NCBI RefSeq assembly: GCF_001447785.1
Contig: NW_015163100.1
Coordinates: 898,534-962,533, forward strand
Length of the DNA: 64,000 nt
Direction of reading: 5' to 3'
Source: Gekko japonicus
Taxonomy: Eukaryota
Within the stretch, counting starts at the first letter, position 1. Every line of letters starts with the position of its first letter. Positions 1 to 64,000 of this stretch are shown here, in pieces. The notes below the pieces were generated by a model. It ran no database searches and was not told the origin of the DNA. It worked only from the letters and a program-made list of their open reading frames with translations. The translations under genes and the position numbers were made by a program.

Positions 1-1000
1 GGGTCCCTTTGTGCCGGCTCTCCCTCCCTGTCCAAGCAGCCGAGGAGGAGGAGGAGGAGGAGGAGGCGGTGGGCTCCTTCCGTCCCCCCAACCCCCTCCC
101 CGCCGCAGGGCCACAGGGGCGGCGCGGGGCGGGAACAAAGAGGCCTCCGCAGCAGCAGGTGACCTTGCCGGCGAGGAGGCGGTGACCTTGGCCCGCTCCG
201 TCCCGGCGCCGGGGTAGAAGGGCAGGGCTTCTCNNNNNNNNNNNNNNNNNNNNNNNNNNNNNNNNNNNNNNNNNNNNNNNNNNNNNNNNNNNNNNNNNNN
301 NNNNNNNNNNNNNNNNNNNNNNNNNNNNNNNNNNNNNNNNNNNNNNNNNNNNNNNNNNNNNNNNNNNNNNNNNNNNNNNNNNNNNNNNNNNNNNNNNNNN
401 NNNNNNNNNNNNNNNNNNNNNNNNNNNNNNNNNNNNNNNNNNNNNNNNNNNNNNNNNNNNNNNNNNNNNNNNNNNNNNNNNNNNNNNNNNNNNNNNNNNN
501 NNNNNNNNNNNNNNNNNNNNNNNNNNNNNNNNNNNNNNGCCAGAGGGCCCCCCGTCTCTCCTGAACCCAGCCCCCGGCGTGTCGTCGTCGTCTCCCCCCC
601 CCCCAGAGCAGGGCGGATTCCCCGCGAGAGAAGGGGGGTGGGTGTAACCCGAGGGGGGGGTCGGGGCGAGGCGGGAGGCGGTTGAGGCGCCGAAGGGTTT
701 GGGGGCGTCCGTCGCCTCCGCTTCTCCCCGGGCTGTCCGGACAGCCTCATGCATATGCTAATCGGCATGCATCATGCAGCGCCGGCCCCTGTCCTCGGCC
801 GCGCGGATCGGGGCGGGGCGGAGGCTTCCTTTGTGGGGCGGCCCCTCCCTGGCAGGAGCTCTTCCCCCTCTGCCAGCCTACATTTTTTTGAAGGGATGCT
901 GCTTTTCAGTCCCGCGCGGCTGCTCGCCTCCTGCCGGGCACCAGATCCGGGGCGTGGACTGGGAAAGCCTTTGTTCGAACCGGCTCCAGAAGAGGAGTCT
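1..1000 (+). promoter_or_regulatory. TUBB3 CpG-island promoter and start of intron 1
   Basis: GC/CpG-rich with GC boxes (GGGGCGGG). SOX-type sites AACAAAG at 134-140 and CTTTGT at 7-12. Paired TGACCTTG at 160-167 and 183-190. The N gap lies where exon 1 is expected. Confidence 0.6.
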
Positions 1001-1187
1001 GATGCGGAGGTGCCCCTGCACTGAGAGGAGTCGCTGGCTTTGGCACATCTCCCCGGCTGATCTGAAGGGGGGTGGGGTGGGGGTGCGCGCAGCTCCGGGA
1101 TCCTGCCCGTCCTGTCCTCGGGAGCCGTCCTCTGCCCGTGGATCGTCCCGTTTCGTCCAGATCAACCGTGTGAGGAAGGTTCAGAGG

Positions 1188-1359
1188 AGAGAGTTGTGAG
1201 CTTGTGCCCATTCTGGAGGGCAAGGCGTCTGACTTGGACTGGGGAGACATGAGAGCAAATCCTCCGGTGCAGGCCTGCACCGGAGGATTTGCACTCATGT
1301 CTCCCCAGTCCAAGTCAGACGCCTTGCCCTCCAGAATGGGCACAAGCTCACAACTCTCT
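1188..1359. repeat. 172-bp near-perfect palindrome (86-bp arms, no spacer, 1 mismatch)
   Basis: 1188-1273 is the reverse complement of 1274-1359; centre is AGG|CCT. Confidence 0.95.
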
Positions 1360-2459
1360 GCCCCGGCCGGGATGTGCGTGATGGGCCTGCAGAGGCTGAG
1401 TCGTCTGGGCGTCTCCAGCGGGAGCCCCCTCATTGCAGGCATGAGTCACCGGCAACGGGCCCTTCTCAGAACACCGCTGGCGGCAGCCAGTGCTGGGGGA
1501 GGGGGCCATGGCAGGTAGACGGACCCCCTTTCACACACACCCTGGTTCCTGGTGCGGCCTGGTGACGACGAGGGCTCTGTCCCCTAAAGAGCGGGGCCGG
1601 TGAAGAGGCCCCTCCCCAGCCCCACGAGGATTCAGCAGGGGCCCCCCCCGCCCGAAAAGCACCTGGACAGGCCTTTGCCCCCCTTCTGCTGACTAGGAGC
1701 AGCCAACATCTTTGTCAACAGAAACTCTTCCTTGTCATCCTGTAAGAGGAACCCGTTTAAGCCTCTACCTGCGAGGAGCCCTTTGTTTCTAGGCGAGGTG
1801 CTAGAAACTGAACCGTAAGCAGCGGCTCTTCTGGGAGCACTCAGAGAAATGGCCCCTGTCCGGTGTTTCCCCTAAGCTGAGTTAGTGTGAGCCAGCTCAC
1901 TTTTTTTAGCCTCCGGCTCACACATTTTTGTCTCAGCTCAGGAAGGGAGGGCTCCAGAGCAAACTAATCTATGCAGCAGTCAAGTCGCTGGCTCACAACT
2001 TTAATGACAGCAGCTCACAAAGGAGAGTTTTTGCTCACAAGGCTCCGCCGCTTAGAGAGAACATCGCCCCTGTCTGCCTCCTACGCTGCTCGTCTTCTGG
2101 AGTCTGCCCCAGTATCCAGCAATGGAAAGGCACGCGCTGTTTCCCCGTCCTCTGACGCTGTGCGGCTCTCTCTCACTCCCAAGACAGAAGAACGCTGCTG
2201 TGTTTCAAACGTGCACTGGAACCTGAGCAGCCCTCGGCTGCTTTCTCTTCCCTTCACGGCTAAAAGCATCAGTTCCTGGGCTGAAGGAGGGGGCAGATCT
2301 GGTTCAAGAGCGGGGCAGCGTCCGGCTTGAGCGTCCCCTCTTCTATCTGGGCTGGACGTGAGAAGAGGCAAGCCGACCAGGAAGTTGGGTTCCTGGCTGC
2401 AGCACCGGCTCAAAATAGGTTGCATGTCACTTTGACGGCGGCGTGTGGGCGGTGGTGGT

Positions 2460-2480
2460 TTCAGCACCATGGCCAGATCC
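2460..2480 (+). promoter_or_regulatory. RE1/NRSE (REST-binding) element in TUBB3 intron 1
   Basis: TTCAGCACCATGGCCAGATCC versus consensus TTCAGCACCnnGGACAGcgCC, with canonical 2-nt spacing. Confidence 0.7.
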
Positions 2481-3106
2481 CTCCAGCTGCACAGGTGACT
2501 CTCAGGAAGAGGCCTTGGCTGCTGGAAGCCAATGGCCAGAGACGGATGAAGGCTCACTGGTGCCCTAAGCACTGACTCATCTTGGTGCCCCCCACCCTCC
2601 TTTCCACACTGACCCAGTCCATTTTAGCTGTTGACCTGTCTGACCAGATATACAATGCAGGTTGCAGCCATACAGAAATTTATTCATATGATGATAACAC
2701 AATATACTGTACAAACTAAGCTTTTCACCCTTTCCCCTACTGTGTGGCGCCCCCTTTGGCCCTGGTGCCCTAAGCACGTGCTTAGTCTGCTTCATGGTTC
2801 ATCTGCCCCTGCCAATGGCCACTTGCTGCTTTCTGCCCAGTAGCCCTTTCGAGGGTGGTTTTGCTGATAATCTCCAATTACTAAGGATGGGGAAACTGCC
2901 AATAAGATGAGCTGCTGGCCGAAGCAGCAAATGCAATCTGGCAAATACTCTCTTAAGTCCATCACACAGAATCTGTCTTAAATCCATGGCTAATTCCACA
3001 GAACTGCCTGCCCTCTCTGAGATCTATAGGAGAGAGCAGCCTTACCGGATCTGACCCTTGCTCTTTTCGGCCCACCACACCAGGGCTCTGACAGATGCTT
3101 TGCTGA

Positions 3107-8179
<5,073 letters not shown>

Positions 8180-8488
8180 GAGTTCCGGGCCAGGGGCCGT
8201 GTCCAGTTCCTCCCGGTGAGAGCTGAGCACCGACAAGGCCCTCTAGTTCATCGTCCTCCATTTTTGCTACCCCTTTGCTGAGTTCTAGGCAACCAGCCGC
8301 TAGTTGCTTCTGATTCAAGGGTTCCAAACTGGAAGACTGTTCCGTATGTAACTGTCTTCCCCCTCCCCTCCCCCCCGTGTCTTCTCAGTTAGCGCCGCTC
8401 CCTCTGTCCTCCATCACTTTAATAACGTCAAGGGCCCTGGTCTTTATTTTTTATTGGTCTGTGTCTATTTTTATGTTTTGGAATACTT

Positions 8489-8494
8489 AATAAA
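8489..8494 (+). terminator. TUBB3 polyadenylation signal
   Basis: AATAAA about 310 nt after the stop codon, preceded by a U-rich tract. Confidence 0.75.
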
Positions 8495-8976
8495 TCTATT
8501 GCTGTCCAGCACCTGAGTTATCCTTCTCTTTGCAGCTTCTGGGGGGTGGAAGGCTCTGGACTGAGGCCCGAGGCAACCATGCCTCTGAACTCCCCCCCCC
8601 GGCTTGGCCTGGGGAAGGGAGGGTTCTAGCATGCAAGGACAGGTTGGAAGACACACACACACATACACACCACAAGGCCCCTGCCAAAGGCTTCCGAAAG
8701 CGCCCCTTCCTGGCTGTTTTGCATGAGAAGAAAGAAAAGACTGGGTGGGGCTGAGGTGTCCATGCCCCAGCCTCTCTGCCTGGAAAGAAGACAACGGCTG
8801 TTACCTGCATTGTGACTTACACGTGGTGTGTGTGGCCACTGGGCACAGGTGGGCTTTTGCATCCTGCAGGCTCAGCACCAGCTATTAGCTCAGGTAACTG
8901 CAGAGGGAAGAAGTCGCCTTGAGGTCACCCCTTGGACAGGGCCCAGAGACGGTGGCTTCTGGAGACACAGCAAAAG

Positions 8977-9382
8977 TGTTGGGATTCTTTGATTCAGGGT
9001 CGATGGTCGTATTGCAAACACAAGAGCCACACTTAGTAAAAGAAAAATATCTTTACTATAAAACAAAATAAAACATAGATAGGGTACTTTGGATAAAAGA
9101 AATAAAATAAAAGGTTACATACTTGCAGTTACTCTCAGTAGTATATGCTAACAGCTACATCTTTCTATCTGTCTTGGCTTCTAGAAGGAGAACTACCGCT
9201 TTGGTTCACACAAAGGGCCATAAACCTTGTGAAAACATGAATGCTAGATCAAAGCATTTCTACACACAAGATGTTAGTTGACCAATACAAAGGTTACAGG
9301 TCACTTCATTAGGATAAACAACTCCCATAAACTTTCCCAACCGTTGAGTACATTATGTAATGTAACATCCTGTTTCCTAACA
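8977..9382. mobile_element. Possible solo LTR
   Basis: TGTTGGGA...TCCTAACA termini around an AT-rich block; no matching TSD found. Confidence 0.35.
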
Positions 9383-10249
9383 AACAACATTTAACTCTGT
9401 AATGACTGAAGTGTAAGCAACTTGCAATTCCAACAGGAAGGCTTCAGCTCCCTCTGACCAGGTGCCCGCCTTTCTCCATCCCATTTGTAACCGCAGCCTT
9501 CTTCTCCCAGGAGCTGGGGGGGGCAGGGTTCCTGGTTCTCCCCCCCCCCAGTTCCTGACCTCACAACAGTCTTATCAAGGAGTAGGTCTCTCCCACTGAG
9601 CTGCACCCAGCCTCCGACTCTCTAACCAAGACCTTTAACCCCTAGTCTAGAAACTTCTGGCACATTTTTTTGTTGTTCAGTTGCACAGTCGAGCCCATAC
9701 TGGTTTAACTGGCCTCCCCAAGGAACCTGGGGAAAATGCGAATACACAATGAGGGTGGGGGGGGGGAGGAAGAGATCTCCAGCAGAATTCTAAACCACTC
9801 TGAATTGTGGTTTCCAGGATTTTTTTTTTTGGGGGGGGCACTAGGATTACTGAATTGTGGCTCAGAGGTAGAACCTCTGCTTGGCATGCAGAAGACCTTG
9901 GGGTTCAGTCTCCAGGTTAAAGGATCCGGTAGGAGGTGATGGGAAAGACCCTTTCCTGCCAGAGGCTCTGGGGAGATGCTGCCGGTCTTGCCTTGACGGA
10001 CTGATGCTCTGATCCCGTGGAAGGCAGCTCCACCTGCTCATTCAGGGGGGGAGGGGGGGTTGTGGGCGGCTCAGTGGAAGAGCCTCTCCTCGGCGTGCGG
10101 AGGGCCCCAGGCTCAATCCACCCACCCCCCAGTTCCAAAGGGCCAGGCAGTCGGTGCCCTGGAGGGCCTCCGGCCCGGTACCCTGGAGGGCTGCGGCTGC
10201 CACCAAACAGGAAATCACGCGGATGGACTGAGGGTCTCAGCCTGTTTAC

Positions 10250-11250
10250 ATACGTGCAGCCAGCACGCGCCTCGCCCCCCCCTTCGTAGAAGCTTTTTTT
10301 GGGGGGGGGGCGGAGTGGGACCCCCGAAGAGGTCCTCCCATTGGCCACCGGCCCGGGCTGGGGCGCGTTCCGGAGACGGGCGCGGGTGTGGGCCAGAGAG
10401 GCTCGGCAGCAGGCAGGCGCCCTGCCCGGGAAGCCCAGCGCCCGGCCGGACTCCCCTNNNNNNNNNNNNNNNNNNNNNNNNNNNNNNNNNNNNNNNNNNN
10501 NNNNNNNNNNNNNNNNNNNNNNNNNNNNNNNNNNNNNNNNNNNNNNNNNNNNNNNNNNNNNNNNNNNNNNNNNNNNNNNNNNNNNNNNNNNNNNNNNNNN
10601 NNNNNNNNNNNNNNNNNNNNNNNNNNNNNNNNNNNNNNNNNNNNNNNNNNNNNNNNNNNNNNTCTCCCCGATGGGCAGGCAGGTGAGCGCGGGAGACGGG
10701 GACGGTGGAGACGCACCGCGGGCGGGACGCTTCCCGGACTGGCGCGGCCGGCTGCCCCGCCCCCCTCGCCGGGGCCTCTGGGCTGCACAGCCCGCCGTGG
10801 CTGCCTCCGCGCAGAGGAGGAGGAGGAGGCGGGCGGAAGGGGCGCGGCCAGGGCGGGGGTCGGCGCCTCCCCCCGGCCCGGCGGGACCCTCCCTCGCTCG
10901 CCCGCCCCCGGGGTACCCCGGCGCGCTTCCTCGGCCCTCGTCTCCCCTCCTGCTCCGTTTCTGCGGCACAGCCCCGTCGGGACCGGCCGCGAGGCCGTAG
11001 GGGCGGAAGGAGGTCGGCTCGGGACACCGGCCTGGCTTGTCAGACCGCGCTGGGTTCGCAGCCCCGGCCCGGCAGCTCCAGGCCAAGCCCGCCTCCGCCC
11101 CGGCCAGAGGCACCCCCCCCTCCAGCCCGCGGGGGAGGGGGCCTTCTCGCCGGCGCAACCCCCCTCCCGCTCAGAAGGGCACAGGGCGCCCGCCCAGCAG
11201 CGGCAGGGGGCACAGAGACCCGTTACTCCAGGGCAGGGGCGCCTGGGCAG
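10250..11250 (+). promoter_or_regulatory. DEF8 CpG-island promoter and non-coding first exon (donor CAG|GTGAGC at 10682/10683)
   Basis: Very CpG-dense; reverse CCAAT near 10340; N gap 10458-10662; strong 5' splice site just after the gap. Confidence 0.6.
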
Positions 11251-11997
11251 CATTTGAAAACAGAGCCGGGGGGGGGGGAAAAAAAGGTTTCACCTACTCT
11301 ATACTCGGACGCCCATTTGTGGATTCACCCCCTGCCGAGGGTTTCTAAGCAAGCCCCCTTTCCCAAGGAGGAAGCTCTTTTAAGGCCAGCCGGTTTCCTT
11401 TTCACATCCTTCTGCTTTAAGGGCGCTGGGTCCCAAGCCGCGTCCCACGGGCCAGGGAGGGGGTGGAGCTGGGTCCCCTGGCAGATGAGGGCCTCCCAGA
11501 AGAGCTCCCCAAAGCAGAAGCGGCTCCTTGCCGGACGTCATTTTCAAGGCAGAAGCCAAGAGTCAGCGGTGCCTTCAGCCGGGGAGAGCCTGGCGCCCTG
11601 CTGGGACTAGTGGGAAGGGCCGTGCACCTTAGAAACCGCACTCGGTAGGCTTTCTCCTCTCCCCTTCCCTTCTCCTCCAACCGAGGGACCCTTCCTGACC
11701 AGAAGTAGTCATCCGAGGGAGCTGAGCGTTCTTCATGGGACTCCAAGCACCTTTGCGGAAGGAGAATTCCTGAGGAGGTTGCCCTGTCCTGGGGCCCGAC
11801 TCTCCTCTGGGCCTCGATCGCTGCACCTCAGAGGGGCAAAAGGTCGGCTCAGGATATGTTCTCCGTCATGGCTCAGTGGAAGAGCCTCTGCTTGGCCTGC
11901 AGAAGGTCCCAGGTTCAACCCCCGGCCTCTCCAGCGAAAAGGCTCTGGTCGTGTGCAAAAGACCTTGGCCCGAGACCTTGGACATCTGAGTGGACAC

Positions 11998-12205
11998 CAG
12001 TGCTCCCTCTAAGCTGTGGAGTCTTGTGAGCAAAAGTTCTACTTTGTGGGCTGCTGGCATTAAAGTTGTGAGCGAGCGGTTTGGCTGCTGCATGAATTAG
12101 TTTGCTCTGGAGCCCTCCTTCCTGAGCTCTGAGACAAAAATGTGTGCGCCGGAGGCTAAAAATCCGTGAGCTAGCTCACACTCACTCAGCTTAGAGGGAA
12201 CCCTG
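11998..12205. mobile_element. ~205-bp hAT MITE (CAGTGTTCCCTCTAAG family)
   Basis: TIRs plus an 8-bp TSD gtggacac/gtggacat. Further copies at about 1861-2066, 16392-16591, 36261-36420, 38585-38793, 39891-40097, 52341-52546, 60222-60417 and 61068-61270. Confidence 0.85.
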
Positions 12206-12528
12206 GTGGACATTCGTGATCTCAGAGGACAGTCAGGGGTCTGATTCAGCCCAAGGCAGCTTCACGTGGCTCTCTCTGTGCACTTCCAGGAAGTCCCTGG
12301 CAGTGACATCATCGTCGCTTGGCCTGGCATCGCACGGGAGGCACACGTGAGGCTGGGTGCCTCGGTGACTCTCCTGGTCACCTGAGGCTGCCCGACTGGC
12401 TTTTCTGCCTCCCGTGACTGCAGGGCACAAACAACCCTTGCCGGACAAAAAGGCCATCTCGGGGCAGAAGCCAGGCCCGGAGGTTCTGGCCTGAGTGTGT
12501 GTCTGGGGTGACTGGACTGAGGCTCTGA

Positions 12529-20800
<8,272 letters not shown>

Positions 20801-21563
20801 GGAGATACTTTCTGCCTTCCCTTGGCTGGAGAAGGGCCGCACTGGGGGACGTGGTTTCACACGCTGCTGCCCAGGAAGAGTTCAGCCCAGATGGGCAGGG
20901 AGGCCCAAGCTTTGCACAAGAGTGCAGCCAGAAACGTTTTGTCCAAAGCTGGAAAACGACACGACCGGGTGGCTTCAGTCCAAGACTCTCCTCCAGTGGA
21001 GGGGCAATCAAGAGTGCATTTATCCTGCACGCACTGATGTTTGCAGACTTTCCCTGCCTGGAATCTTGAGGCTGAGAGATCAGCTCCCCTATGGGTCTTG
21101 GCCCTGAGTGGGAGGAGGACGTGCCACGTCGGTCCAAGGATTACTCCTGGTATGCAGGGAGCAGTCCTGGAGAAAGGACAGCTTGTCTGTGCTGTGAAGG
21201 AGTTCTTCGGTGCACCGTAACATCGGCACGCTCTGCTGGTGTTCAGCAGCAAGAACATCTGGGGGGCATACAAACCCCAAGGGGGAGATGCCTCCACTGA
21301 GGACGGCGTGTTCTTGCGGAAGGTGAACTCGATGGGCTTGGCTCAAGGGACCACTGGATGTCTAGAAGACATTTCCCACTGACGTGGGTCCTCTGTGTTT
21401 CTCTGTCAGAGGTGGGGAGAGAAGCCAGAGGTGTTCCCTCCTCCTTCTTCTTCATTGCCACTGTGGGTAGTAGCAAATCCAAAGGCTGACTGGATTGTAA
21501 AGTTGGGACAGCCCTTGTCACTCATGACAGGAATAATTTATCACGAGCACTAAAATCACTTTA

Positions 21564-21569
21564 AATAAA
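21564..21569 (+). terminator. DEF8 candidate polyadenylation signal
   Basis: AATAAA about 760 nt after the stop codon, followed by a GT-rich tract; a second AATAAA lies near 21827-21832. Confidence 0.55.
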
Positions 21570-24500
21570 GTCGTGTTCAATCTTGCTGGGCTGCTCTGGT
21601 TTTGAGCAGGCCTGCCTTCTTGCTTGCCAGTTTCCGGCTAGAGGTGACGTCTCTCCTCTTCTCACTTCCCCAACAGAGCTTTTGTGTTGCGTCCACTTCT
21701 GGCTGCTACTAGTAACTCTTGTGAAGGAACAGACTGGCAAGCCTGGAAGGTCAAAAGACTCCACGGCTTTTCCCGGTCTCCACCTGCTAATGCTGTCCCT
21801 TCCCCTCACTACCCTAGAGACCCAAAAATAAACTGTCACCAGTGACTCAGTCTCTCCTGCCAGATGGAGTCATATGTCTATTATTCTGTATCTGTTACCA
21901 TTCAGAGGCTCCACCTGGCTGTGCATCTGCCTGCTTCTCTCCTACAAACTAGTGCAGGGGCGATCTATCACAACTTCACAATTTAGAGCTCTCATGTTCC
22001 AGGAATGCTCAGCTTCTCAGCTGCCCCTTCCCGTTACCACACTTCAGACGGCAAGACTGAATAGGCCCGGTGTGTTCCCAGAAGTCAGACTGAGGACATT
22101 CAAAATACAAGGCAGGTTAATAAAATATTACACAGGTTCTCTTCACACACCTCAGGCTGAGCAAGGACACAAAGAAAAGGTGAGGATATGGAGTCTCCTT
22201 TNNNNNNNNNNNNNNNNNNNNNNTTTCCCTACGCTAGGTACTTCCTAAATGATGTTTATATAGGTCAGACTAGTTTACCTGAACTTGCAATAGTTTAAAG
22301 TTCAGCATTACCTTAATTCTCATGATTTACCCTTCCCTCTGTATTCTTGTGTTGTGGACAAGATAGAGTCCGTAAGTGAAAGCTTGGTTCATATCTTCCA
22401 GCTCCAAGAGTAAGAGTTAAGAGAGCGTCTTCCTTCTAACCTCTGTTTTTCTCCCACCCCCACTGGGGGTGACCTTACTGTTCCTGCCTATCCCCTAAGA
22501 AAGTTTTCCTTCTATAACTTTAGTCTATGGTTTATGGTTCTTAGCGTGACTTACTGGCAGGATGTGAAATAGGAAACTAATTGCCCTACCAGCCTAGTTA
22601 AGAACTTGGGGGCTTGACTGCTCCTTCCTTTAACCCACTTCTTTGTGCCAGCTACTAGCCTGCAGCTGGGCTCCTGAGCATGGAGAGAGAACAGTCACAA
22701 TAACTGAAATATTGGCTTGAATTCTTGGGTAGAGGGCATTTCTCAAAAACTCTTGGTGGATAACTGGGGAAGGGGATTGTACCACTCTTTGACCAAGCTC
22801 AGCAGACTTGGAATTGCTGGTGTCTTAAGTGTTTGTGGGAAGTTGTGTGAGAAGTGTACAGATACAACTGAAGTTGCTTAGGCCAGTTAGAGAGGAAGAC
22901 TGTGTCCACAGAGTCTGTGTTGGGGTGCAGGGTGCATTTATCAGGCATGAACAGACATCCTGGAGAGAAGAAAGAGAAAGGCAGGAGCTAGACAGAAGTT
23001 GGCTTGTTTAGAAGACTGTGGCAGGGCTGTGTTGATGCGGTTGCACTCCCCCTCCTGCTCTTGGTGTGACAGTGTTCCTTGCTGTCACAACTTTTGGGAA
23101 ATAACAGAGGAAAGCATGTGCCGGCTTCAGCCCTAGGACAGTCCCTGGTAGTCCAGGACCAGCAGCCTTACTGACTCCATGGCCACTTTGAAATGGAGAG
23201 AAAGAGTAGGAGGCACTACTCGGGGAGGCCCTAATCCTTACCATATGTATTTTTAATTATTTTTTTGGGGGGGGGTTGATGATTTTTTGATGATTTTGTA
23301 GGACATAAACATTCAGGTTGTAGTATTAATTGTTTGAGCTTGCTGGTACTTTTGCAATAGATTGTGTTGGCTGGCCTTAGTTAAGTGGGTGAGACTTTGT
23401 GGGGTCAGAGACTCTTGACAGCAGCCAGCTGATGCCGCTACATAAGCCCCTGTACAACAGACATTTTGTATGCATGAATAGGGCTTCTGGCCCTGGGTGG
23501 GAACTGGAGGGGGAGGAGTTGGGGTTCCTGGCTGAGACGGGGGGGGGGGGGGGCACGGGTCCCCCATTTCCTTCCCTCTCTTGTTGTTCCTCTCATATTT
23601 ACTTTCGCTTCCCATAATGAAGTCCCCCTTCCCCGGTTTCTTTTCCATTGCTAGTGCAGCTGCTGTTGTGGTGAAGCAGTTTCAACCCCCCCCCCCCAAA
23701 AACCCATCCTGTAGGCTCAGGCACCCACTGGTTTTTAAGCTGCTGCTCTTACTGCAGAAGTGACTGGATCTCAGGTGTGCTCCTTGCCGATACTAGTGCC
23801 AATACTGGGCACGCAGTGGAGTAAAGTGGAGAAGGAGTGTGGGTGAAGGGCAGAGAAAGGGGAAGAAGGTAACAGGAATGGCCGCAAAGGAAAAAGAAGT
23901 GTGACCCGGAGAGGAGGGAACTTAAGGGATGCAGGAGGGCCAGGAAGCAGGGCAGCAGTCATTCTTTGGGATCTTTGTGGCCTTTTGGGGCATTTCTTCT
24001 AACAGGTTTTTAAGGCAAATGAGGCTTGGGTGAGGGTAGTACTATTGGGTTAAATGTTTTTTTAAAAAATCAATTGCCTTGGGAGCACAGAAGCTTTACA
24101 CAGGATCTCTGATCCTCCATGCTTTCCTGGTTAAGGGGAAAATGCTGTTCAAACAAATTACAAAGATGGTAAAATGGTAAAAAGAAATTTTACTCACAAA
24201 AATGGAAGTGTATCTTACGTATTTATGTAGGTAAATTTAACTTGCAGTGAACAGACTAACTTCAAAAAGGTTAACTTGCTACAGGTAACAGAGAAGAAGA
24301 GAGGTCCTACATAAGTTGAAAACAGAAGGCAAGCAATAGTTAAAGTAGCTCAACATCTAACTGATGTCAACATCTAACCGATGCCAAGTGTACCTGAGTG
24401 GGAGAATTCTCTTAACCCGCTCCCTCCCAGACCCTCTTGCTGCAAGCAGAGTTGCAACATCCAATCGGAACTTGGTTCATCCTGTTCCGAAGCCACTGCT

Positions 24501-24912
24501 GCCAGTGGGAGACAAAATCCACAGGCAGCTGCGGCATCTGGGTAAAGTGTGGCTCCAGGGCTAGGCTGGCTGATGGGGGACGTCCCATTGGAGGTTGTTA
24601 CAGAGGGTGGCTGCGTTGCTCTGCCCAGGAGTAGAGCTACCTTCAAGTTCAGCAGCACCTTAGAGACCAACAGGGTTCGGGGGTGCGAGCTTTCCAGAGC
24701 CAAAGTGCCCCAACTGCCAGTGGGAGTGAAGCTTGCAGGGGAGCTCGGGGTGGTGGTGGAGAAAAGGCAAGGTGGCGGGTCACATTCAGGAAGGCGCTGC
24801 GACTCATGAATGTGCGCCCCCCGCAAAGAACCTGCAAGGGAACCGTTAAATACTGGGTTCTGGACGCATTGCAGTGATCAGCTCTAGTTTATTTAGTGAT
24901 TTCAGGAACACA

Positions 24913-25188
24913 AGAAGGAAGAAGAGGAGATTGGATTTATACCCCACCCTTCACTACCCAAAGGTGTCAGAGTGGCTTACAAACCCTTCCCCTCCCCACA
25001 ACAGACACCCTGTGAGGTAGGTGGGGCTGAGCGAGCTCTTGACAGAAACTGCTCTTTTTCAAGAACAGTTCTTATCAGAACTACAGCTTGCCCAAGGTCA
25101 TCCAGACAGGTGCAAGTGGAGGAGTGGGGAATCAAACCCAGTTTTCCCAGATTAGAGTCCACACACTTAACCACTACACCAAACTGGC
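24913..25188 (-). mobile_element. tRNA-derived squamate SINE
   Basis: Full-length copy of the family at 17245-17518. Confidence 0.85.
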
Positions 25189-25469
25189 ACCCAGCAAGGC
25201 TTGAGCCCTGCTTATAAAGCATGCAAACACCACACCCAACACACACACACTCCCAATGATAGGCTATTTACTTTACACTACTTATCTACTGGTTTGCTCC
25301 AGGATCCTGGTGAGCTATTGTTCTAGAGTAGCAAGCTCAACCCCTTCCTGGTACAGCTTGAGGAATGGCTTAGGCTCGATACATAACAGTAACCTAAGAA
25401 AACACCCTCCTCAACTCGGGGGAAATTCTTGTCAGTCAACCCAGGCTATATAAGTGTCATTGAAATATA

Positions 25470-25620
25470 TGGGCGGGGTGTCCTCCCGCATCCGAATCAA
25501 CAGGAAGCGGGGAGTCCGCTCTAGCAGGGAAGGACTCTCCGGCCTTTCCGCCTCTATGGTTCGGGGGGGGGCAGAGGCGCATGCGCCCTACCCGCTCGAG
25601 AGCGTCGGGACAATAATGGC
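25470..25620 (+). promoter_or_regulatory. AFG3L1 CpG promoter with NRF1 site (GCGCATGCGC, 25577-25586), ETS/GABP-like CAGGAAGCG and a GC box
   Basis: Motifs read directly from the sequence; NRF1 plus GABP is the classic combination for nuclear-encoded mitochondrial genes. Confidence 0.7.
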
Positions 25621-26074
25621 CTTTCGTTTGGCGGCGGCGATTTTGGCCGCGCCTCCTTTGGCCGCCTTGCGCGGAGGCCGCTGCCGGGGAAGCGGGCTGG
25701 CCGGGCTCGCGGAGCTGTCCCCGGTCCAGCAGGTGAGGAGAGGGCCTCCTTTACGACAGTGCCGTAAACCACGGGGGCTCCGTGTCTCCCGTCCCCCCCC
25801 CAGAGTCCTGGCGGTAGGGCGGCGCGCGTCGATGGCGTCATCCGCTCGCGCCGACGCGCCTGAACGCCAGTCCTAGGCCGCGCTCGGCAGACGGGCAGTC
25901 ATCCAGGCCCTCGTGTGCCTTTCCGGAGTCTCGTGTGGCCTCGGGATGCCTCCTTCCCAGCATTCCGTGTTTAGAAGCGAGCTGCCTCGGGCTCTGGAGG
26001 TTCCATTTGGCCAGCAATGACTGGCCTTTCCATTCCCCGCCCTCTCCCTCCATGCATTCCCCTTATCCCTTTCT

Positions 26075-26330
26075 AGCAGCTGCTTGAGACGAGTTTCACC
26101 AGCATAATTAACTGAAGGTTAATTGTGCCGGACGTGAAGAAGGGCCTCCTTTTGGCTGTCCTGAAGTAACTGCCTATCTGTTGCATTGCGAGCCCGGAAT
26201 TCAAGTGTCGTGGGAGGGAAAACTTTTTATAATTTTCCATCGTGTCCTCGCCATTGACTGTCGTTTCCTCTAAACCGACAACCCCTAAAGTCCTCAGCCT
26301 TTCCTCGTAGGATGGAAACTTATCTACTAG
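26075..26330 (-). mobile_element. Degenerate CR1 fragment
   Basis: Minus-strand translation gives SYEERLRTLG...FRTAKRRPFFT. Confidence 0.65.
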
Positions 26331-28043
26331 AGTCAAACCAGCCCACCCCTCTCAGTCCCTAGTCTGTAGTGCGGAGGTAATAATGCCAGTTTACCTTCCA
26401 AGACAGTCCAGTAGATTGCAATGAGATAACGTATGTGACCATCAGATACCATATGAAACACAGATAGTAAGTATTGCTACTCTCATCCCAAGCACTGCTG
26501 CTGCCAGCCACGACTGCAAGCTGCTGGAGGCTCTATTCGTTTAGTCTGGATTAGTAGCTCTTCTAAACAGAATCAGCAGCTGCAAAGAATTAAATGGCCA
26601 ATCATGCACTGCAGGGCCCCTCAGTATTTGTGCAGGTGCATTTACAGGGAGGTGCGCTAGACTCAAAGTGGACCTATTCCCCACTGAGATTAATTTACAA
26701 AATTATGGAAGAAAGAATGGAACTCTGAAAAGGGACTAAGAGCAAACATCCCCAAATGGCCAAAATAGGGACAGTTGGTGGTAAACTGGGATAGCTGGTG
26801 GTAAACAGAGACAGCTGCAGCATGGGCCAAGGAGCACTACACATTAGTATTTGACCCCAAAAATACTTTCAGCCTTCTCCTACCACTACATTGGGTGGTA
26901 ACACTGGGCTACTTTCCAGAGCTGCCATAAGGCAGAGCTCTTCCATCTGCAATATGGGACAGTTTATTTCTGTCCTCAGCAGTTGCAGGAGAATTTTTCT
27001 TACTTGAGAAGTCCTGAATCTGGAAATCATGAATGCTGCCTTCGCTTCTGCTTTTGGAGGGAGATGGTGAGCATCTGTTGCCAAATTGTTGCAGTCATAA
27101 AGTCAGATTTTTGCACTCAAAGCAGCTGTCGGTGTTACTGCTTAACGTTGCAGGAGCCAAGGCATCCAAAACAACTAGACAATCTGGTCTGCAAACCATA
27201 GAACTGTCACTGTGTCCCTGCCGCCGCCTGTGGACGCACTGTACATTTCAACCACTTTCCCCTTCATGTATGTCTAAAGCATCCTCTCATTAAAAAAAAT
27301 CTCGGCACAGAAATAGCAGAGGTGGGGTCTTACTTTCTGGAAATTGTTACAGGGTGCTTGGAAAGTATGAGTCACACCAAGAAATCTGTTTGCTTGTTCA
27401 CCTCAAGTTATCTTCTACTCAGAGCAGCGAGCATTTTCAAAGTCCTTTTGTTCCACCACCACCCCTTAATCTATGACACCACCCCTCCTAATTCCACCAG
27501 TTTTATACATGATTTTGCTTGAGTCTGCAGCTTTAAAATTGGGGGATGAGGGGGATATCTCCTCCCCCCCATAAATTGCTGGGCTTTTAGCTGCAGCCTA
27601 GCAACATCAGTGGATGCATATGTCTGTGGTAAATAGTGCAGAGCTTTTAACCCCCCCCCCCCCCAAGGTTTATGTTCCTTTTGACACTTGGATAACTTTG
27701 TTTTTTTAGCCCTCAGAAAACTTGTCTAACATGGTTCTGGATGACAACAGGCTTGTCTTCTTTATCAATCACTTTTCTTACCCTGTAAACTTTACTCTTG
27801 GGCTTGCATACATACTGAACCTCTGATAGAATTTCCATTTTATGGATCGCTGAAAAAGAATGACTTCCTTGTGGCCACAACCCTGAGCCAATGACAGGGT
27901 GGAATTTGAACTCAGACCCCAAGGTCCATGGCATGCACTCTAGCTGGCAGGCCATCTTTGTATTCATCTGCTGATGTGCCAATTCTTCTGCGGCAGCAAC
28001 ATGTGCACAACCTTCTGAGTGCATAGCCCAAAGCCCTTTAGAT

Positions 28044-28484
28044 CAGGGGTGTTGAACTCATTTGTTATGAGGGCCAGATCTGACATAAATGAGACCTTGT
28101 TGGGCCGAGCCATGTGTGTCTTAAAATGTAATGCGAGGTAGTGGAGATATAAACTTTATAAAGGACACAAACACAAAGGTTTTTTTTACTTAAAATAAAA
28201 ACATGTTTAAGACACTTAAAACACTTAAAAAAATACTCTTCAAATATTTTGTTTATTTAACGGTGTCTGATAACTGACACCTCTTGCTCTGAATTATTGC
28301 ATCAAAATGTCTGTGCTGTTGCAATCTTGAGTATGCTGTTCAGGTGTGTATCTGTAAGCTGCAAACCTACAATGACGCAGCAGAACTGGAGGAAGCAGCA
28401 GAAGACAGCCAGTTCCACTGTGGGCCAGATAGAAGCCCTCCAGGAGCCTGATGTGGCCCCGAGGCCACATGTTTGACACCCCTG
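28044..28484. mobile_element. hAT-Charlie-type non-autonomous transposon
   Basis: TIRs CAGGGGTGTTGAAC / GTTTGACACCCCTG; perfect 8-bp TSD CTTTAGAT. Confidence 0.9.
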
Positions 28485-28594
28485 CTTTAGATGATTGGGC
28501 TGCTTATTTGTGCCTCTAACCTTGCTCTTGATTGTGGGAGAAAGGGGGTGGGTTCATTGCTAACACTGTGGAAACCTTTGTGCTTGTTCTAGTG

Positions 28595-28867
28595 AGATCC
28601 AGTTTGGTGTAGTGGTTAGGAGCGTGGACTCTAAACTGGGAGAACCGGGTTTGATTCCCCACTCCTCCACATGCAGCTGCTCGTGTGAGCTTGGGTCAGT
28701 CATAAGTTCTTTCAGAGCTATACTCTCAAGGGCAGCTCTCAGATCTCTCTCAGCCCCACCTACCTCACAGGGTGTCTGTTGTGGGGAGGGGAAGGGAAAG
28801 GAGTTTCTAAGCTGTTCTGAGACTCCTTTGGGTAGTGAAGATGAATCCAATCTCTTCTCTCTTCTCT
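28595..28867 (+). mobile_element. SINE inserted at the AFG3L1 exon-2 acceptor
   Basis: Family head and (TCT)n tail; TSD TCTAGTG at 28588-28594 and 28865-28871. Confidence 0.85.
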
Positions 28868-29639
28868 AGTGGCTTCAGAGGGTTCATCCAGGCTGTATTG
28901 CATCCTTCCATGATTGGCTGAGCTCCAAACCTCCCAAAGGTATGTGACTCCAGCATCAGCTCTGGCCTCTTGCTCTTGATTGTCACAACTCTGGTGAAGA
29001 GATCGATGTTGTGGGGTTGTTGCATATCAGAGCACAAGAGTTGCATTTAGAAGGGCCCAGCTGTCTGAAAGGCTCACAGATAGCCAGGTTTGGTTGAAGC
29101 TACAACTTTAGAGGCAGACAGAACCAGGCATGGTTGTGTGATGAATTCTCCTGGACAGTCTTACTTGCTACTCTTCTGTCTCATGATATTGAGTGGGGGG
29201 GGGGCAGTTTCTTTTTATTGGGGCAGGAGGCGGCTCTGGAACTGACCCATTCAAACCCTGGGTAGACAAGGAAGGAGCCTTCATTTTGGCACCAGAATAG
29301 GTGAAGGCTGGAGATACCCAGCTCTGTGCCACTAAACCCCCCGGTGGGGGAGGTGTTAGCCGGTGAACGGAATGTCCAGCTCGTAAGATCGGAAGCCTAG
29401 AAAGATCTCTTCGGCATCAAGAAGCCTGTAATGGGCCGTGCTGGCCAGGCGGTGGCAGTGCGGCGTTGAGACTCGAAGCAGACCTGGAGAAAGCTGACGT
29501 CATCAAGCCATGCCGAGTGGGAAAATGCTGTCTGGAACATGTCTAGTCTACAGCTGAACAAAATCCCCGTCGGCTGCGAACGTGTGCGATTTAAAGATTT
29601 ATATATGTTGTCCTCCCTTACCCCCATGAATCAAAAAAA

Positions 29640-29646
<7 letters not shown>

Positions 29647-29686
<40 letters not shown>
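29647..29686 (+). repeat. (TG)20 microsatellite
   Basis: Read directly; ends 46 nt upstream of the AFG3L1 exon-5 start. Confidence 0.95.
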
Positions 29687-29689
<3 letters not shown>

Positions 29690-29767
29690 TGACAAATGGC
29701 CTAAATGAGCCTCATTCCCTCTTTGCCACCAGGGAGAGTTCCCCTGGGACAATAGGGACTTCCGGTA

Positions 29768-29867
29768 CCTGGCTGTCATGGCGGCTGGGGTCGCCCCGGG
29801 CTTTCTGTACTTTGCCTCCTGGCTGTCATGGCGGCTGGTGTCGCCTCGGGCTTCCTGTACTTCGCCT
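29768..29867 (+). repeat. 50-bp x2 tandem duplication inside AFG3L1 exon 5
   Basis: 29768-29817 versus 29818-29867, with 4 substitutions. Confidence 0.95.
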
Positions 29868-31287
29868 GGCGAGATCCTGGCCGAGAGATCAACTGGAAGC
29901 ACTTTGTGCATTACTACCTGGCCAGAGGAGTGGTGAGGCCCTGAGCGAAGTGCTCTTTATTATCTGTGGGCTCTGCTTTCCCTTCTGCTCTGCAGCAAGT
30001 ACCAGAAGCCCTGGGGCTTGCCGTGGCCCCCTGCCGCCAGAGGGGCAAGGAGAGAGGAGGCAGGTTCTGTTCCTGCCTTTGCCTGGGAGCGCTTCATGGG
30101 CCTGCCATACTCTTCTGTACACAAGCGAATCTTCACACACACACCCTTTCCTCTCTCTCTCGGTCTGAAGGTGGAACGACTGGAAGTGGTGAACAAGCAG
30201 TTTGTGCGGGTGTTCCCTGTCCCCGGAGCTGGCTTAGAGGTAAGGGAGAGCTGAGCTTGAGAAGGAAAGGCACCGCCCCAGAGGGAGTCTTCCTCGAGGC
30301 ACAGTCGTCTGGGTCCAGGGGCCTCTCCAGAACCTTGAGCTCTGGTGTGCAGCTGCACCAAGCAATGGTCCAGCACGTGTGTCGGGTCCAAGGAGAGGAT
30401 GGAGCCTGAGCTTCCCTGTGGGACGTTGTTTTCCTTTCTAGTGCAGCTGCTCCCCTGGTCATTAGGCAGGTAGTTGCGATACGAGGCCTTGCACCTGCCA
30501 GGCAGCCTTGCTCAGGCTACCTTGCATAGCCCCCTGAGGGCCCCTCACTGTCTTCCTGGGCAAGTGGGGGGGGCGTGTGGACTGCAGAGGCAGAGCCCAT
30601 CAGTCCGTACCTGTTGCTGCTTGCTGCAGAAGTATGTCTGGTTCAACATCGGCAGCGTGGATACATTTGAGCGGAACTTGGAGATGGCTCAGCTGGAGCT
30701 GGGGATCGACAGCAGCCACTGGGTCCCTGTGGTCTACAGCACCGAAAGCGATGGGTGAGTGCCAGCCCAGCTTGAGGGGCGGCCCCGCTGCACGGTCCCC
30801 CCATGCCCCCCCCGCAGCTCATGCACCTGTCTGATCTCCTCACCTTGCAGCTCCTTCTTCCTGAACATGGTCCCCACCCTGCTGCTGGTGGGATTTCTGC
30901 TGCTCACGCTTAGACGCGGGCCGTTGGGCAGTGGGCGTGGTGGGCGAGGGGGAGGGATCTTCAGTGTCGCTGAGACCACGGCCAAGATCCTGAAGGACAA
31001 CGTTGACGTGAGGTTCAAAGACGTGGCTGGCTGCGAAGAGGCCAAGCTGGAGATCATGGAGTTTGTCAACTTCCTGAAGAACCCCAAGCAGTACCAAGAT
31101 CTTGGGGCCAAGATCCCAAAGGTACACGCTTCTCCTCCGGTGTCTGTGATCTGTAGCCAAAGCCCAGTTCAGGCAGAGAGGCAGAAGCCTGGAGAGTGAG
31201 CCGGTNNNNNNNNNNNNNNNNNNNNNNNNNNNNNNNNNNNNNNNNNNNNNNNNNNNNNNNNNNNTGGAAGCTGGAACTTTTGACCCC

Positions 31288-31598
31288 GGTTGCACCCCAC
31301 CAGTGTTCACTGTGAAGAAATTTATTCAAGTCCAATTACAGTCCACAAATGAATAAGAATTGTAACTATATTGTAATTTATTTGTAAAACAGCTCCGAGT
31401 ATAAAGTGATCTGATGAAGCATTGAGGGAAACAGATTGTTTACCTGGGAAATCTGTAGTCGCATGACAATTGTTGGAAGCAGCAGCAGCAGCACTGCATG
31501 ACGTATAATAAAGAAACAAAAAGAAGCAGCAGCAAATTTGTGGACTGTCATTGGACTTGAATCAATTTTTTCACAGTGAATATTGGTGGGGTGCAACC
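31288..31598. mobile_element. MITE-like element with ~60-bp terminal inverted repeats
   Basis: GGTTGCACCCCACCAGTGTTCACTGTGAAG.. / ..TTCACAGTGAATATTGGTGGGGTGCAACC. Confidence 0.65.
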
Positions 31599-32427
31599 TT
31601 GACTGAGTCACTGTGGTCCATTTGTGGCTAGAACCTTTGACCCCGGCAATATTTTACTGGGGTCTTCTGGGGAATGGCTGGTTTGGGGGGAGTTACAGAA
31701 GTATGTGAGTCATGTAAGGAAGCCGATAGCCATTTATGAACTGTTCCGGAGCCGTCTGTTTTTCTCTGCCCACTCTCTCTTGCAGGGTGCAATGCTGACC
31801 GGCCCTCCAGGCACAGGGAAAACCCTCTTGGCCAAAGCTACTGCTGGGGAAGCCAACGTCCCCTTCATCACAGTGAATGGCTCCGAGTTCCTGGAGATGT
31901 TTGTTGGCGTTGGGCCTGCTAGGGTGAGCTTGAAGGGTCCCGTAAACTGCTCCGCACTGCCAGGCAGGAGCCCATGGGAAAGAGGCTGAGAGACCCTGGC
32001 TAGCAGGATGAGGCTTCAGTCTCGGCCTAAACAGATACCCTGATGTTGCTGAGGTGTCTGTGACTAGCCCCAGGTCTGGGGGAGACTCACAGCTGCTTGG
32101 CTGGCTGCCTGTCTCCAGAACTTTGCTGCCACTGCCGCTGCCACCACTCCCACTGTGAGCTTGCTGCCCCTTCCTCACATTTGTCCTCATAGTTTTAGTA
32201 ATCTGCCCGTTGGCCCCATTGTTCTGAATCCTACTCCTCCTGCTGTCGACGTTCATCTTTTGCACCTCTCATCTGATCCTGTTGTCAGTCTGATCCTTCC
32301 ACCCCTCCTTGTGTGGCTCAGATTCTGGGACCGGTTCCTGTGAAACCTACCCATGAGCTGGACCTTCTTTGTTCACATCACCTTGACTATCCCATAATAT
32401 TTATGGCCCCCACTCCTGCCCCAGTTA

Positions 32428-33176
32428 AGAACATAAGAACATAAGAGATGCCAGTGTTGGATCAGGCCAAAGGCCCATCCAGTCCAACACTCTGTATCAC
32501 ACAGTGGCCAGAAATACCAGGTGCCATCAGGAGGTCCAGCAGTGGGGCCAGGACACTAGGAGCCCTCCCACTGTCGACCCCCCCAAGCACCAAGAAGACA
32601 GAGCATCACTTGCCCCAGAGCCCCTATCTATACCTTGTGGCTAATAGCCACTGATGGACCTCTGCTCCATATGCTTATCTAATTCCCTTTTGAAGCCGTC
32701 CATGCTTGTAGCCGCCACCACTTCCTGTGGCAGTGAATTCCAAGTGTTAATCACTCTTTGGGTGAAGAAGTACTTCCTTTTATCCGTTCTAACCCGACCG
32801 CTCAGCAATTTAATGGAGTGCCCACTTGAGTTCTCGTATTGTGAGAAAGGGAGAAAAGTACCTCTTTCTCTACCTGCTCTTTCCCATGCATAATCTTATA
32901 AACCTCAATCATGTCACCCCTCAGTCGTTGTTTCTCCAAGCTAAAGAGCCCTAAGTGCCTTAACCTTTCCTCATAGGGAAAGTGTTCTATTGGTAAGAAC
33001 ATAAGAGAACCCAATGTTGGATCAAGCCAATGGCCCATCCAGGCCAACACCCTGTGTCACACAGTGGCCAAAAATACCAGGTGCCCTCAGGAGGTCCAGC
33101 AGTGGGGCCAAGACACTAGAAGCCCTCCCACTTGCCCCCCTGAAGCACCAAGAATACAGAGCCTCACTTGCCCCAG
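32428..33176 (-). mobile_element. Two adjacent CR1 3' ends
   Basis: (TAAGAACA)n tails at about 32428 and 32995; translation YEERLRHLGLFSLEKQRLRGDMIEVYKIM. Confidence 0.85.
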
Positions 33177-33669
33177 CCTGAGGCGTATTTCTTTTCCCAG
33201 GCCTGGCTTTGTACATTAATATTTCTAGAGTGTTGGGGTTTTTTAGATGCAAACATGGTTCTCTGGGCTGTTGTAGCTCTGCAGCACTATCTCCAAATGA
33301 CCCACTGTGGTGCTTTAAGATCAACCAAGAGCGTTCTCTGAAATTCAAGCAAAGATGTGCAGCAGAGTATATTTGGGGGCAACTGTGCAACTCTTTAACT
33401 CCTTTCTGCTTAAGATTTACCAGAGTCTGAGCATCTTGGTGTAGCGGTTAAGAGTGGCAGGACTCTAATCTGGAGACCTGGGTTTGGTTCCCCACTCCTC
33501 CTCCACATGAAGCCAGCTGGGTGACCTTGGGTCACTCACAGTTCTCTCAGAGCTCTCAGCCTCACCTACCTCACAGGGTGTCTGTTGTGGGGAGAGGAAG
33601 AGAAGGAGATTGTAAGCCACTCTGAGACTCCTTCGGGTAGTGAAAAGCACGGAATAAAAGCCAACTCTC

Positions 33670-35560
33670 CTTCCATGGGTAACCAGAGAGTTTCCCGTCT
33701 GGACAGTTCTTTTGCTGCAGGAGATAAGGGGGCTTGTTTTAGCAGAATTTTTTTTAAAAAAAGGTTTTACTGTAATGATCTCTCAGCAAAGCAGATATTC
33801 TGAATTTTTCTGGGAAATGCAGATATGAAGGCAGATACGTTAAAGGCACCCACGTGAGCACAGATGTTTGGTTCGTCACTGGGCCTTCTGATCTCCCTTT
33901 GCTTTGTGTGCAGGGTTCAACAGCAGCACAAACGTGGTGGTGCTTGCAGGCACCAACCGCCCTGATGTCCTAGACCCGGCGTTGATGAGACCAGGACGCT
34001 TTGACCGGCAGATTTATATCGGTAATGACAGCCATGCCTGGTGCTGAAAAGCTCTGGCCCCGGCATTGCCCCTCTTCATTCCCAATGCACAGTGGTCAAG
34101 GAGGAGCCTCTTCCATTGCCCACTGGCTCCTTGTGGAAGGCTGGCAGTGCCAGGGGGGGCCAGAGCTGAGCTTCGGCATCCTCAGCCAGTCTTCCATGGG
34201 TAACCAGAGAGATTCCCGTCTGGACAGTTCTTTTTGCTGCTGGGCTTGTTTTAGCAGAATTTTTTTTTTAAAAAAAATAAGGTTTCACTGTAATGACCTC
34301 TCAGAAGGGCTGAACCAGCCAAGCAGATATTCTGAATTTCTCTGGGAAATGCAGATGTGAAGGCAGATACATTAAAGGCCCCCACATGAGCACAGATGTT
34401 TGGTTCGTCACTGGCCCTTCTGATCTCGCTTTACTTTGTGTGCAGGCTTCAACAGCAGCACAAACGTGGTGGTGCTTGCAGGCACCAACCGCCCTGATGT
34501 CCTAGACCCGGCGTTGATGAGACCAGGACGCTTTGACCGGCAGATTTATATCGGTAATGACAGCCATGCCTGGTGCTGAAAAGCTCTGGCCCCGGCATTG
34601 CCCCTCTTCATTCCCAATGCACAGTGGTCAAGGAGGAGCCTCTTCCATTGCCCACTGGCTCCTTGTGGAAGGCTGGCAGTGCCAGGGGGGGCCAGAGCTG
34701 AGCTTCGGCATCCTCAGCCAGGCTCCTGATAAACAGATCCGGAGGAAAGAGGCTTATGGGTGGCGCTGAGCCGTGGCAGCTAAACAGATCCTCAGTGTTC
34801 AGAGGCAGCATAACTCTTGGGTGCCCCGTGCAGGGGAGCAAGTGAGCTGTTGGTTGCAGGTCCTGTTTAGAGGTGCCAGGCTGGATGAGACCAGGGCTCC
34901 ATCTGTTCCAGCATCCTATCCTACACAGTAGTCAAGGACCCAAGGCATAGAGTCCGATGGTACCTCCTAGCACTGGTGTTCAGAGGTTCACTACCTTTGG
35001 GTATGGAGGTTCACTTCAGTCAGTCACTGTGTCTTTGTTGTTGTTCAGTCGCACAGTGCTTTGACCGGCAGATTTATATCGGTAATGACAGAGCCACGCC
35101 TGGTGCTGAAAATGTCTGGCCCCGGCATTGCCCCTCTTCGTTCCCAATGCACAGTGGTCAAGGGGGAGCCTCTTCCATTGCCCGCTGGCTCCTTGTGGAA
35201 GGCCGGTAGTGCCAGTGGGGACCAGAGCTGAGCTTCGGCATCCTCAGCCAGGCTCCTGATAAACAGATCCGGAGGAAAGAGGCTTATGGGTGGCGCTGAG
35301 CCGTGGCAGCTAAACAGATCCTCAGTGTTCAGAGGCAGCATAACTCTTGGGTGCCCCGTGCAGGGGAGCAAGTGAGCTGTTGGTTGCAGGTCCTGTTTAG
35401 AGGTGCCAGGCTGGATGAGACCAGGGGTCCATCTGTTCCAGCATCCTATCCTACACAGTAGTCAAGGACCCAAGGCATAGAGTCCGATGGTACCTCCTAG
35501 CACTGGTATTCAGAGGTTCACTGCCTTTGGGTATGGAGGGTCACTTCAATCACTGTGTCT
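33670..35560 (+). repeat. Two overlapping ~0.5-kb tandem duplications spanning AFG3L1 exon 11 (33670-34190 matches 34191-34721; 34530-35033 matches 35058-35560)
   Basis: High-identity direct repeats with a few substitutions and indels. Confidence 0.9.
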
Positions 35561-37917
35561 AGTATCCATTAATGGATCTCTCCTCCACGAAGCTATGTCA
35601 TCCCCTTTTAGAGACGTCTACCTTTCTAGCCATCACCGCATCCACTGGCAGTGAGTTCCACATGTGCAAATGTGCAAGCTCCCTACCCAGAGGGCCTCCA
35701 GCTAAGATGCTGCATTCCACTGACCGGTACCTTCCCAAAGCAGTAGCAAGGTTCCGTGTTGGGAATTCCCCGCACCACCTCATTCTGTTGTCTGGTGGGG
35801 CTTTCCAAGTGAGAGGCGGTTTCTCAGATCTAGAGGGGGCTGTTGAATGGGAGCGTTACAGGGAGGTGCTGCCCCGCCCTTCCCACCTCTGAGAAGACCT
35901 CTCTGGCTGTCTCCCCCCCCCAGGCCCACCAGACATCAAAGGCAGAGCATCTATCTTCAAAGTTCACCTCCGGCCACTCAGACTGGACGCAGACATCAAC
36001 AGGGACGCTCTGGCTCGAAAGATGGCTGCCCGGACTCCGGGATTCACAGGTGAGATGTGAGAGAAAGACCCAGGGCGAGGTAGGGGGTGCCCGGGGCATG
36101 GGAAGAGCAAGCTGCTTTCATGCAGCAGTAGGACTTGTTGTAGTGACAGGCCCCCCACACCTCCTCAGGGGAGCCTTCCTCAGTGCCTCTCTGCTCTTTG
36201 CCCGGGCGTCTGGATTGCATCTGGGTGATCTAGGGTGGCTGATGGGCAGGTGATCCTGGCCAGTGTTCCCTCCAAGCTGAGTGAGTGTGAGCCAGTTCAC
36301 AGTTTCTTAGCCTCCAGCTCACACATTTTTGTCTCCGCTCAGGAAGGAGGGCTCCAGAGCAAACTAATTTATGTAGTAGAATTTTTGCTCTCAAGACTCC
36401 ACGGCTTAGAGAGAGCATTGATCCTGAGCCACAGCAGGGGAATCGGACTGAATGGCCTTCTGATCCTCCAGTTCTCGGTGATAGCGGAGGAACAGGAGGG
36501 CTCCCCTGATTTATCCAGAGCAGGGCCTGTAAGGGGAAAGGGCATTGAATGAGATGCACATGATCCCATGGCATGGGGCGTTCATGCATCTGGCCTGCCT
36601 GCCCTTGCAGCGAGTGTCTCTGTTCTCTGAATGCCTTGGCTTCTTCCTGATCCGGGACCTCTTCTTGTAACTCCATGCTTCCAAGTGGAGGGAACGAAGA
36701 TTCCTCTATCTAGGGGATGGCTTCCTTTCCTTGCTGGCAACTTGCCCTGCCCTGAGCCAGTTCAGGAGGCCAGCCGGCATCCGAGCAACCCTTCCTCTCT
36801 CTCTCTCTCTGCAGGTGCCGACATCGCCAATGTTTGCAACGAGGCTGCCCTGATTGCCGCCCGCCTCGCTAGCCCCAGCGTGGACGCCAGGCACTTCGAG
36901 CAAGCCGTCGAGAGGGTCATTGGGGGTGAGGGCTCCTCCTGGTCCGTGGGAGCAAGCGGGGTGGTTTGGGGAGGCTGCCCAGTCCCAGGGACGTTTCGTC
37001 GAAGCAGCCCGTGTCGGCTTCCGCGGGGGTGTTTGTGCTGGAAGCTTCCTGCCGGTTTGCCAGTTCCTCGACTGCTGAAGCTGTTGCTGCTTTCCTCTTG
37101 CTGCCTTTGGCGAGAGCGTCAGCTGGAGCCTTCTGTTTGCTCAGAGCCACCCTGAGCAGAGCTGAGAGGTAGCACGTACCGTGTGGCCAGGGGAAGACGC
37201 CTGAACACACACGAAGCTGCCTGATACTGAATCCATCAAAGCCAGAATTGTCTACTCAGACTGGCAGCGGCTCTTCATGCTCTTATGTAGAGTTTTTTCA
37301 CATCCCCTCGTGCCAGGTCTTTTAACTGGAGATGCTGCCAGGGATTGCACCTGGGCCCTTCTGCCACTGAGCCACAGCCCCGCTCAAATGCCTCCGCCGC
37401 TAGGATGGGACCTCCGGAGGGACCAAGCTTTGAAGGATCTGCAGCTGCAGATGCTTTGCTCCGGGACATTGTTAGGAAAAGGGAATTGGAAGAGACGGGT
37501 GGTTTCCCTGGGGAGTGGAGGCTGAGCAGCTGGGCAGGCAGACGTCGCTCTGTGGTTTCCAATGCAGGAAAGACAGAAGTCGGCATTCACAACTTCTGCA
37601 ATTACTGAGGATACTTCAGTGCCTTGGGCTCTAAAGGCCGAATTGTGTGGAGTCTCTGCTGGGCTGGTGTCTTCCTGGGAGTTCTCTGGGGGGTGGGGGG
37701 CCTGATCAAGCAGTGGGGCGGGGGCCCTTTCCACACACTCTGTCCATCCTCCCTACTCCTCTCCAGGGCTCGAGAAGAAGACCCAAGTCCTGCAGCTGGA
37801 CGAGAAGGCCACGGTGGCTTACCATGAGGCCGGTCATGCTGTGGTTGGGTGGTTCTTGGAGCATGCTGATCCCCTGCTGAAGGTGCATTTCTCCCTCCCC
37901 CCCCCCCCGGTTTCTAG

Positions 37918-38388
<471 letters not shown>

Positions 38389-41300
38389 TGAGGGGAGCAG
38401 AGTTTGTTTTTTCCGCCATGCGCTCCCAGCGTGCCAGCGTAGCCGTTTCGACCCCAGTTTGCTTTCTGCATCGAGTCTTGTGGGAAGCCTGTTGATTCTT
38501 GCTCTCGTGGCTACAGCCTAAAGCCTGGGAACAGGCACTGCTGTCTGCAAAAGAACAACTGGATGAGACTGGGGGGAGCCACGATCAAGGCTCCCTCTCA
38601 GCTGGGGAGTCTTGTGAGCAAAAATCCTACTTTGTGAGCTACGGGCATTAAAAGTTGTGAGCGAGCGATTCGGCTGCTGTATAAACTAGGTTGCTCTGGA
38701 GCCCCATCCTTCCTGAGCAAAGGCAAGAATGTGTGAGCCGGAGGCTAAGAAACTGCGAGCTAGCTCACGCGAACTCTGCTGAGCGGGAACACTGGCCGTG
38801 ATGCCTTGGCAAGATTCCCAGGGACGGACATCCCCACCGCAGGCTCAGCGGCGTCTCGCTCTCTTTCAGATCGTGCAGTTCGGCATGAGTGACAAGCTGG
38901 GCCAGGTCTCCTTTGCCCTTCCGCAGCCGGGGGAGCTGGCCCCTGAGAAGCCCTACAGCGAAGCCACCGCGGAGCTGATCGACGAGGAAGTGCGCGCCTT
39001 GATTCACGCGGCCTACCAGAGGACCTTGGAGTTGCTGACCAGCTGCCGCGAGCAGGTGGAGAAGGTACGGAGGCAGGGCGGGCTTCTCCCACGCGACCCA
39101 TTCTGTCGTCCCCCCCACCCCCGTGGGGGTCACTCGCTCACTCTGAGGTCACTCGCTCACTTACCTCCCATGCGCTAGCTAAAATGGGAGAGATTTTCTG
39201 GAGAAAAGGGGGGATTGCTGGGGGTNNNNNNNNNNNNNNNNNNNNNNNNNNNNNNNNNNNNNNNNNNNNNNNNNGGGATGCCTTGGCGTTGCGGCTTCTT
39301 TGCCAAGGCCGTCTTTCCCTTCTGAACCAGCTACTGTTCCTACCGTGCTGCACCCCAAGCGTGGTTTTCCGCCTCTGCCCACTGAGCCTCCTTTCGAGCC
39401 AGCCAACACATTTAACCGTTTATTTGATGCCTCCCTCCCCCTCTCTTCCAAAGACAGTTTGGGGATTTATTTAGGCATTTTAAAAAACACTCTGGGCAGT
39501 GGGATGGGGTGGAGCTTCGGACGGCCACCAGCACAGCAAGCCACGGGCATGGCAGGCAGGTGGCTCAGGGACGTGGCAGGCAGGCGGGTGGCTCCCAAGC
39601 TGCAGTGACTTTGGGGACATGTCCCCGTGCCTCGCCACGCCTGACAAACAGTTCCTGGGCAGGCTTCCCACCTGGGATATGTATTTGCATTTCTTTATGT
39701 CCTGCTTTTCTCCCCTGTTGGGACTCAAAGCACACCTGTATGAACTGTCTAGCGGTGAGGAGTGAGGAAGCTTCCCCCACTGAGTGGGATGCTTTGCCCT
39801 TTTGCACATGAGGAGGAGCCACCAAGGAGCGCTGCTGCTGCTTAGTTGTGGCCTGACGGGAGGAAGCGCAGCACTGGGATGCAGCCGTAAGCAATGTTCC
39901 CTCTGAGCTGAGTTAGTGTGAGCTAGCTCACAGTTTTTTAGCCTCCAGCTCACACATTTTTGTCTCAGCTCAGGAAGGAGGGCTCCAGAGCAAACTAATT
40001 TATGCGGTAGCCAAATTGCTCGGTCGCAACTTTAATGCTGGTAGCTCACAAAGTAGAATCTTTGCTCACAAGACTCCACAGCTTAGAGGGAGCATTGGAA
40101 ATGAGGGAGGGCCAACAGGGGCTTCACAGGGCGCACAGACTTCTGACGCTTCGTTGCCCTGCAGGAAGCTGTGACTGGCCAGCTTACGTGGTGTGTTTGT
40201 GTGCGGGGCTGGCAGAGAGCTGGTACCCCTGGAGGGATTCAGTGACTGGTTTTCCTTCCCTGCAGGTAGGAAAGCGTCTCCTGGAAAAGGAGGTCCTGGA
40301 GAAGGCAGACATGGTGGAATTGCTGGGGCCCAGGCCTTTTGCGGAGAGGTCCACCTATGAGGAGTTTGTCGAGGGGACTGGGAGTTTCGAGGAAGACACC
40401 TCCCTCCCCGAGGGCCTGAAGGACTGGAACTTGGAGCGGGAGGCGGAGAGCGGAGAGGAGAGGGCTCAGCAAAAGGCGCCCTAGAGAAGGGGTCAGCGGC
40501 GCTTTTGCCAGGTTGGCTGCCAGGCCTCCCAAGAGATCCTCTTGCTTGGATGTCCCAGTGGGGCAGGGGTGTGGAGAGACTCTTATCTGGAACTCCAGAA
40601 CTCAGCTCTGCCTTGCCAAGGAAGGACGGGAGCTGGCGCTGAGCCGGGTGCAGGTGGCACTGTGCGCAAACACACACGCAACCTGTCTGGAAGGAGTGAC
40701 TGCCAAGTGCTTCCACCAAAGGACTCTGTCTGCAGCATAAAGTGCAGAATGCCTTTCTGCGAGTGTGTGTGGTGGGGGGACAGGCACCCCTCCTCTAGAC
40801 TGTCCGAAAACTGCCTCTGTGCCTCCTTCACCTTGGGGCAGAAGATGCAGTGGGCAAGGAAGGTCAGAGGAGGCTTGGAGCCACCCCGGCTGGGATCGCT
40901 GGCCCTGGGGCCAAGGGCAGCTGTTCTGTGCTTTGGGGCCCTTTCCTCCAGCCTCCCCCCTCCCTTGGCGTTTGCCCTCCAGCCAGACGAGAGAGGGTAA
41001 GGTGGGGGGCCCCGAGACCCAGCGGAGGATGCAAGTGGTGTGAGCCTCAAGGGCTTTAAAGTTCCGTGGACTTGCCCGTGGTGTGTGCGACACACAGAAA
41101 GGCTGCTGCACAGGAGAGCAAGGGATCAAAAGTGGGAAGGTCTATGAGGATCAAGCCCCACTGAGCTGGGGCCGAGTAAGAAAATGGTGTTTGTTAAAAT
41201 GGTGCTACTTGAATCCTTGACCCCGCTGTCTTCTTGGCTGCTGGGCCTGGGAGCTCTTAGCACAGCCAGTGTCCCCGCTCACATTGATTTGAGGCTGCCC

Positions 41301-44300
41301 CACTCGACTGCACGCGGGTCTTCCTCTCTGCCAGAGATTTCTCGTGACAAAAGGCTCCGGGTGGTGGACAAGACCAGCTTGAAGCCTTCCCATTCTCACA
41401 GTGCGTTTCAAACCTCTGTCTAGCTAAAGCTTCAGATCACAGTGGTATGCGTGAGCTTCATTTTCTCTCTTTCTCTGCACCTCAAGATCGCGTGAGTGAC
41501 CAGAAGGGCTGAGGGTGGTCCAGCAGTGACCAGGTATCCCCTGAAGGGAGCCGTCATCTCAGACCATTAAGTCCTGGGCACTGTCTCTTTCATCCACTCC
41601 GATGGGAGCCAGGCACCCCATTCTTTTCCCCCATGTGCCCGGCCCCTTCTGCCTTGGCTGAAGCTGCCAGGCACCCCAGCCACGCCAGGAACGTATTTTC
41701 TGTCACAGACAGAGTTGGGGGCTAAAGTGAGTGAAACCTGTCTCCAGCAAGCAAAGGCCACCCTGACTCCGCGCTCCACCTCCCTCTTCCAGTAGTGGTT
41801 AAGAGCGCAGACTCTAATCTGGGAGAACCGGGTTTGATTCCCCATCCCCACTCTTCCACATGCTGGTGTGATCTTGGGTCAGTTACAGGTTTTTTCAGGA
41901 GCAGTCTTTGAAAGAGCTCTCTCAGCCCCACCTGCCTCACAGGGTATCTGCTGTGGGGAGGGGGAGGGAGTTTGTAAACTGCTCTGAGACACCTTTGGGT
42001 AGTGAAGGGCGGGGTATGGATCCAATATCCCCTCCTCCTTCCACTGACCTCTCATTCGCCCCCCCCCCAATCCCTCGCATTCCTACTTCTGGCAGAGCCA
42101 GGGATTTCTACTAGCTCCTGCTCAGCTGGGAGCACCCCACCTCAGGCGGGCTACAGGACGCTTGCCCACAGAAGTCCAAGGAGACCCTGTTGTTCTCCCC
42201 GTGTCTCTTTTGTTGCTCCCAGGGCTCTGAGGAGTGCATTATGACATACTGAGTCACTGCAGTTCCTTTGCCTGGCATTCTTCAAGCCCGCAAGGTATTC
42301 CCACGGGCAGTGGCCAGTGGGCACCCGTTGCCTACTGTTGGCAATGTCTCCAGAGTAAAATCCGTGCTCCAGCCTCCCCTTCCTTGCTAGCTCGTTCTGG
42401 TGTTTCACCTTCTTCCCGTGAATTTGACCTGCAGACGTCCAGCTTGCTTCAGACAAGGTGACTTGGCAGAAGCAACACCTGACTCAGCAGATGCACCTCT
42501 GCTGCATTCAGAAAGCCCAAGTTGGCAGCTTCTGCTTCAGGCTGGCAAAGAGCTTTTCCTTCCTGGGGTGTGACACCCAGAGCCATCCCCCCCCCTCCAG
42601 TTTTATATGAGGTTTGTTGTAAGGTGTTCTGTGAAGCAGGGTGCCCAGCCCACGCTGCTGTCGGTCATCAGCCCTCCCGCAACAGTGCCCAATGGTGCCT
42701 CTCGCCCAACCCCTCTTGTCCTCCTGCCCCTCCTCAATCTCTCTCCCCGTCACCCTGCCGCACGTGCCTGTTGCATTCAACACTCTGTGCCGCTGTCTCT
42801 TACACTGAGCCGTTTCGCCCCTCTTCTTTTTTCAGCTTTTGCACACGTTCTGTAAACGTAGCCTTCTCCGAAAGTGGAACTTGTTGCATGTACGACCCGC
42901 TTTAGAAACTCAGACAGACACACTGCTCCCCCCCCGCCCCATACAAGGAGACCAGCCTGGCAGTTATATATTATTTATTTTTATTTAGACATTTTTACCC
43001 CGCCCTCCCCGCAAGCGGGCTCAGGGCCGCTTACAAGGGGCACAGGCCCTTGCGGAAGTGAATCTATTTGGTGAACAGGACCATGTGCAGGTCACCGGGG
43101 ACATTCTGAATGGGGGACGCGGAGGAGCAACAGGTACACTTCAGAGGCCGTGCCAGAGGAGGCACCAAGGCAGACACAGTTTGGGTATATCAGAGTTACA
43201 GCGGGGTGTGTGTGAGAAAGATGTGGCGAGGGCACTAGCATTCCAGGTGATGAGGAGGATGACAAAGCTCAACATGTATGAGAAAGAGGGTGGCAAATGA
43301 TCCCTGGGTGGGGGAGCAAAACCCGTTGTTTTTTTCCCCTTGAGTGTGCAAAAGACTTTATGGGCTCTAAAACACTCATCAAAATCCAGGGCCTTCTCCA
43401 CGCCGTGGTTGCCTGTTTTGCTGAGCCTTCCCTTCCATGCCAGGGTCAAGGAAGGGACTTGTTGGAATGTGTGTGTGTTTGTGCACATTATATAAAGGAA
43501 CTCTTTTCTTGCGCCGTGGTTCTAGCTTCAGGAGAACAAAGCCAGCAGCCACGGCTGTTTTGCGTGACCAGAACAGGCCGGCCTCTGCTCTGCTGCTGAG
43601 CCTGGCACCATCTGACCCGGAGAAGCAAGAAATGCACATTGCCAGCTCCAGCTGACCCCCCCCCCCAAACCCGGGTTGTGTGAGTGGGAGGGGGGGGCGC
43701 AACTACTTTTGCCTACCTGTCACTGGGCATGACCTGGTCCAGAGCTGGCTCTCTGAGGGCGAGGGCCATTTCAATGGCTCGTTCATCCAGTGTGTGTGTG
43801 TGTGGGGGGGGGGTTGTTCCTGTGGCTCAAGGAAGACGTTGCCACCTGGGCCTCAGAGCTATTAACGAAAGTTGTGCTGGTGCTCCTGGGCCCCGACTTG
43901 TGCAAAACTGGAGGTTTGCCACAGGCTGTTCCTACGTCACAGCACTTGTTTTAGAGATGACTGTGCCTCCCCTCTGCATTCTGCCCTGTTCCTTCTGACC
44001 TGCACTCATTGCACACCCTGACAAACATTGCCGCAGTACACGGAGTGCAGGTGAAGAAGCAAACAGGCCCGCCAGTAAGCCCCTGGGCTGCCTGGACTAG
44101 GCAAGAGGTGACTCCAGGCCTTTGCAGCTTGCAGGTGGTGTGTCCCACGGTCCCTGCTTCCCTAAGCCGGCTGGGCCGATCTTGTCAGATCGCAGAAGCT
44201 AAGCAGGGCCGGCCCGGGTAGTGTCCTTGGATGGGAGGCCACCAAAGAAGTCTGGGGTTGCTACGCAGAGGCAGGCAGTGGCCAACCACCTCTCACCTCC

Positions 44301-46484
44301 TCCTGCTTTGAAAATCCTACGGGGCTGCCAGGAGTCATCTGCGATTTGACGGCCCTCTCCGCCACCCTCACGGTCACTTCTGGCCCTCCCTTCCCTAGCC
44401 CTGGGTAGGGACTCTACCTCAATGTGGGCCTTCCTAGAACACCAGTTGCTAATCACCGGGGGGGGGGGGGGGGGAGAGGAACAGCTCCTACCAAATCCAG
44501 ACCTGTGGCTTTAAAGACCAGGGAGGCTAGCCGTGCTGTGCTGTGCGCCTGCTAGCAAGGATGGCACCTTCCACTGGGGCACAACGTGGGGGCCTGGGGG
44601 ACGGTGCCCTGATGACAGATGCCAAGCGCAGGCCTGGAAACACGACAGCTGCACTCCCAGGAGCCTCTCTGTCTTCCGCCAGTGCTCGGGGCAGGCTGCA
44701 GCCGTCTTTCTCCCCACGGTGCTGGGCAGGCACCAGCAGCCACTGCATTGGCCGGCACACCCTTGTGAGCTACAGAGGAGGCTGGGGAAGACCGAGCCCT
44801 TCCGGGGGCGCCTTCTCTGCCGCCTCCTGGAGCCCCTCTTAAAAATAAGCGGCAGGGCTCTCCAGCGAATCCCTGCAAATCCTGGCAAGCAGCTGTGTGT
44901 GGCCTGGCGACCCAGGATGGATTTGGGAGGCAGCTGCTGTCCCCCCTCCCCCAGGAGGCTCATGTGTCGCTCGGGCATGAGGCACTAGCGTTTCCACTGC
45001 AGCTGGCTGCATTTGCCCTGTGGTCAGCAGATGCTTATCTGTGTTCGGCCGTGAAACGGCNNNNNNNNNNNNNNNNNNNNNNNNNNNNNNNNNNNNNNNN
45101 NNNNNNNNGGCTGTACTTTTGGCCCTAAGGAGAGCTCTTCTGCCCCCAAGATGCTGGCAGTTGGATGCCAGTGAGGTGCCCGTTGCGTCAGACGGGGAGG
45201 CAAACATCAGCGCCCCCATCCTCTCATCCGCTCGGCAAGGAAAGCAGCGTTCAGACAACACCCCGTGCATCTGTCCCGACTGCCGTAAACAAAGGCATAC
45301 ACAAGTGTAGCAGGTTGCGGAGCACTTCCTCAAAAGAAGGATGTGGCGGCGCTACCGGGGACAGGGTTGTGCAGTAGCCTCTCCCCGGCAGGGGGAAAGG
45401 GCTATGAGGTCTGAAGAGACGGTGCAGTTCCGTGGCGGTTAGAGGTCCAGACTGGGCTCCCAGCCGCAGCCCCACCTCTGCGACAGATGCTCTGGGTCAC
45501 AGCACCGTCCCAGCTCCCCAGCCCTGTGGGAGATTAGTGAGCTACAGGCTGGCTGGCAAATTCTGTCAGGGCTGCAAATTCCTTTACAGGCTGAGCAACA
45601 CAAAGCAAGAGCTGTCCGGATGTCCCGATTGAGCTGAGAGAGGGGGAGATCCTCGGTGTGGAAGCTGTGGCAGGTGCTTCGGCCGGCCCTCCTTCAGCTC
45701 CCCAACACTGGCCCGGTGCATCGATGGGAGCCTGCTTGGCCGGGTTCCAGTTTCACGAGCCCTTGCTGAGCTGCATTGCCAGGAAGCCTGCGGGCTGCCT
45801 TCCACTGAGCCCCCGGCGCTGCCTTGCTTGGCCTGGTTCCTGCCCCACAGTCATCCTTCCAGAAGTCTGTCTAGAGAGCGAGCGTTGCCGTCTGAGCCCT
45901 CAGCTGCATGTGGTCGCCAGCCACGTTTTGTGCAGTGGAGTGCCAGGGAATATGCACGGCACAGGGTATGGACGAGCTGTGCCAGTGCCAGCATGCTAGC
46001 CCCTTTGGCACCATGAACTTCGGCGAGAGCTCCAGAGCAGCAGAGAGGAGTTAAGGCCACTGGGAAGAGAACGTGCTTTGAACGGCTGGACCCGTCGTCC
46101 TCTGGGGGCCCTGCACAAGGCACCCCGGCTCCCCCCTTGGATTCCTTTGGTATCACAGGGTTCCCGACCCGGCGGAGATGCCTCTTGCTTTTGCTCCAAC
46201 CGTCAAGGCACATGGCGGGGGGACGGACTTCTCTCTTGCTCCCCTCCTTCTGGGGCCGCTCCCAGGTGAGGCCGTTGCTTCTCCGCTCAGGTGTGTTACG
46301 GAGGAACAGCAGGCTCCAGCGTGCTCCAGGAAACGGGGCTCTGTGGCCTCCCCACATCTGGGAAACAATAAGCAGGAGGCAAAGGGAGCTCAGTCCAAAT
46401 GTCTGGGGCGGGGGAGGTGACGGGATGTCTTTGAAGGTCACCGCCTGGCTTTTGTGGCTAGTGCAAGAGAGCGCTCAGGGCACC

Positions 46485-49400
46485 TTATTCTTCCTTCGCC
46501 TTCCCCATCGTCTGGAAAGGCTCTTCTTGGCTGGCCTGGAGCTCCGAGTCGCTGAGGTGCTTCTTCTCTCGCCGCTGGTCCGCTTTCGACCTCGTCCAGG
46601 AGGGGGAGCGCAGGTAGCCGGCCCGGGGGATGGGGTGGGGGGATGGGTGGAGACCTGCACAGAGAGAGAGAAGGAGACGGAGATCTGAGCAGGAACGCCT
46701 GAGACACACCTCAGAGTGCCTCTCTGGGCCGGTGCCTAGTTGAAGAGCTCAGCTTGGCACGCAGAAGGCCTCTGGCTCCCTCCCTGGCAGCTCCAGCCGA
46801 AGGACTCAGGCCGCCCGGGACCTTGGAGAGCTGCTGCCAGGTGGAGCGTACCAAGCTATGTAGCTGGGATTGGGGCCCCCGACCTTTTTGAGTCTCCAGG
46901 CACCTTTGGGACTCTGCCACAGCGTGGCGGGCTCAGCCACGAAACGGTTGGCTGAAAATAGCCGCGGCAGGAGGCAGAGGCAGCCATACAGAAGGGCTGC
47001 TGCAGTTTGCCTTCAGCCACACAGCAGAGACGCTTGTGCCGTTGGGGGCAGCTTCAGAATAGGCAACTTTCTAAACAAAAGAAATCTGCAGTCAATTACA
47101 TCTCCAGCGACCTGTCAGAAGCCCTGCTGGGCACGTGTTCCTACCTGGCCCGGCCCACTTTCTAGCAACTCTTGGCGGGTGTCATCCCCGGGGACCTCTG
47201 AGCTACGACATTCTTGCCCCAGTGTCCCTCCAAGAGTGATGTATGTGGGTCTCCTTCCCCGCTGCATCCTTGCAAACAGCCTTACGAGGTTGGCTCCCCC
47301 GACAGCACGTGTCCAAAGTCACCCCGTCAAATGATAGCTGCGCAGGGTTTATGAACTCATCATCTCCCAGACCCTGCTCCAATACTCTAACCACTACCCC
47401 TCCCTGGCTCCCTGGTGGGTCTGGCTTGAGAGAAGGCAGTTTCATGGGCCCAGGGGGAGGGGTCTTGGGGCTCCCGGAAGTTCTGCTCAGTCCCTCAGGA
47501 GACCTGCCCTCCCCACTCCAAAGTGCCAAGCATGAACCCCGCCCTTTCATCAGGGGCCACTATATTAATCTGAGTCCAACCGGGCGCAAGGTCTCCTTCT
47601 CAGAACCCCACCATTTGCCTGTGTGAACTTACTGGCGACGGGAGGAGCCACACCAAGGTAGAGGGTGGGGACCCAAAAGTGGTTTTAGCAATTCCCTGTT
47701 CTTCTCCCCTCTTTGAACACATGGAGTTGCTTTGTCCATCAAAGTCAGTCTTGTCCACTCAGATCGGCAGCAGCTCTCCAGGGTCTCCGGCAGAGAGAGG
47801 TCTTTCACATCAACCTCCTGCCTGGGTCCTTTTTAACTGGGGATGCTGCTAGGGATTGAACCCGGGACCTCCTGCATGCCAAGCAGAGGCTCTTCCACTG
47901 AGCCACGGCCCCTCTTTCCAGCTCTCCAGGGTCTCAGGCGGAGGTCTTTCCCATCCCCTCCTGCCTGGTCCTTTTTACCTGGGGATGCTGCTGGGGATTG
48001 AACCCGGGGCCTTCTGCAAGCCAAGCAGAGGCTCTTCCACTGAGCCACGGCCCCTCTTTCCAGCTCTCCAGGGTCTCAGGCGGAGGTCTTTCCCATCCCC
48101 TCCTGCCTGGTCCTTTTTACCTGGGGATGCTGCTGGGGATTGAACCCGGGGCCTTCTGCAAGCCAAGCAGAGGCTCTTCCACTGAGCCACGGCCCCTCTT
48201 TCCAGCTCTCCAGGGTCTCAGGCGGAGGTCTTTCCCATCCCCTCCTGCCTGGTCCTTTTTACCTGGGGATGCTGCTGGGGATTGAACCCGGGGCCTTCTG
48301 CAAGCCAAGCAGAGGCTCTTCCACTGAGCCACGGCCCCTCTTTCCAGCTCTCCAGGGTCTCAGGCGGAGGTCTTTCCCATCCCCTCCTGCCTGGTCCTTT
48401 TTACCTGGGGATGCTGCTGGGGATTGAACCCGGGGCCTTCTGCAAGCCAAGCAGAGGCTCTTCCACTGAGCCACGGCCCCTCTTTCCAGCTCTCCAGGGT
48501 CTCAGGCGGAGGTCTTTCCCATCCCCTCCTGCCTGGTCCTTTTTACCTGGGGATGCTGCTGGGGATTGAACCCGGGGCCTTCTGCAAGCCAAGCAGAGGC
48601 TCTTCCACTGAGCCACGGCCCCTCTTTCCAGCTCTCCAGGGTCTCAGGCGGAGGTCTTTCCCATCCCCTCCTGCCTGGTCCTTTTTACCTGGGGATGCTG
48701 CTGGGGATTGAACCCGGGGCCTTCTGCAAGCCAAGCAGAGGCTCTTCCACTGAGCCACGGCCCCTCTTTCCAGCTCTCCAGGGTCTCAGGCGGAGGTCTT
48801 TCCCATCCCCTCCTGCCTGGTCCTTTTTACCTGGGGATGCTGCTGGGGATTGAACCCGGGGCCTTCTGCAAGCCAAGCAGAGGCTCTTCCACTGAGCCAC
48901 GGCCCCTCTTTCCAGCTCTCCAGGGTCTCAGGCGGAGGTCTTTCCCATCCCCTCCTGCCTGGTCCTTTTTACCTGGGGATGCTGCTGGGGATTGAACCCG
49001 GGGCCTTCTGCAAGCCAAGCAGAGGCTCTTCCACTGAGCCACGGCCCCTCTTTCCAGCTCTCCAGGGTCTCAGGCGGAGGTCTTTCCCATCCCCTCCTGC
49101 CTGGTCCTTTTTACCTGGGGATGCTGCTGGGGATTGAACCCGGGGCCTTCTGCATGCCAAGCAGAGGCTCTTCCTCCACCACAGCCTCGCCCCTCTTTCC
49201 GTGTGTGTGTGTCCTCCGATGTGACCTGTGCACATACCCAGGGCCCAGCAGGGCTAGCTGCAGCCTGGATCCCCCCCCCCCGCCAAACCCCCACAGCCTG
49301 CTCAGCATGCAAAGACGCTGGCTCATTAATTCCACTCACACTTCCCTACCAGGAAGGCTGATTTGCATTTTCACTCCATCTGGTCCTTGGGATGCAGCTG

Positions 49401-52088
49401 CTACCGCTCCCACCTCACCCCTCCCCCTTTAGCAGGAGACAAGGAGACAGCAGATCCATCCCCCCCCCCACCGTGTTCCTCACACCATTTTGGGGGGGGG
49501 GAGCAGAGGCACTGGGGAGGCTCCTCTGCGCAAGCCGTCCCTGGGAAGGAGGTGTTGGCCTCTCCTTCCAGGAGCTGACAGGGGCGGTGGCTTCATCACA
49601 AAGGAAGGAAGACGCAAACCCCAGGGATGCCGTGACATTTCCGAGTGCGAGACGCCTGTCGAAGCTTATTGCTTTTCCTGAGATTTATGGCACGGTGGGT
49701 GGGGCCTCCTGAGCCATATTCACAGGGGCACACACCATGCACGCACGCTCTGTTCAGTGGATTTCGCCCTCTCCCCCCTGCCGCTCAGGTGCCCTTCCGG
49801 CCCGGGGCTGTCTCTGTGTGCCTCTCAGTGCTGCCTGGAGTGGTGTGATGGGGGGGCGGGGTCATCAGCCGCCTGATACTCCCCCCCCCGCACTAGATCT
49901 TGAGTGGGAATCTGGGCCTCCCAGCCATGCTCACGTGCACCAACTGCTGGCCTTTAAATTTCTAATTTTAGGAATCAGACGTGTGAGGATGGAAAATGGA
50001 GAGAGCCGCTTTGGGTGTTGCAGCGAAAGAGACTCAGTGCCAGCTCTGGGCAACTGGCCCCCTAGGGCACGCGGCGGTGCGGCTTTGCTTTCTTTCCCAT
50101 CTGAGCCACCTGCATGTGTGAGACGCGCGGAGACTTCAGAACAGACCAGACGGATAGTGAGATCAATACAGCCCTTCTGAATGGCCACCCCAGCCTCTCG
50201 GAGCCAGCCCACGGGTCCGTCGGCGGCTTCAGAAAGGAAGCTGTGAAGCTGCCAGGCAGTTTCCAAGAGACAGAAGAGGCCAGGGGAGCAGCATCCTTTC
50301 TAGCCCCCCCCCCCAAGTCCTCTAAGCTATTTCACTCTTGCAAGTTTAGCTTGGAGTGCAGAGATGCTCCTGGGGCAGGTTCTCTGGTGGCTGACGCCCG
50401 GCCGAGAGGCCCTGTGCCGCAGCTGAGCTTACAGTGAGGGGGCCGACCGTTCGCTGGGCAGAACCAGTGGGTGGCTTTAAAGAAGAGGCTGGCAGAGGCC
50501 AAAGTGCACTTGCCTGGGGGCCTCCCACGGGCATGGCACCTTACTGCAGAAGCAACAGCCCGAATGGAAGGAGCTCTTCTGGGAGTGCAAAGATCTCGGG
50601 GTGAGTTCGTTCGACGCAGCCAGGCCTCAGTGGCCTTAAAGCACGTGTGCGGGGCGAGGTGCCACCCCACTCCTGGCGAGGGCTGCCCACCAACACATCA
50701 CTGACGGAAACCTCCTTGTCAGCTTCAAAGGCACCTCAACTGACTGGCAGATTTCCTTGTTCAAAAGGCTGTTCATAACAGGACGTTTTGAGGACCACTC
50801 ATTCACAGGGTCACCATAAGTCAGAACTGAGTTGATGGCCCAGAATAAACACACAGAGAACATCCACAAGGGGTAAAGATGCTGGGCCAGGGGAGGAAAA
50901 GGGGATTCACTCGCCGAGGGAGGAGGAATATGCTGCTAAACTCGTGGCAAGCTAGACCTCGAAGCTGGCATTTCTCTGGCTGCGGTCACACATATTAAAT
51001 AATCTACTTTGAATGCACTTTCCATCTGGAAAGTGGATGGAAAGTGGACTGAAATCCAAGTGGATGGAAAGTGGATTATTTAGTGTGTGTGTGTGACCGC
51101 GCAGCCTGTGCCACGCCTATTGCGTGATGCTCTATAAGAACGAAGGAGAGACCTCGCAGACGAACAGGGATTTTTGTTTTGCTCGCTCGCTGCGTCCTTT
51201 CACACGTGCAGCTGCTGGGGATCAGGTGTACGGTAGTTAGAGGAGGACGGGTGGTCTGCCAGAGAACGGCTGGATTCCAGTCCAGGAGCACCTTAAGAGT
51301 CCGATAAGATGTCCGAGGTGCCAGCTTAGAGCTCTAGGAAGCCTCATATTTCTGCAAACCCTGCTGGTCACTAAAGTGCTACTGGAGTCGGATCCACATG
51401 CGGGCTGCGTACGTGTGCCAACCTCACCGTCCCGCCTCCCCAAAGTTCGCTCGCTGATTCATTCATTGCTGTCTTCTGCTGCTCTTGGGGGGGGGGGGGC
51501 CCTTTTAAAAAAACCCCCCCTTCCCCCCCCCCCCCGGACCAGAGGGAAGGCCTCTTATTGTGGTGTTGTTTCGCACACATGCACAAACTGTGTAAAACCA
51601 AAGCACTGGTCCTTTCGCATTTGCTTTTACCGAAATGTCATGACCAGAAGGAGCAAGGGAACGAAGGGGGTGTGAGCGGGCTTACCAGGGGGGGCCTCAC
51701 TGGCCACGTTCTCCTCATCGGAGTCGGCAAAGACTTCGGCCAGCTCCTGGTCAGACATGTCCGTCAGCTCGGTGAGGTCCAGCAGGTCAAAGTGCACCTC
51801 GAGGGAGGAGACGCTGCTCAGGGGCTCTGAGGAGGCAAGAGGGGCAGAGGGGCCTGTCAGCAGAGCCACAAGGCCCAAGAGGGGCTGAGCCGTCTGCATG
51901 GTGGCCGCCGGCTCCTTCCCCGCCCTCGTACTCACGCCTGCGCTCCGCCACCTGCAGCAGCCCTGAAGTCGGAATGGGGATTCCTCCGTCCTCTTCTGCA
52001 GGGGGGCTGGGTGGCTCTTCCACCAATCCATGCACGGGGGCAATGAGGGGGGTTGCTTGCTCCGGCAGGGGGGCCTCTTTCATCAGCG
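46485..52088 (-). CDS. DBNDD1: Dysbindin domain-containing 1; exons 52088-51936, 51826-51686, 46654-46485 (first coding exon not seen, probably in N gap 59511-59815)
   Basis: [17 protein letters not shown]|[40 protein letters not shown]|[17 protein letters not shown]; GT-AG introns with consistent phase 1. Confidence 0.93.
47771..49200 (-). repeat. Tandem array of ~10 x 142-bp units, each a tRNA-derived SINE head
   Basis: Exact 142-bp period (47919, 48061, 48203 ... 49055). On the minus strand each unit has an A box TGGCTCAGTGG (altered in the last unit) and a B box GGTTCAATCCC. Confidence 0.95.
50978..51106. mobile_element. Small palindromic MITE remnant (possibly Harbinger-like)
   Basis: GGCTGCGGTCACACA..AAATAATC / GATTATTT..TGTGTGACCGCGCAGCC. 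Confidence 0.5.
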
Positions 52089-52232
52089 CTGAAAGCAGAA
52101 AAGGTGGCGTTGACTAAGACGGGCGGAGGACGCAAGCTGGGTGACCTCAGCCCCTCTGGGTCCCTGCGGGCACGGACGCTGGGCAGCTGGCTACAGGGGG
52201 CCCGCTTCTCTGGCAAGGCGCCACGTGGCCCT

Positions 52233-52858
52233 TGAAGAAGAGAAGAGATTGGATTCATACCCCATGGCCCTTCAATACCCAAGGGAGTCTCAGAGTGGCT
52301 TGCAAACTCCTTTCCCTTCCCACAACAGGTACCCTGCGACCAGTGTTCCCTCTAAGCTGTGGGGTCTTGTGAGCAAAAATTCTACTTTGTGAGCTACCAG
52401 CATTAAAGTTGTGAGCAAGTGAGTTGGCTACTACAAAAATTAGTTTGCTCTGGAGCCATCCTTCCTGAGCTGAGATAAAAATGTGTGAGCCAGAGGCTAA
52501 AAAACTGTGAGCCCGCTCACATTAACTCAGCTTACAGGGAACACTGCCTGTGAGGTAGGTGGGGCTGAGAGAGCTCTGACAGAAACTGCTCTTTTTTCAA
52601 GGACAGCTGTGCCAGAACTACGGCTGCCCCAAGGTCATCCAGCAGGTGCGACTGGAGGAGTGGGGAATCAAACCTAGCTCTCCCAGATTAGAGTCCGCGC
52701 ACTTAACCAAAACACCAAACTGGCTCTTTCTCAAGAACAGCTCTGCCAGAACTATGGTTTGCCCAAGGTCATCCAGCAGGTGCAAGTGGAGGAGGGGGAA
52801 ATCAAACTTGGCTCTCCCAGACTAGAGTCCGTGCACTTAACCATGACACCAGACTGGC
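52233..52858 (-). mobile_element. SINE with duplicated 5' module and a nested hAT MITE (52341-52546)
   Basis: The MITE interrupts the SINE at CCTG(C/T)GA(C/G); two SINE heads end at about 52725 and 52858. Confidence 0.75.
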
Positions 52859-53562
52859 AGCCACGGCAACTCTCCCGCTGGTGTGACGGAGCCCCTTTCT
52901 TCTCAGGCAGCCTGGAGGGCTTTTCATGCCTGACCTGTCGGGGCTGAAAGGAGCCGTTGGGTGCTGCTGCGCTCCTCTGAGGCCTGGAGCAGAGTTCTCA
53001 GGAGGCTCTCTGGAGCGCCAGACCTCCCTCCCTGCCCGAAGAAGGTCCCTCCATTTTCATCCAGCTAAGAGTTTCTCAGAGACAGCAGCCCTTCCCCGTG
53101 GGACTCTGCACTTCTCACGGAAACCGGGCTGCCACCCCTGCAACGTGGCCTGGTGAGCACCCAGCACAACACCACCACCCCCGTGGCCTTCTGATCTCCG
53201 GTGTCCCCAGGGCCAATGAGTCGATTATTGCGGTTTTTACTGTTTTAAGTTTTATGTGTTCTGCACATATTATTTATGAGAATGTATTTATGACTTCTTG
53301 TTAACTGCCCTGAGCCCCAATTGGGGGGAGGGTGGTATATAAATCAAATAAGTAACAATCATCAATGGTCTGCCCAGATAGGGGCCTTGCACAGGTTACG
53401 GCGACACGGCAGGAGCGCCGAGTCCCAGAGGGGCCAGGGCTCTTTCCACGGCCAGGGCCCCAGTTCAGTCATGCCTAAGAGGGACGTGAGAGGCACCTGG
53501 GACAAAGAAGAGCAGGCTGCTCTGCCCGGAGAGGGTTTCAGAAGATTGGTGTTTCCTTCCAG

Positions 53563-54044
53563 TAGAGATGTGAAAGCCCGGGAAAAAAAAACAGAAAATT
53601 TCGGGGGGGAAGACAAGGTGTTCAAATATTCTCGAAATCATTTCTAAAAAATATGTATGGTATCAGATTGATCTAATTTCTGAGGACAAGCAAGTCCTAG
53701 GTTACCAACTGAACTCTCCAATGAAAGAACAAGATGCATTTCTTCCTTTAGGAGGTGCTACTGTCCCAAGAAAAGAAAAAGGTTTCAGTTTGGTTTTTGC
53801 ATGTGGGTGGGTATTCTGTTTGTAATAATTGTTTGGATACACTACATTTTTAATATGCTAGTTGTGATAATTTCATGCCAAGTAAAAATCTCCATAGTCA
53901 TATTTTATGTTCCTAAAGTAACAGAATGGCTGTCACTCTGGAAAAGAAAAAAGAAGTGCTAATGTAGCCTTTTTTTTTCAATTCTTCTGAAAATTTCCGT
54001 TTTTTCCCCCAAGCTTCAAAATTTCCGGAAATTTTACATCTCTA
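53563..54044. mobile_element. hAT-type non-autonomous element with TAGAGATG TIRs
   Basis: TAGAGATGTGAAA..TTTTACATCTCTA; perfect 8-bp TSD CCTTCCAG. Confidence 0.85.
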
Positions 54045-56645
54045 CCTTCCAGGCCAGCCCAGGGACGCAGACCAAGAGTGCGGCGCTCCTGCACAGGAGC
54101 CAGTTGCCGGGGTCCCTTTGCATCTGCAAAGACAAAGGGGTGAGCCTGTTCCGGAGCATGCAGGCCGGGCAAACAAAGGCCCGTCTGTCTGTTGGGTGGG
54201 AGGGAGGGAAGGAGGGAGGAGGAGGCTGGCCTACAGGCCTGGCCCTGACCTGGATGTGGCTCAGGGGGCCCCAGGACAACCCATGTGGGACCCACGTGCT
54301 CGCAGGCAGGCCAGTGGCAGCTCAGGCGTCTGCCAGGCAGGGGCAGCTGTGCAGGAGTACAGGGCAGGCGGGTGTGCTTGTCCACCCAGCGGGAGACTCA
54401 AGGCGCTAGTTCTCAGGGAGGAGGCCAGCATCCTCCTCCACATAAAGGGGGATTTGAGAAAAGGTGAGCCCGCAGGCTCCCTCTAATCTGTGGAGTCTTG
54501 CGAGCAGCCTACTCTCCAAAGCAGCCAGTTTTCCCAGGGGAACAGATCTTTCTAGTCTGATCAGTTGTAATTCTTGGAGGATTCCAGCCCTTCCCCCATG
54601 AGACTGGCAATCCTAGTGGTGTCAAGCAGATGTCCAGCTTGCAGTAAGCCACGGAGTGCCGGTGGAGTCAGCGGAAGCTGTCAGATTGGTTGATGCCCTG
54701 GCTCCGTCATATTATCCCCTGGAGATGGCACCAAGGGTTTTGATCAGATGCCAGCTTCACCCAGTGTTGACAATTAGGACAGACACCGGTTTCCGCACCC
54801 CCTTCTCCTCCTTGCCCGTGGCACGCACCATCCCACGAACAGAGGCATTGTCAGCACAAGCCACTGGTAAGGAGGGCACAGATAAAGGCACAGAGGTGGT
54901 GCCACTCAGGCCTTGGGGAATCTCTCTCCAGCTCATGCCCGTGCCAAATCCACACACACACTCCCCTCCCCCCCCCCGCAAACCCATGCCATTTCTCAGA
55001 CATTCCACAGGGGCAAGCATTTTGTACCAGAAACAACTGGCAGCATTGCCATGCCTGCGTGCCCCACCCCCTAGCTGGCAAAGAGGATGTCCTTGCAAGA
55101 CCATCCGGGGACGAAACGAGCCCTTCTGCCATGCCTGTTGGCTCTCTGCTCCCCAAAACCTGATGCAGCAGCAGAGCCCCCTGGCTGCCTCTTTGTCCCC
55201 CTTCCCATCACCGGTCCCTCTTCCCCCACGCTGGCTTCCTTGCTTCGGCAAACAATAAACCGTCCGGAGTATCTCTGCAACTGGAATCTGTATTCTCCGT
55301 GTGTTTGCCCAGAAATCGCTATTAGCACAAGATGTTCCTGGGGTGAATTCTGGTGCTGAAAACAAGCTTAGAGGGCCCTCCTCAGACGCTCAGCAAGCCC
55401 AGGAGCAAAAGCCCTCCTACCTCTCTGGCCAGAGGGGGGCAAGGTCGGGGGGGGGGGGCAGGCCTGGCTGCACAGCTGTGCTGTTTTCTGACTTCTGCTG
55501 GGGCATCTCTGTGGGCTGGATCAGCAGAGCAAAAGGTCCTTTTGTTTCCTGGCTGCCTCTCTCCCGAGCACAGGCCTGCTGGTGGTAAAGGCGGAGTTCG
55601 TGATAGATTTCCAATTGAATGGCAGGGGAGTGTGTGTGGAACATTCCTCTCCGTGGCAGAGGGGAAAGGCAGCCTTCAGCCTCCGTGAAAAGAGGGCAGC
55701 CTCTTTGCTGCAATTCGTGCAGGGATTCGCCAGTCCCACGGAGGCTGCGACCAGCGGCACACGTTGTGCCTCTTCCAAACTCAAGGGCAACGCCTCCCAT
55801 CCTGAGCCAGGATCCCGCATGCCCTTCCCGTTTCCCCGGCAAGAAAGAGGTCAGCAACTGAGACTTGGCTCCCCGCAAAGCGAGCGCACCCTTGACAAGG
55901 CCTGCTTCCTCGAGAGGAGTCTGCCTCCCACTTTCTTCCCTTGCTCACCTCAGAGAGGATGAGGAGGAATTCTCCTCGTGGGGGCAGCAGCCAGCGGGGC
56001 AAAACCAGCCTCCAAGACAGACCCAAACCAAGAGGCTCCACTCCCAGCAATCTATTTCCAACCGCAGATGAAGAGAAGCCTCTCTTTCTCCCAGCCCAAC
56101 ATGGATTCCGTCCAGCCTTGGACAGGTCAAAGGGGTCCTCCTGGCTCAGTTGGAACTGCCTGTTCTTGCAGCTCCTGGTTGCTGGGTGGTTTCAGAGGGC
56201 AGCTGGATTAGCCTGCTGTACAAGAACTGGATTTGAGTCCAGTTGCGCCACAGAGACCCACAAGACGGGGGGGCGGGAATGAGCTTCAAGAGTCCAAGGT
56301 CCCTTCGTTGGTTCGTTGCTGGAGCCTGCCTTCCTGAGCACTTTGACGAGAAACCTCTTTCACAGGGTTTTCATTTCCAAGCAGAGATCAGCTAGGCTAC
56401 CTCCCGCTTTCGAGTCCATGTATGTGGGGTTTTTTTGCAAGCCACATAAACTAGGGAAAGGGTCTCTCCTCCCCGCAAAAGCCTCCACATTGGGGGCCAT
56501 GTGTCTCCCTCCCTCAGCCTTGGCTCCAGGAGGACAGGCTTCAGCTGGGCAGCCAGGCTGGAAGGAAAGTCTGGTGGCATGGAACAGGTGGACCGTGGCA
56601 GATGCCGCTTTTCTGGAGCTGAGCCCATCAAAGTTCATGCTACAA

Positions 56646-57240
56646 TAAGAACATCAGGAGAGCCCTGCTGGGCCAGACCAGGGAGGGTCCATCTAGTCCA
56701 GCATCCTGTCTCACACAGGGGCCAACCAGTTCCTCTGGAGCCAGCAACAGGGCAGAGAGGCTGAGGCCTTCCCCTGAGGTTGCCTCCTGGTTCTGGGATT
56801 CAGAGGTTAACTGCCTCTGAATGTGTAGGTTCCCCTCAGTCACCGCGGCTAGTAGCCACTGATAGACTTATCCTCCATGAATCTATCCAATATCCTCTTT
56901 TAAAGCTGTCTATGCCTATGACCATCACTACGTCCTGTGGCAGAGAATTCCACCTTTTAATCATTCTCTGTATAAAGTAGTATTTCTTTTTGTCTGTCCT
57001 GAACCTACTGCCCATCAGCTTCATTGGATGCCCTCCAGTTCTAGTATTTGGGGAGAGGCAGAGAAATTTCTTTGTCAATTCTCTCCACCCTATTGCCTTT
57101 TATAAACCTCCATCAGGTCCTCTTTTAGTTGTCTCTTTTCTAAACGGAAAAGTCCCAGAATCTTCAGCCTTTCCTCTTCTAATCATCCTGGTGGCCCCTT
57201 TCTGTAATTTTCCCAGCTCTGCAATGTCCTTTCTGAGAAA
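56646..57240 (-). mobile_element. CR1 LINE 3' fragment
   Basis: Translation GHPMKLMGSRFRTDKKKYYFIQRMIKRWNSLPQDVV; TAAGAACA tail. Confidence 0.85.
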
Positions 57241-57576
57241 CAATAAATACCTTCCTTTTGAAGGTGACACAGGACTCAACTGGAGGTTTCCCTCAAAAAA
57301 AACAACAACACTTGAGTCCCAGGAAGGCTTTGCCTACGGGGTGGAGTGGCTTTTCGTGATAAGCAACGGCATAAGCGATTTCTGCTTAGAAGCGGAGAGT
57401 ACATTTTAGGGGAGGGGGCTTGCTCTCTGGCTTGCTGACAGGGCACTGACGTTCCTGAGCACTGTGACGAATGATGCAAACATCTCCCAGTGAGGATGCA
57501 CTCCCAGCTCTAGCTGGATTCAAATTCTAAGTTTTTTTGCATTTATTTACCCCAGAATAGGCCTTTCCCCTTTGTC

Positions 57577-57714
57577 TCTGAAGAAGCCTGCTTGCACACC
57601 TTGAATAAAACTTTGCTGGTCTTAAAGGTGCCCCTGGACTCAAACTCAAAGTCTGAGTCCAGTGGCCCCTTTAAGACCAACAAAGTTTAATCCTGAGTAG
57701 AAACTTTTGTGTGC
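57577..57714. mobile_element. Penelope-like pLTR remnant in inverted configuration
   Basis: CTGAAGAAG..AATAAAACTTTGCTGGTCTTAAAGGTGCCCCTGGACTCA and its inverse TGAGTCCAGTGGCCCCTTTAAGACCAACAAAGTTT. Related fragments at about 24640-24705 and 56200-56310. Confidence 0.6.
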
Positions 57715-59399
57715 CAGCTCTGTTCAAAGCGGCTCAGGTGATGGCCAAAGAAGTCAGGTGGGTCCAGCTGGATGTGCTCGTGGGTCTCCAGAGAAGCCGA
57801 AATGAAGGCAGGTGAAGTCCTCCATGCTTGGCAGTATCTCAGAATCTGAGTTCAGACTTTCCAAGTTTTGAAACTAAAAAAGCTGGGTCATGACGGGGAA
57901 TGAGGAGGCGATGCTGCATCTGCCAAATCCCATACTTCTCCGCCGCCCTTTTTATTGCGCCCTGCTCTGCAAGGAGCTCAGGGGAGTCTCTCCATAGTTC
58001 TTCAGGGCTTCTGTTTTCTCCTGTGAGACCAGGGGGCTGGGCCCAGGTCACTGGGTGAGCCTCATGACCAAACAGAGATCTGAACTCGAGTCTATGGCAT
58101 TAGGCCAGCCTTCTACCCACAACAAGCCAGTTTGGTGTAGTGGTTAAGTGCATGGACTCTAATCTGGGAGAACTGGGTTTGATTCCCCACTCCTCCACTT
58201 GCACCTGCTGATGTGACCTTGGGTCAGTCACAAGCTCTGGCACAGCTGTCCTTGAAAAAGAGCAGTTTGTGTCAGAGTTCTCTCAGCCCCACCCACCTCA
58301 CATGGTGTCTGTTGTGGGGAGGGGAAGGGAAAGGAGTTTGTAAGCCGCTCTGAGACTCCTTTGGGTAGTGAAGGGCGGGGTATAAATCCAATCTCTTCTC
58401 TTCTCTTCTTCAACAACTGCGAAGGCGAGGTGAGAAAACAGGGATGACACAAGCCCCCAGACTGAGAAGAGGTTTTCTGGGAATTCAGATGAGCGCATGA
58501 AGCAGCTTCTCCCGGAGTCAGGCCCTCTGCCTGTCACAGTCAGCCTGGTCTCCACAGACGGGGAGCGCCTCTCTTGCGTCTCGGGTGGAGAAAGGCCTTC
58601 CGCATCATCTCCTACCGCCCACGCCTTCCAGAGTGCCTCCCCCGTGGGGAGCCCCCTTCTCCTCTCCCCGCACTGTGGGCTCTGCTGCCCAGTCTGCCCT
58701 GGCCCACCCCGTCAGCTTGGCCACTGACGGATGCTCTCCTCCAGGTGGCCATTTCCCGCTGGGCGGAGCAGACCTCTGGCACAGGGCGGAAGAACAGTGG
58801 GCATTTGGCGTAGAAAACAACCCACGGGCTTGCCCTGGGGTAAAGACAGTGTTCACGCCACCCCAAGCACAGATGTGGGGTTGTGCCTGCACGGGGCACT
58901 CCAGCTGTGCCAGCCCCAGGGTGTCCTGGTCGCCTCCAGATGTTGGTGGCCAGGGGAGGGTCCTTCTCCAAGCAAGCTGGGCTGGGCGATGCAGCATCCT
59001 GTGCAAGCAGCCCCCGCCCCCCTTAGGTGCGAGAAACAGCCACAACTCCTTTCATTCCATGTGCAAGCCGCACACTCACACACAGCCTGGCCGCCTCACC
59101 CCCCTGCAAGCCCCTCCTGCAAAGTGGCTTGGCACAGGGGTGGATGGAGGTGGGGGGCCTTCTAGTCCCACCCGGCTGCATGCCCCCCAGGCCGCCTGCC
59201 TTGCGTGGTCCTAGTGGGGGGGCTGCACTCCAGAGCGCCACCTTCCGTGCCCATGGGTGGGGGGCTCACGCACACAAGACTGTGCTACCAGTACAGACTT
59301 TAAGGGGGCCACCACCAGAGGGGGGTCCTTTCGCCCGGGAGGGGGGGTTAGCCCAAGAAACGCCCCTTCGCTCCCCCTCCTGGCTGGCTTGTGCACTGG

Positions 59400-60930
59400 G
59401 GCTGGCCGGGGCTCGGCTGTCTTCCACAGCACCCACCCCCACCCCCACCCCGGCGGTCGCGGCGAGGCCGAGGCTGCTGCTCCGCCACACTCGCCAATCG
59501 CCCTTCCGCCNNNNNNNNNNNNNNNNNNNNNNNNNNNNNNNNNNNNNNNNNNNNNNNNNNNNNNNNNNNNNNNNNNNNNNNNNNNNNNNNNNNNNNNNNN
59601 NNNNNNNNNNNNNNNNNNNNNNNNNNNNNNNNNNNNNNNNNNNNNNNNNNNNNNNNNNNNNNNNNNNNNNNNNNNNNNNNNNNNNNNNNNNNNNNNNNNN
59701 NNNNNNNNNNNNNNNNNNNNNNNNNNNNNNNNNNNNNNNNNNNNNNNNNNNNNNNNNNNNNNNNNNNNNNNNNNNNNNNNNNNNNNNNNNNNNNNNNNNN
59801 NNNNNNNNNNNNNNNNCGCGGCCGACAGAGGGGCGGGCCCAGCGCGCCAGCCAGCCAGCCAGCCAGCCGCAGCCGCGCCCCGGAGAAGGAGCCGGGAGGC
59901 GGGGCCGGCCGCGGAGCCCCCGAGAGTCGCCTGGCGAGCCTCCAGCTCCAGAGGCAGTCTGCAGCCGCGGAAGCGGGGCGCGAGGTCGGCTGGGACACCG
60001 GCTGCTGCTGGGCGGGGCGGACCGCCGGTCTGGGCCAGCGGGGCGCCTCTGAGCGCGTGCAGAGGGTCCCCGCCCACTCAAGAAGACGGCCGGAGCGGGG
60101 CCGACGGAGTCTTTGGCTCGGGCCGCCCAACCGGGCCGCCCTCGGGGCAGTGGCGAAGGGGAGGGGCTGCTCCGACCCGGGAGCCCTGAGCGCCGGGCTC
60201 TCTCGGCCGGAGCCTGCCCGGCAACGCTCCCTCTAAGCCGTGGAGTCTTGGGAGCAAAAATTCTACCTGGTGAGCTCCAGGCATGAAAGTGGTGAGCCAG
60301 CGGTTTGGCTCCTGCATCAGTGTGTTTGCTGCGGAGTTTGCGAAGACAAAAATCTGTGAGCCGGAGGCTAAAAAACGGTGAGCTCGCTCACACCAACTCC
60401 TCTTAGAGGGAACACTGCTACAGGCTGCTTTCCCTCCTCCTCCTCCTCGCAGCGGCAGAAGGGAGCCTACCCTGCAGGGCTGTTGTTGTCAGGACGACCG
60501 AAAGGGACCGTACGGGAAGCGCTGCAGGCCGGCGAAGGCCAGTGAGAGAGGGGGGCGGCTGCTGTCTCCTTCCCCCGCCCCGCCCGGGGCCGCAGAGGCT
60601 TCCTCTTTCCTGCCCAACAGGCCCCAGCAGCCAGCGCAGCCAGCCCAGGGTTTCCCCGACGGCCGCCAGGCTCAGCCGAAGAGGCGGTCCCGGGAGGCGT
60701 GGCCTCCTCCCAGCGAGCCCCGCCCCGTTGCTAGGGGGCGGGCCCGGGATAGGACCAGCTCTCGCGAGACCCGGGCGGCGGTTGCCGGGCGACGCGGCGA
60801 CTCCGCGAGTGGCGGCCGACGGGGAGGGGCGCCTCCGCTGTCGAAATGGTGAGAGGGGGGAGAACCGTGCGCTCTGCACGCGCTCAGAGGGCCCCCTCGG
60901 TCTCCTTCCCCCCGGCCCCGGCCGCCCCTC
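59400..60930. promoter_or_regulatory. Head-to-head CpG island shared by DBNDD1(-) and GAS8(+), with X-box GTTGCCGGGCGAC (60781-60793) and TCTCGCGAGA (60760-60769)
   Basis: High CpG density, divergent gene arrangement, motifs read directly. Confidence 0.7.
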
Positions 60931-63861
60931 CCTCCCTCCCTCTGGTCTGGTTCAGACAAGCGGGTGGCAAAAGGGGCTTCCGGGCTTGCGGTGCTGCTCT
61001 TCTGCTTGCAGGGAGGTTTTAAAAACCACCACAGGGGCGTCTTCCAGAGCCTGGCCCCCTGCAGGGCAGTGTTCCCTCTAAGCTGAGTTGGTGTGAGCTC
61101 GCTCACTGTTCTATAGCCTCTGGCTCTCACATTTTTGCTCAGGAAGGATGGGGCTCCCGAGCACACTAATTTATGCAGCAGCCAAATCGCTCGCTCACCA
61201 CTTTAATGCCAGTAGGTCACAAGGCAGGATTTTTGCTCACTAGACTCTATACAGCTTAGAGGGATCATTGGTGCAGAAGAGCACCGAGCCTGCCTGGCCC
61301 TGCCCGGGGCTGCCTCCTCCTCCCCACGGCTGCGACCCGGAGCTCCCCGAGGGTGGTGGTGGATCTGGGACCCCCTCCCCACCTTGGGACCCCCTCCCCA
61401 GGCCTAACGCGGAAGGTGCTCTTCTCTTTCCCCAGGCGCCCAAGAAGAAGGCTGGAGAGAAGAAGGCTGGCGGCAAGAAGGGGAAAGCGAAAGGCTCCCC
61501 GGTGGTGGACGCCCTCCCCCCGGAGGGCATGAGCAAAGAGCAGGTGAGCCGGGGGGGGTGGGGTGGCGATGGCGGCTGAGCAGGGCGGCCTCCGAAGAGC
61601 CGTCCAAGCCTGGCCGACAGGAAGACTCCCAACCGAGGTTGTAAAAATGCTCCGCTGTTTTGCACCGATGATCCGTCTGTTGTCGAAGGGTTTCGCGGAC
61701 AGAGTTCATTAGTTGTTGCAGGTTTTCCGGGCTGTATGGCCGTGGTCTTGGCATTGTGGTACCTGACGTTTCGCCAGCAGCTGGTCACAGCTGCTGGCGA
61801 AACGTCAGGTACCATAATGCCAAGACCACGGCCATACAGCCCGGAAAACCTGCAACAACTGATTATCAGTCTGTTGCTGCAGCTAAGGTGGTGGTGGTGG
61901 GGGGGGAAGCCTGGCCTGAACTGTTTAGGAAGAGCCATCAAAAGGCCTCGCATCTCACCACTGCTTGTGGAATCTGCCTCTCCTGGCCTTTTGGACGGTT
62001 CATCCCGGGGCACTGATGCAGAAAGCTCTTGGCCCTAGGCTGATGGACACTGGTCCGTCTAGCCAAGGGCATCACGGAACAGTCCGGCCCTTGCTGCCCT
62101 CGTACCTGGCTTCCAGGCCTTCCTCCTTATCCTCAAGTGCTTCTGATAGGCCCTGCTTGGATGCTGTGGCTCTGGGCCGGAAGCAGGCAGAGCTAGAAGA
62201 CACCCTTCCTGCCTCCGCTCTGCCTTACTGCGTGTTATTCAAAAATGAGCTAGGCCTGCTCGTCATATGGCTAAAAGTACAGTTTGGAGAGTGGTTATTC
62301 CAGAGCATCGCAAGAAGGTTTTGTTTTTCTTCCAAAAACACTTTTGGGATATTCTTCTAGATGCTTTTAGTTGACAAGCACCTTGAATTGTTTCCAGAAA
62401 ATGTGTCAGCGTCAATGCGTTGTGGGATTGTTGTAGAAAAGGAAATACTTTTTTTAGACAATGAGCAATTCAAATGTGGAATTCTTTGCCAGAGAGGGTC
62501 GTGACGGCCACAGGCATAGACAACTTTACAGATGCATGGAGGAGAGGTCTGTCAGTGGCTGCTGGTGACTAAAGGGAACCTCCGTGTTCAGAGGCAGTAA
62601 ACCTCGGAATCCCAGAGCCAGGAGGCAACATCAGGGGAAGACCTCGGCCTCTGTCCTTGCCTGTTTGGTCCTCCAGGGCAGTTGGTTGACTGCTGTGTGA
62701 GGCAGGATGGTGGACTAGATGGATCATGGGTCTGACCCAGCAGGGGGATTCTTATGTTAATTAACTCATTCACCCACAACCAGCCCGCAGGGCAGCTGCA
62801 CCAGATGCCAGTTGAAAGTGTCAAGTGCAGCCCACATAGAGCGCATTACAGTTGTCTGGTCCAGAAGTTACCAAAGTCTGAACCGGTGAGGCCAGATGAG
62901 CAGATGCCAGAAGGTGAGAGGGCTTTTGATCCAGAGGTGATAGAAGGCGCCCTGGCATCCTTTCTGCAAGGAAGTTGTTGGCAGCGCATGCCAGGTCCCG
63001 GAAAAGGCCTTGGCGTGGATAGTGGGAGAAAGAGTCCTCCCATTCCGCCAATCGAACCGGCTTTGGCGAGTGGGAGCTTTCAGCCCGGCCTTCTGCTGAC
63101 CGCTCTCTTGGTTGGCCCTGCAGCTGGAGGACCACATCATGCGTCTCCGGGAGGAGCTGGACCGTGAGCGGGAGGAGCGCAACTACTTCCAGCTGGAGCG
63201 GGACAAGATCCACACCTTCTGGGAGATCACTCGGCGGCAGCTCGATGAGAAGAAGGCGGAGCTGCGCAACAAGGACCGGGAGATGGAGGAGGCCGAGGAG
63301 CGGCACCAAGTGGAGATCAAGGCAAGATGCTGGGTGGCGGCGGGTGGGCTCTCTCTGGCTGCGCTCTGAGGAGGGCACCTGTCCATCCCGCTGTAGACAG
63401 CCGGCTGTTCCTCTTCCCTCAGGTTTACAAGCAGAAAGTGAAGCATCTGCTGTACGAGCACCAGAACAACCTCACGGAGCTGAAGGCAGAGGGCACCGTG
63501 GCCATGAAGCTGGCCCAGAAGGACCACCGTTCCCAGGAGATGGACATGCGCAAGGACATGCGCACCCTGAAGGTGGAGCTGAAGGAGCAGGAGCTGGCCA
63601 ACGAGATGGTGCTCAAGAACCTGCGGCTGGTATGTCTCTGGCGAGGCGGGCGCTCCTGCTGCTACTCTGGGCCTGGGCCAGCTGCCGTGGGCGGCATCCG
63701 GAGCCACAGCTCTGTACGGGGAGCAGGCCAGCCTGGCTTCTGTTTGGGAGGACAGCCCAGTGCATTGATAGAGACCTGCTGCTGATGGGCCTCTTCTCCC
63801 TGGCAGAAACAACAAGAGGATATGACGGCTCTCCGCTCTGACTTTGAGAGACAAGTGAAAG
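60846..63861 (+). CDS. GAS8: Growth arrest-specific 8 / dynein regulatory complex subunit 4, 5' part: ATG 60846-60848, 61436-61543, 63124-63321, 63423-63629, 63807-63861 (continues beyond the window)
   Basis: M|[22 protein letters not shown]|[39 protein letters not shown]|[22 protein letters not shown]|KQQEDM..DFERQVK. Intron 3 is GC-AG. Confidence 0.95.
61678..61863. mobile_element. Penelope 3' end folded back into a ~150-bp palindrome
   Basis: Arms 61711-61783 and 61788-61860 with 1 mismatch; contains GGCGAAACGTCAGG..CCACGGCCATACAGCCCGGAAAACC, typical of lizard Penelope. Confidence 0.75.
62410..62757 (+). mobile_element. CR1 LINE 3' fragment
   Basis: Translation ..WNSLPERVV.. followed by a CR1 3'UTR ending TTCTTATGTT. 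Confidence 0.75.
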
Positions 63862-64000
63862 GTCAGTTCTGGGGTTTGCCGTCCCTGTTCAGTGAGGTGC
63901 TCTGAGGGCCCAGTAGCTTAGCCCCTCTCCCCCATTTTTGGAAAGTGTGGGTGTTTATAGTGAGTGTCCCTGTAACCGTGTCTGTCCAATACAGAGGTCT

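What the first reader, a model, noticed from the sequence alone, without database searches (positions are those of the whole stretch)
28558..28939. SINE inserted exactly at a 3' splice site, creating a poison-versus-productive acceptor pair
The TSD TCTAGTG (28588-28594 and 28865-28871) duplicates the acceptor AG|TG. The original acceptor (branch point TGCTAAC at 28558-28564, AG at 28591-28592) now leads directly into an in-frame TGA (28593-28595) followed by the SINE. The duplicated AG (28868-28869) uses the SINE's (TCT)n tail as its polypyrimidine tract and gives the correct 70-nt exon WLQRVHPG..SSKPPK. One insertion both damages and repairs the splice site, which could act as an NMD switch or be the lesion that started gene loss.
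Basis: partly seen in the sequence, partly recalled or inferred. Interest (0 to 1): 0.7.

Follow-up and report, generated by a model that had tools for sequence, protein, structure and literature searches.

The report
Gecko SINE rebuilds a splice acceptor
In the Japanese gecko's AFG3L1 gene, a common short jumping element sits on the splice signal in front of exon 2 and likely copied that signal when it landed; RNA joins the exons correctly at the downstream copy, likely helped by the element's pyrimidine tail, so the insertion looks old and harmless rather than a switch or the start of gene loss.

Summary
Observation confirmed. The window is Gekko japonicus AFG3L1. A sense-oriented Squam3B-type SINE (28595-28864) lies between two TCTAGTG copies at the exon-2 acceptor; the old branch point, AG and in-frame TGA are where stated. 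The repair works: RNA contigs from 3 of 4 contig runs laid (three studies) join exon 1 to 28870 and on to exon 3; the fourth retains intron 1. No joint to 28593 was seen, but contigs drop rare forms and raw reads were too shallow. Gene loss is not supported: the 'missing' exons 3, 4 and 10 lie on other contigs of the same assembly, RNA contains exons 3-4 and lacks the 50-nt exon-5 duplication, and a congener has a full-length protein. A relative about 7% diverged carries the same SINE tail, so the insertion is old. The TGA is largely the SINE's own head; all 26 upstream AGs would give early stops. Closest known: dog merle SINE in PMEL (antisense, harmful). This scan noted similar tail-supplied acceptors in three other genomes (unchecked). 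New member of a known kind; modest interest.

The parts
25616..25732 (+). AFG3L1 exon 1 coding part (117 nt, phase 0), donor GT at 25733-25734
   Evidence: 37 of 39 residues identical to Gekko kuhli P0125; its 3' end is the loose end joined to exon 2 in X4, X12, X14
28558..28564 (+). Likely original branch point TGCTAAC (A at 28563, 29 nt before the old AG, no AG between)
   Evidence: sequence; function inferred
28570..28592 (+). Likely original pyrimidine tract and acceptor AG (28591-28592), now orphaned; use would give a 347-nt exon starting with a stop
   Evidence: 12 of 17 pyrimidines; no RNA joint seen
28588..28594 (+). Left copy of target-site duplication TCTAGTG (last TG overlaps the SINE head)
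28593..28595 (+). In-frame TGA, formed by the target TG / SINE head
28595..28864 (+). Squam3B-type SINE (likely sub-subfamily 3B3) in sense orientation; 13 substitutions in 257 columns (5.1%) from the majority of its 29 nearest copies, plus an 8-nt deletion near the 3' end
   Evidence: by-eye match to the Squam3B consensus in supplement file 2 of PMC7983390
28851..28867 (+). 17-nt pure pyrimidine run (SINE tail plus TCT of the duplication), likely the working polypyrimidine tract
   Evidence: tail region also present in organism B DNA contig
28865..28871 (+). Right copy of TCTAGTG; AG 28868-28869 is the acceptor used
28870..28939 (+). AFG3L1 exon 2 (70 nt), spliced to exon 1 and exon 3
   Evidence: RNA contigs X4, X12, X14; 20 of 23 residues identical to P0125
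29313..29633 (+). Younger repeat in intron 2 with a 20-bp duplication (29313-29332); the assembly mis-joins here and loses exons 3-4
   Evidence: 93.6% to the repeat before exon 3 on G000:C12934; absent in organism B
29768..29867 (+). 50-nt tandem duplication in exon 5 of the assembly, absent from the one RNA contig that spans it
   Evidence: joint 29767-29818 in X3

Best explanation
A Squam3B-type SINE sits in sense orientation on the exon-2 acceptor of gecko AFG3L1, likely inserted by L2-type target-primed reverse transcription that duplicated 5-7 bp including the AG, and transcripts splice exon 1 to the downstream AG, likely because the SINE's pyrimidine tail gives it a better tract than the orphaned upstream AG. 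Inferred steps: the (CTT)n tail primed on the TCT at the end of the host tract and the head annealed on TG; the whole SINE plus the old branch point, tract and AG became part of intron 1; exon definition favours the 70-nt exon over a 347-nt one; the new branch point is a weak match inside the SINE 3' end (candidates A28838, A28844). The mRNA and protein are unchanged, so the insertion was likely near-neutral and became fixed before G. japonicus and organism B split. The upstream AG is a decaying relic; any leak through it would be an early stop and likely degraded, but there is no sign that this is regulated. The gene is functional; its apparent deletions come from the draft assembly.
For: Exon 1 to 28870 to exon 3 joins in X4, X12, X14, three studies, with no contig cover at 28836-28853. 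Same Q|W junction in G. kuhli, Paroedura and Eublepharis proteins; Table 1 of PMC7983390 lists no 3B3 in Eublepharis. New tract 16/17 pyrimidines with a 17-nt run vs 12/17 with a 5-nt run; ties the highest count among the gene's 17 scored acceptors. Organism B DNA contig aligns from 28844, through tail, AG and exon 2; an empty site would match only from 28865. Exon 4 on a 274-bp contig, exon 10 on a 348-bp contig, exon 3 on another scaffold behind the same repeat as in intron 2. X3 contig carries 176 nt between exon 2 and exon 5 (length of exons 3+4) and skips the 50-nt duplication. All exon pieces have no internal stop apart from the duplicated exon 5. ZfL2-1 gives ~5-bp duplications with 5' microhomology (PMC4245944).
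Against: No empty (SINE-free) orthologous site was seen at DNA level, so the pre-insertion state is reconstructed. In X3 the only contig into exon 2 enters from the SINE tail (28811) and exon 1 runs unbroken into intron 1 at depth 18.5 vs 49-59 for spliced exons: intron 1 retention, cause unknown. Raw-read runs X21-X23 were too shallow (mean depth under 1 at exon 1) to give any ratio; 11 of 26 joints were not shown. Contigs drop rare isoforms and NMD would hide a poison form. Squam3 rarely makes duplications (PMC7983390). 4 of the 37 differing letters of the organism B contig are unplaced, so exact tail identity is not shown. Exon-11 triplication was not tested with reads.
Confidence: 0.8

Rival explanations
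1. Imperfect repair: the SINE left intron 1 with a good tract but a poor branch point, so intron 1 is spliced slowly or retained in some tissues or individuals, lowering AFG3L1 output (compatible with the best explanation in part).
For: X3 holds exon 1 plus intron 1 unbroken (depth 18.5) and a SINE-tail-to-exon-2 contig while introns 2 and 6 are near empty; scattered intron-1 reads in X21 and X22; only weak branch-point matches near the new AG.
Against: 3 of 4 RNA-type contig runs show clean splicing; first introns after GC-rich exons are often retained regardless (general knowledge); X3 is a divergent haplotype (39 letters and 22 gap letters in about 2.2 kb) with one unplaced difference in 28811-28940; no SINE-free comparison exists.
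Confidence: 0.1
2. Regulated poison-acceptor (AS-NMD) switch: the old acceptor is still used under some conditions to down-regulate AFG3L1.
For: Old site keeps a near-ideal branch point and an AG with no competing AG for 46 nt; its use gives an immediate stop.
Against: No joint to 28593 among the 15 of 26 joints shown; no contig through the SINE into exon 2 in three runs. The stop needs no selection: it is the SINE head, and all 26 upstream AGs give stops. At about 5% divergence since insertion the old motifs are expected to survive by drift.
Confidence: 0.06
3. The 7-nt repeat is chance plus microhomology: the SINE landed inside the tract without a real duplication, and the upstream AG was never the acceptor.
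For: [quoted passage not shown]
Against: The upstream copy sits in exact register behind a branch point and tract; removing SINE plus one copy gives a normal acceptor followed by exon 2.
Confidence: 0.03
4. The insertion was the first hit in loss of AFG3L1 in this gecko, as in human AFG3L1P.
For: In the assembly exons 3, 4 and 10 are absent from the locus, exon 5 has a frameshifting duplication, exon 11 is repeated; the RefSeq model P0002 is truncated.
Against: Those exons exist elsewhere in the same assembly and in RNA; exons are 84-100% identical to G. kuhli with no stops; SINE shared with organism B.
Confidence: 0.01

Closest known systems
Canine merle allele: SINEC_Cf at the PMEL intron 10/exon 11 boundary (PMC7349775, PMC6091007; passages read)
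   Same: SINE inserted into the acceptor, target-site duplication (15 bp) contains the original acceptor, SINE supplies a pyrimidine tract, two competing acceptors.
   Different: Merle is antisense, its oligo(dT) lies upstream and drives exonisation of 162 bp of SINE, and it is a polymorphic, phenotypic allele. Here the SINE is sense, its own 3' tail abuts the duplicated AG, splicing is normal and the insertion is shared between species.
Alu insertions into NF1 3' splice sites (PMC3219598; passages read)
   Same: Retroposon lands in the AG or pyrimidine tract of an acceptor, in either orientation.
   Different: All four such insertions caused exon skipping; a sense Alu brings a poly(A) tail, not a pyrimidine tract.
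Introner / transposon-derived introns that co-opt an AG from the target-site duplication (PMC11282704; passages read)
   Same: The duplicated AG is used as acceptor, so the element is removed and the mRNA is unchanged.
   Different: Introners are mostly DNA transposons that insert in exons and create a new intron with their own donor; here a retroposon extends an existing intron and uses the host donor.
Squam3B / 3B3 SINE of geckos (PMC7983390; abstract, first quarter of text, section 7, supplement passages)
   Same: tRNA-derived head, L2-related 3' end, (CTT)n tail, about 180,000 3B3 copies in G. japonicus.
   Different: The parts read describe no effect on splicing; duplications are said to be rare, this copy has one.
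Human AFG3L1P unitary pseudogene (PMC2880309; search listing with start of abstract only)
   Same: Same gene.
   Different: The gecko gene is spliced, open and conserved with a congener; apparent lesions are assembly errors.

Membership tests
Squam3B SINE | tRNA-derived head and L2-related 3' end matching the Squam3B consensus | tested here: met
   By-eye comparison with supplement file 2 of PMC7983390; no computed alignment to the published consensus
Squam3B SINE | (CTT)n-type tail | tested here: met
   Pure C/T run 28851-28867; similar tails in neighbour copies
Squam3B3 sub-subfamily | About 271 nt without tail and diagnostic insertion | tested here: inconclusive
   256 nt without tail plus 11 gap columns against neighbours; no 3B3 consensus found in the 5 supplement files searched
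Merle-type SINE-in-acceptor insertion | Target-site duplication contains the acceptor AG | tested here: met
Merle-type SINE-in-acceptor insertion | Antisense orientation with oligo(dT) tract | tested here: not met
   Sense orientation, C/T tail at the 3' end
Merle-type SINE-in-acceptor insertion | SINE exonised through an alternative acceptor | tested here: inconclusive
   Not seen in 3 contig runs; X3 shows retention rather than a spliced SINE exon; rare forms not detectable
Poison exon / AS-NMD switch | Alternative form carries an early stop | tested here: met
   26 of 26 upstream AGs from 28591 to 28839 give a stop before the end of exon 2
Poison exon / AS-NMD switch | Alternative acceptor is actually used | tested here: inconclusive
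   No 28593 joint among 15 of 26 joints shown; raw depth under 1 at exon 1
Poison exon / AS-NMD switch | Regulated, and stabilised by NMD inhibition | not testable with these tools
   needs experiment
Poison exon / AS-NMD switch | Poison site conserved beyond neutral expectation | not tested
   Organism B was laid only on 28836-29360
Unitary pseudogene | Fixed disabling lesions (missing exons, frameshift, stops) | tested here: not met
Introner | Element inserts in an exon and forms a new intron with its own ends | tested here: not met
   Element lies at the end of existing intron 1; donor is the host's 25733

The most novel reading that the evidence does not exclude
(CTT)n-tailed Squam3B SINEs are self-repairing acceptor invaders: tail microhomology steers sense copies to the ends of pyrimidine tracts, the short L2-type duplication copies the AG, and the tail replaces the tract. 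Across gecko and lacertid genomes they would then have swapped the 3' splice signals of tens to hundreds of exons, leaving orphan upstream acceptors and a microsatellite tract whose length could tune splicing like the merle tail, with AFG3L1 intron-1 retention as one readout.
Probability: 0.2. Interest if true: 0.6.

Novelty: new member of a known kind. Interest (0 to 1): 0.3.

Why it matters
It is a clean, RNA-supported case of a retroposon landing on the most dangerous spot of an intron and being tolerated because its tail is itself a splice signal, the harmless mirror of the merle and NF1 insertions. It makes a testable prediction: pyrimidine-tailed SINEs should be under-purged, in sense orientation, right at acceptors. 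It also shows that the G. japonicus draft assembly and its RefSeq model wrongly make AFG3L1 look like a pseudogene, a trap for gene-loss screens because the human gene is a real one.

Tried and rejected
Gene-loss reading: rejected after finding exons 3, 4, 10 elsewhere in G000 and in RNA. Junction ratio from raw reads (X21-X23, 3-12% of each run read): too shallow, no ratio obtainable. No run was listed on record as an RNA holder; this is no evidence either way. 8 of 24 listed runs were laid; the two DNA-type runs of organism A (X1, X2) were not, so presence/absence polymorphism within the species is open. Tail conservation as a sign of selection: no difference listed in 26 nt vs 7.2% in intron 2 gives P about 0.15 and near-end differences are unlisted; not used. 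Empty orthologous site: no relative genome is held and organism B is filled. Divergence date for the two geckos: search listing gave none, no paper opened. Literature searches for a sense SINE tail rescuing an acceptor returned merle, NF1 and introner papers but no such case; these were narrow phrase searches of open-access text only. In one search the ends of exons 11-13 were set one base too long; corrected. In one search one of 29 copies was dropped from the duplication count (N in tail).

Full report
Identity. Exon 8 of the gene around the finding (30852-31120) is 100% identical to 'AFG3-like protein 1 [Gekko japonicus]' (P0002); the own-genome search places the window on G000:C3390 and finds AFG3L2-like and other paralogues elsewhere. 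The gene is AFG3L1, a mitochondrial m-AAA protease subunit.

Observation. All coordinates hold: branch-point-like TGCTAAC 28558-28564, TCTAGTG at 28588-28594 and 28865-28871, AG at 28591 and 28868, exon 1 of 117 coding nt so that TGA 28593 is in frame, and a 70-nt exon 2 followed by GT. With one search rule, 1 of 28 other SINE copies had a duplication of 7 nt or more (4 of 28 of 6 or more) against 1.7% (6.9%) of 812 cross-paired controls, so duplications are rare in this family, as PMC7983390 states, and this one is unlikely by chance. Part of it is microhomology: TG precedes the head in 9 of 17 copies starting AGA, the published Squam3B consensus begins with G, and TCT matches the tail. The duplication is therefore 5-7 bp, the size and junction type reported for the L2 element ZfL2-1 (PMC4245944, abstract and passages). 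The 'poison' TGA is thus mostly the SINE's own head, and it is not special: all 26 AGs from 28591 to 28839 would give a stop before the end of exon 2.

The element. It matches the Squam3B consensus by eye, has a C/T tail, and is 5.1% (13 of 257) from the majority of its 29 nearest copies (these were chosen for likeness to it, so this may understate age). Table 1 of PMC7983390 gives 180,151 Squam3B3 copies with (CTT)n tails in G. japonicus and lists 3B3 in Paroedura but not Eublepharis. Assignment to 3B3 is likely, not tested against a consensus.

Which acceptor is used. In one search, contigs of X4, X12 and X14 (three studies; kinds listed as RNA?, ? and RNA?, but spliced) each align at 28868-28940 with the end of exon 1 as loose end before and the start of exon 3 as loose end behind; none covers 28836-28853. 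Because exon 1 ends in AG, this is the joint 25732/28870. Orthologous proteins of G. kuhli, Paroedura and Eublepharis have the same Q|W junction. The new tract has 16 of 17 pyrimidines (17-nt run) against 12 of 17 (5-nt run) for the old one, and the old site would define a 347-nt exon; these are the likely reasons for the choice (inferred). The new branch point is unknown; only weak matches lie in range. Against a fully clean picture, X3 has one contig running from exon 1 unbroken into intron 1 (depth 18.5) and its exon-2 contig enters from the SINE tail at 28811, which is intron-1 retention, not use of 28593. Raw reads X21-X23 had mean depth under 1 at exon 1; no joint from 25732 was among the 15 of 26 joints shown. 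So use of 28593 was not seen but a low level is not excluded.

Gene loss. In the window exons 3, 4 and 10 are absent, exon 5 has a 50-nt duplication and exon 11 recurs. But exon 4 lies on a 274-bp contig (L004), exon 10 on a 348-bp contig that cuts its last bases (L010), and exon 3 on scaffold C12934 behind a copy of the repeat that interrupts intron 2 here, with the second copy of the 20-bp duplication at 29313-29332 (L007). Organism B lacks that repeat and its contig runs from 29330 into sequence like that found before exon 3. The X3 contig has 176 nt, the length of exons 3+4, between exons 2 and 5 and skips the duplication. Each exon piece is 84-100% identical to the full-length 781-aa G. 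kuhli protein, with canonical ends and no internal stop except from the exon-5 duplication. The exon-11 repeats (about 3% mismatches between copies) were not tested with reads; uncollapsed haplotypes are a guess.

Age. Organism B's DNA contig aligns from 28844 through tail, AG, exon 2 and intron 2 (28 listed substitutions in 391 nt, 7.2%). The old tract matches the new at only about half of those 26 positions, while just 4 differences of that contig are unplaced, so B carries the SINE tail. B's exon-2 changes give the same three residue changes as the G. kuhli protein. The insertion predates that split. No empty site was observed.

Mechanism, shown vs inferred. Shown: anatomy, splicing at 28870, presence in a relative, missing exons elsewhere in the assembly. 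Inferred: priming by tail microhomology, that the upstream site was the ancestral acceptor, that the tail is required, near-neutral fixation.

Comparison. Merle is the closest system: a SINE in the acceptor with a duplication holding the original site (PMC7349775, PMC6091007; passages), but antisense and harmful. Alu insertions in NF1 acceptors cause skipping (PMC3219598; passages). Introners co-opt a duplicated AG (PMC11282704; passages). Searches showed no published sense-tail rescue, but were narrow. This scan's notes report similar cases in a wall lizard (also Squam3B), a ray and an abalone; these are unchecked AI notes and I did not test them, but they suggest the event recurs. Of the PMC7983390 supplements I saw only search hits; figures were not available.

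Verdict. Real feature, working repair, no evidence for a switch, gene loss contradicted. New member of a known kind; interest 0.3, higher only if a genome-wide sense bias of (CTT)n SINEs at acceptors is found.

Noticed in passing
window 29313-29633; L007 (G000:C12934): A repeat with a (GAT)n tail and a 20-bp duplication lies in intron 2 about 60 nt before exon 3; absent in organism B, so younger than the SINE. The assembly mis-joins in it. Family not identified.
   Followed up: partly
window 25733-28073 (run X3): Intron 1 is held unspliced at about a third of the depth of spliced exons in one RNA-type run, whose haplotype differs from the assembly by 39 letters and 22 gap letters in about 2.2 kb.
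   Followed up: partly
window 33676-35560: Exon 11 and flanks occur twice in full and once in part (copies about 3% apart); likely assembly or haplotype duplication, not tested with reads. The RefSeq model P0002 uses exon 11 twice and lacks exon 10.
   Followed up: partly
window 29768-29867: The two 50-nt copies in exon 5 differ at 4 of 50 places, more than expected of alleles; one RNA contig lacks the first copy.
   Followed up: partly
window 47771-49174 and 52583-52858: A 142-nt tandem array (9.8 copies, 98% alike) called as tRNA-Ala by ARAGORN, and a 134-nt two-copy repeat of SINE sequence; SINE-derived satellites are described in this species (PMC10702118, passages).
   Followed up: no
L012 (G000:C3390, about 400 kb from the window) and L003 (G000:C14102): An FtsH-family Walker-B exon that looks like SPG7/paraplegin (name recalled, not from a call) lies on the same scaffold; L003 holds an intronless 212-codon FtsH-family stretch that may be a paraplegin retrocopy.
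   Followed up: partly
P0123, P0124 (Paroedura isoforms): Two Paroedura models put a different N-terminus on the same exon-2 acceptor, hinting at an alternative first exon.
   Followed up: no
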